From positions 211,048,001 through 211,112,000 of the forward strand of contig OZ024742.1 in assembly GCA_964016885.1 (NCBI GenBank): 64,000 bases of DNA. The letters are read 5' to 3'. The number at the start of each line of letters is the position of its first letter. Position 1 is the first letter of the stretch. Position numbers and translations under genes: made by a program. The notes beneath the pieces were generated by a model. The model saw only the letters and a program-made list of their open reading frames with translations. It ran no database searches and was not told the origin of the DNA. This stretch comes from Eledone cirrhosa (Eukaryota). Shown here one piece after another: positions 1 through 64,000 of this stretch.

Positions 1-649
1 ATGACCAGCGTGTTCCTCAAAAATAGGAAATACTAGCTTAGCTCCCTTCCACTGTCACATGACATTGATAGTGGTGTGGACTACTGTAACGGCCATTCCA
101 CATCGTATAGAGTGAGCTAGTGTTTGACCTGTTCCAAGGAGGCTAACTCCCCGCCAATGAAGTTACTCTTAGTCAATTAAATAAAGTTTAATAGCATTAC
201 CTAATTTCTGAACACGGCAGTCCAACATGGACTGCTGCCAACAGATGGGGTAACAGAAACTAGTGCATTAGTCCAGGAGCAGAGAATTAAATTCTCTACC
301 TACACAAAATCGTTTCTTTCAGTATTTAATTTGCTTCATGTAAGCAGAGGTTGAAGAAATCAAAATCGGTATTCAAGCATCTCTTATTAGATGAAAATAT
401 TCCACCTTTCATCTGTGCATAAATAACACTTCCTTCATCCATTTATGTAGGGTCTCATTCTTTCTTGGCTCATCCATTTAATGAAGAAACTGTGTCAGTA
501 TCTCTGAGATTCCACACATGGCTTGGAAACTTCATGGTTTCAGAAACCTATCATGACCCACAGATTCTTCATGTGTAAGTTTGGCAACCCGCTTTAACCT
601 GCTCTATATATCCAAGTACCCCACTCAACAAGAACATTAACTGCCCACA

Positions 650-1010
650 ATGAACCTCCAATAAATTGATTATTCCCTGAAAAATATTCTACATCCCCAA
701 ACTGGACTTATTTGAAGCTCCTTCAACAAAAAGTCGAAGACATGGTCAAACATTTGAGATGGCAGGCACTGGCTTTCGATGGGAAACTAACAAGGACAAC
801 CACTATTTTCAATCTAAAGTTGAGAAGCTACCTACGCTTGCACCTTTTGAGACAGATCTTCTTGACCTAGTCGCAAACATTTCCTTCGGCAGATATCTTA
901 ACCCTTTTCAGAACAAACTAAGTAGAAACTTTAAAAACTTCAGATCCTCTAATAAATTGTTCAACTTATCAGATAAAACTAACAATCTATATGAACTTGA
1001 CCAATCTAGA
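650..1010 (+). mobile_element. Penelope-like element N-terminal remnant (frameshifted)
   Basis: Frames give DYSLKNI..., LKLLQQKVEDMVKHLRWQAL and LAPFETDLLDLV...FQNKL...SDKTNNLYEL, which resemble the YSLKNIP/RMRWKA/ADKT motifs upstream of PLE RT. Confidence 0.6.
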
Positions 1011-1149
1011 GCCAACAGTGGGGCCAGCTATTGAAGTTCACAGCTGTATGGCTGAAAGTTTGACTAAGGAAAAGCAGTCAGACCGTCAGTAACATAGTTT
1101 TCATAGCCAAATCTGTCAAAGTTTAGAAAAAACATCCCATATGAAGAAG

Positions 1150-1310
1150 CATATTCTAGCATTAAGAAGTCTTAAAATAAAGCAATCTAGCAACAAAGAA
1201 GATAGGACCATAGTGACATCTGAGAAGTGGCCATGTTGAGTATACAGAAAAGGGGCAGGTAAAAATTTCATACATTGTACCCAGTATAAACTATAGGTGC
1301 ACAAAAGTTC
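1150..1310 (+). mobile_element. Degenerate RTE LINE fragment (PHD-like region)
   Basis: Translates SEKWPC*VYRKGAGKNFIHCTQYKL*VHK, homologous to GKWPCSVCRKGVGRNSILCPKCKQWVHK of the intact RTE at 53069-56188. Confidence 0.55.
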
Positions 1311-1619
1311 TCAGTAGAGCTGTACTGATAGAGAACGGGTTGCAGGTGACAGATAGTGATATGGGCCACCAGATATGATGGTTAGTTGTGATATAAACAG
1401 GCTCTTGCTGGCCAAATAAGCAACCCTGAACCAACAATGGCAAACTACTAGCGGAGACGGAGCAATGGGTGACACTGTTAGCTCCCAAGAAAACTCTCAC
1501 AACCCAGTGATGTAATTATGATGAGGCAAGAAAAGACGTCCTTAGAAAATAAGTTAAAAAAAGGATAGACCTATGAAGCAAAACTTATCAGATTATATAT
1601 ATATATAATATATAATATA

Positions 1620-1810
1620 GGGCGGTGGATTGGCAGTATCGGTAGAGGGTCGGACGTTATGCTTTGCAGCATAGTTACGTCCCTTTACGGATTGAGTTCA
1701 AATCCCACCGAGGTTGACTTTGCCTTTTATCCTTACAGGGTCGATAAAATAAAGTACCAGTAATGCACTGGGTAATTGCTGGCCTGGTGCCTAAAGTAGA
1801 AACAATTATA
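1620..1810 (+). mobile_element. tRNA-derived SINE family A (Meta-like central domain)
   Basis: A-box-like tggcagtatcggtag, B-box gagttcaaatccc and core TTGCCTTT(T/C)ATCCTTAC(A/G)GGGTCGATAAAATAAAGTACCAG. At least six more copies in the window; flanked by TA-rich sequence. Confidence 0.85.
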
Positions 1811-2605
1811 TATATAATATCTACACTGAAAATAATCAATAGCAACTGCCCAGACTATTAATATAGAATATCTGGTTAGGGAATTAGTTAAATATGTGAA
1901 ATAATCATGGATTTAGTGGAAATTCAGTGTGAGTGTTACAAAAATGTTGTCAATATATAAATATTTCCTTTGACATAAAAAGAAGATAAATAATATCAAA
2001 TAACTAGACTTACTGTAAACTTATATGAGGATTAGGCTTCATGATAATAGTTGATTCCAGGGGTTTGTATAAAGAGGGAATTATGTTGATTTTGTTCTGA
2101 TTTGCAATATGATCCACATAATCCAGAGGTAAGTTGCATGTCTTCAAAATAGCTTTCACAGTGGTTTGCAAGTCACGGGAATACAAAGAAATCTGAATTT
2201 GTTTGAAAACTGAAAAACAAAACTTTAATTTTGAATGAGATCAAGACAATAGGCCTCTAAATTTAATTTTTAATACTGCTTCATTGGCAGCTTGCAACAA
2301 AGTAAACTACCCATGCCCCCAACCCACAAAAAAAAAAGAAAAGAAAAATAAGGAAAAAATGTTATAAGGATATTCACTGTTTTACATTTTTCAGATGTGT
2401 GCATATAAATATGAAAAATATTTAAACAATATTAATGTCTGTTCATTTATACTTCTCTAAATAATTTATGCAGTGAGAATAATGACTCTGAAAAAGACTG
2501 GAGAAATCTAAGCAAAACATTGTAGATAAAATTAGTAAAAGATTCAAAACAGAGTAAATTGTCAACAAATATTTTTACAATATTAAGTATAACTGATTTG
2601 TAATT

Positions 2606-2940
2606 ATCATTGTCATCATAATCACCATTTAATGTCCATTTTCCATGCTAGCATGGGTTAGACGAGACGTCCTGTTGTAAGACAAGTCAGATCAGATGAT
2701 AGTGTCTTACTCACACAGAACTGTTTCTCTCTCAGTTCATTTATGTTTTGCCATTCATGTATATTACTATTACACATCCATCGAAGCAGGCAAGCTTCAT
2801 TTTTTTCCAATATTCACTGGTCCTCATATACACTGCTGTTCATATACATGCATCATACAATCTGCCCTTCATTTTGAGGGAAAAACATTTTATAGTTAGC
2901 AGCAGTAGTAGCTCCTTGAACTTTCTCCATCCCCTCTTCC
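2606..2940 (-). mobile_element. Degenerate RTE LINE 3' end
   Basis: (CAT)n-like tail, terminal palindrome ccatgctagcatgg and decayed [20 protein letters not shown] segment on the minus strand. Confidence 0.7.
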
Positions 2941-2964
2941 ACAATCAATATATATATATATATA

Positions 2965-4403
2965 CAATGGTAATAACTTGGTAGAAATATCCAAGGTATT
3001 GAACAACTCAATCCATAGGGCAAGTTTTAATATATTATTATTAAGGCCAGTTACCTGTGCCAGCACAAGTTGAAAAGTTGGTGCTCTAATCAACAAAAAG
3101 TACATTCTTGGAATGTTAATGAAATTAAGAGAAAGGCCACCAAAATCTGGAAACTTTTGACCTGTACTAGAATATCACCCAAAAGCAGATGTTGAATCGC
3201 TTCTATCTCCCTAGACAAAATGGAGGTAGAGGAATGATCCAGCTAGATCTTTAATACAGGATATCGACCATTGGGCTCAATCAGTACCTTAAAACCACAG
3301 AAGACTGGATAATGAAAATGGTTGCAGAACATGAAAGAAAGAAGATGTTACATTCAGTTAAAAAAGGAAAGTAGGAAGTTTGTGGAAGAACTGGGAATAC
3401 TGTTTCAAAATGATGGTGATTCTGCAATTAAAGTCACAAAAAATATCAAAGTGTTGGCAAAACATGAAGGCCAACAGAGACTGTGCACAAAATGGGAGCA
3501 AAAACCACTGCATGGACAGTGTGTTCTCCATAGCAAAGAACCTGATGTGATCGAACTCTCACCCATCAATGGCTGCAGAGTTCCAGGCTAAAAGCAGAGA
3601 GTGGGGGCTTCATTTTAGCTGCACAAGGCCAGTGTTTTCCAATACGCAACTTTCCAGCCAATGTAATCAGAAATGGAATTAACCAAAAGTGTTGATTCTG
3701 TGATGACCATGTTGAGATCATTGACCACCTGGTTTCAGGTTCCCCAGGAATATAAAACAAAGCATGATAGAGTGAGGTAATATTTACACTGAGTAATGTG
3801 AAGGGATTATGGCCTGAAAATGGAGACAAAATGGTACAACCATCACTCAGATGCAGTACCATGAGGCGAGAACATAACAATCCTTTGGGATTTCCCTGTG
3901 AAAACTGACAGAACAATCAAGACCAACAGACCTGATATAATTGTGACGGACCATAAAGAGAAAGTTTCTTAATTGACACAAGCATTCCATCAGATCGTAA
4001 TATATCCTCGAAAGAGTTCAGAATTATCAATAAGTATAAGGATCTATCAATTAAAATTGAGAAAATGTGGCATCTTAAGGCCCGTACAATACCAGTGATA
4101 GCTGGCGCACTTTGAATAATAAAAAGGGTATTGAAAAATATTTGGACCGGTTACCTGGAAAGCCATCTCTGCAAGAGATACAGAAAATAGTGCTGACTTG
4201 CACTATCCATGTTCCAAGGAGAGTATTATCAATTTAAAAACCTTGCAAAATTATTTACTGATGTTTGTGCCCTTGTGATATCATCTGTATGAGAATTGAT
4301 TTTAAAATGTGTGTACTATCAAACTTTGCTTCAGGTGTCCGGTTGACACTCGGTATGGTTAGGAAAGAAACAGAATTCAAAGTACGTCTTAAATAATAAT
4401 AAT
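2965..4403 (+). mobile_element. R4/Dong-clade non-LTR retrotransposon, 5'-truncated, degenerate
   Basis: GGRGMIQL, KWEQKPLHGQ, NRPDIIV (RLE endonuclease) and KYKDL..IEKMW motifs. Paralogous to the element at 4625-7037; ends in (TAA)n at ~4391-4403. Confidence 0.8.
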
Positions 4404-4590
4404 TGTTTCTACTTTAGGCACAAGGCCAGCAATTACCCAGTGCATTACTGGTACTTTATTTTATCGACCCCATAAGGATGAAAGGCAAAGTCAACCTCGG
4501 TGGGATTTGAACTCAGATCGTAAAGGGACGTAACTATGCTGGAAAGCATGGCGTCAAACCCTCTACCGATACTGCCAATCCACCGCCCTT
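4402..4590 (-). mobile_element. SINE family A, full length
   Basis: Reverse complement of 1620-1810; sits in a (TAA)n tract. Confidence 0.85.
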
Positions 4591-4624
4591 GATAATAATA
4601 ATAATGATGATACAGTTGACTTTG

Positions 4625-7037
4625 AGGAACAAACATGGGAAAATATAACAGTTGAACATCTGCGTTTAGCTCTTAGAAAATCCAGGAAAAGACAAAATAC
4701 CAAAGTTTTGGATAAATGCCTTCACAGAGTCTCATGTGTTGTTAGCCCAACTTTACAATGAAATGGTTAAGGAGCCAGAGAAGATACCATCATGGCTAGT
4801 TAACGGCACTACATTCCTACTTCCGAAGAATGATGAAGCAAACAATCCCAGAAATTACAGATCGATAACTTGCTTGACCACAATGTACAAAATTTTAACA
4901 TCAGTCCTAACTCAATATACATATGATCACAAATGATATATTTCCCAATGAACAAAAAGGGTGTAAACGAAGCTCATATGGCTGTAAGGATCAGTTAACA
5001 AAATGATACTGGAAGATTGTCATAATAGACACAAAAATCTATCAATTGCTTGGATAGATTACAAAAAAGCATTCGATAGTTTGCCACACAGTTGGATTGG
5101 AAAATGTTTAGAGATTTTCAAAATATCTCCCGTTGTCAGGAGGTTCCTGTCATTCAGTATGAAAACATGGAAAACAACACTCCTTTTGAATAGTGAAAAA
5201 AAATCACTGGAAGCTGGAGAAGTTAATATTAATTGTGGAATTTTTCAGGGTGACTCTGCATCACACTTATACCATTAAGTAAAATGCTCAATGAAACAAA
5301 ACATGGATATAAAGTCTTTGACAAAACCATTAATCACTTGTTCTACATGGATGACCTGAAACTATTTGCAAAAATATGATGAACAATTGCAACTGTGAAG
5401 CAGTTCAGTGATGACATTAAAATGGAGTTTGGACTAGATAAATGCGCCAAAGCAACGTTCACCAGAGGAAAGCTGCTGAAAAGTTCAGACATTAATCTTG
5501 ATCGGGGGAATGTGATAAGAGAACTTGATCAAGAGGAAACTTACAAATATCTAGGTGTTTGTGAAGGAGGCGGAATCAAGCACTCGACAATGAGGGAAAG
5601 GATAAGGAAGGAATGTTACCGCAGAGTAAGAGCAATCTTAAGAACGGAATTGAATGCAAGGAATAGGATCGATGCCATAAACACGCTTGCCATACCAGTA
5701 GTAACCTACAGTTACAATGTCATCAACTGGTCAAGCACAGAGATCTGTAGTCTCGATACAAAAATTAAAAAATTCTTAACCATGCACAGAATGCATCACC
5801 CTAAGGCAGATACAGATAGAATATATCTCCCTAGGAAAGAAGGAGGACGTGGGTTAATCCAGTTAGATATTGCATTGAAAACTGCAACAATTGGATTATC
5901 TACATATCTAAGGGAGGCACATGATTGGATGATCAAACTCGTTTTGAAACATGAAAGCATCAAAAGATCATACTCCATTACAAAAGATGCACAAAGATAC
6001 AGTAATGGACTATAAATTTCAGAAGTTCCATTTACTGCTGAAATGAAAAACACAGAAAAAGCAAAGTAGGTAAAAGTAACTGCAAAGAAAGAACTGCTAC
6101 AGAAACTGGCTAAGAAATGGCAAGAAAAGCCTCTGTATGGAAAATACCCAGAAAGAGCTAACAATCCTGATGTTGACAAAACTTTAACCCATCAGTGGTT
6201 GGCATCCTCTGGACTGAAATCGGAGACAGAAGGACTGATTATATCAGCACAAGATCAGTGTCTGCCAACAAAAAACTATCAAGCCAACATAATAAAAAAT
6301 GAATGCAACCCATTATGCCGTGTATGTAAAAAACAACCAGAGACCTTTGATCATATAATTTCAATGTGCAGTCCTATAGCTCCAACCGAATACCTAAACA
6401 GGCATGACAGAGCTGTACAATACATACATTGGATAATGTGTAAACATTTTGACCAGCCCCATCAAAAGAATTGGTGGGAGCATCAACCACCTCCCGTACT
6501 TAAAAAAAGATCACATCTCAATCTTGTGGAACTTTAGCATCCAAACAGACCGAAAAATAGATGCAAATAGACCTGATATAATACTGAAGGACTTTAAAAA
6601 GAGGGTATGCCTGCTAATTGATATGCCCGTTCCTATAGACAAGAATGTATCTATAAAAACATTTGAAAAATTGAGCAAGTATAAGGACCTGGAGATAGAG
6701 ATTGGAAAAATATGGAAATTGAGAACTAAAACAATACCAGTGATTGTAGGTGCTCTAGGAATGATACCTAAGGGGTCTAATGATTACTTATTGCAAATCC
6801 CCGGAAACCCGCGTATAGGAGAAATACAAAAGATAGTACTAATGGGAACTGCCCATATACTAAGGAAGATTCTGTCAATATAAATACATCACAAGTCTAA
6901 ACACCTAAAGATGCATGTGTGAGTATGTATGTTCTTTCTTGAACATGGCGGACCTTGTTGTCTCTTGAGGTCACTGGTTTTGACTTGGTGATAACTCGTA
7001 TGAACATAAAGCAAGATAAATGAAATAATAATAATAA
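4625..7037 (+). mobile_element. R4/Dong-clade non-LTR retrotransposon (RT + CCHC + RLE endonuclease), frameshifted
   Basis: ORF pieces 4736-6883: NYRSITCL, AWIDYKKAFDS, GIFQGD, HLFYMDDLKL, YKYLG, CRVC..ETFDHIISMC, RHD, NRPDIIL, EKLSKYKDLEIE. 3' UTR ends in (TAA)n. Confidence 0.9.
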
Positions 7038-10000
7038 TGCTTTCTTTATTAACCACAAGGGTTGACACAAAGTATAACATTAAGGACAATACAGGACAGT
7101 ACAAATGGGCATTTCTGTGTGTAAAAAAAACAAAAAAACAGGATGTAACAAAAAAAAAAGAAACAAGGAAAAATTCCCCAATAGGGGGTAGACTTCCGAG
7201 GGTCACTCATAGAGAAAGCCCACAAAAAAGCCACAGTTACCCTGACCGTTAGGGCAAGCGCCCTCTTCCAGTTTTCCTCCTACAATGCTACAGACACATG
7301 CACAGGGTAGGCCCATTCACATGAGCCATTCTTGCCTCTCTCACCCACCTTTCAACAAACTGGCACTTCCCTCTCCACCCTGATTTTCCTTTTCAAGTGA
7401 AACCTGAAAAAGTTAATGAGGGCGTCACTGAAGAGGAAAGTACCCGTCTTCAACCCTTTCAGATGCATCCCCCATATCACCTCTTTTACCATAGCCACCA
7501 GGCAGATAAAAACTGCCTGCTCTTCCCGGCTGAAGGAAGTCAGCGGGCCAATCCTCACGACGGACTCAGCTGATAGCCAGATCCATCATACACGTGACAG
7601 CAGGTGTTCGACATAAACCCACAAGTCAACAATGCTCGGACACTGGACGAGTGTGTGCAGGATGGTTTCGTCGCGCGCATTTTGGACAGGCCTGGCTGAT
7701 GGCACTTCATTGCCTGTAGAGTTTATCCCAAACTGGCAAAGCTCCTCAGTAGCGCTACCAGGCCAGGGATTTCTGGAAGTTGTCCATGGGTCCTGGCTCG
7801 AAAATTCTCCCAAAGAGATTGGCTAGTTGATTTTTCTCGATGCCCAGAGTCTCCCCAAGGATGTCATCATTCTTTCTCTCCACTAAACCTCTATAGAACG
7901 TCAAGGTAGAGTTTCTACCAATCGCATTGCCCAACTGATCGAGGGCTGTGAGCGCCTGAAGACATTCCAGTCTCCAAGCGCTCCCTCTCAGTGTTCGCTT
8001 GACCCAGGACTGCAGCTCCGCCAAGGAGGAGACGAACTGGGGAAACACATGTCTAGCAAACGGCGACCACACCTGTTTACTGTTGAGGAAGAGGTGGAGA
8101 TGCCGTAGCCTGAGCACGTCTGCACATCATTAGCCACGGCATGCCAGCTTCCACATAGCAGGTGTTGACAGCAGACGGACCGCCTGACCATCAGAACATG
8201 TCCCATCCACAAAAAGCGAAAGAGCAAACATTCCAACGCAATCAGACGAGGCTTAGGACCAGGCACGATGGTCAGGCGGTAGTAGATGACAGATGCGATG
8301 TATGTGTTCGCCACCTCCACTCGACCTTTCAGGGATAGCTTCCTTTCGGCCCATTTCTGGGTGAGAGAGGCCACCCTACTCGTCACCTCATCCCAGTTTT
8401 TGTTCGTCTGGAGGTCCAGACTGAACCAGACCCCTAGCAATTTAACCGGTCCATCCGTCCAGTACCAGATGACACTGTTGGACGGCATGGACCTGCCTCT
8501 CCAGGTGCCGAGCTGCAGGTCCACCAACTTTTCCTGGTTGATCATTGCTCCTGTCACCGCCTCGTATTCTCTTAGTGTAGTGCCGATCGCCTCGATGTGT
8601 TTGGCGTTTGACACCACTGCGGTGATGTCGTCTGCATATGCTGACACGGTTCTTCTGCATCCCAGTTCGCGCGCCAACCTCTTTACTAGAACCTTGGCCA
8701 AAATCTTGAACTCTGTGTTTAGCAGAGTTATGGGCCTGAAATTATCTATGTTATCTCCTCGGCTCACAGAGCTGGGAATTCTCCCGTTCTGCTGCCAGTT
8801 GCAGTAGACGTCCGCCAAGAGGTCTCAAAACAAGTCTGGCATGTGTACGTAAAGTTTGTAGGGCAGACCATCCAAAACAGGTGATTTACCCATTGTGCAG
8901 CCAGTCATTGCCTCCTGTACTTCAGTGGCTGTTATCGGCTTTTCACAACATTCCGCCTCAGTGGCCGAGAGCCACGGCAATCCATTGAGGTAGGCACTAA
9001 AGTCCATCCCGCGATCCAACCCACCGCTGAGCGAAGTGTCGCTGAAAAGCTGCACACATTCGCTCAGGATCGAGTAACATGCGCCCTTCATGGTTCGCAA
9101 AAGACCGCATCGTGGCTTTGTTGTCATGACGTGCCTCCGCCACTCGGGCTCATCAAACAGCTTTGAAGAATTGGTCAAGGGCCAATTTCGCTGCAAGCAC
9201 GTCGGTCGAGATGCCTTTGCTAAACGCCTCGTTTAATTTGCTAACTAGTTCTCCCTCTGCTCTATTTTTCTCTATTGCTAACACCTTACTAAACCTAATG
9301 GATTCTATTCAGGGCAAACCACCATTTGTTGTTGATGACGGCCCCCGTCAATGCCCGCTTAACTAGTTCGCCAATCCGGTCATTGTAGGCTTTGCACGCT
9401 GTTAACGACATGTTTAGCTTTCAGTAGCCAGGTCCCTGTCAATGAAGCCTATCTAAGTCAACTACACAGGTCACAAATTTGTGGTCTATGTAATTGACTA
9501 TCCTGAATTGTGGGCAGCCTATGCTAGAACATACCCTATTTAGATATGATCTGGATGACCCGATGCGGTTTGTCCATGTCCACATTGGCACATTCGGGAA
9601 ATCCAGACGGTACCTGTCAGATAGTTGAAAACGTTTGAGTAGGCTTGTGAGACTTTTACACCCTCCTCCTCTATCTGCAATTTTGGTGGTCTGTACGTAA
9701 TTTGTTTCTTAGGGAGTTCTTCCTTTTTTTTTTTGCTGGGATGATTTTCCATCCCTCGGCGTCATCACACTCCTTGTCCAATTTAGCAATATCGAGAAGG
9801 GGAATGCTCTCCATTGGTCTTGTTGGTGGTGGAGGAGATGGTGTTTTTGCTGTTGGTGCTGGTAATTTTCCTTCTGCCACTGTGGCCTTGGTTTGTTTGT
9901 CCACTCCAGTCACGGGGCACGGCGTAGGGAGAAGGGGGAGCGTGTGCCCGTCTTGGTGAGTTTGAGGCAGAAGGCCTTAAGGTGCATCTTGTCACCTTGG

Positions 10001-10620
10001 GCCCCTACCTTCGACAGTTATGGGTAGATGGCTGCCGTCGTCCAGGTCGATCACATCGGGGATGGCCTCTATGCTCCCGTGGTCTGCTCGGATGATTAGC
10101 TCCATCTCCGAGCCTGTCCAGTTTTCCTGTTTTATCCACATGATGTCAAGGATAGTTGTTGGCTTCTTCGGGTGTAGCGAAGAGCACATCCACAATGTCA
10201 TACTTCGATCCTCAGGCTATGTATGTTTTCTGTGCCCAGATAGCACCCATAGCCCTTTGGACCTGTGACTCGGCCTGGTGCGATTTTAGTCCAATTGTAT
10301 GGTAATTGACAGAACACAAAAGCTTGTTTTTCATTATATTAGGTGGGCAGGTGAGACTTACTCTGTGTCCAGTCTTTTTTACCAAGATCTTGACCTGCCT
10401 CATCGCCGTGTCATTAACATGTACACATTCAACACTTTTTGCAGCTTTTGCAAATGATGTTGCTTCTGTTTGCTGTGTTGTTTCATCGTTAGTCTTGCTT
10501 TTGTTGTTGGTGGTCTTAGTTTTTTCTTCTGTGTTGCTGCTGTTACAGTTGTTTTCTTTGGGTTCTTTGTGGCTGTTGCTGTTGTTATTAAGATGGTGGT
10601 GGTGCTGGTGTTTGTTGAAT
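7038..10620 (-). mobile_element. Tx1/L1-clade LINE, internally deleted and frameshifted (ORF1 remnants ~9670-10450, ORF2 remnants ~7330-9660)
   Basis: NFRPITLLNTEFKILAKVL, SAYADDIT, VKLLGVWF, LSLKGRVEVANTYIASVIYY and ETILHTLVQC (C-terminal Zn knuckle). 3' end AATAAAGAAAGC abuts (ATT)n; central RT subdomains are deleted. Confidence 0.85.
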
Positions 10621-10639
10621 TTTCATTATAATCTGACGT

Positions 10640-10782
10640 ATAGAGTTACGGCCCTTGCCATTCTGAGTTCAAATCCCGCCGAGGTTAACTTTGCCTTTCA
10701 TCCTTACGGGGTCGATAAAATAAAGTACCAGTAATACACTGGATAATTGCTGGCCTTGTGCCTAACGTAGAAACAATTATAA
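10640..10782 (+). mobile_element. SINE family A, 5'-truncated
   Basis: B-box, core and tail match 1620-1810. Confidence 0.8.
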
Positions 10783-10859
10783 TCTGGTGCTGGGCTGTTG
10801 CTGATAATTTTTAAGTCGTTGTTGTTGGTGGTGCTACTGCTGCCACTGTTCAAGTGGAG

Positions 10860-12090
10860 AAAGAGTCAAATTAGTCAAGATGCAGTTTGGTTTCATGCCT
10901 GGGAAAAGTACTACAGATGCCCTCTTTTTAGTGAGGCAACTACAAGAGAAATTCTTAGTCAAAAATAAGCCACTGTACCTAACTTTTGTTGATCTAGAAA
11001 CAGCATTTGACAGAGTACCCCAAACTATTATGTGGTGGTCCTTAAGGAAATTAGGCATAGAAGAAAGGTTGGTGAGAACAGTGCAAGCCATGTACAGAGG
11101 AGCTGTCAGCTAAGTGAGAGTGGGAAGTGAGTTTAGTGAGGAATTCATGGTACAAGAGGGTTTGGTTCTTAGATCACTACTATTTATTATAGTTCTCCAG
11201 GCTATAACAGAGGAGTTTATACCAGCTGCCCATGGGAACTTCTTTATGCAGGTCATTTGGTCCTTATAACTGTATCCATTAAAGAACTAGAAAATAAGTT
11301 CTACTATGAAAACATTTGGAATCAAAAGGTCTGAGAGTAAACTTAGCCAAAACTAAAGTGCTAGTAAATAAGAGAAGATATGACCTTGATTCCTTCAGGG
11401 AAGTGGCCCTGCTCAATAAATAGAAAGGGAGTAGGCATAAACCCCATTCTATGTACACAAAAGATGTAGTGTGATAATAAGTAGACTAATAGGAAGAGAA
11501 ATCTTTGTATGTAGAAGATGCACAAGGGTGACTGAGGGGAAGAGAGCCAGTGATGGAAACCTATTCCAATCACAGGAAGGACCCTTAGAAGCAGTTGATA
11601 GCTTCTGCTATCTAGGTGACGGAATTAGCATCAGAGGAGGTGTTCTGAGAACATAATAGCTAGAATAAGGATAGGATGGAAAAAGTTTAGAGAACTACTC
11701 CCACTGTTGACTACAAAAGGTTTCTCCCTACATACAAACGGATGTCTGTATGATACCTGTGTGCGAAGTACGATGATGCATGGTAAGGTGAAACATGGGC
11801 TGTGACTGCAGAGGACATGCATAGACTGGAGAGAAATGAAGCAGTCATGCTCCATTGTGAGAGAAAGGGACTACTTGGATGAGTTGAAGGAGAAGTCGGG
11901 TTTAAGAGGAATCCGAGGTGGTGTGCACAAGAGAAGACTGCGTTGGTTTGGACAATGATCATTGGGTGAAGAAGTACCAGGAAATGGGAATGGAAGGAAG
12001 TCATAATAGAAGTAGACCAAGAAAGACCTGCGCAGTGGTTGAGCTGACCTCAAATCTCTGATACGGATGTAAAAACGATGATGATAATGA
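10860..12090 (+). mobile_element. Degenerate RTE LINE (RT, PHD-like finger, thumb)
   Basis: MQFGFMPGKSTTDALFLVRQLQEK, FVDLETAFDRVP, VDSFCYLGD; ends aaaacgatgatgat. Confidence 0.85.
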
Positions 12091-12489
12091 TCTTTGCAAA
12101 AGATGATGTAGAGCACCTTGTAACAGTAGATATTTTCATGATGTACCTCCTTAAAACCATGTCTTTTATTTATTCCTATTATAAATTTCTATATTTTATT
12201 TTAATACAGTTCAATAGATGACAACAGGTGTACACTAGTATTAACACAATTTTAAATTCTTATGTTACTGTAATAAAAGAATTTAAATTTCTGTCAAAAT
12301 TAGTGTACCCATGTTGTCAAAGATGACAATTGCTTTAATAATTATAGAAAATGCTGTATTCATTCGAAACGTCGCCTGAAAGCATGGCAACACCACTGGT
12401 AGTATTTCTATGATCCTGCTACACCCTGATATGTAACAAGGAAGCAAAGGCATCTGATTGGTCTATACCCAATCTCTCTACCACCAGAC

Positions 12490-12870
12490 GTGGATTGGCA
12501 GTATCAGTAAAGCGTTGGATATCATGTTTCATGGCATAGAGTAATGGACCTTTCCATTCTGATTTCAAATCGTGCCAAGGTTAGCTTTGGCTTTCATCTG
12601 CACGGGGTTGATAAAATCAAGTACCAGTAATGCATTGGTGTCAATTTAATCGACTTTTCCCTTCCTTCAAATTGCTAGCCTTGTGCCTAAATCAAAAACC
12701 ATTATTATTCGGGCAGTGGATTAGCAGTATCGCTAGCACATTTGACAAAATTCTCTCCAGTATGTTCAAATCCTGCCATGGTCAACTTTGTCTTTCATCC
12801 TTCTGGGGTCATAAAAATAAAGTATCAGTCAAGTACTGGGTTGTGTGCCTAAATTAGAAATTATTATAAC
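12490..12870 (+). mobile_element. Two tandem diverged SINE family A copies
   Basis: Two successive gtggatt(g/a)gcagtatc heads, B-box-like ttcaaatc and core ggggt(t/c)..taaaat..agta(c/t)cag segments. Confidence 0.7.
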
Positions 12871-12879
12871 TATTATCAT

Positions 12880-13650
12880 TATCATCAATGGTGGTTAGGC
12901 AGGGATCGATTGGGACTGGTGGGTGATGCAGAAATAGTATGAGTGTTCCTTACAGTGTTTGAGGCAGGTGATTTCAGTAGCGATGACGTTGCCATTGGTA
13001 TCCTTCACCAGCTGTCTTGATCTGGGGGCCGGCACGGACTCTGTTGAATACATAGCTGAGGTTGTTATTCCTTGCCACTGTCTCCAGAGACTCGGTTTCT
13101 TTCACCCAAAACTTCTCCCAGTCGTCCATGATAGCCTTGTTGCATATCCAGTCGAGCCAGCGGTACTCATGTTGCCCTGCAAGCGAGCTTTGCAGTGACA
13201 GTTGATTATCTCCAGCGCTTGTGGTGAAATCGAGGGCCATTTGGAAAGAGGTCTTGAGTTTCCCAGACTTGTTAATGCTTGATTTAAAGATCTCCCAATT
13301 GTCGGTCTCATCCTCAGCCAGGACGCTGAAGTGATTGGTGATAGAGCATGCAAACAGAGAGGTGGTGTTGGCTCGCGGAGACAGGATGAGTCAAGGTGGG
13401 GCTGGTACTTGGTGTCAGGGTCCGCTTGCAACCAGTAGTTAATGATCCGTATTGCCGAGTTAAGCTCCTCTGTAGACCCATCAGTTTGTGACAAATGACC
13501 TCCAACGGTGGGAGATGATGATGTGGCCGATTGCCTTACGGGTGAAACCGCACACACTGTACCAGGGCCAGTGACTGATGTGTTTGTGGGGGAACCAGCT
13601 GTTGACAATACAGAGATTGTTGTAATAGCAGAGGATCACCATTGTCATTG
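12880..13650 (-). mobile_element. Older RTE-type LINE fragment (APE endonuclease end and linker)
   Basis: LCIVNSWFPHKHISHWPWYS..TRKAIGHIIISHRWRSFVTN resembles RTE APE motifs (NTWF, TWYS, IDHI). Confidence 0.6.
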
Positions 13651-14059
13651 GTGAATACTCTCTTACTACAATCTTTATCTTGACATTCACACCATTATCT
13701 CTCCACCCCAATAAGACTCCTTGTAGATGTTTACCATTTCCAGTTACCATCATTCATATCTGATAATATCCATGATTAACATCCATATTCGTTTCCCTCT
13801 TGCTCAGATCATGAGACTTAACTGACATCTACCACTCTCTTCTCCGTGGTATCAATCACTCACACTCTACCATGAAACATCCCCACTGATATCCTGTCAC
13901 ATTGCTCATGCTGTTTTTCCTCTTGACATTCTCAATCTCCCTACTCGATCATCCTATTACTTAGTTTCTCCCTTCACACTCAAATCATACTCTTTCTTAT
14001 TCAGGCATGCCTTGAATAAACGGAGACAGCATGGGGTAGAGAAATCTCTTTAGCTTTGC

Positions 14060-14650
14060 AATGGACTAAACCTCTCTAGTGTTGGTGCCATAATCAAATG
14101 CACAGAGATTCACAAGCAAGTGAAGACGAAGTAGTATAAAGACTCATAGGTTTTGTCAAGGGCATGACAACCTCTCTAGTGCTGGTGCCTTTATAAAATG
14201 CACCCAGTGCACTCTGTAAAGTGGTTGGTGTTAGGAAGAACACACAGCCTTAGAAACCATGTTGAAATTGGAATGAATGTATATGACATGGTCTCCCAAC
14301 CCCACCTAATCTTGGTGATTATGCAATAAATGCACCTAGTACACTTTTACAAAGTGGTTAATGATAGGAAAGGCATCCAGCTCTAGAAAACCTGCCAAAC
14401 AAAGTTGGTTAGACTCTTCATCTGTGGCAAAGGCATCACAACCTCACTAGTCCTGGTACCATGATAAAATGCACTTGGTAGAGTATGGGAATGTTTTGTA
14501 AGCATGGTGTGTGCCCTCGGTAGAGTGAGAGAATGTATGCAAGATGGAAAACCCTGGACCATCTGAGAGGCCAGTAGCTTTCCTTGAGAACTGACTCTGT
14601 GATAACCCATCCAACCCTTTGCTACTGAATAAAACATATTAAATGACGAC
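14060..14650 (+). repeat. Reiterated RTE-type 3' UTR segments
   Basis: Repeated aaatgcacc..gt.cact...aaagtggtt..tg.taggaa.g and aacctc.ctagt..tggt.cc units, similar to the RTE 3' UTR at 52768-53068. Confidence 0.55.
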
Positions 14651-14699
14651 CATGTTGTGTGCGTATGTATATATGTATACGCATGTATGTATATATATA

Positions 14700-15870
14700 T
14701 CATCATCGTCACTGTTTTAAGTTTATTTTCCATGTTTGCATGGGTTATGTAGGTTGTCATGTTCTGAAGCTAGACTGTGTTTTGCTATTATACTCAATTT
14801 TGGTATGATTTCTATGGCTGGTTGCCTTTCCCAACATCAACCACTTCACAGTATGTAATGTGTCCGTTTTCTCATGGCACCTTTACTGCCACCTGACAGA
14901 GTAGTTTCTTTTAATGGCATACCATTTTCCTGCGGGCTGGGAGCATTTTATTAGGGAACTAGCATAACCACTTTACAGAGGGGGCTAGGTGTACTTGATC
15001 ATGGTACAAATATTTCTTAGGTAAGCACTGAGCACATTTTATTGTGGTACCATTACTACCATATTTCGACACTAGGGCGCATGTATCCTTGGCTAGTCTG
15101 AGAGGACAGTGATAAGGAGTGGAGCTTAGGCTGTCTGTTACTAGCCCGTGGAAGGAGGGGTGGGCTTAGAGGAAATGAGGGAAGCCTGGCATGGTTGAGC
15201 AAGGAGGTAGGGATTCACAGATAAATTTGACAGTGCGAATTGTGAGGGAGAAAAAGTTAATGTTAGATTTTTCAAGCTGTTCTCGGAGAAAGGAAGAGAG
15301 TAAGCAGTGTCTGGCAGTACAGTGAAGGTCAGGTTCCCTCGGCTTTGAATGCACTGCATTTTTTAAGCAGCTTTCATTCTTCAAATGTATCACATGGTCA
15401 TCTTTCTTGTACACTGCATCCAATCTCTTTTATACCCAATTTTTTCTTACCCTATCTTCTTTGTTATTCTTGCACACTTCTATTACACATCCATCAGAGC
15501 ATGTTTGCTTCATTTCTTTCCAGTCTTCACAAATCCTCTGCATTCAGTGCCCAAGTCTCACAGTTCACACACAGATATCATACAATCTGCTTTTCAGTCT
15601 GAGAGAAAACCCCTTTTTAGCCAGCAGGGGTACTTTTTTAAAACCTGTTCTCACTCTGGCTACTGTACTTTTAGAACTTCCACTTCCATTAATAATTTGG
15701 TTACCCAAATAGCAAAAACTTTCAACTATTTCTGGGAACCATTTGAGCATTTGATAAAGCCTGCTTCATGTGTGTCTTGCTGCCTACTGTTCCTGTGCAT
15801 CTATCACATTTGAACTCTACATTGTTCATTAGCCTGCTTGAGATCCCATATCATCTCTTGTATACATCAA
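14700..15870 (-). mobile_element. Degenerate RTE LINE 3' portion
   Basis: (CAT)n tail at 14700, terminal hairpin ttccatgtttgcatggg, VESFCYLGNQI..ARVRTG..KKGFSLRLKSRLYDIC. Confidence 0.7.
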
Positions 15871-15945
15871 AATCAATAAAAAAAAGTACCAGTCTAGTAC
15901 TGGGGTCGATTCTTCCTTTATATGTCTTTCTGTAAAATAGAAATC

Positions 15946-16387
15946 TGCTGTACTCAGGCCTGGAGAGGGATGGGCTCTGCCAGGCTTAAAAATGCCCAAG
16001 AAATGCTGTATGTCAATACAGCACCCCTACGACTCTATCAGGAGCTACAGGACCATACATATGTAGAAGATCACGCCACCTAGCTTTGACTTTGGAGGCA
16101 GTCGATTAACTGCCCTTAATTCTGACGTCAGTAGCTGAATAAACTCTCTCTTCGACTGCTGTCTCTTGAAGCGAACAGATGCGTTTCACGGTGGTGAAAC
16201 AGCGATAGCACACCATGCGGTCACGGGAGAATTGAAGACCGTCAATTAATGATAATTACGAATTACCAACCTAGGATCAACTGATATGATAACCTGTTTT
16301 GTTAATTGCTCTGATTAAAATGCTCATGTACATATAATCTCGAGGTGTGTTCTTTATTGCTTAATTGTGTACCTACACCTAACAACA
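15946..16387. mobile_element. Possible solo LTR
   Basis: ~440-bp block with TGCTGT...ACAACA termini, internal AATAAA and only a 3/4 flank match (aatc/aata). No second copy in the window. Confidence 0.3.
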
Positions 16388-16959
16388 AATAGTAGAGATG
16401 TTCTACCAGCCAAGCTAGGGAAACAAACTCCCCTCTAAATCTTAAAAACAATGCAGCCTTCTAAACTGGTGACCATCTCTCCTAAACATACATACATGGA
16501 ATACCTACCAACTCCTTTTCTGCATATAGGGCATAGCTATTTTCCTGATGGGATCAGTTCTTTGTCTTTCTAACTAGAACTTAAGTTTACTTAAATTCAC
16601 TTACAGGCCTTTTGATTCCAGGTTTTGTTTTTATGCCTGCAATTTTTTCTCCAATCCTTATAATTAGAGAAAAGAAGATAAAGAACTGGGTACACAGCAA
16701 TATATTTACCTTCTCATCATTGCTATGTACAATGTACTACATTATTTATGCCTAAATTATAACCACAGTAATTATCTCTAATCAGCTTTCGTCTAAGTCT
16801 CAGAAAGTTATCAACATAGTAGTTAAAACTCCAATCTAACCTAGATGTCATTGGATGTCTATTATAATGTGTGTATGTATATAAGTACACACACCACCAC
16901 CATCATATATGCCCGAATAATGTGGCAATACTGTTGGTACATGCTGCCTCATGGTCCCT

Positions 16960-17490
16960 GCAGACAGAATAGACAAAGCGTTACCCCAAATGATAATGAG
17001 ACACATTGAAATAGACATTCCAACTGACTAGGCTCACACTTGTGAGTGGCCAACTCTGACCTGATAGAAACAAGTTGGGAGGTGGTTCAGGGACTCGGAA
17101 TGGCACAAGTTTCCACTGCTATAGGTTCAATAGCAAATCCAGACTGCTACTGGAAAAAGTATTGCCACATGTCACGTCCCAGATGAATAGTTTACTATTG
17201 CAGAGCAACACTCAGTTTGAGTTGCAATGGGAGTGAAAAGCATCCAAGCAATGCTTAATGATTTGTTGAGAGCAGCATGGCATGGGAGGCAACCAACACT
17301 GTGATGGCACGATAGTGGATGACAGCTGAAAGTGTCCATTGCAGCAAGTGTTGCTGGCAGATCCAAAGGCTGAGCCCTAGGGAAATAGTCACTGTTCAGT
17401 TGAATACCATTTGATTGCAAGGGTACAGCATTTAGCCAGGCACTGCTATGGAGGTTGGGAGGCTTGTTGCCATCTAGATGCATATCTTCT
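16960..17490 (-). mobile_element. CRE-like non-LTR retrotransposon C-terminal remnant
   Basis: SAWLNAVPL, HPLSCHHSVGCLPCHAALN and, downstream, EPIAVET...LFQCVS...GNA match the Zn-knuckle/RLE pattern of CRE-clade ORFs. Confidence 0.6.
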
Positions 17491-17559
17491 CTGCACCATG
17501 ACAAATGCAAGCATCGAGATGTCTGACAGTAACATGGGGCACTGAAAACGGTATACAAA

Positions 17560-18280
17560 AGTTTCAGCATGTCAAACCAGTTCCTCAGCAAGAAGAGAAC
17601 CAGGTACTTTGTAATTCAGTTGGTGAAACAAGGATGTGCCTAGACAGCCATATTCTCTCTGGAGAAATTCTCATGGCATCTAACAATATCAGAGATTTAA
17701 GAGTAATTGTCAACAACCTCAGATCAACAAGTGATTATAGCATACAGGATAAATCCCTTGAATCCTTAGAAACTTCTTGTCTAGAGGTCCAGAGGTCATC
17801 ATCCTTCTATTCTCTAACTTCACAATTTCACTTATTGCACCCTAGAGATGTACCATACAAAACAGAATACGAGATTTGAGGCATCTCAGAGGACAATTAC
17901 AAAAAATAAAAATTGGTTATTGGAATTATCTCAAAAAACTCTGACAATTCTCTCGACTGCCATATCATTTGTACAATATGGAAAATATACCATCAGCATT
18001 ACCCAAATGATGTTAGCATGAAGTTTAAAATCATCCTAGACTAGAACACATACCTTCTACCAATATTAAACTGACGGCAAATACCACCTTGCAACATTTT
18101 CATTTCAACTGGCCGCACACTATTCAACATCATTCTGAAACAAATCAAGAGAAAAAAAATCCATACCTTCAAAAGTTATCTGAACAAATTTCTCCAAGAA
18201 ATACCAGACAAACCACAGACACCTGGAAATATTTTGATCAATAACAACTGCTTACTCAAATAAGCTATAGTCCCAAAATA
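17560..18280 (+). mobile_element. CR1-group LINE 3' remnant
   Basis: NIRDLRVIV and terminal FKSYLNKFLQEIPDKP motif. Confidence 0.55.
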
Positions 18281-18329
18281 TAACTTAAAAAAGATCAGTG
18301 TCTTTACATATGAAGTCCTTCTTTGTTAC

Positions 18330-18915
18330 CCTGCATTGAGATACTACTGCATTTTTTGTGTAGAATTCCTACCTACACCTTTTTTGTATGTCAAACATGA
18401 CCACTTCCCAGTTGGCAGTAGAGTTCTGTATGACTTTTAGGTCTTTCAATAAAAAGTTAGGCCTTGCTTCAATGTTGGAAATTTTTTGACTGATTTGGCT
18501 ATGAGAACTAGGTCATTGGCATACAAGTTCTCATAGATAGTCTGAAATCTATATGACTTCAATAATTATAATAAACACGTGGATAAGAACCAAGCTCTGG
18601 TGGACACCTACCCACACACTAAATTCTTTGCTGAATTCAATGTCAATTTTCACTGTTGACAGCAATCTGTATATGGCTTCTATAATTTGCATATATACTT
18701 TTCATATCAACTATTAAACTACAAAGCATGAGAACCTGCCAAATGCACTCTTCAAATCAACAAATGTCTCACTAAAAAAAACATCAGTGGTTCTTTGTCC
18801 TAGTACCAACCCAAGTTGATCTCATCTAAGCTAATTCTCAGTTAGTAATGTTAGAATCATTTGTTACTTTCATAACTTGGTCCATCGGTAACTTTTTTTC
18901 TGGAGCATCTTACTC
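18330..18915 (-). mobile_element. Highly degenerate RTE RT fragment
   Basis: Minus strand shows GKWSCLTYKKGVGRNS, ELVCQ*P (decayed ELLYADD) and VGVH motifs. Confidence 0.55.
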
Positions 18916-18921
18916 CTTTAA

Positions 18922-19072
18922 CCCTTTAGCATATACATTACTCTGAATTTACTATTGTGTTTTCAAAGTAAGGGCTTTACCTCACATATCAAATCCATGA
19001 GATTTTGATATTATTTATTTTGAGAACAATACCTTAACATTGGTATGAGTGGCCAGTTACAATGCTAAAGGG
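18922..19072. mobile_element. piggyBac-type MITE
   Basis: TTAA|CCCTTTAGCAT ... ATGCTAAAGGG|TTAA: perfect 11-bp TIRs starting CCC with TTAA duplication; 151 bp, non-coding. Confidence 0.75.
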
Positions 19073-19234
19073 TTAAAGCAGTGGACTATTCTGTTGCCGT
19101 GCCAGGCTGTGTGTGTGTGTGTATGTGTGTATAGAGGTATATTTTTGTCTTACTTCCTCGCATTTCTAATTATATATATATAATTAAAAGCAAGCAAGGA
19201 AAAGCATATGTATGATCATGATAATGATGAGATA

Positions 19235-20407
19235 AAGGGTGACCCAAATGTTTTGTTACATTTTTTGAAGTTCTTAGTTTAACATAAAAAAGTGGTAATT
19301 CTATCTTTATTTTATATCATTTTAAAAGATTTTGTCTTTCATGTTCTGAACTCATCTTTAAGCTAAGAGATTAAGGTTTGTCCAAAATTAGAAGGGAACG
19401 TGAACAATCTGCTGTAGTTGAGCTACATCAAGCTGGCAAGTCAGCAACAGAAATTTTGAATCTTCTCAATTTAGCTGAAAACGAAGTGAATGTTCATCTA
19501 TCAATTCAGGGACACTGGAGGAGCTCAAGATATAGCAAGAACAGGATGTCCCAGGTCAGTCAGGATTTCCAGGCTCAAGAAAATCATCAGGTCCAGAGTT
19601 CACAGAAATACAAGGCGCTCCATGAGAAAGATGGCTGCTGAGCTGGGAGTTTCAAGAGAAACTTTGAAGTTGTCAAAAGTGACTTGGAACTGTCTTCATT
19701 GAATTGCCAAAGAGTTCACAGCCTAACAACTGCTTCAAAGGAAAAGAGACTTGCAAGAAGTCTTGCACTGATTGGACAATCTGCTCTTCACAGACGAGAA
19801 GTTGTTCAGTTGAAGAAGCTCACAACAGCCAAAATGACAGGGTCCGTGCAGAAAACGCCAGGAATATCCACTGCACTCGGATACTCTTATCTGTGATGGT
19901 TTGGGCTGGAGTGCCTGTGACAGGGAAAACTCCTCTTGTTTTTGTTCCTGAAGGAATCAAAATCAAGGCGGCAAGCTATGGATAAACTCATCCTTGAGCT
20001 AAGAATTGTTCAACAGCGGCCCCTTTCTCTTCCAGCAGGATGGAGCACCTGCCCACAGGACTCAGAGGTGGTTTCGCAACAATGTCCAAGGATGAATGAC
20101 CTCCCTCAAGACCATTTTGTCCATTTTGGAGACCAATGCTTGTGCTAAATCTCACCAGTCAGTGGCGGCTTTGTAGAGGTCTCTGCAATGTAAATGGGAT
20201 AAAATAGCACTAGAAGTCTTGCGTGCTGCTGTTGAAGCAGTGCCTGGTAGACTTAAGGCTGTAATAAAGAAACAAGGTGGATTTAGTGAACAATTTTTTG
20301 CTGTAACATTGCTGAAAATATTAAAAACTAGTGTGCCAAGTAAATTGGTTCAGATTTGACTGAAATACATTGTTTAACCTTTATAATAGAACTTTGGGGT
20401 CACCCTG
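19235..20407 (+). mobile_element. Tc1/mariner-superfamily transposon relic (frameshifted transposase)
   Basis: Imperfect TIRs (TA|aagggtgaccca...ggggtcaccctg). HTH segments RTGCPRSVR/RSMRKMAAELGVSR, VMVWAGV..TGKTPLVFV and QQDGAPAH. Confidence 0.85.
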
Positions 20408-20682
20408 GGTGATGCGTTGTGTCCTTGAGCAAGACACTTTATTACATGTTGCTCCAGTTTACACAGCTATAGAAATGAGTCGCAACGTCACTGGCGTCCA
20501 GCTGTATTGGCCATTGCCTTTTCCTTGGAGAAAATTGGAGACGTGGAGAAGGGAGGCTGGTATGCATGGGCGACTGCTGGTCTTCCACAAACGACCTTGT
20601 CCGGACTGGACTTGTGCCTCAGAGGGAAACTTTCTAGGTGCAAATCCCATGGTCATTTGTGACTGAAGGAGATCTTTACCTT

Positions 20683-20685
<3 letters not shown>
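20408..20685 (+). mobile_element. SINE family B, headless
   Basis: gatgcgttgtgtccttgagcaagacacttt core and tail homologous to 31533-31815; followed by (TA)n. Confidence 0.7.
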
Positions 20686-20720
<35 letters not shown>

Positions 20721-20756
20721 ATTTATCAAGACATTTGGATGATTTGAAATTTGAAA

Positions 20757-21110
20757 TGTGGGAATTCAAAAGCAGAAAATAACTTTAACAACCATCAATT
20801 GCTATAACTTAGAAAATGGGGTAAAATACCTTTAGGGATGGCAACAGCTACTATGGCGAATCAAATTCCAGCCAAACAAAGTAGCCATTGCACCAATTCT
20901 ATCCAAATTAAGGAGTTAGGCCTAATAGCTTGCAGCTAGAGCCAGAAATAAACAAAACATAAGATCTGTCAGAATTTGAGAGTTTGATTCTCTGCTGTGG
21001 TTGCTGGCCACTTTTTTCTATCCCAAAGAGTATTTTATCCGATTTTCTCAAGCTATTATTACTTATAACAATTGACTGTTATTTGTTACTTTCTGAGTTT
21101 GGGTTCCCAC
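20757..21110. repeat. Diverged inverted repeat element (MITE-like)
   Basis: tgtgggaattcaaaagcagaaaataac...tcaattgctataac is the imperfect reverse complement of ttataacaattga...gttactttctgagtttgggttcccaca. Confidence 0.5.
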
Positions 21111-24100
21111 ATTTATATAGTATAAATGCATGGCTATAGGATCAAGAAGTTCACTTCAGAATCACATGGACTTAGGTTCAATCCCAGTGAATTCTTTTCT
21201 GTCGAAGATACACTTTGCCTGGAAAAAAATCTGGGGGTGATCATGGCTAAAATGTCTTAAAAGTTTGCCCAATCAGGGTGGTAAACAACAATTAAACCTG
21301 CTTTCCTGAAACAGCAATTACATGACATCCACTAGGCACACATCTGTACTAATGCAGTCTTTTCTTTTATATATAAATGTGTGCGTATGTGTGTACAGTG
21401 TACTAGTGGTTACACCAGGATATTTCATTGTGGTTCGCTAATCACTGAAGCTAGAAAAAATGATGACGAAATTGCCCTTGTTATATTGCATATTGATTTA
21501 GGTTTTCAGGCAATCTCAAAAAATAGTTTGTACTACAAACACCGAAAGCAAATTTATCTAACGAAGTAGCCTCTATGTGATCTTTCGACCTACCAGAAAT
21601 AACAGCCAAATACCCCTCAAATTACATTGATGCGATTTAATGAGGTACGACATAATTTTTATTTCAGATTATTCTTTAAAATATATCAACTCAATTTTTG
21701 TTAGCGATAAAAACTCCATCAAAGCCATAAAAAAATTAATAGCAAAAATTTTAGAACATCTTTTGCAATGTAACATTTTGCTAAGTATAGTGGCTACTAT
21801 GAGTATTTAGGATAGTAAATATATAAGCTTTTTGAAAGAATCAGCTACCATCACATTATAGCTACTATTGTTTCGGTCATTATATACAAGCTATATATTT
21901 TACCACAGAATTAATCAACTTTTACGTATCTTTATTTAATCATATTTGTTATTCTAATTTTCATCAACAATGCATAAAATCTCAATAGGCATCATTAATT
22001 GACTAACCTAACCAGCAAACAAGAAAATCACCAGTAAAAAATTCCAAAATATATACGTTGATATTATAATCACTTTTCGAGAGTTACTACAAAGAGATGT
22101 TTTTAATCGGACAAACCAGCTTATTGACTTCACTTAGAACTATTTTGAGTGGTCTCTCTTCTAAATCTTACATCTCCACTATTCAGAAACTAAAATACAC
22201 TACGCCATCAACTATTGTTTCCATAACTGGAATGATTTTTACCGGCCACTGATAAACGACAAAGACTTAACAAGTCAACGCGGGTGTTTTTTCGCGGTAG
22301 ATCGACCTGGCCGAAACAGAGCCAAATTTCCATCAAATCACATCATATCGCCATGGAACGGGAATAGCACATCTGATAATGTGATCCTAGATGATATATA
22401 CGTGGGGGCGGACAGATTGATCGCAACCAGGACAACTCATAGATGTGCTCGATCAGGGCCTAAAAGAACATACACTATCATCAGCCAGTTGTTGAGCTGT
22501 GTGCTCCCACTATCTACTGTTACTGCTGTTCCTACAACTGCCACTGAACATGCATTTTATACGTGCTCCCCACCTCCCTCCCACTCAAACAAGTAACGTT
22601 TCCGTTCTAAAGCCACACTCCTCTCTCTTTATCTCCGTATTAAACACTACGGCTTCAGCATTCAATTCAATCGAAAAATTAAACGTACTAATTTTGTCCA
22701 ACAATCCTACTCAGTTTAATGAACAATGCCTTTCTTCACAGGACGAGAAATTAAAAACATAACATTGAAAAAAGGCCGTAATATAAAACGATACACTAAA
22801 TTTTGCAAAAGATATTTTTTTAAACAATAAAAATGACTATAGAAACTAGGCTGATAGATAACTAATAATTAATCAGCTAGAGGCTTTTGTATGAAATAAA
22901 AACGAATATTGTTGCATATATTCAATAAAGAATGTCGCTAGTTGCACTGTTATTTCCACCAGAGTGAAGACAGGATAGTCACAATGAATGCTATTTAATT
23001 GGCCGCGTCTATACAGCAGAACTGACCGGAGTAATCCAACAAGATTTCAATTGTAGTTTAGCAACTTACATTTTATACGGATATATAAATTAGAATGTGA
23101 TACACTTGCATAATAATTAGATGCTGAACTTGGACGAAGGCAAAAAAATATGGAGGAAAGAGAAGAGGCCAATTTACACATCTATGAAATTCGTTGTTGG
23201 CTAAACTGTTTTACAAGAATATAACAATCTTTGATGAGTCTAACAATGTCTTTTTGTTGCATTTGAAACGAACTGAAAATGTAAATAATATCAAAGTTAA
23301 ATCCAATGATTAATAGCGATTCAGTTTTATTCGCCAACATTTGAGAGTAAAGCTATTATATTTACAAGAAATTATCGTTTTTCTCTGATAACAAATTAGA
23401 TGAATGGAAATAAAGATACTGTTCTTCATTTCATAAAACAATTTGAAAAAAAAAAAATGCTTCCTATGCACACATTAGGTTATCTTTGGGATACCCATCT
23501 AACTTCTATTTTGTTACATCAAAATATTGTACTTAATTCATTACCATTGTTTGTACAATAGATGTCTATTTGGTGAACGGTAGAATATGTAAACAAAGGA
23601 ACACTTGACTAGATATTAATAATAGTTTAGTTTTAATTATTGCTATTACTCCTTTAAACTTTTCCCTGCATTAAATATTAAGTATATCTATAAAGAAACG
23701 TTAGGATATTATTCAAATAAGTTATTTCAACTTCAAAGTGACATTTACCTGAAAAGCATCAACCATGTAATTTTTTAACTGTATAAAACTAATTCCTAAC
23801 ACTAGTCAAACACATTTTCTAGTAAATATTATTTTTAACGTTAAATTCCTGAGAGAATTTTTTTTCTTTTTTTGATTGTTCAAATAAAAAGATACAAAAC
23901 TGTCAACATTCTCACAACTAAGATTTATTTTTAACTTTAAATGAAGAGAGAAAAAAAAAAGTTTTATAGTGAAGGGAGACAGAAAAGTTTATCAAGATGA
24001 TATACGGTACAGAATAAAACAAATATCAAGTCAGTAATGACAGTCATATGATTATGAACCTTTTAAAATTAAGTGGCTTCTTTCTACATATATATTTCGT

Positions 24101-24943
24101 ATAAAAATTGTTTCCTTTCAAAATGAAATGTTTGTTTTGTTTGAAAGTATCAAGTCAGATCTTAATTGCAAGCTTAGCCACAGGAGGTTACAAAAGTCTT
24201 AGTAACCGTTAAATAATGAAAAATTAAATGTTACCTTTTTAAAAGAGAGAGAAGGAGGGGACAACATTTTAAAGCTGAGTTAGACGTAAATAGAAACTGC
24301 ATATTTGTTTTGAACATAAGCTGAAGAACATCAACAGGTTCCTATATATCTATAAATATATATAAATATAATAAACCCGCCATTCTCGAAATATTTTTTT
24401 TTTTTTTTTTTTTTTGTCATTTAAGTTTAACCGACTTGTGAGTATCCTGTCCATAAGTTTAGATTATTCATGTTCATCTTCAGAACACTTTCCATTTTCT
24501 TACAATAGAAAATAAAATATATGTTGAGGTTAATTCAGAAAAAAAAAATTCGATATTTATATAAGATAAAATGAACACATTATCAGTTGAAAATCGTAAC
24601 TTTAAATGCAGCAGTGTCTGTGACTAAATTAGTTCAGCGAGCTAAAAAGATCTCAATATGGCTGCTGAAACACGTGACATCAGTGCAGGAGTCCTAATGT
24701 AGCAATAGATACCAAAAAAATTGGCCGAACAGAACTAGAATATAATTGCACTCACTAATTTCCAGTGAAAGTGGTTTATCCATTCAATAGAATATTTGTA
24801 ATCAATTATCAACCAGGCAGCCATGTTGGAAATTCATGAGCAGAACGAAAAATTCGCTTACTTGAATGAATGAATTCATGAAATTAATGTATATGCTACG
24901 AATTGGTGGAAGTTTACATGATTAAATTTTTCTTTTTCTTTTT

Positions 24944-25001
<58 letters not shown>

Positions 25002-25016
25002 ACCAACGACATTAGG

Positions 25017-25916
25017 TCATCGAAAATCTGGATTCATAGTCACTGTTATTCCATCCAAAATGTCCCACTTATCAGATGGTAGCTTACTCTTACAGTTGCT
25101 AGTTAGCGAAGAGTTAGCTACAAGGTTATTTTTGTTGATAGAACTACTAGTACTTTTACTTCGAACATTATTGGTATTTGTTGAATCGGAATTAGAAGTA
25201 GAAACAACGGACGAATTTTCCGTTTCCATATCCATCGCAGGAGATATACTGTTTTCAGTTCCGCAAGACAATGTTTCAGTTTGCTGTCGCATACTTTTCC
25301 GTGCGGTTTGTTTCCTGTTTATCGATGATAAAATACCTGGTACCGATTTAGATACATTTGCCTTTTCTGCTCCCGATGTTTCACTTTTCGAATCTTTTCT
25401 TTCACCGGTTTCACCATTTTCTGTGTTATCATCTTCAATATGTTTCTCTACATTATGTGGTTTAGATTCTTCGTCAACTGAAGGTGAAGCTGGCGATGCA
25501 GGGTTACTGTTTTCCGACGAAACACCGTCGCTGTCAGTAAGGTCAACAATTTCAGGAGAGCCATCGCTGTATTCATTATTTTGGACAAAGCTATATTCAG
25601 ATGAAGCAGCAGTCGAAGTAAAGCTGAAAACGGGTCTATAGTTACATGGAGTCAATTCTCCAGCGGAATTAAGCATGCCTGGAAGATAACGAACGTAGTA
25701 GCGACCCTGAATTTGTTTCGATTCCGTAATAAACATAATCATTCGATCCAAATCCTCAAAATTAAATTCATTGATAGCATAAGCTTTTGAAACATAATTA
25801 CCATGATTACCGTTCATTGGAGATAAATCAGACTGTGAACCACGAAATATTCTCTTGCGACTTCTGTCTTGTCGTCGACGTCTTTCGTAACTCATTTTCT
25901 TTTTCTTCTTTGGCAT
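25017..25916 (-). CDS. Putative host nuclear protein, 299 aa, largely disordered; NLS, SIM and histone-H3-tail mimic; no family recognised
   Basis: 900-bp uninterrupted ORF in a repeat-free island; GCC-ATG Kozak context. PKKKKK/RRRR at the N-terminus, EIVDLTDSD, KQTARKS. Long AT-rich 3' flank with AATAAA sites on the minus strand. Confidence 0.72.
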   Translation of the reverse strand: MPKKKKKMSYERRRRQDRSRKRIFRGSQSDLSPMNGNHGNYVSKAYAINEFNFEDLDRMIMFITESKQIQGRYYVRYLPGMLNSAGELTPCNYRPVFSFTSTAASSEYSFVQNNEYSDGSPEIVDLTDSDGVSSENSNPASPASPSVDEESKPHNVEKHIEDDNTENGETGERKDSKSETSGAEKANVSKSVPGILSSINRKQTARKSMRQQTETLSCGTENSISPAMDMETENSSVVSTSNSDSTNTNNVRSKSTSSSINKNNLVANSSLTSNCKSKLPSDKWDILDGITVTMNPDFR

Positions 25917-26063
25917 GGCAGGAAACCCCGCACTTATATATGTTGTTGATGTAGCTATTTATAGCAAGAAGTTGGTGCAACTAAAACTAATAAAATGTCT
26001 ATAAATATATGAGCTAGGCAAAAATAAAAGCAGGTGCTGAAAAGCTCTTGCCTGTAACTATTG

Positions 26064-26072
26064 CGCCATTTT
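26064..26072 (-). promoter_or_regulatory. YY1-type motif in the putative promoter/5' UTR of the 299-aa gene
   Basis: AAAATGGCG on the minus strand ~150 bp upstream of the ATG, in a locally CpG-retaining stretch; TGACGT at 26181. Confidence 0.35.
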
Positions 26073-26435
26073 GTTTAATTGTTTAGTAATGGAAGTGAAA
26101 GGTAAAGCAAATTATTCCGCGAAGGGGCATAACTCTGTTGAAATTGACGGCCGAGGACCGACCATTTTAAATACGGGTTCTGACGTGTAACAAAAGGAAG
26201 CCAAGCCGTTATGTACTACTTAAAGTGCAAATAAAGTTCGTCTAAATTTGTAAGATGGAGGGGGTGGAGTAGGTTCAAAACAAACAATTTTAGCTAGGAA
26301 CACTTCCTTTGCTATCTTTCTACTAAGGTTGTAATGATCATATAAAAATTGTTTATATATATATATATATATATATATTATTATTATTATTATATATAAT
26401 ATATATATATTATTATTATTATATATAATATATAT

Positions 26436-26623
26436 AATTGTTTCTACTTTTGGCACTATACCAGCAATTATCCTTAAGGACGAAAGGTAAAGTTAACCCC
26501 GTCGGGATTCTGAGTTCAAATCCCGCCGAGGTTAACTTTGCCTTTCATCCTTACGGGGTCGATAAAATAAAGTACCAGTAATGCAGTTTAATTGCTGGCC
26601 TTGTACCAAAAGTAGAAACAATT
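26436..26623. mobile_element. Fold-back SINE family A (3' half preceded by its own inverted, deleted copy)
   Basis: aattgtttctacttttgg...aaagttaacc..g.cgggatt is the reverse complement of aatcccgccgaggttaacttt...ccaaaagtagaaacaatt; the centre is the B-box. Confidence 0.8.
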
Positions 26624-26679
26624 ATTATATATATACATATATTATATATATTATTTATTATATATATATATTATTTATT

Positions 26680-26693
26680 ATATATATATTACT

Positions 26694-26755
<62 letters not shown>

Positions 26756-26987
26756 TACTTATTATATATATATATATAATAACTAGAAATTGATTAACAT
26801 ATAAATAAACATGAATAATCACAAGTGTGTAAGCACACATAGCTAAGTAGGTAACTAAATAAAGTTAACCAGTTATTATATATATATATATATTACTTAT
26901 TATATATATATATATTACTTATTATATATATATATATTACTTATTATATATATATATATTACTTATTATATATATATATATATATTA

Positions 26988-27050
<63 letters not shown>

Positions 27051-27601
27051 TCCAAATACTTGTCGAGTGCTTTTATATCAGTTATAAATATTTACTAGTT
27101 GTAACCCAACAATTTAAATATAACTTTCCATATATATATATATATATATATATTACTTATATATATATATATATATATATATTACTTATATATATATATA
27201 TTACTTATTATATATATAAATATATATATATTACTTATTATATATATAAATATATATATATTACTTATTATATATATATATATATTACTTATTATATAAA
27301 TATATATATATTACTTATTATATATATATATATATATTACTTATTATATATATATATATATATATTACTTATTATATATATATATATATATAATAAGTAA
27401 TATATATATATATATATATTACTTATTATATATATATATATATTACTTATTATATATATATATATATATAATAAGTAATATATATATATATATATATTAC
27501 TTATTATATATATATATATATATTACTTATTATATATATATATATATATATATTACTTATATATATATATATATATTACTTATATATATATATATATATT
27601 A

Positions 27602-27672
<71 letters not shown>

Positions 27673-27777
27673 CTTATATATATATATATATATATATTAC
27701 TTATTATATATATATATATATATATATTACTTATTATATATATATATATATATATATTACTTATTATATATATATAT
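26680..27777. repeat. (TA)n-TTACTTA compound minisatellite
   Basis: About 30 copies of TATTACTTA(T) separated by variable (TA)n. The same unit reappears at ~28620-28680, ~28850 and ~31480-31510. Confidence 0.9.
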
Positions 27778-28613
27778 CATCATCATCATCATTTTACGTC
27801 CGCTTTTCCCTGCTTGCAAGGGTGGGACGGGTCTTATTCAGCACAGCATCTCTCCACTCGTCACGGTCCTTCGTCATCTCCACCGTGAGCTTCAATGATC
27901 TGAGGTCTGTTCTCACCACCTCCGCCCATGTTTTTCGTGGTCTACTTCTACCACATCTTCCTTCAACTGACATTTCCTAGCACTTCTTCACCCATCAGTC
28001 ATCCTCCATGCGCATCACATGTCCATACCACCTCAGTCTCCTCTCCCGTACACTACATTCTATCCCTCTCAGACACAGTTTCTCTCTCAACGCATTTATG
28101 CTGGGTCGTTCACGCACATTTACACTGCACATCCAACGGAGCATGCTTGCCTCATTTCTCTCCAGCCGTCGCATATCCTCTGCAGTTGCTGCCCATGTCT
28201 CACTACCATGCAGCATCGCGCTCCTCACACAGGCATCATACAACCGGCCTTTCGTACGCAGGGAGAAACCCTTCTTCGTCAACAGAGGAAGTAGCTCCCT
28301 AAACTTCTTCCAACTTCTAGATACTATGGCCTCGGAACACCCTCCTCCCATGCTAATCTGATCTCCTAGGTACCGGAAGCTATCCACCACTTCTATAGCG
28401 CCCTCCTGCATTTGAAAAATGTGTCTATCAATGCGACTTCTACTGTCTAATTTCCCTGTACATCTACTGCATACATATTTCTCCCTACCTGTTAGTTTGC
28501 CTGCTATCCCGCTACATCTCTTGTGTACCCAGGATCTGATCTGCATTGTGTGCATTTTATAGAATTTATGCCAGTTCCTTTTCTGCATATCGAACATGGC
28601 CATTTCCTTGACG
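27778..28613 (-). mobile_element. RTE LINE family 3, 5'-truncated
   Basis: ORF 27995-28603: [40 protein letters not shown]; (CAT)n tail. Confidence 0.9.
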
Positions 28614-28629
28614 ATATATATATATTACT

Positions 28630-28665
<36 letters not shown>

Positions 28666-28680
28666 CTTATTATATATATT

Positions 28681-28838
28681 TGGATTATGCTTTCCAGCAT
28701 AGTTACGTCCCTTTTCGATCTGAGTTCAATTCCCGCCAAGGTTAACTTTGCCTTTCATCCTTACGGGGTCGATAAAATAAAGTACCAGTAATGTACTGGG
28801 ATATTTGCTGGCCTTGTGCCAAAAAGTAGAAACAATTA
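28681..28838 (+). mobile_element. SINE family A, 5'-truncated
   Basis: B-box, core and tail match 1620-1810. Confidence 0.8.
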
Positions 28839-28858
28839 TATATATATATATTACTTAT

Positions 28859-28891
<33 letters not shown>

Positions 28892-28892
28892 C

Positions 28893-29285
28893 TCATCATC
28901 ATCATCATCACCGTTTTATGTCCATTCTTCCACGCTAGCATGGGTTAGATGGGTTGTCCTGTTGTGGGCAGTGTCTGGTCAGCTGACCATGTCTTGCTCA
29001 TACGGGAACTGATTCTGGCTTGATTTCTACAGCTGGATGCCCTTCCTAACACCAACCTCATTTACAGTGAGTGCTGGGTGCTTTTTTGCCGTGGCACCTC
29101 CACGACCACTTTGCAGTGGAATGATAGGGACCCCAGTCCCTATCATCTCATTTCTACAGCTGAGTAAACTGGAACAATGTGAAATAAAGTGTCTTGCGAA
29201 GGAAACAACACATCACTCGGTCCGAGAATTAAACTCACAACCTTTTGATTGCAAGCCCAATGCTCTAACCACTAACCAAGCGCCT
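28893..29285 (-). mobile_element. Composite SINE: tRNA head + family-B core + RTE family 1 3' tail
   Basis: Minus strand reads tggttagtggttagagc (A-box), gagtttaattct (B-box-like), core gcaagacactttatttcac, then ~225 bp matching the RTE 3' UTR of 52768-53030 and (GAT)n. Confidence 0.75.
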
Positions 29286-29465
29286 TATATATATATATAC
29301 ACACACACACACACAATATATAGAGGGGAAAGACACAGAAGGTGTGTTTTTCATTACAGGAATTCAAACCACCAACATGAAGAGACTATAAGCTACTAGA
29401 GGCATTGGTAAAACATTAAAATTAAAAGTATAAATTGAAATGAGAAACCAACCTCACCTAAATCA

Positions 29466-29544
29466 CACATGTACACACTAAACCAGGAGCATGTTTCGCC
29501 ATTTTAGTGGGTTCCAATACGGCCCGGTGGGTCATCAGCATGTG
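29466..29544 (-). ncRNA. Type I hammerhead ribozyme motif (inverted copy)
   Basis: CACAUG-CUGAUGA-(CCA..UGG)-GAA-ACAUGCU/AGUGUGU-A-CAUGUG; GUA cleavage triplet. Confidence 0.75.
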
Positions 29545-29883
29545 GAAGGCCGATATTATTCCTGTAATGAATAACACACTCTTCTGTGTCTTTCCCCTCT
29601 CTATATTGTATTTAAAGTGCCCAGGAAAACTATTTCCTTTGAGCTCATTTAATTACAGGGCTATACGCGAGTCCTTTGTTCCGTTATTTTTACTTGATAT
29701 TTGCTCCTTGCGTTCTCTCTGCTGTTGAGCACCACAAATTGAATAGTATAGGCTGCCATTTCTAGCAGCTTGTTCTGTTAATGCCACCAGTTACTGCACC
29801 GTGCTCGCAATTCTCTTATGTCTACACGTGCGAAGGGTGGTTTACTTTAGTTCTCTCTAGTAGTGCGGACAATATCGGCCTTC

Positions 29884-29961
29884 CACGTGCTGATGACCCA
29901 CCGGGCCGTATTGGAACCCACTTAAATGGCGAAATATGCTCCTGGTGAGTGTGTACATGTG
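29884..29961 (+). ncRNA. Type I hammerhead ribozyme motif
   Basis: Stem I CACGUG/CAUGUG, core CUGAUGA...GAAA, stem III AUAUGCUC/GAGUGUGU, predicted cut after GUA at 29955. Confidence 0.75.
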
Positions 29962-30218
29962 TGATTTAGGTGAGGATGGTTTCATTTCAATTTATACTTT
30001 TAATTTTAATGTTTTACCAATGCCTCTAGTAGCTTCTATTCTCTTCACGCTGGTGGTTTGAATTCCCGTAATGAAAAACACACTCTTCTGTGTCTTTCCC
30101 CTCTCTATATTGTATTTAAAGTGCCCAGGAAAACTATTTCCTTTGAGCTCATTTAATTACAGGATTATACGCAAGTCCTTTGCTCCATTATTTTTACTTG
30201 ATATATATATATATATAT

Positions 30219-31476
30219 CATCATCATCTTCTTCGTTTAACACCCACTTTCCACACTAGCATGGGTTAGACGGGAGTTGTCCCACTTGAGGCAAGGTTGG
30301 TCGGGTGACCATGTCTTGCTCATATAGGACTATCTGGCAGGTTTTCTATGGCTGGATGCCCTTCCTAACACCAACCACATTTAAAGTGTGGAACTGGGAA
30401 CTTTTTACCGTGTTACCTACACGACCACATTACAGCGTGGACTGTGAGTTTTTTTTCTTGCGACACCTACACGATCTCGATCTCATCTCATTTATTTGGA
30501 CTGGATGTTGTGGTACCAACTTTATAGAGAGAGGGTGGTGTTGGTGGGAGTGGGAGGATAGGGTAGGAGTAGTGGATTGGGGAGTATATTTGGTTAAGAC
30601 GTGCCTACTGACTGTAGGTTTTGCTTTGTACATAGGCAAGGAGAGCCGTCTGTATTACTGCGTAGTGCCAAAGATCTCAGTCCAGTGACATTGTCTTAGA
30701 GAGGTGCAAGTGTGCAAGGTCGGAATTTATCAGATCATCCCAGGTTTTTCTGGGTCTACCTACTCCATAACTACCATGAATTTTGATCGCCCTGCACTTT
30801 TTTATACAGCTGTCGTCTTTCATGCGCATCACGTGGCCATACCAACGTAGTCTTCTCTCGAGTAAACAGCATCTGATCCCTCTTATTCCTAATTTCTCAC
30901 TTAGTTCATTTATGCTTTGCCGTTCACGTATATTACTATTACACATCCAACGGAGCATGCATGCTTTGTTCCTTTCCAGTCTACGCAGGTCCTCTGCACA
31001 TAATGCCCATGTCTCACTGCCATGTAGCATTGCTGTTCGTATACAAGCATCATACAATCTGCCTTTCATTTTTAGAGAGAAACCTTTTGTGGCCAACAGC
31101 GGTATAAGCTCTCTGAACTTTTTCCATCCCGTTCTGACTCTGGTTATTGTACTTTCAGAACACCCTCCACCACTGCTGATTTTGTCACCCAGGTAACGGA
31201 AAGTGTCTACTATTTCTATAGAACCATCTGGGCAATAGAAGGGGCTAGTATCCTCTGGACACCTGCTACCTATTGCATCTGAGCATCGGCCACATATAAA
31301 GTTTACGTTCTTAGATAGTTTACCTGTGGTCCCACTACATCTTTTATGTACCGATACTTTGCATTTGGGACATAAAATTAAATTTCTGCCTACTCCTTTC
31401 CTACACACTGAGGCCATTTCCCTGAGGGTACCTGTGCCTTATTTTCCTTTCTACAAACTAGAACTTTAGTCTTAGA
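30219..31476 (-). mobile_element. RTE LINE family 2, 5'-truncated
   Basis: ORF 30677-31417 (PHD-like finger, FRYLGD, LHGSETW, RLRWYGHV), 3' UTR and (CAT)n tail; both flanks are TA repeat. Confidence 0.92.
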
Positions 31477-31532
31477 TATATTACTTATTATATATATATA
31501 TATTACTTATATATATATAAATATGTGTGTGT

Positions 31533-31815
31533 GATCGCGTGGCTTAGTGGTTGGAGAGCTGGATCCACGATCGTGATGTTGTGAGTTCAATTCCAGGACC
31601 GGACGATGCGTTGTGTCCTTGTGCAAGACACTTTATTTCACGTTGCTCCAGTTCAATCAACTGTACAAATGAGTTGCGACGTTACTGGTGCCCAACTGTA
31701 TCGGTGAACAACATCAGTGGCGTGGAGAGGGGTAACTGGTATGCATGGTCTTCTATAAAACACCTTGCCCGGGTTTGTGCCTTGTGACTGAAGGGGTCTT
31801 TATCCTTTACCCTTT
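31533..31815 (+). mobile_element. tRNA-derived SINE family B, full length
   Basis: A-box tggcttagtggtt, B-box gagttcaattcc, core gttgtgtccttgtgcaagacacttt, tail cctttacccttt. Confidence 0.85.
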
Positions 31816-32049
31816 TATATATGTATATAAGACAAAGGGGAAAGAAAGTAATACTGTATACCAAATATGTATGATAGTACAATGTATGGGGTGAAGAACG
31901 TTCAAAACGAATATATATATATATATATATACATATATACACATATATATACACACATATATATATACATACATATATATATATATATATATACACATTT
32001 ATATATATATACATACATATATATAAATATATGTATGTATATATATAAG

Positions 32050-32790
32050 AATAAAAGAACACCTCAATACTAACGCTTCCTCATTTAAGAAACACCTAGT
32101 TAAATGCAAAAACACCAACAAAACCATAACAGTTATGATAGAAACTAAGGAAAGAAACCTCGGCAATCTTAGAATTAAGGAAGCACTAATTATAGACAAA
32201 ACACAACCACCAATCAATAATAGACTAGAACTCAACACCCAATTTATAACTTGATAGAGCTTCTAGCCCCATATTTACACACACCCCACACGCACACACG
32301 CACACGCTTACACCTCCACTTATTCTCTCTCACACATACACACACAAAACCAATTCTAACACGAGATAACATCTATTCCCCACATTTACGTATAGACATA
32401 TCTTCTCACACTCACACATACACACTCACATACTTACACCTTCATGCATTCTCCCACACACTTAAACAGGCATGTACAAAAAAGAACAAAAAAAAAAAAA
32501 ACCTTTTAAAGGGAGACTACTCTTTATCCACCTAATCTTAACTCTTTGACATTAGAGATAGAACAGATACTCTATACCATTTCCTGTCAGCATGACTTGG
32601 CAAGCTATTTAGAACACTGGATTAACAGGTTTACTTCCCTCTGTAGAAGAGATATTATCTCGAAAATTAAGGACATTTAAATAAATCTAAGGTAAAAGAC
32701 TAATTGTCAACAATATCTTTTGCATTTGCATTCTTTATTCTATGTCCATACCTGCATTGTTTTGGCTTTATTATACATATACAAACGTTT
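32050..32790 (+). mobile_element. Penelope-like 3' remnant (end of GIY-YIG domain plus 3' UTR)
   Basis: ETKERNLGNLRIKEALIIDKTQPPINNRLE matches the PLE endonuclease C-terminus; decayed hammerhead-like ctgtaga..gagat/atctc..gaaa at ~32641-32670. Confidence 0.6.
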
Positions 32791-32794
32791 ATAC

Positions 32795-32827
<33 letters not shown>

Positions 32828-32976
32828 CACATATATATATATACACATATATATATATATACACATATATATATATATACACATATATATATACACATAT
32901 ATATATATATACACATATATATATACACATATATATATACACATATATATATACACATATATATATACATATATTA

Positions 32977-35900
32977 TACGACTGGTATTATAGCTGAAAA
33001 ACTACGAGAACTATGGATCAGAGATATCTCAAAAGAAGAAAACAAATCAAGAAAGGTATGGCAGCAGAAACAATTATTTCTCGACGAATATGCTGCAAAT
33101 TACGGTAAAGACTCTGGAACCCTGAGAAAAAGCATTAAAAGTGGACAATCTCACCAACACAACATACGCCAGAACACGTGCCAACACAAACACTCACCTT
33201 ACCTTGAATCAAAGAAGAACTACGGTAATAACTCTTCGCTTTTTCTACAAAAACACCCTTTCGCACACAACATGAACAAAACGCACAAACACGATAGATA
33301 TTCCTTTGACCAGACCATGAGAAGTAGTAAAACCAGGAGATCATTCTCAAGATCTCAACAGAGACTACCCACAAGGAATGTGGAAACAAAACGTAGAATA
33401 ACCAGATCACTCCCAAGATCTCAACAGAGATTACCCACAAGAAACTGGGTGAAAAAAACGATCTAAACCTGAAAGCAAATCTAGGTCATTTCCCCAGTTT
33501 GTTAAAAATAATACTAACAAGAAATGGAAAAATATTATACATAATACCAAAAATAGGACAAAATACATAACAAAACCAAATATAATATCACGACCAAAAG
33601 TTCATCAAGCGAACACCAACAGGAATATAAATCCTGAACAGAGAAAAATCCATTTTTTAACGTCAGGACAACAAAAACCGGAAAAAGAAAAACTCCAGGA
33701 GGAAACATACCCAAAACAACTGTACACGTAGATCCTAAAATAATTAATTTATCCAAAAGAGATCTTGACAATGATGAAATGCAAATTCTGTCAAAAGGAC
33801 TGAAATTCACACCGACTCCAACAGTCAACCACCAAGAACTGAAGGAGGATACCCAAGAATTCTGTCGAAAATTACGTCTTGTAGAATTCTTCGCTGATAA
33901 AAATAATGAGAGTGATGAATCACTAGTAAAGAATAAATCAAATTTCACTCCGCCAAAAGGAAGAAATATCTATCTCTACCAATACATTGACATCCTGTCT
34001 AAATTTCCTCTTAGACATAATACTAATGTTAGGCCAAACATTAACAAATCAAAAATGCCTGCACTTAAATGTATATAAAATGATAAAACAATAATAATTA
34101 AACAAGCAGATAAAGGGGGTGCAGTTGTTATAATGGATACTGAATACTACAAGGATTTGGTTGAGGAACAACTGAAAGACACAACATTCTATCATGAAAT
34201 ACCGTCAAATATAGACCACAACATCATGAAGAAGATCAACAACCTGGCTTCAAAATACCACAACTCACTTACTGATAAGGAAAGAGACTACATCACCAAT
34301 TTTGAGCCAAAACCCAGCAACCTGTATGGCCTACCGAAAGTTCATAAGTCAAAAGAAATACAATTGGCAGTAAGAGAACAAAACAGTGAGTACATTAAAT
34401 TACTACACCCAAAAGACTTAAAACTTAGACCTATTATAGCTGGTCCAACATGCCCCACCCACCGTCTAAGCAATTTTGTTGACATTATTTTGAAACCACT
34501 ATGTATTCCTGTCCAGCTTCCCAAAACCACGGAAACGAATTCACTTCTACTTAGTTTTGATGTGGTAAGCCTTTACACCAACATTACACGATTTAGGAAT
34601 AAAGGCGGTTAAATACTGGGTGGAAAAACATAGAGAAGTGATTCCCATCAGATTTACAGCGCCATTTATATTAGAAACAGTTAAACTTATTCTGGAAAAC
34701 AACACTTTCTTCTTCAATGGAAAGAATTACATCCAAATTAAAGGCACAGCGATGGGAACGAAGTTTGCTCCCGTTTACGCGAACTCTGTAATGGGATACT
34801 TAGAACAACAACTCTACCAAGAAATAGAGGAAAAATATAGTACTGACTTTAGAAAGTACATTGAAAAATCTTGGAAGAGATACCTTGACGACTGTTTCAT
34901 CATCTGGACAGAATCTCTAGATACTCTGGATGAGTTCAATATCCTCCTGAATAACCTACACCCATCTCTTCAATTCACAAAAGAGATGAGTAGGACCAAA
35001 TTACCATTCCTAGATATAATGATAATCAAAAACGACACCACCATTACCACGAATCATCATCACCGTTTTACGTCCGTTCTTCCACGCTAGCATGGGTTAG
35101 ACGGGTTGTCCTGTTGTGGGCAGTGTCTGGTCGGCTGACCATGCCTTGCTCATACAGGAACTGATCTGGCTTGATTTCTACAGCTGGATGCCCTTCCTAA
35201 CACCAACCTCATTTACAGTGAGTGCTGGGTGCTTTTTCGTGGCGCCTACACGTCCACTTTACAGTGTGGGCTGGGTGCTTTTTTGCCGTGGCACCTCCAC
35301 GACCACCTTGCGGTGGGGGGGGGGGGGGGCATATTGTTTATATGCTTCAGCATGTACCCATGGGAGGTCGGGTACCCTGTATTACTGCGTGACGCCAGAA
35401 GTCACGGTCGTGTGTCATTGACTTTGAGAGGTGTAGTTGGGTAAGGTCGGCTTTTATCACCTCATCCCAAGTCATCTTGGGTCTCCCCACTCCGCGGTTT
35501 CCATCAACTTCTAGTGCTCTGCACCTTTTTATGCAGCTGTCATCCTTCATACGCATCACATGTCCATACCAGCGTAACCGCCTCTCCTGCACGCAGCATT
35601 TGATTCCTCTTATGCTCAGTCTCTCTCTCAATTCATTTATGCTTTGTCGTTCACGTATATTACTGTTACACATCCATCGGAGCATGCAGGCTTCGTTTCT
35701 CTCTAATCTACGTAAGTCTTCCACCTTCAGCGCCCAGGTCTCACTACCATGCAACATCGCTGTTCGGATACACGCGTCATACAGTCTGCCTTTCATTCTG
35801 AGGGAGAAGCCTTTTGCAGCTAGCAGTGGTAGTAGTTCCCTAAACTTCTTCCATCCCGTTCTTACCCTAGTTATTGTACTTTCTGAGCACCCACCTCCGT

Positions 35901-37265
35901 TGCTAATTCGGTCACCTAGGTAGCAGAAGCTGTCTACTGTTTCTACAGGGCCCTCCCAGAGATTGGTGGTACTTGTTTCCTGTGGCTGTTTGCTTGCTGT
36001 TTCAGCACAGCTGCTGCATGTGAATCCTACATTCTTAAATATATATTATAAAACACACAGACACCCATCAATATCTGAATTTTAAGTTGTGCCATCCACC
36101 TCATACAAAACGCAACATCCCATACTGCTTAGCCAGAAGAATTTGTACCATTGTAGAAGATACGACTACCAGGTACAAACGCCTAACAGAACTAAGAGAA
36201 TTTTTGCTCAAACAAAAATACCCATCTCTACTTATAGAAAATGGCATACAGCGGGCTATAAAAATACCTATACAACAACTTAGGACAACCCAAGGAAGAA
36301 GAAACCAAGAACTGGTCATACCATTTATAATGACACACAACCCATGTCACCAGAATATCTTCAACACTGCCAAAGCAAACCTACCGATCATTGCTCAAAG
36401 TAATGAATTAAAAGGCTTAATCACAGATCGATCTTTGACTCTTAGTAAAAGACAGCTGAAAAATTTGAAGCAATTACTAACAAAAGCAAAGTTTGACCTT
36501 AACAACAAAGACCAATCATTCACTGTATCTACATGCAATGATAGTCGATGTGGCACATGTCAATCCATACACGCCGGTCAATATATGAAAACAAAAATTG
36601 GAAAAATATTCCCAAATGCAAATATGAACTGCAAAAGCAGAAATCTAATTTACTGCATTAAATTCCCGAATTGTGAAGAACTATATGTCGGTCAAACTGG
36701 AAATGCACTATTGGAACATGCACGGGTACACCGTCAGCAAATCAAAGACCCAAATGTCCGTCAGATACCCCTAAGTAACCATCTAGCAACATGTGGTCAG
36801 GGAATATTTATAATAATCCCATTCTACAAATTACACAGCCCAAGTGAAATCAAGAGAAACATTAAAGAAAAGAATTTTATTGATAAATTCAAACCCAAGC
36901 TAAATGAACAATAATAATGCTTAGGGGTATTACTTCTACTATGACTATGACTACGACCATGTCGACTACGACCACTAACAACAACAACAACAATAATAAT
37001 AATAATAAAAGTGATGTTGATGGTGATGATTACTAGAAAATGCTATTTTCATCATTTCTAAAAATAGCAAAACAATTGATGCTTTGGATAGGATCAATTA
37101 GTGGTCGTTAGACATGCTCAACCAACCATGACGCCTAAACCAATCAGCTTTAGTAATTCAGTGAAACTACACACTGGTTGGTCGAAATACAGTTTGCAAG
37201 ATTTAGCATTCTGTAGCCACTTTTCACTGTATATAAGGTACAAAATTTACCCATCTACTTTTATA
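32977..37265 (+). mobile_element. Penelope-like element copy A (RT + GIY-YIG), degenerate, interrupted by RTE
   Basis: IINLS..ILSKGLKF, ADKGGAVV, LPKVHK, RPII, FDVVSLYTNI, GTAMG, RYLDDCF, LPFLD, NLIY..LYVGQT; several frameshifts and a small deletion relative to copy B. Confidence 0.93.
35055..36038 (-). mobile_element. RTE family 1 copy, 5'-truncated, inserted in PLE copy A
   Basis: Near-identical to 52768-53760; interrupts the PLE at ...ACCACG(G/A)AT^ATATATTATA. Confidence 0.95.
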
Positions 37266-37367
37266 TTGTTCTGGTATCTCGAATTAGTGCCATTGAACCA
37301 CATGTATTATAAACAACTTGAATATTTCTACAAGTACATTGTACCTGTTGAGGTATCCATCCACTTC

Positions 37368-37412
<45 letters not shown>

Positions 37413-37417
37413 TATAT

Positions 37418-37464
<47 letters not shown>

Positions 37465-37631
37465 TATATATACATACATATATATATACATATATATATA
37501 TACACATATATATAAAAACATATATATACATATATATATACACATATATATATACATATATACACATATACACATATATATATGCATATATATATATACA
37601 TATATACATATATATATACATATATACATAT

Positions 37632-38520
37632 AACTGGGTGGAAAAAGTTCAGAGAGCTTATACCACTATTAGCCGCTAAAGGGTTCTCCCTAAAAATGAA
37701 AGGCAGGCTGTACGATGCCTGCATACGAACAGCAATGTTGCATGGCAGTGAGACCTGGGCATTATGTGCAGAGGATATACGCAAACTAGAGAGAAACGAA
37801 GCTTGCATGCTCCGCTGGATGTGTAATAGTAATATACGTGAACGACAAAGCATAAACGAACTAAGGAAAAAATTAGAAATAAGAGGGATCAGATGTTGTT
37901 TACTAGAGAGAAGGCTATGTTGGTATGGTCACGTGATGCGCATGAAGGACGATAGCTGTATAACAAAGTGCAGGGCAATAAAGATAGACGGTAGCCACGG
38001 AATAGGCAGACCCGGAAAAATCTGGGACGAGCTGATAAACTCCGACCTCACACACTTACACCTCACCAAGACAATGTCACTGGACCGAGACCTTTGGCGG
38101 TACTCAGTAACAGAGAAAACCCGCCTTACCTAAATACAAAGTAAAACCTACTACAGTCAGTAGGCATCTCTAACAAAATACACCCCCGTCCCACCACCCC
38201 CACCCCATCCACACCGCCCCCTTCTATGTAAAGTTATGTTGGTGCCACACCATCCAGGCCGAAACAAATGAGATCGTGTAGGTGTCACGACAAAAAAACA
38301 CACAGTCCACGCTGTAATGTGGCCGTGTAGGCAACACGGTAAAAACCTCCCAGACCCACACTGTAAATGTGGTTGGTGTTAGGAAGGGCATCTAACTGTA
38401 GAAAACCTGCCAGACAGTCCTATGCGAGCAAGACAATCACTCTTGCCTCAAGTGGGAATACCCCCGTCCAAACCCATGCAAGCGTGGAACACGGACGTTA
38501 AACGTTGATGATGATGATGA
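37632..38520 (+). mobile_element. RTE family 2 copy, 5'-truncated
   Basis: [13 protein letters not shown]...TEKTRLT*, 3' UTR like 30219-30600, (GAT)n tail. Confidence 0.92.
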
Positions 38521-38765
38521 TTTGTTAGAGATGCCTACTGGCTGTAGTAGGTTTTACTATGTATTTAGGTAAGGCGGGTCTTCTCTGTTACTGAGTACCG
38601 CCAAAGGTCTCGGTCCAGTGACATTGTCTTGGAGAGGTGTAAGTGTGTGAGGTCGGAGTTTATCAGCTCGTCCCAGATTTTTCTAGGTCTGCCTATTCCG
38701 TGGCTACCGTCTATCTTTATTGCCCTGCACTTTGTTATACAGCTATCGACTTTCATGCGCATCAT
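38521..38765 (-). mobile_element. Inverted fragment of the same RTE family 2
   Basis: Reverse complement of ~37934-38177 with a handful of substitutions. Confidence 0.9.
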
Positions 38766-38806
38766 ATGTATATATATATGTATATATATATATGTATATA
38801 TATATG

Positions 38807-38840
<34 letters not shown>

Positions 38841-39166
38841 TGTATATACATATATATATATATACATATATATATATACATATATATATATACATATATA
38901 TTTATATATATGTATATTTATATATATGTATATACATATATATGTATATACATATATATATATATACATATATATATATACATATATATATATACATATA
39001 TATATATACATATATATATATATACATATATATATATACATATATATATTAATAAGAGGAATTCCAACTTTGTCTGATTTACTCGTTTTATTTACAATCC
39101 TTTAAAATATATATAATGGTATTATAATGAAATAGTATGATAGAATATTAAATTCTAAGTGTTAAT

Positions 39167-39205
39167 TGAACAAGTACTTTCATGCTTTCGCAATCTTCAG
39201 GTTCA
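39167..39205 (-). ncRNA. Minimal type I hammerhead motif in PLE 3' end
   Basis: UGAAC-CUGAAGA-uUGC GAAA GCAu-GAA-AGUACU-U-GUUCA; palindromic stem III. Confidence 0.7.
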
Positions 39206-39580
39206 TGATATGTGGTGACAGTCGAGTTTGCAATTTTCAACTGTAATGAGATGGGTAAATTTCCTACCTTTTATACATTTTATACAGAGAAAAGTGGCTC
39301 CAGAATGCAAAGCCCTGTAAACTGTATTTCGACCAATCAGTGTGTAGTTTCACTGAATTACTACAGCTGATTGGTTTAAGCGTCACGGCTGGTTGAGCAT
39401 GCTAACGACCAATAGTCATATCCAACGTATCAATTGTTTTGCTTTTTTGAAATGATGAAAATAGCATTTTCTATTAATCATCACCATCAACATCACTTTT
39501 ATTATTATTATTATTGTTGTTGTTGTTGTTGTTAGTGGTCGTGGTCATAGTGGTAGTAGAAGTAATACCCCTAGGCGTTA

Positions 39581-40927
39581 TTATTGTTCATTTAGCTTGG
39601 GTTTGAATTTATCAATAAAATTCTTTTCTTTGATTTTTCTCTTGATTTCATTTGGGCTGTGTAATTTGTAGAATGGGAATATTATAAATATTCCCTGACC
39701 ACATGTTGCCAGGTGGCCGCTTAGGGGTATCTGACGGACATTTGGGTCTCTGATTTGTTGACGGTGTACCCGTGCACGTTCCGATAGTGCATTTCCAGTT
39801 TGACCGACATATAGTTCTTCACAATTCGGGCATTTAATGCAGTAAATTAGATTTCTGCTTTTGCAGTTCATATTTGCATTTGTGAATATTTTTCCAGTTT
39901 TTGTTTTCATATATTGACCGGCGTGTATGGATTGACATGTGCCGCATCGATTATCATTGCATTTAGATACTGTGAATGATTGGTCTTTGTTGTTAAGGTC
40001 AAACTTTGCTTTTGTTAGCAATTGCTTCAAATTTTTTGGCTGTCTTTTACTAAGAGTCAAAGATCGATCTGTGATTAAGCCTTTTAATTCATTACTTTGA
40101 GCAATGATCGGTAGGTTTGCTTTGGCAGTGTTGAAGATATTCTGGTGACATGGGTTGTGTGTCATTATAAATGGTATGACCAGTTCTTGGTTTCTTCTTC
40201 TTTGGGTTGTTCTAAGTTGTTGTATAGGTATTTTTATAGCCCGCTGTATGCCATTTTCTATAAGTAGAGATGGGTATTTTTGTTTGAGCAAAAATTCTCT
40301 TAGTTCTGTTAGGCGTTTGTACCTGGTATTCGTATCTTCTACAATGGTACAAATTCTTCTGGCTAGGCAGTATGGGATGTTGCGTTTTGTATGAGGTGGA
40401 TGGCACGACTTAAAATTCAGATATTGATGGGTGTCTGTGTGTTTATAATATATATCCGTGGTAATGGTGGTGTCGTTTTTGATTATCATTATATCTAGGA
40501 ATGGTAATTTGGTCCTGCTCATCTCTTTTGTGAATTGGAGAGATGGGTGTAGGTTATTCAGGAGGATATTGAACTCATCCAGAGTATCTAGAGATTCTGT
40601 CCAGATGATGAAACAGTCGTCAAGGTATCTCTTCCAAGATTTTTCAATGTACTTTCTAAAGTCAGTACTATATTTTTCCTCTATTTCTTGGTAGAGTTGT
40701 TGTTCTAAGTATCCCATTACAGAGTTCGCGTAAACGGGAGCAAACTTCGTTCCCATCGCTGTGCCTCTAATTTGGATGTAATTCTTTCCATTGAAGAAGA
40801 AAGTGTTGTTTTCCAGAATAAGTTTAACTGCGTCTAATATAAATGGCGCTGTGAATCTAATGGGAATCACTTCTCTATGTTTTTCCACCCAGTATTTAAC
40901 CGCCTTTATTCCTAAATCATGTGTAAT
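39581..40927 (-). pseudogene. PLE RT C-terminal half + GIY-YIG endonuclease (split by RTE insertion)
   Basis: GTAMGTKFAP, RYLDDCF, CxxxxCxxC linker, LIYCIKCPNCEELYVGQT..ERARVH. Confidence 0.9.
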
Positions 40928-42216
40928 CATCATCATCATCATCACCGTTTTACGTCCGTTCTTCCACGCTAGCATGGGTTAGACGGGTTGTCCTGTTGTG
41001 GGCAGTGTCTGGTCGGCTGACCATGCCTTGCTCATACAGGAACTGATCTGGCTTGATTTCTACAGCTGGATGCCCTTCCTAACACCAACCTCATTTACAG
41101 TGAGTGCTGGGTGCTTTTTCGTGGCGCCTACACGTCCACTTTACAGTGTGGGCTGGGTGCTTTTTCGTGGCACCTACACGTCCACTTTACAGTGTGGGCT
41201 GGGTGCTTTTTTGCCGTGGCACCTCCACGACCACCTTGCGGTGGGGGGGGGGGGGGCATATTGTTTATATGCTTCAGCATGTACCCATGGGAGGTCGGGT
41301 ACCCTGTATTACTGCGTGACGCCAGAAGTCACGGTCGTGTGTCATTGACTTTGAGAGGTGTAGTTGGGTAAGGTCGGCTTTTATCACCTCATCCCAAGTC
41401 ATCTTGGGTCTCCCCACTCCGCGGTTTCCATCAACTTCTAGTGCTCTGCACCTTTTTATGCAGCTGTCATCCTTCATACGCATCACATGTCCATACCAGC
41501 GTAACCGCCTCTCCTGCACGCAGCATTTGATTCCTCTTATGCTCAGTCTCTCTCTCAATTCATTTATGCTTTGTCGTTCACGTATATTACTGTTACACAT
41601 CCATCGGAGCATGCAGGCTTCGTTTCTCTCTAATCTACGTAAGTCTTCCACCTTCAGCGCCCAGGTCTCACTACCATGCAACATCGCTGTTCGGATACAC
41701 GCATCATACAGTCTGCCTTTCATTCTGAGGGAGAAGCCTTTTGCAGCTAGCAGTGGTAGTAGTTCCCTAAACTTCTTCCATCCCGTTCTTACCCTAGTTA
41801 TTGTACTTTCTGAGCACCCACCTCCGTTGCTAATTCGGTCACCTAGGTAGCAGAAGCTGTCTACTGTTTCTACAGGGCCCTCCCAGAGATTGGTGGTACT
41901 TGTTTCCTGTGGCTGTTTGCTTGCTGTTTCAGCACAGCTGCTGCATGTGAATCCTACATTCTTAATTAAGCTTCCTGAGATCCCGCTACATCTCTTGTGT
42001 ACCCATTGTTTGCATTTGGGGCAAAGAATGGAGTTCCTACCTACACCTTTCCTACATACTGAGCAAGGCCATTTCCCTGAGGGGATCTGGGTTCTGTTTT
42101 CTCGTCTACTTATAAGGACCTTAGTCTTTGTCATGTTGACTTTGAGGCCCTTTCTCTCTAGTCCCTGCTTCCAGGTTTGGAATTTATTCTCTAGTTCTAC
42201 CATAGATTCAGCTATG
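40928..42216 (-). mobile_element. RTE family 1 copy, 5'-truncated, inserted in PLE copy B with TGTAAT target duplication
   Basis: Near-identical to 52768-54012; TGTAAT at 40922-40927 and 42215-42220; one extra ~45-bp 3' UTR unit. Confidence 0.95.
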
Positions 42217-44608
42217 TAATGTTGGTGTAAAGGCTTACCACATCAAAACTGAGTAGAAGTGAATTCGTTTCCGTGGTTTTGGGAAGATGGGACAGGAAGT
42301 CGATATCATCCCGGATGAAACTGGGTATGTGAATACATAGTGGTTTCAAAATAATGTCAACAAAATTGCTTAGACGGTGAGTGGGGCATGTTGGACCAGC
42401 TATAATAGGTCTAAGTTTTAAGTCTTTTGGGTGTAATAATTTAATGTACTCACTGTTTTGTTCTCTTACTGCCAGTTGTATTTCTTTTGACTTGTGAACT
42501 TTCGGTAGGCCATACAGGTTGCTGGGTTTCGGCTCAAAATTGGTGATGTAGTCTCTTTCCTTATCAGTAAATGAGTTGTGGTATTTTGAAGCCAGGTTGT
42601 TGATCTTCTTCATGATGTTGTGGTCTATATTTGACGGTATTTCATGATAGAATGTTGTGTCTTTCAGTTGTTCCTCAACCAAATCCTTGTAGTATTCAGT
42701 ATCCATTATAACAACTGCACCCCCTTTATCTGCTTGTTTAATTATTATTGTTTTATCATTTTGTATACGTTTAAGTGCAGACATTTCTGATTTGTTAATG
42801 TTTGGCCTAACATTAGTATTATGTCTAAGAGGAAATTTAGACAGGATGTCAATGTATTGGTCGAGATAGATATTTCTTCCTTTTGGCGGAGTGAAATTTG
42901 ATTTATTCTTTACTAGTGATTCATCACTCTCATTATTTTTATCAGCGAAGAATTCTACAAGACGTAATTTTCGACAGAATTCTTGGGTATCCTCCTTCAG
43001 TTCTTGGTGGTTGACTGTTGGAGTCGGTGTGAATTTCAGTCCTTTTGACAGAATTTGCATTTCATCATTGTCAAGATCTCTTTTAGATAAATTAATTATT
43101 TTAGGATCTACGTGTACAGCTGTTTTGGGTATGTTTCCTCCTGGAGTTTTTCTTTTTCCGGTTTTTGTTGTCCTGACGTTAAAAAATGAATTTTTCTCTG
43201 TTCAGGATTTATATTCCTGTTGGTGTTCGCTTGATGAACTTTTGGTCGTGATATTATATTTGGTTTCGTTATGTATTTTGTCCTATTTTTGGTATTCTGT
43301 ATATTATTTTTCTTCCTGTTAGCATTATTTTTAACAATCTGGGAAAATGACCTAGGTTTGCTTTCAGGTTTAGATCGTTTTTTCGTCCAGTTTCTTGTGG
43401 GCAATCTCTGTTGAGATCTTGAGAGTGATCTGGTTATTCTACGTTTTGTTTCCACATTCCTTGTTGGTAGTCTCTGTTGAGATCTTGAGAATGATCTCCT
43501 GGTTTTACTACTTCTCATGGTCTGGTCAAAGGAATACCTATCGTGTTTGTGCTTTTTGTTCATGTTGTGTGCGATAGGGTGTTTTTGTAGAAAAAGCGAA
43601 GAGTTATTACCGTAGTTCTTCTTTGATTCAAGGTAAGGTGAGTGTTTGTGTTGGCACGTGTTCTGGCGTATGTTGTGTTGATGAGATTGTCCACTTTTAA
43701 TGCTTTTTCTCAGGGTTCCAGAGTCTTTACCGTAATTTGCAGCATATTCATCGAGAAATAATTGTTTCTGCTGCCATACCTTTCTTGATTTGTTTCCTTC
43801 TTTTGAGATATCTCCGATCCATAGTTCTCGTAGTTTTTCAGCTATAATACCAGTCGTTAGCTTTGAAATTTCAACTTCAATTTGGTCATCAATAACTTCA
43901 TATTTGGCTTTGTAGCGGGATTGTTTACATTCAGAAATGGAGATGAACTGCAAAAGCAGAAATCTAATTTACTGCATTAAATGCCCGAATTGTGAAGAAC
44001 TATATGTCGGTCAAACTGGAAATGCACTATCGGAACGTGCACGGGTACACCGTCAACAAATCAGAGACCCAAATGTCCGTCAGATACCCCTAAGCGGCCA
44101 CCTGGCAACATGTGGTCAGGGAATATTTATAATATTCCCATTCTACAAATTACACAGCCCAAATGAAATCAAGAGAAAAATCAAAGAAAAGAATTTTATT
44201 GATAAATTCAAACCCAAGCTAAATGAACAATAATAACGCCTAGGGGTATTACTTCTACTACCACTATGACCACGACCACTAACAACAACAACAACAACAA
44301 TAATAATAATAATAAAAGTGATGTTGATGGTGATGATTAATAGAAAATGCTATTTTCATCATTTCAAAAAAGCAAAACAATTGATACGTTGGATATGACT
44401 ATTGGTCGTTAGCATGCTCAACCAGCCGTGACGCTTAAACCAATCAGCTGTAGTAATTCAGTGAAACTACACACTGATTGGTCGAAATACAGTTTACAGG
44501 GCTTTGCATTCTGGAGCCACTTTTCTCTGTATAAAATGTATAAAAGGTAGGAAATTTACCCATCTCATTACAGTTGAAAATTGCAAACTCGACTGTCACC
44601 ACATATCA

Positions 44609-44647
44609 TGAACCTGAAGATTGCGAAAGCATGAAAGTACTTGTTCA
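44609..44647 (+). ncRNA. Minimal type I hammerhead motif (inverted pseudo-LTR copy)
   Basis: Exact reverse complement of 39167-39205. Confidence 0.7.
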
Positions 44648-44799
44648 ATTAACACTTAGAATTTAATATTCTATCATACTATTTCATTATAATACCATTA
44701 TATATATTTTAAAGGATTGTAAATAAAACGAGTAAATCAGACAAAGTTGGAATTCCTCTTATTAATATAATCTTCTATACACAATCATACACACCCGTG

Positions 44800-44826
44800 T
44801 ATATTTACCTATCTATATCTATATAC

Positions 44827-44875
<49 letters not shown>

Positions 44876-45184
44876 CTTATATATATATACATCTATATAT
44901 ACATATATATATATACATCTATATATACATATATATATACATATATATATACATATATATATACATATACATATATATATATACATATATATATACATAT
45001 ATATATATACATATATACATATATATATACATATAAATATATACATATATATATACATATATACATATATATATACATATATATATAAATATATACATAT
45101 ATATATACATATATACATATATATATATATACATATATATATATACATATATACATATATATATATACATATATACATATATAT

Positions 45185-45229
<45 letters not shown>

Positions 45230-45265
45230 CATATATACATATATATATATATATACATATATACA
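44800..45265. repeat. (TA)n/CA-interrupted microsatellite
   Basis: Direct inspection. Similar tracts at 32790-32975, 37370-37630, 38766-39045, 47990-48070, 49045-49245, 51115-51282, 51619-52040, 52472-52767 and 59988-60322. Confidence 0.95.
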
Positions 45266-45424
45266 TAGTGTACTATACAGAAAGTGTGGAGACAATAATC
45301 CCCAAATATTTTTTTCTATGTACAGAAGGTAATTGTTGAAAATATTTATACTTCAATGTTTTCACACCAAGACTTGCGACGAAATGCCTACGACGGTTGG
45401 AAGGCCACTGATGAGGACAAACTT

Positions 45425-45454
<30 letters not shown>

Positions 45455-45460
<6 letters not shown>

Positions 45461-47992
45461 ATGAAAATATTGTGTACAGTGCTCAGGTGCACTACAACTC
45501 ATCAAAAGTGTATGTATAGTATATAGGGTAATGTAAAACGTCAGGAAAATGAACAGTGCATGAGTCATGATATACACACGTGTGCATGTGTATGGAAGGG
45601 GTACATCAGGTGTAGTTTTGGCGAATTTCAGGAAACATGAGGGCTTTAAAGAATGCAGTGTCTCGGCAGCTAACAACTGACGCAGGCAGTTTGTTCCATG
45701 CTTCAGCAACTCTAAGCGTGAAAAAATGTTTCCGAAAGTCATGGGAGCTGTGCTGTTTTCTGATTTTGTAGGCATGTCCACGTGTGTTAGACACATGGAG
45801 ATCAAAAGGGTGCTCAGGGTTGTTGTTGGCGAGATGGTTAATAACTTTGTGGGTGTTTACCAAGTCCATTGCCAGACGTCGGAGCTTCAATGAATCCATG
45901 CCCAGGGAAGCAAGGCGTTCAGAGTATGGTAGGTGTCTGATGGAGGGTATGCGCTTGGTTGCACGTCTCTGAACAGTTTCCAGGAGGTCAAGATACAGGT
46001 TCCCAACTGATGGTATGAATTCCAAGTGTGGTCGTACCATAGCTGTATGCAGCTTTAAATAGCTTTAAATAGATGGCTGGAGAGCGGCTAACAAAGGGCT
46101 TGCTGAGTGATGCCAAGACACCCTTAGCCTTCTTGACAATCTTAGAGACATGCTTTGTCCAACGCAAATCACTGCTGACAGTAATGCCCAGGTTACGTTC
46201 ACAAGAGGACTTCTTGATATCAGTGTTGTGGAGGGAGTATGTGGACGCTGGATTTTTCCTCCCAAAATGCATGGTGGTACACTTGTCCACAGCCAGCTTC
46301 AGTTGCCAGTCTGTGACCCATTGCTACATTGTGTCCAGGTCTGATTGTAGGAAAGAGTTGTAGATTTCAGGATCAGTCCTTTTGATTTCAAGGTACAGCT
46401 TGATGTCATCTATATAGTTCAGTACCGTGGCATTCTTTAAGTTGGCATCTATGTCATTAATATATGCCACAAACAAAAGAGGACCAAGAACAGATCCCTG
46501 TGGTACACCAGATGACATCTCATATGGTGAAGAATGCTGTCCTAGAACCGTGACTACCTCTTTTCGGCTGAGAATGAAAGATTTCAACCAGTTAAAAAGA
46601 TCATCCCTCACACCCATTGCAGAGAGTTTTGCCATAAGTCTTTTGTGTGGCACAGAATTAAAATCCTTAACGAAGTCAAGGTAAACAACATCCATCCATG
46701 AGCCGCTGTCAGTGATCTGGGTAATGTCTTCAAGGAACTCGATAAGCTGATCACAGCAGCTGGAGTTAGGGATAAATCCAAATTGCGAGAACCAGATGAG
46801 GCAGTGAGAGCTCCAGAAGTTCCAAAGTGTTTCTCTGACGCAGGATTCCATCAGTTTGGCAATACAGCTAGTAAGACTGACTGGACAATAGTTGACAGGT
46901 GTCGTGTGGTCGCCCTTTTTGAACAGGGGAATGACACTGGCAGTTTTCCACTGCTCCGGAGTAGCACCATTGTTGAGACAGTATTGAAAGAAGAAAGAAA
47001 ACTGGTGCAAAAGGAAGTACCCGCCACGTTTGAGAAGCAGGTATGTAACACCATTAAGACCAGGGGAGGCATAGTTGCGCTTATGCTTAAGGTGACGTTA
47101 TAACATTGCAGGTGTAAATTCCATAGTTGTTATGGAATTTGATGTTAGAGATGGTGGAGATGGTACATTCTGGTTTTCAACAGTAAAAATGCTTGCATAG
47201 CACTCAGCAATGAGTTCTGCACATTCTTTGGGATCGTCAGTGATCTGGCTTGTGTGGGGATTGCGAAGAGGACCAACTGGAGAGTGAGGTTTCTGCTTTG
47301 AATGAACATATTTCCAGAACACCTTACTATCAGGATTGGTTGCTATGCACTGTTCAAATTCAAGCACTGCCTTTTTTGTCACTTGCTTGAGATGGTTGGA
47401 AGATTTATTCTGCTTTTTTCTGTTGGCATCTGATTTATGCAGTTTATATTCCCGTTCAGCGTTCCGACATTCTTTCCTGGCAAGTCGGACCGCTGAAGTT
47501 TCCCAAATTGCACTTTTGGGGTGAGTTTTTTTCTGCTTACGTGGCACCGATGCTGCCCACGCTATCCATATTGAGTCCAGGATGCTCTGGAGTATAGTGT
47601 AGAACTCATGCCAGTTTGGGCGCTGTAGCTCAGTGCAGTACAAGTTCCAATCTGCTTTCTTCCAATCAAAGCAAGCAGATTGGAGATGGTTCTGGTTTTT
47701 GTTGCTGCCCGCAAGAGTCAGATTGGCAATGATCATGACATGATCAGTGTCGCCTAGAGGTTCCTCAGTAGTACAACTGATAACCACTTCAGGAGTAGTG
47801 ATGAAGATCAGATCCAAAGTGTTGTCACCTCTTGTTGGAGAGGTGACTACTTGTGACCAGTTTGAGTCCAGCACTAACTCAAGGAAATCGTTTGCACTTT
47901 GTGGGCAATGAAAGGTTTCCCAATCGATCTCAGGATGATTGAAGTCAAATGCAATAAACACACAAGTGGCTGTTTTCCTGACAGCAGCTCTA
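45455..47992 (-). mobile_element. CR1-clade LINE ORF2 (APE end, RT, C-terminus), frameshifted
   Basis: DFNHPEIDW, PTRGDNTLDLI, TDH, NYCPVSLTS, YLDFVKDFNSVPH, SGVPQGSVLGPLLF, YIDDIKL, VQRRATK, TRGH, FFTLRVAEAWNKLP; both flanks (TA)n. Confidence 0.92.
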
Positions 47993-48069
47993 TACATATA
48001 TACATATATATATACATATATATATATATACATATATATATATACATATATATATATATACATATATAT

Positions 48070-48757
48070 ATTAGAAAGTGAGGTTTTTTTTTACAAAATG
48101 AAAAATAACCGAGGTGTCCTACACGAGTGGAAGTATAAAGAAAAAGGGATGAAATCGAAAATGCAACTGAAGTCTTATTTTTTTAAAAATATATATATTT
48201 ATTTGGTTCCTTTACCGGTTTCGCAGTTCTTCTGCTTTTCAAAAGGTGAGTTGAGATGGAGGGTCTGTGGTTTTTCTCACATCTGGTTGGTCTCTAAATG
48301 TTACTTGTTTTATATGGAAAAACTGGCTCGAAAACCAGGTTTTTCGAGAAGTAATTTGATTGGTTTGTCAATAATTATAATAAATTTCGCGCCAGTTCGC
48401 GTTACAATAGTTCTTCAAATAAGAGAGGGGGGGGGGTTGTCACAGGTTGTTTTTTCATATATGAGTGTTTGAATTTCTTTTTACTTGAAAAAATGAGGCT
48501 CACGAAGGCTTTTTTTTGGTTGGTTATAAATGAAATTTGGCTGTCACGTGAACAAGTTTTCATTACATTTTTGCGCCCTTATTTGGAAAACTATTCTGTA
48601 GTCTATAGTGAATGTTATGACGATGGAGAGATAGTGGTCAAGGGAAAAGGGATTGGGAGAAATGTTCTGGTTCAGTGAATATGGCCAGCTGTCAGAGTTC
48701 AGGTGTCAGAGTTCAGATTTTCTATTGAGACTGAAGATATGTGTTTATTTGTGTGCT

Positions 48758-48790
<33 letters not shown>

Positions 48791-49045
48791 ATGTGTGTAT
48801 TGGAAGATGATTCTATTAGTAGAGATGGGGGAGGGAGTTGTGTGTGTGTGTATATGGGTGTTATGTGTGTGTGTGCGAGTATGTTAGATAGAGAGAATAT
48901 ATATTTTTTGTGTGTATATATATATGTGTGTAGGAAAGTGGTTCTATTAGTAGAAATGGGGAGGGTGCTGTAGGTGTGGGGGTTTTTATGTGTGTGTATG
49001 GGTGTTATGTGTGTGGGAGTATGGTTAGCATGTTAAGATGAAGAG
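48070..49045 (-). mobile_element. Probable PLE 3' UTR/pseudo-LTR remnant (non-coding)
   Basis: CA-rich region followed by a hammerhead motif, the same layout as the PLE remnant at 32050-32790; TA flanks; no coding part seen. Confidence 0.5.
48209..48246 (-). ncRNA. Minimal type I hammerhead motif, U3-A8 core variant
   Basis: CCUU-UUGAAAA-GCAG aagaa CUGC-GAA-ACCGGU-A-AAGG. Confidence 0.7.
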
Positions 49046-49065
49046 AATATATATATATATATATC

Positions 49066-49098
<33 letters not shown>

Positions 49099-49245
49099 CA
49101 TAAATATATATATACATAAATATATATATACATATATATATATACATACATATATATATATACATACATATATATATATACATATATATATATACATATA
49201 TATATATACATATATATATATACATATATATATATACATATATAT

Positions 49246-50857
49246 CATCATCATCATCATCATCATCACCGTTTTACGTCCGTTCTTCCACGCTAGCATG
49301 GGTTAGACGGGTTGTCCTGTTGTGGGCAGTGTCTGGTCGGCTGACCATGCCTTGCTCATACAGGAACTGATCTGGCTTGATTTCTACAGCTGGATGCCCT
49401 TCCTAACACCAACCTCATTTACAGTGAGTGCTGGGTGCTTTTTCGTGGCGCCTACACGTCCACTTTACAGTGTGGGCTGGGTGCTTTTTTGCCGTGGCAC
49501 CTCCACGACCACCTTGCGGTGGGGGGGGGGGGGGGGCATATTGTTTATATGCTTCAGCATGTACCCATGGGAGGTCGGGTACCCTGTATTACTGCGTGAC
49601 GCCAGAAGTCACGGTCGTGTGTCATTGACTTTGAGAGGTGTAGTTGGGTAAGGTCGGCTTTTATCACCTCATCCCAAGTCATCTTGGGTCTCCCCACTCC
49701 GCGGTTTCCATCAACTTCTAGTGCTCTGCACCTTTTTATGCAGCTGTCATCCTTCATACGCATCACATGTCCATACCAGCGTAACCGCCTCTCCTGCACG
49801 CAGCATTTGATTCCTCTTATGCTCAGTCTCTCTCTCAATTCATTTATGCTTTGTCGTTCACGTATATTACTGTTACACATCCATCGGAGCATGCAGGCTT
49901 CGTTTCTCTCTAATCTACGTAAGTCTTCCACCTTCAGCGCCCAGGTCTCACTACCATGCAACATCGCTGTTCGGATACACGCATCATACAGTCTGCCTTT
50001 CATTCTGAGGGAGAAGCCTTTTGCAGCTAGCAGTGGTAGTAGTTCCCTAAACTTCTTCCATCCCGTTCTTACCCTAGTTATTGTACTTTCTGAGCACCCA
50101 CCTCCGTTGCTAATTCGGTCACCTAGGTAGCAGAAGCTGTCTACTGTTTCTACAGGGCCCTCCCAGAGATTGGTGGTACTTGTTTCCTGTGGCTGTTTGC
50201 TTGCTGTTTCAGCACAGCTGCTGCATGTGAATCCTACATTCTTAATTAAGCTTCCTGAGATCCCGCTACATCTCTTGTGTACCCATTGTTTGCATTTGGG
50301 GCAAAGAATGGAGTTCCTACCTACACCTTTCCTACATACTGAGCAAGGCCATTTCCCTGAGGGGATCTGGGTTCTGTTTTCTCGTCTACTTATAAGGACC
50401 TTAGTCTTTGTCATGTTGACTTTGAGGCCCTTTCTCTCTAGTCCCTGCTTCCAGGTTTGGAATTTATTCTCTAGTTCTACCATAGATTCAGCTATGAGTG
50501 CGAGGTCATCAGCATACAGGAGTTCCCATGGGCATCCGGTCTTAAACTCCTCCGTTATTGCCTGCAGGACTATGATGAACAGGAGAGGGCTAAGAACAGA
50601 GCCCTGGTGGACCCCAACCTGTACGCTAAATTCCTCGCTATACTCATTGCCAATCCTAACTTTGCTGACTGCTCCCCTATACATGGCTTGTACCGCTTTC
50701 ACAAGCCATTCATCTACTCCTAGTTTTCTAAGAGCCCACCAGATTACTGCACGTGGAACTCTGTCAAAGGCTTTCTCAAGGTCGACAAATGCCAGGTAGA
50801 GTGGCTTACTTTTAGCTAGGTACTTTTCCTGTAATTGCCTCACAAGGAAGAGCGCAT
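49246..50857 (-). mobile_element. RTE family 1 copy, 5'-truncated
   Basis: Near-identical to 52768-54372; open frame through RT; both flanks TA repeat. Confidence 0.95.
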
Positions 50858-51113
50858 ATATATATACATATATATATATACATATATTGTTATACTTTTT
50901 GCCCATATGAGTCTGTGAGTATTGATTTATTATTTTTTAGATCGTACAGGCAAACTTTATGTTGTTGAATTAAGATATTTCATTCTGGCGATTTTATTAG
51001 TCAATTGCAACTAAAACATGTAAATGTTCATCAAATATTAATTTATTCTGCTCAGAAGCGATTCTTAGAGCTGAAATGATTGTAAATGACCCCATTGAGT
51101 GTAAACTCTAAGC

Positions 51114-51169
<56 letters not shown>

Positions 51170-51170
51170 C

Positions 51171-51225
<55 letters not shown>

Positions 51226-51282
51226 CACACATATATATATATACATATATATATACACACATATATATACATATATATATAT

Positions 51283-51618
51283 AAGCATAAATGAATTGAG
51301 AGAGAAACTGAGCATAAGAGGAGTCAAATGCTGTGTGCAGGAGAGGTGGTTACGTTGGTATGGACATGTGATGCGTATGAAGGATGACAGCTGCATAAAA
51401 AGGTGCAGAGCAGTAGAAGTCGATGGAAACCGCGGAGTGGGGGGACCCAAGAAGACCTGGGATGAGGTGGTAAAAGCCGACCTTACCCAATTACACCTCT
51501 CAAAGGCAATGACACACGACCGTGACCTCTGGCGTCACGCAGTAATACAGAAGACTCGACCTCCCATGGGTACAAGCCTAAGCTGAAGCATATAGACAAA
51601 AACGGTGATGATGATGAT
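51283..51618 (+). mobile_element. RTE family 1-related fragment with most of the 3' UTR deleted
   Basis: [13 protein letters not shown]...TRPPMGT joined almost directly to aaaacggtgatgatgat. Confidence 0.85.
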
Positions 51619-51718
51619 ATATATATATACATATATGTATACATATATATACGTATATATATACATATGTATATATATATATACATATATATATACATAT
51701 ATATACATATATATATAC

Positions 51719-51751
<33 letters not shown>

Positions 51752-51870
51752 CATATATATATACATATATATACATACATATATACATATATATACATAC
51801 ATATATACATATATATACATACACACATATATATACATACATACACACATATATATATACATACATACAC

Positions 51871-51911
<41 letters not shown>

Positions 51912-51934
51912 CATATACATATATATATACATAT

Positions 51935-52035
<101 letters not shown>

Positions 52036-52204
52036 CAATATATTTAGAAACACACAGATACATGCGGACACACACATATACATGAATGTATCCACATCCA
52101 TCCTTGAGTTAATGGTGCCAACCTTAACCGATGTTGCTCAATGAATGACTGGGACAGACCAATCCGGTTGAACCAGACTGAACCAGTATCAGAGTTAAAA
52201 ATAC

Positions 52205-52471
52205 ATTATGAAGAGAGAAGAAACATTTAGATATAATTAGTAATAAAATGTATCATACCTAAACTGCTCTCACATCATATAGATGCGTTCTAGAAGCTAG
52301 TAAAACGAGGTATCCTCTTGATAAGTCGGCAAACCTCACAGGGACTATATCTTTATGATGTATTGTTTTTGTTTATGCCACGAAACTACGTAGTCGAGGA
52401 ATCTAGGAGCAGTTTAGGTATGATACATTTTATTACTAATTATATCTAAATGTTTCTTCTCTCTTCATAAT
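52205..52471 (+). mobile_element. Miniature hammerhead-bearing element with 65-bp perfect inverted repeats
   Basis: 52205-52269 is the exact reverse complement of 52407-52471 and encloses a hammerhead motif. Confidence 0.7.
52313..52400 (+). ncRNA. Type I hammerhead motif, U3-A8 core variant, GUC cleavage triplet
   Basis: UCCUC-UUGAUAA-GUcGGCA...UGCCAC-GAA-ACUACGUAGU-C-GAGGA. Confidence 0.75.
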
Positions 52472-52561
52472 ATATATATATACATATATATGTATATATG
52501 TATATATTTATATATACATATATATATATTTATATATACATATATATATATTTATATATAC

Positions 52562-52596
<35 letters not shown>

Positions 52597-53068
52597 CATA
52601 TATATACATATATATACATATATATATACATATATATACATATATATACATATATATATACATTTATATAGGGAATAACGACGGCCTATGCCTCCATTAA
52701 TTTATCGTGATACATTTATATATACATTTATATATACGTATATATACATATATATATACATATATATCATCATCATCATCATCATCACCGTTTTACGTCC
52801 GTTCTTCCACGCTAGCATGGGTTAGACGGGTTGTCCTGTTGTGGGCAGTGTCTGGTCGGCTGACCATGCCTTGCTCATACAGGAACTGATCTGGCTTGAT
52901 TTCTACAGCTGGATGCCCTTCCTAACACCAACCTCATTTACAGTGAGTGCTGGGTGCTTTTTCGTGGCGCCTACACGTCCACTTTACAGTGTGGGCTGGG
53001 TGCTTTTTTGCCGTGGCACCTCCACGACCACCTTGCGGTGGGGGGGGGGGGCATATTGTTTATATGCT

Positions 53069-56000
53069 TCAGCATGTACCCATGGGAGGTCGGGTACCCT
53101 GTATTACTGCGTGACGCCAGAAGTCACGGTCGTGTGTCATTGACTTTGAGAGGTGTAGTTGGGTAAGGTCGGCTTTTATCACCTCATCCCAAGTCATCTT
53201 GGATCTCCCCACTCCGCGGTTTCCATCAACTTCTAGTGCTCTGCACCTTTTTATGCAGCTGTCATCCTTCATACGCATCACATGTCCATACCAGCGTAAC
53301 CGCCTCTCCTGCACGCAGCATTTGATTCCTCTTATGCTCAGTCTCTCTCTCAATTCATTTATGCTTTGTCGTTCACGTATATTACTGTTACACATCCATC
53401 GGAGCATGCAGGCTTCGTTTCTCTCTAATCTACGTAAGTCTTCCACCTTCAGCGCCCAGGTCTCACTACCATGCAACATCGCTGTTCGGATACACGCATC
53501 ATACAGTCTGCCTTTCATTCTGAGGGAGAAGCCTTTTGCAGCTAGCAGTGGTAGTAGTTCCCTAAACTTCTTCCATCCCGTTCTTACCCTAGTTATTGTA
53601 CTTTCTGAGCACCCACCTCCGTTGCTAATTCGGTCACCTAGGTAGCAGAAGCTGTCTACTGTTTCTACAGGGCCCTCCCAGAGATTGGTGGTACTTGTTT
53701 CCTGTGGCTGTTTGCTTGCTGTTTCAGCACAGCTGCTGCATGTGAATCCTACATTCTTAATTAAGCTTCCTGAGATCCCGCTACATCTCTTGTGTACCCA
53801 TTGTTTGCATTTGGGGCAAAGAATGGAGTTCCTACCTACACCTTTCCTACATACTGAGCAAGGCCATTTCCCTGAGGGGATCTGGGTTCTGTTTTCTCGT
53901 CTACTTATAAGGACCTTAGTCTTTGTCATGTTGACTTTGAGGCCCTTTCTCTCTAGTCCCTGCTTCCAGGTTTGGAATTTATTCTCTAGTTCTACCATAG
54001 ATTCAGCTATGAGTGCGAGGTCATCAGCATACAGGAGTTCCCATGGGCATCCGGTCTTAAACTCCTCCGTTATTGCCTGCAGGACTATGATGAACAGGAG
54101 AGGGCTAAGAACAGAGCCCTGGTGGACCCCAACCTGTACGCTAAATTCCTCGCTATACTCATTGCCAATCCTAACTTTGCTGACTGCTCCCCTATACATG
54201 GCTTGTACCGCTTTCACAAGCCATTCATCTACTCCTAGTTTTCTAAGAGCCCACCAGATTACAGCACGTGGAACTCTGTCAAAGGCTTTCTCAAGGTCGA
54301 CAAATGCCAAGTAGAGTGGCTTACTTTTAGCTAGGTACTTTTCCTGTAATTGCCTCACAAGGAAGAGCGCATCAGTGGTGCCTTTCCCTGGTACAAACCC
54401 AAATTGCATCTCGTCTATATTCACCCGGTCCCTAATCAGCTGTGCTATAACTCTTTCTGTTACTTTCATGACCTGGTCCATCAACTTTATACCTCTATAG
54501 TTTCCTCTATCTAGTGCATCGCCTTTACCTTTGTAGCAGTTGACAATGATGCTACTGCACCAATCTTTTGGTATGGCCCCCTCTAGTATTACCTGGTTAA
54601 CGATACGTGTGGTTATAGTGTGACCTACAGACCCAGATGCCTTCAGCATCTCGGCAGCTATACCCGATGGGCCGGTTGCCTTCCCTATCTTCATATCTCT
54701 GATTGCCTTACTTACTACGCTGCCGCTGACTTGTACTGCTGGTCCCTCTATAGGGTCTACGTGGGGTAGGGTCTCTTCTTCCCATGCATTCTCCTCATTT
54801 AGTAATCTATCATAATGACTCTTCCATGCATCTTTCTTCTCAGCACTTGTGAGGGCAAGCTCACCTTTATCATTCCGGATACACTTCTCTCCAATGACAT
54901 CACAACTATCTCTGACACACTGCCTCGCAATCTTGAATACCTCCTGTTTCTGGTCCTCACGTTGTAAAACATGCTTGAATTTTCTATCCTCTGCTTCCCT
55001 CCTAGCTAAGTATACTTGTCGCCTAGCTTCCCTCTTGGTCTCTATGTAATGTACCCTGCTCCCCCCGTTCTTCCATTCTTTCCATGCCTGTCTCTTGGCC
55101 TTGACTGCTTCATCTACCTTATTGTTCCACCACCAAGTCACTCTCCTCCTGCTTGAGGTCTTACTCCAGCCACAAACCTCATCCGTCGCCTCTAGTAAGT
55201 TATTTTTTAGGAACTCCCAGTTCTCTTCTACGTTAAATGTCTCTATCTGTTCTTCTTTACTGTCGTAGGCGTTGAGTAAAATATCTTTAAATCTGTTACT
55301 GGTTGAGGGGACTTTCAGCTTCCAGATCTTTCTTCTCCAGGTTGGCCTCTGTTTCAGGGCTCGTCTAGTTCTGACCGTGAGGTCGCTGACAACTAAGCTA
55401 TGTTGGGATGTACATTCCTCACTAGGGAAGGCTTTTGTGTTTACGACCGTCCATCTGTCACGTCCTCTGATGAGGATAAAATCTAACTGACTAGAGTGCT
55501 CCCCTGATCTATAGGTGATCAGGTGGTTGTCGGGTTTTTTAAAGTTTGTGTTACATATCGACATGTCATTGGCGTCGCAGAATTCTAGAAGTCTGAATCC
55601 TTCCTCATTCCTTGTGCCAACTCCATGGCCTCCATGTACTCTATTGAAGCCGTCGCAGTGTTTACCTACGTGTCCGTTAAAATCTCCTGCAATGATTAGG
55701 AAGTCCTTGTCGTCTGTTAGAGCAGTAGTGTGTATTAGGGACTCGTAAAACCTATCCTTAAGTTCGTCTGGCAGCCCCGATTGGGGTGCGTAAGCTGATA
55801 TTATTGTGGTAATTGTCTTATTCAGGACTAGTCTGAGTTTAATGATTCTTGCATTTACCCTGTACACTGAGATTACTTTATCTACCCACTTGTCAGCTAA
55901 TAGTATACCTACACCACCCATCCCATCGTCATTTCCCACCCAGAAAAATTTGTAGCACTGGCTTTTTCCTACAAGGACTCTAGCAGACCCTCCTCTCCAT

Positions 56001-56188
56001 CTAGTCTCTTGCACACAGCATACATCAACTTCCTTTCGCTCTAGCATTTCTACGATTTCTCCTGCTCTTCCTTTCATTGAGCCTACATTGATGGTACCAA
56101 CTCGGAGTTTTGGGCATTTGTCGACACTCGTAGGGGGGGGTCTCTGGGTTGGCGCTTCACGTGGGTGCTTGGTAGCTCGCAGATTCAT
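53069..56188 (-). CDS. RTE ORF: APE endonuclease + reverse transcriptase with inserted PHD-type finger, 1039 aa, intact
   Basis: GTINV, VQETRW, SAYAPQ, AGDFNGH, SQLDFIL, SQH (APE); NYRGIKL, QFGF, FVDLEKAFD, GVHQGSVLSPLLF, YADD, FCYLG, RLRWYGHV, GR.K.TW (RT). Confidence 0.97.
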   Translation of the reverse strand: MNLRATKHPREAPTQRPPPTSVDKCPKLRVGTINVGSMKGRAGEIVEMLERKEVDVCCVQETRWRGGSARVLVGKSQCYKFFWVGNDDGMGGVGILLADKWVDKVISVYRVNARIIKLRLVLNKTITTIISAYAPQSGLPDELKDRFYESLIHTTALTDDKDFLIIAGDFNGHVGKHCDGFNRVHGGHGVGTRNEEGFRLLEFCDANDMSICNTNFKKPDNHLITYRSGEHSSQLDFILIRGRDRWTVVNTKAFPSEECTSQHSLVVSDLTVRTRRALKQRPTWRRKIWKLKVPSTSNRFKDILLNAYDSKEEQIETFNVEENWEFLKNNLLEATDEVCGWSKTSSRRRVTWWWNNKVDEAVKAKRQAWKEWKNGGSRVHYIETKREARRQVYLARREAEDRKFKHVLQREDQKQEVFKIARQCVRDSCDVIGEKCIRNDKGELALTSAEKKDAWKSHYDRLLNEENAWEEETLPHVDPIEGPAVQVSGSVVSKAIRDMKIGKATGPSGIAAEMLKASGSVGHTITTRIVNQVILEGAIPKDWCSSIIVNCYKGKGDALDRGNYRGIKLMDQVMKVTERVIAQLIRDRVNIDEMQFGFVPGKGTTDALFLVRQLQEKYLAKSKPLYLAFVDLEKAFDRVPRAVIWWALRKLGVDEWLVKAVQAMYRGAVSKVRIGNEYSEEFSVQVGVHQGSVLSPLLFIIVLQAITEEFKTGCPWELLYADDLALIAESMVELENKFQTWKQGLERKGLKVNMTKTKVLISRRENRTQIPSGKWPCSVCRKGVGRNSILCPKCKQWVHKRCSGISGSLIKNVGFTCSSCAETASKQPQETSTTNLWEGPVETVDSFCYLGDRISNGGGCSESTITRVRTGWKKFRELLPLLAAKGFSLRMKGRLYDACIRTAMLHGSETWALKVEDLRRLERNEACMLRWMCNSNIRERQSINELRERLSIRGIKCCVQERRLRWYGHVMRMKDDSCIKRCRALEVDGNRGVGRSKMTWDEVIKADLTQLHLSKSMTHDRDFWRHAVIQGTRPPMGTC

Positions 56189-56428
56189 ATTTCATCTATT
56201 GATTCAGAGTTGCTCGTGTATTCCCAGCTCATCCATCCATAACGGTGGGAAAATTGAGGGCTAGAAGGACAGTGGTGGTGGGGTAATGGCAGGGTGTGTT
56301 GGGATGCGCCAGAGGAGGAGAGAGTTAGTTAGGCAGGTAGTAGCAGCAGCAGCAGTGGAAATGGCATGCTAGGTTTGATTGGTCGAATAGACTATGGTGG
56401 TGTGGGGGGGGGGGGGGGAATTATGAGG

Positions 56429-59400
56429 TAGGAACTGAGGGTCGCATGGTAAATATCCAAGTTAATACTACATCAGTAAAATTAACAATAATAACGTCAT
56501 GAAAAAAGCTACTAAGAGAAACCCTCGAAAATTTATCGCTAATACAGCAGGGAAAATTTAACGCTAATACAGCAGGGAACATCATAATATTAACGACAAT
56601 ATGTAGGCTAAAATACCTTCGTAGATTAGATGGATGGCTGGCTGGGAAAATTGGAATCAGCTCTAGTGGTACATTTTAGCAGAGAAGAATGGGAAAGTGT
56701 CTTATCTCTTCAATATTTTCAGATTGAATGAATTAGGTTAAAGACAGGGTAGTAAGCCTTAAAGAAGTGCATAGAGAGGGGGGGTAGGAACTGAGGGCCG
56801 CATGGTAAATAACTGAGAGAGATACAATAGGATTAGAATACCGCATGGTAAATATCCAAGTTAATAAGTTAATACTACATCAGTAAAATTAACAATAATA
56901 ACGTCATGAAAAAAGCTACTAAGAGAAACCCTCGAAAATTTATCGCTAATACAGCAGGGAAAATTTAACGCTAATACAGCAGGGAACATCATAATATTAA
57001 CGACAATATGTAGGCTAAAATACCTTCGTAGATTAGATGGATGGCTGGCTGGGAAAATTGGAATCAGCTCTAGTGGTACATTTTAGCAGAGAAGAATGGG
57101 AAAGTGTCTTATCTCTTCAATATTTTCAGATTGAATGAATTAGGTTAAAGACAGGGTAGTAAGCCTTAAAGAAGTGCATAGAGAGGGGGGGGGTAGGAAC
57201 TGAGGGCCGCATGGTAAATAACTGAGAGAGATACAATAGGATTAGAATACCGCATGGTAAATATCCAAGTTAATAAGTTAATACTACATCAGTAAAATTA
57301 ACAATAATAACGTCATGAAAAAAGCTACTAAGAGAAACCCTCGAAAATTTATCGCTAATACAGCAGGGAAAATTTAACGCTAATACAGCAGGGAACATCA
57401 TAATATTAACGACAATATGTAGGCTAAAATACCTTCGTAGATTAGATGGATGGCTGGCTGGGAAAATTGGAATCAGCTCTAGTGGTACATTTTAGCAGAG
57501 AAGAATGGGAAAGTGTCTTATCTCTTCAATATTTTCAGATTGAATGAATTAGGTTAAAGACAGGGTAGTAAGCCTTAAAGAAGTGCATAGAGAGGGGGGG
57601 GGGTAGGAACTGAGGGCTGCATGGTAAATAACTGAGAGAGATACAATAGGATTAGAATACCGCATGGTAAATATCCAAGTTAATAAGTTAATACTACATC
57701 AGTAAAATTAACAATAATAACGTCATGAAAAAAGCTACTAAGAGAAACCCTCGAAAATTTATCGCTAATACAGCAGGGAAAATTTAACGCTAATACAGCA
57801 GGGAACATCATAATATTAACGACAATATGTAGGCTAAAATACCTTCGTAGATTAGATGGATGGCTGGCTGGGAAAATTGGAATCAGCTCTAGTGGTACAT
57901 TTTAGCAGAGAAGAATGGGAAAGTGTCTTATCTCTTCAATATTTTCAGATTGAATGAATTAGGTTAAAGACAGGGTAGTAAGCCTTAAAGAAGTGCATAG
58001 AGAGGGGGGGGGTAGGAACTGAGGGCCGCATGGTAAATAACTGAGAGAGATACAATAGAATTAGAATACCGCATGGTAAATATCCAAGTTAATAAGTTAA
58101 TACTACATCAGTAAAATTAACAATAATAACGTCATGAAAAAAGCTACTAAGAGAAACCCTCGAAAATTTATCGCTAATACAGCAGGGAAAATTTAACGCT
58201 AATACAGCAGGGAACATCATAATATTAACGACAATATGTAGGCTAAAATACCTTCGTAGATTAGATGGATGGCTGGCTGGGAAAATTGGAATCAGCTCTA
58301 GTGGTACATTTTAGCAGAGAAGAATGGGAAAGTGTCTTATCTCTTCAATATTTTCAGATTGAATGAATTAGGTTAAAGACAGGGTAGTAAGCCTTAAAGA
58401 AGTGCATAGAGAGGGGGGGGGTAGGAACTGAGGGCCGCATGGTAAATAACTGAGAGAGATACAATAGGATTAGAATACCGCATGGTAAATATCCAAGTTA
58501 ATAAGTTAATACTACATCAGTAAAATTAACAATAATAACGTCATGAAAAAAGCTACTAAGAGAAACCCTCGAAAATTTATCGCTAATACAGCAGGGAAAA
58601 TTTAACGCTAATACAGCAGGGAACATCATAATATTAACGACAATATGTAGGCTAAAATACCTTCGTAGATTAGATGGATGGCTGGCTGGGATAATTGGAA
58701 TCAGCTCTAGTGGTACATTTTAGCAGAGAAGAATGGGAAAGTGTCTTACTCTTCAATATTTTCAGATTGAATGAATTAGGTTAAAGACAGGGTAGTAAGC
58801 CTTAAAGAAGTGCATAGAGAGGGGGGGGTAGGAACTGAGGGCCGCATGGTAAATAACTGAGAGAGATACAATAGGATTAGAATACCGCATGGTAAATATC
58901 CAAGTTAATAAGTTAATACTACATCAGTAAAATTAACAATAATAACGTCATGAAAAAAGCTACTAAGAGAAACCCTCGAAAATTTATCGCTAATACAGCA
59001 GGGAAAATTTAACGCTAATACAGCAGGGAACATCATAATATTAACGACAATATGTAGGCTAAAATACCTTCGTAGATTAGATGGATGGCTGGCTGGGAAA
59101 ATTGGAATCAGCTCTAGTGGTACATTTTAGCAGAGAAGAATGGGAAAGTGTCTTATCTCTTCAATATTTTCAGATTGAATGAATTAGGTTAAAGACAGGG
59201 TAGTAAGCCTTAAAGAAGTGCATAGAGAGGGGGGGGGTAGGAACTGAGGGCCGCATGGTAAATAACTGAGAGAGATACAATAGGATTAGAATACCGCATG
59301 GTAAATATCCAAGTTAATAAGTTAATACTACATCAGTAAAATTAACAATAATAACGTCATGAAAAAAGCTACTAAGAGAAACCCTCGAAAATTTATCGCT

Positions 59401-59987
59401 AATACAGCAGGGAAAATTTAACGCTAATACAGCAGGGAACATCATAATATTAACGACAATATGTAGGCTAAAATACCTTCGTAGATTAGATGGATGGCTG
59501 GCTGGGAAAATTGGAATCAGCTCTAGTGGTACATTTTAGCAGAGAAGAATGGGAAAGTGTCTTATCTCTTCAATATTTTCAGATTGAATGAATTAGGTTA
59601 AAGACAGGGTAGTAAGCCTTAAAGAAGTGCATAGAGAGGGGGGGGGGGGGGTAGGAACTGAGGGCCGCATGGTAAATAACTGAGAGAGATACAATAGGAT
59701 TAGAATACCGCATGGTAAATATCCAAGTTAATAAGTTAATACTACATCAGTAAAATTAACAATAATAACGTCATGAAAAAAGCTACTAAGAGAAACCCTC
59801 GAAAATTTATCGCTAATACAGCAGGGAAAATTTAACGCTAATACAGCAGGGAACATCATAATATTAACGACAATATGTAGGCTAAAATACCTTCGTAGAT
59901 TAGATGGATGGCTGGCTGGGAAAATTGGAATCAGCTCTAGTGGTACATTTTAGCAGAGAAGAATGGGAAAGTGTCTTATCTCTTCAA
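56429..59987. repeat. Tandem array of ~409-bp monomers (one 356-bp unit, seven full units, one 336-bp partial)
   Basis: taggaactgaggg starts at 56429, 56785, 57194, 57604, 58013, 58422, 58829, 59238 and 59652; units differ mostly in poly-G length. Confidence 0.97.
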
Positions 59988-60118
59988 ATATATATACATA
60001 TATATATACACATATATATACATATATATATACATATATATACATATATATATATACATATATATACATATATATATACATATATATATGTATATACATA
60101 TATATTTATATATACACA

Positions 60119-60154
<36 letters not shown>

Positions 60155-60322
60155 CATATATATTTATATATACACATATATATACATATATATATACATA
60201 TATATACATATATATATACATATACATATATATACATATATATATACATATATATATGTATATACATATATATTTATATATACATATATATTTATATATA
60301 CATATATATATACATATATATG

Positions 60323-61716
60323 TAGGAGGTGAGTTTTATTGTAGTACAATAAAGCAATGCAGATATCGGATAAGAAGCACTCTACAGTTTGTAGGACTGG
60401 AGTATACATAATATATAAGAACAAAAGATGGTTAAAAGAGTTCCATGTATTTTATTATGCGCATTTCAAAAACAAATATCATCATGCAATAATATTTGTG
60501 TTTTCATCAGATAAAACAGGAAGACATGATATGAAGGTTAAAAAACACTTGTTGATAGTTCAGTTTTAAATCAACATATGAGAAGTAGTTTTAGATTGAT
60601 GTGTGATATTGGGAAAAATATTTTATTTAGAGGGGGGGGGGGATGAAAGAAAGAGGAGGAGATGAGAGTAAAAAGTGGAGAGGGAGGAGTATAATGAGGA
60701 AGGATGAGATAGGAGGAGAGATGGGTGATAGAGAGAGAGATAGCTTTTATAACTGAGAAAGATATATTGTTTTACATAGCGAGGTTGAAAACCGTTGGAA
60801 GATAATGTATAAATTAAAAGAATTTGAAAATTAACGAAGAGAAAAATAATGTAAAGTTAAGGGTTGTATATTGAGGGGTTTGATAATATGTGCGAAGAAA
60901 AAGAAAATGTTAATATGTATTGAGAATAATGAGTTAGATGAAAGGGAGAAAAGAATAATGAATTGAGGATGAATAATCTAACGTCAAAAAATGTATATGT
61001 TTACGAAGGATTTTTACAATGTGATATAGAGTAAGAATGTATTGTATTATGTAATAATTGATTCTATGTTAGGCAAGAGTGAGAAAAGGTACAGATTAGG
61101 GGTTAGACATTAGAAGAAGAAGAGAAGAAAGAGAAGTGATAAATAGGGGCGATGTAGAAGGAGTAAACAAGTATTATAGAATGTATAATAACCTTTGAAA
61201 TAAGGTAGAAAGATGGGTATATTTTTAAAAGAAGTGTATATATATATATGTGCCTTTGAGAAAAAGATTCTAAATTGATAAAGAATTGAATATTAGCTGT
61301 ATACTTTGTGAAATGTTTTATGGAATTTATGCAAGCAGATAGAAAACAAGTCAGTGCGTCTATTTATTATAGAATCTAGATTAGAAATAATGGTACATTT
61401 TTCATTTAGACAGAGATTGCAAATTTTGGATAGAGAACTGTTCAAGTATGGAGACGCAGAAGAAACCTTCTTCCAAAAGATGCTATATTTAATATTTTTG
61501 TCTTTCAAGGACCATATGAGTTCTGAGAGAGCCGTGTTGGTTCTTTTAAGTTTGTATTTAAAAGACGAATGATGGTTATAAAGACGAGCTTTAAAAGAGG
61601 TGGAAGTGGAGCCAAAATAGGTGAAGGAATTGGTGTCAGTTATAACTTTACATTCGTAAATTAAGTTTTTATCAAGACAATGGTTGTTGAGAGGACATTT
61701 ATTTTTAATAGGGCAA
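60323..61716 (-). mobile_element. Penelope-like 3' remnant (GIY-YIG + long 3' UTR)
   Basis: KCPLNNHCLDKNLIYECKV..TYFGST..FKARLYNH..TALSELIWSLKDK..CNLCLNEK; hammerhead in the 3' UTR. Confidence 0.85.
60450..60516 (-). ncRNA. Type I hammerhead motif with palindromic stem III
   Basis: UUUUAU-CUGAUGA-(ACAAAUAU/AUAUUUGU stem II)-GAA-AUGCGCAU-A-AUAAAA. Confidence 0.75.
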
Positions 61717-61879
61717 TTGGGTGATGGCTAAAAACATTTTAGCCATCACCCAACACCATCCTTGCTGTCACTAACATACAATCTCAAAACAAGCCCCCTG
61801 CAACAGTCAAAACCAGCCACCACACTAGCGTCCACATTTTTACACAATACACAGAAATGCACAGAAATGGAAGATCCAA

Positions 61880-62373
61880 TTCATTGAGGATTGGGTTGGT
61901 AACCATCCATTTCACAACCCCTTCTTCATTCTTACTGAGAGCCACCTTGACAACTCCCACTTGGAGGCCAAAGTAAGAGTGAGGAATTTCACAACCATCC
62001 GTGCGGATCGTGTTGGCAGAAGGAAGGGTGGAACTGCCATTTTCCTGCATGATTCCTTTACGGCAGATGGTAACACAACATTCTCCAATGGCTACTGTGA
62101 ATCAGTCATTGTGCACAATAAAGCCAATGACCTGACATTAGTTTGGCTCTGTAGGCCACCACAAACACCCAAAATCTGCTTCAAAGAATGCCTCATCATT
62201 TCATCATCATTTCATTTTACGTCCGCTTTTTCCCTGCTTGCAAGGGTGGGACGGGAACTGATTCTGGCTTGATTTCTACAGCTCTAACCACTAAGCCATG
62301 TGCCTCAACAGTATTAAATGCTTTATTAAACAGTGCCATCCTAGCAACATACTTTTGATGGGAGACTTTAATC
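61880..62373 (+). mobile_element. CR1-group LINE APE endonuclease fragment
   Basis: LTESHL..NFTTIRADRVGRRKGGTAIF..LCRPP..ILLMGDFN; cut by an LTR at 62374. Confidence 0.75.
62193..62306 (-). mobile_element. Internally deleted SINE (tRNA head start fused to RTE-type tail)
   Basis: Minus strand aggcacatggcttagtggttagagc followed directly by tgtagaaatcaagccagaatcagttccc and an RTE terminal hairpin plus GAT tail. Confidence 0.6.
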
Positions 62374-62810
62374 TGTAACAGGAGATAGTTATAACAGGTG
62401 ATAAGGGTGCTGTGTGTAGTAACAAAGTTGTTAGAGGAAATAATGTAATTGTTATAACATCGACAAGAAGAATGTTCGTGAGATAAAAAGTATGTTTATT
62501 TGTTGAGACACAAAGTAATGTTTTGTTAAATTGTATGGTTATAGTTCAACGTAAAAAAGATTACAAAAGGAATGTGTCGTTGTGCCAGGCCCGAGGCAGG
62601 CCGGCAGGCCAAAGTGCAAAATCTCACCATTACATGTTGTTACTTCGAAGTTCAGGATGCGAGAGAGAGTTATGCCTTGATTGTCCTCAATTATATAGTC
62701 CCCAGGGGCACGCAACTCCATTTAGTACATGAATCTGCCACTGGGAGTCACGACCATCACAAAGGGACGCAACTCCTATATGTGCTGAGTTACAGCCATA
62801 ATGGGCCGCA
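62374..62810 (-). repeat. LTR copy 1
   Basis: Diverged direct repeat of 62812-63293; starts TGTAAC on the plus strand. Confidence 0.8.
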
Positions 62811-62811
62811 G

Positions 62812-63293
62812 TGTAACAGGAGGTAATTATAACAGGTGATAAGGGTGCTGTGTGTAGTAACAAAGTTGTTAGAGGAAATAATGTAATTGTTATAACATTG
62901 ACAAGAAGAATGTTCGTGAGATAAAAAGTATGTTTATTTGTTGAGGCACAAAGTAATGTTTTGTTAAATTGTATGGTTGTAGTTCAACGTAAAAAAGATT
63001 ACAAAAGGAATGTGCCATTGTGCCAGGCCCGAGGCAGGCCAGCAGGCCAAAGTGCAAAATCTCACCGTTACATGTTGTTCCTTTGAAGTTCAGGATGCGA
63101 GAGAGAGTTATGGCTTGATTGTACTCAAATATATAGTCCCCAGGGGGACGCAACTCCATGAATCTGCCACTGGGAGTCGCGACCGTCACAAAGGGACACA
63201 ACTCTTATACGTATCTGCCATTGGGGGTCGCGACCGTCGCAAAGGGACGCAACTCCTATACGTGCTGAGTTACAGCCGTAAGGGGCTGCTACA
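62812..63293 (-). repeat. 3' LTR of Gypsy element (copy 2)
   Basis: TGTAGC...GTTACA on the minus strand, preceded by polypurine tract ggaggaggg; AATAAA present on the minus strand. Confidence 0.85.
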
Positions 63294-63820
63294 GTACCCT
63301 CCTCCAGACGCTAGGCGAAAAGCCCGAAGGTAACTGTAGCGAACCCACAAGCATGGGCTCCTAGCACAGGCATGAAATGGTAACGAAAAGGTACATGGTA
63401 ATACAATAAAGAGAAAAACCCAAAAAAAAAGGCTCCAGTGGCCAGTTCACATGAAAACAGTTTGGCAGAGTTTTTTGGGCCAGTGGACACTTCGACCGGA
63501 AAGGGTCGTGGTCTTGTATGTAGGTGAAGGTGGGGAAGAAGGAGCAGGTGTATGCACAAGAGAGAAAGATTGGGGTATTTGTGGCTCGGGTGTATGAGCG
63601 TCATTGTATGCCCTTTTTAGTCTATCCACCGAAATTGTCTCTTGGACCTCTTAATGTCTACTGTGAAATGTTTGTCAGTATGTGCTAACACACGGTAGGG
63701 TCCAGAGTACGGCTGTGTGAGGGGTGGAGTAACCGCATCGTTTCTGACGAATACATGTGTCCATGAGGCAATATCTCTCGGGACTGCAGCTTTAATAGTT
63801 TGTTTCCTAGTATTCATACG
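63294..63820 (-). mobile_element. Gypsy LTR retrotransposon integrase C-terminus remnant
   Basis: THVFVRNDAVTPPLTQPYSGPYRVL (GPY/F domain), SVDRLKRAY, TTTLSGRSVHWP. Confidence 0.85.
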
Positions 63821-64000
63821 TAGGAAACAGGGTCCTGGAAAGCAAGATCAACAGGGGCAAGCATTTGCCCAGGCAAGGCTAGAGGAGCACCATACAGTAA
63901 TTCGGTCGGGGAGAACCCAAGGTCCTCCTTTATTGATGACTGAATTCCTAACAACACAATAGGAAGGTACTCGCTCCAACGTTGAGAGTCTGGATAGGCG

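Follow-up and report, generated by a model that had tools for sequence, protein, structure and literature searches.

Introduction

A reading frame of 299 amino acids in the genome of the octopus Eledone cirrhosa contains a seven-residue word of the histone H3 tail, and the locus raises the question of whether this word belongs to a real gene, whether it is kept by selection, and what its host protein may do. The window analyzed is a stretch of 64,000 nucleotides (G000:C3:211048001-211112000) in a source assembly of 3.0 Gb, and its DNA is abundant in TA microsatellites and retroelement frames; positions given without a contig name are those of the window. An earlier note on this DNA had described the frame as an orphan nuclear protein with an exact H3 mimic, a SUMO-interacting motif (SIM) and a nuclear localization signal (NLS), possibly a chromatin adaptor or decoy. 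In octopus, transposons are reported to be free of 5-methylcytosine while H3K9me3 is present (PMC9476566), and H3K9 targeting in such repeat-rich genomes is consequently of interest. Histone mimics are well known, and the surprise at this locus is a stand-alone orphan host beside an ATF7IP gene that is itself mimic-less. A conserved, apparently cephalopod-restricted protein uniting a SIM-type motif with an H3K9 mimic offers a specific candidate for a silencing factor. A published description of a histone-mimic orphan in octopus or other cephalopods was not found in a literature search that left most subscription journals outside its scope.

The Gene and Its Likely Transcript

The frame at 25017-25916 is a real, single-copy, uninterrupted octopod gene. 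The gene and its upstream parts are as follows.

25017..25916, minus strand: ORF P0001, 299 aa, without interruption, single-copy (program translation, genome search, contigs without joints)
25917..26085, minus strand: likely 5′ leader, about 169 nt (five RNA-like contig ends vs two longer runs)
26086..26300, minus strand: likely promoter, CpG-rich (observed/expected CpG 1.09 vs 0.54 for the window; DNA-size run of a relative aligning to 26233)

P0001 gave one match among 34 scored candidates in its own genome, and the distant relative P0004, searched against the same genome, matched solely the P0001 locus among 48 candidates. Public runs were aligned over 25005-26340, and seven of the eight yielded one contig each, with joints in none, whereas X3 yielded no contig. 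The contigs of X1, X7, X12, X16 and X22 come from five studies and stop at 26081, 26085, 26048, 26065 and 26084, respectively; none of the runs is recorded as RNA, X1, X7, X12 and X16 being RNA only by the guess of the tool and X22 having no assigned kind; the X12 contig shows an adapter-like loose end after 26048. The DNA-size runs X19, possibly derived from the same DNA as the window, and X23 continue to 26340 and 26233. These ends are a weak hint of an intronless transcript with a start near 26085. A scan for ATG codons found one three-codon upstream ORF in the leader, starting at 26069; this start sits in a YY1-like word (26064-26072), and the word at 26181 in the likely promoter is CRE-like. 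The observed/expected CpG ratio is 1.22 in the ORF, 1.09 over 26050-26300 and 0.54 over the whole window. Flanking direct or inverted repeats of the transposon or retrocopy type were not found around the ORF. Some 600 bases beyond the stop codon, a run of about 24 A residues lies on the strand of the gene (24393-24416), which could be a simple repeat or what is left of a retroposed tail; a target-site duplication looked for at the ORF together with this run was not found.

Judged from sequence comparison, the ORF is under purifying selection. The conserved core (residues 43-99) is identical to that of the close relative P0002 at 57/57 positions, and pN/pS in the disordered half (codons 123-299) is 0.37 (22.5/413 vs 17.5/118), a value computed from the 40 listed of 83 differences in run X1 over 25005-25550, assumed complete and with indels ignored.

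Relatives and Conserved Islands

Searches seeded by words, whether queried with the protein or the alignment, and a HMMER profile search without seeds across 1.84 billion representatives returned the same three clusters only, in agreement with the earlier description of the gene as lineage-specific. P0002 is 86% identical to P0001, and its cluster includes Octopus bimaculoides; P0003 and P0004, both Logan records, are 48% and 42% identical in the alignment, and P0003 is 34% identical by BLASTP. The closest named relative is P0005, an uncharacterized UniRef model of O. bimaculoides. Its longer N-terminus (residues 1-62) was set aside as a probable mis-annotation, no splice joint being seen; the first 48 residues match a dispersed repeat (34 tblastn matches in the DNA compared). 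Since no relative of P0001 was found among the bivalve, gastropod, chiton, brachiopod and arthropod proteins of the searched collection, the family looks cephalopod-restricted, or diverged past detection.

The alignment comprises four proteins (P0001-P0004) from only three independent lineages, and it contains five conserved islands (residues 8-22, 43-99, 121-127, 202-210 and 284-298). These, and the N-terminal extension, are listed below.

25896..25913, minus strand: PKKKKK, basic N-terminal extension, residues 2-7 (close relatives only)
25851..25895, minus strand: Arg-rich patch, residues 8-22 (9/15 identical in both distant relatives)
25620..25790, minus strand: conserved core, residues 43-99 (57/57 identical in P0002, 46/57 in both distant relatives)
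25527..25556, minus strand: SIM-type motif, P[ED][IV]VDLT + acidic, residues 121-130 (5/7 identical in both distant relatives)
25287..25313, minus strand: KQTARKSMR, mimic of H3 K4-S10 followed by Met-Arg, residues 202-210 (9/9 identical in three relatives)
25023..25067, minus strand: C-terminal motif WxxLDGITxTxNPDF, residues 284-298 (15/15 in P0002, 11/15 and 12/15 in the distant relatives)

The positions previously given for KQTARKS (25293-25313), EIVDLTDSD (residues 122-130, 25527-25553) and PKKKKK are correct. By contrast, PKKKKK is not supported as the NLS of the family: it occurs in close octopus-type relatives only, P0003 and P0004 start at the equivalent of Met8 and thus lack it, and it is residues 8-22 that form the conserved basic patch, the likelier family-wide NLS as predicted from the alignment. 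Likewise, the view that the rest of the protein is mostly low-complexity overlooks the core (46/57) and the C-terminal motif (11/15 and 12/15). This 57-residue domain and this motif are newly defined, with database matches found for neither; they are the most conserved parts of the protein, and their role may dominate.

Neither the core nor the whole protein could be assigned to a family or fold, and the low-confidence models neither name nor exclude one. The whole of P0001 has no Pfam match, including any DNA-, RNA- or histone-binding or catalytic domain, and the core, P0003, P0004 and the C-terminal 20 residues gave nothing below E 6.5; the best E values in PDB sequence searches were 3.9 and 0.37. 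Neither the core nor the full-length protein had a usable match in the ESM Atlas, a null that carries no weight for novelty or absence. AlphaFold2 models have mean pLDDT values of 42.8 and 59.2, and the core is modeled, at low confidence, as a helix with beta strands. Among the fold searches from these low-confidence models, one had no match and the others reached at best Z 4.4 and E 0.39, the former for the core (rmsd 4.3 over 61). A resemblance between the core and the chromo-barrel or Tudor-knot family (PF11717) found no support: there was no Pfam match, and hhalign against the Tudor-knot of the same genome gave a probability of 0.3%.

The H3 Mimic

KQTARKS (residues 202-208) is identical to K4-S10 of the H3 encoded by this genome, as the earlier note had proposed from the letters alone, and by position K207 corresponds to H3K9 and S208 to S10. 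A histone fold or extended tail homology is absent (no Pfam match; the longest word shared by P0001 and H3 is seven residues). A back-translated KQTARKS pattern matched the genome 35 times, against nine matches for a reversed control pattern. Thirty of the 35 loci were read: 12 are H3 genes, one is this ORF, five carry the identical 7-mer in short non-coding frames (15-43 aa), and the remaining 12 are near-misses admitted by the looseness of the back-translated pattern. The chance expectation of any H3-tail 7-mer is 2e-5 per protein of the composition of P0001; by arithmetic this comes to roughly 0.5 in a proteome, if about 25,000 proteins are assumed. Because the same 7-mer arises in non-coding frames and about 0.5 are expected per proteome, the match alone is not decisive.

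Conservation lifts KQTARKSMR above chance, and by this comparison the motif is under selection. All nine residues are identical in P0002, P0003 and P0004, whereas the flanks in the two distant relatives retain 17/73 and 13/73 residues before the mimic and 25/73 and 14/73 after it (18-34%). The three disordered regions share words of at most nine residues, against a maximum of five in 10,000 shuffles, and apart from the mimic the only shared 4-mers in these regions are VDLT and TSSS. KQTARKS and the DLT-type SIM are accordingly conserved islands (9/9 and 5/7) amid diverged sequence, as anticipated, although the limits of the former had been drawn too narrowly, the conserved word extending to KQTARKSMR. 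The mimic ends in Met-Arg, where H3 has Thr-Gly, and this Met-Arg is likewise invariant in the relatives; the invariant stretch spans all of K4-S10, including the ARK[S/T] core and the -5 lysine. The mimic lies in predicted disorder (pLDDT <50 over residues 128-201 and 203-240), a prediction built on the four-row alignment, and so does the SIM-type motif. In its word, its predicted disorder and its conservation above the flanks, P0001 has the sequence attributes of an H3K9-mimic protein. Conservation by itself does not tell which modification occurs, since ARKS also suits kinases and acetylation.

Comparison With Known Systems and a Proposed Mechanism

Short ARK[S/T] words in unstructured regions, conserved above their flanks, are also found in G9a, GLP, SETDB1, LIG1 and WIZ (10.1101/2025.01.21.634156; PMC10611923; PMC10464304). 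Those hosts are large enzymes or zinc-finger proteins with an animal-wide distribution, whereas the present host is a 299-aa orphan of octopus and two distant relatives and its match to H3 covers all of K4-S10. The SIM-type motif resembles that of PIAS2, two hydrophobic residues and Asp-Leu-Thr being followed by acidic or serine residues, and fits by sequence the VIDLT-type PIAS2 peptide that binds SUMO2 (10.1101/2021.01.20.427433); unlike PIAS proteins, the octopus protein has a single SIM-type motif and no SP-RING or RING, and its SUMO binding is predicted. With EZHIP and viral histone mimics it shares lineage restriction, predominant disorder and a conserved H3-imitating word, but it imitates K9 rather than K27 and keeps the lysine, and would thus be a substrate rather than a K-to-M inhibitor.

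The closest likeness is to ATF7IP/MCAF1/Windei, where ARK[ST]MR in disorder and a [VI][IV]DLT-acidic SIM are likewise combined in one nuclear-type protein. ATF7IP is a SETDB1 cofactor; G9a/GLP methylate its K16 mimic, and MPP8 reads it (PMC6172828; PMC7618375; 10.1101/533091). P0001 differs in having a single exon, a quarter of the length, its SIM (121-127) ahead of the mimic (202-210), and an unrelated 57-aa core with a C-terminal motif. Since it also lacks the FN3 domain and the SETDB1-binding coiled coil and its motif order is reversed, P0001 is, by its sequence, not a member of the ATF7IP family. The FN3 family (PF16794) has no Pfam match in P0001 and does match elsewhere in the genome; for the coiled coil, P0001 remained unaligned to a 14-row ATF7IP profile and its model has no long helix. 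A search with PF16788 gave no match even on the ATF7IP of this genome and is hence uninformative. An ITEFSL-like FAM motif (PMC7706265) conserved in the P0001-P0004 alignment was not seen by eye.

The reading that we favor, with somewhat better than even confidence, is a lineage-restricted nuclear adaptor whose K207 is likely methylated and read like H3K9; from its sequence, the orphan likely engages the gene-silencing machinery (H3K9/SUMO). The localization, modification, binding and role that we infer would be as follows. The Arg-rich patch would carry the protein into the nucleus, the SIM would dock it onto SUMO-coated chromatin, and K207 would be methylated by an H3K9 methyltransferase, for which the G9a/GLP type is the likeliest choice. 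The methylated word may then recruit or hold chromodomain or Tudor readers (HP1, MPP8-like, UHRF1), S208 being a possible phospho-switch, and the core and the C-terminal motif may contact further partners.

Several published observations are consistent with these steps. The mouse ATF7IP site has the same ARK[ST]MR ending; G9a/GLP trimethylate it and MPP8 reads it (PMC6172828). The MPP8 chromodomain binds the ATF7IP peptide more tightly than H3K9me3, with a modeled preference for ARK[S/T] (PMC7618375). At +2, SUV39H1 tolerates small residues only (PMC8303541), a range that leaves out Met, and therefore a writer of the G9a/GLP type is the better guess. ARKS-type mimicry is frequent among G9a/GLP partners (PMC10611923), and in work on SETDB1, methylated mimics within unstructured regions are reported to bind HP1 (10.1101/2025.01.21.634156). 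The -5 lysine of H3 and LIG1 sits in an acidic pocket in UHRF1's tandem Tudor domain (PMC10464304) and is retained in the octopus mimic. SIM-dependent recruitment of SetDB1/Wde has been demonstrated in Drosophila (10.1101/533091), and SETDB1, like H3K9me3, is reported to be present in octopus (PMC9476566). In the genome, one large exon on G000:C25 (L093:1318-2352, minus strand) encodes a chromodomain, a pre-SET and a partial SET domain of the SUV39H type. A G9a/GLP or MPP8 gene was not located in the genome by searches in which Pre-SET gave one match and multi-exon genes match poorly.

An ATF7IP Gene in the Neighborhood

The ATF7IP FN3 family was searched because of the ARK[ST]MR likeness, its location not being known beforehand. 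Both genome matches lie at G000:C3:211298949-211302757, on the strand of the ORF and 225 kb away; further ATF7IP exons extend to 211350464, the last of them matching a named octopus ATF7IP at 100% identity. The other family searched then, Tudor-knot, lies on another contig. By arithmetic, a single named gene would fall this close by chance with a probability of ~1.5e-4, a figure that stays <1% when some 40 silencing genes are allowed to count. Between the ORF and ATF7IP are a WD40 gene, with WD40-repeat exons at L068:4229-4450 and L069:6555-6779 (minus strand), and a broken Maelstrom copy. The available text of a cephalopod epigenetics paper contains no mention of ATF7IP (PMC9476566).

The ATF7IP survey covers the 70 records of at least 600 aa among the 120 listed of 1340 matches. 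Among the matches listed, a DLT/DLS-type SIM is present in 67/70 long records and ARK[ST] in 8/70, always within the first 50 residues; named ARK[ST]-bearing records among them are from abalone, three caenogastropods and a horseshoe crab. One record, P0074, carries QTARKS. None of the 10 cephalopod records among the matches listed, which are partly isoforms from few species, has ARK[ST], and 52/60 long non-cephalopod records among the same matches are also without it. The mimic site, about 40 residues ahead of a shared anchor, reads ARMS in octopus, TRMS in the E. cirrhosa exon, NRKS in the cuttlefish type and ARKS in gastropods.

L041:390-420 = G000:C3:211350390-211350420, minus strand: [AT]RMS site of octopus ATF7IP (rows P0007-P0016)

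This [AT]RMS site could reflect a short deletion, or else a natural Lys-to-Met form of the H3K9 mimic; Met also occupies the position of the mimic lysine in the rows of chiton and scallop.

Weighing the Explanations

The neighborhood is a real but unexplained lead rather than proof of descent. P0001 might be a diverged local derivative, or a dedicated partner, of ATF7IP that supplies the lost H3K9 mimic in trans; this is compatible with the adaptor reading, and we consider it unlikely. It draws on the same-strand linkage over 225 kb, on the lack of ARK[ST] in all 10 cephalopod ATF7IP records among the matches listed, on the replacement of gastropod ARKS by ARMS, TRMS or NRKS in cephalopod rows, and on QTARKS in P0074. 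However, the SIM is the sole alignable stretch: profile-profile comparison of the P0001 family with 14 ATF7IP proteins (hhalign) aligned the SIM alone with a probability of 2.3%, and hmmsearch over the 120 ATF7IP records listed gave a best E of 0.0027, again for the SIM only. In 53 neighboring stretches the gene has no tblastn match, and blastn matches are of ≤37 bases. The motif order is reversed (mimic then SIM in ATF7IP), the WD40 gene and the Maelstrom copy intervene, and the absence of ARK[ST] from 52/60 non-cephalopod rows among the matches listed, together with the isoforms among the cephalopod rows, weakens the argument from loss. A scenario in which cephalopods split the job, ATF7IP having lost the mimic and the new neighbor giving mimic and SIM to the SETDB1 complex, likewise has a low probability in our judgment; if true, it would be a lineage-specific silencing subunit in animals whose transposons are not DNA-methylated.

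The adaptor reading must also be set against explanations in which the word does not promote silencing. As a decoy or brake, the mimic would titrate H3K9 writers or readers and limit silencing, and a small, mostly disordered protein with an exact copy of K4-S10 and no catalytic or chromatin-binding domain found would suit that role; yet each chain has a single copy of the motif with its methylatable lysine kept, and the pairing of SIM and mimic is that of the pro-silencing cofactor ATF7IP, which makes a decoy quite improbable. The word might instead be kept for another read-out without methylation, such as phosphorylation of S208, acetylation of K207 or importin binding. The context of S208, R-K-S-M, offers a basic residue, a target serine and a hydrophobic residue, presumably an Aurora-B-type or other basophilic kinase consensus, and the invariant Met-Arg differs from the H3 residues. 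A kinase site, however, would need no invariant Lys-Gln-Thr-Ala at -6 to -3, and the seven-residue match to H3 would be left without a cause, so that we regard this read-out as distinctly doubtful. Coincidence in a non-functional or neutral stretch can appeal to the non-coding 7-mers (5/30 loci read) and to the ~0.5 H3-tail 7-mers expected per proteome, but is already largely refuted by comparison of the relatives: nine residues are invariant across proteins ~34% identical by BLASTP, and 0/10,000 shuffles exceeded five, which leaves chance very improbable indeed. The nuclear adaptor, with K207 as a probable methylation site, remains the reading that we prefer.

Other Features of the Region and Genome

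The broken Maelstrom copy is intronless, with an HMG box and a Maelstrom domain in two frames and a stop (L072:4402-5383, minus strand, G000:C3:211286402-211287383), and lies 11 kb beyond the 3′ end of ATF7IP; elsewhere, C4:184540352 has an uninterrupted 559-aa Maelstrom frame and C2:99075213 a third match. A Tudor-knot acetyltransferase, which we take to be KAT5/Tip60, occupies one uninterrupted frame of 509 aa (L032:217-1743, minus strand, G000:C12:18070726-18072252) and is likely a retrogene. The Maelstrom copy and this acetyltransferase suggest that the genome contains several intronless chromatin genes. About 168 kb past the ORF, a unique open frame of 381 aa (L076:6170-7312, minus strand, G000:C3:210904170-210905312) has no convincing Pfam match. 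A frame at L061:6031-6228 (plus strand), also without a Pfam match, resembles gamma-SNAP. A Helitron remnant, in which Helitron N-terminal helicase-like domains and PIF1 domains are spread over several frames, extends from L056:7165 to L057:2316 (plus strand, G000:C3:211129165-211134316). Within the window, a long retroelement frame at 39581-43060 (minus strand), presumably Penelope-like, encodes a reverse transcriptase that ends in a GIY-YIG-like part, and a 1039-aa frame at 53069-56188 (minus strand) encodes an endonuclease and a reverse transcriptase, with near-identical partial copies nearby.
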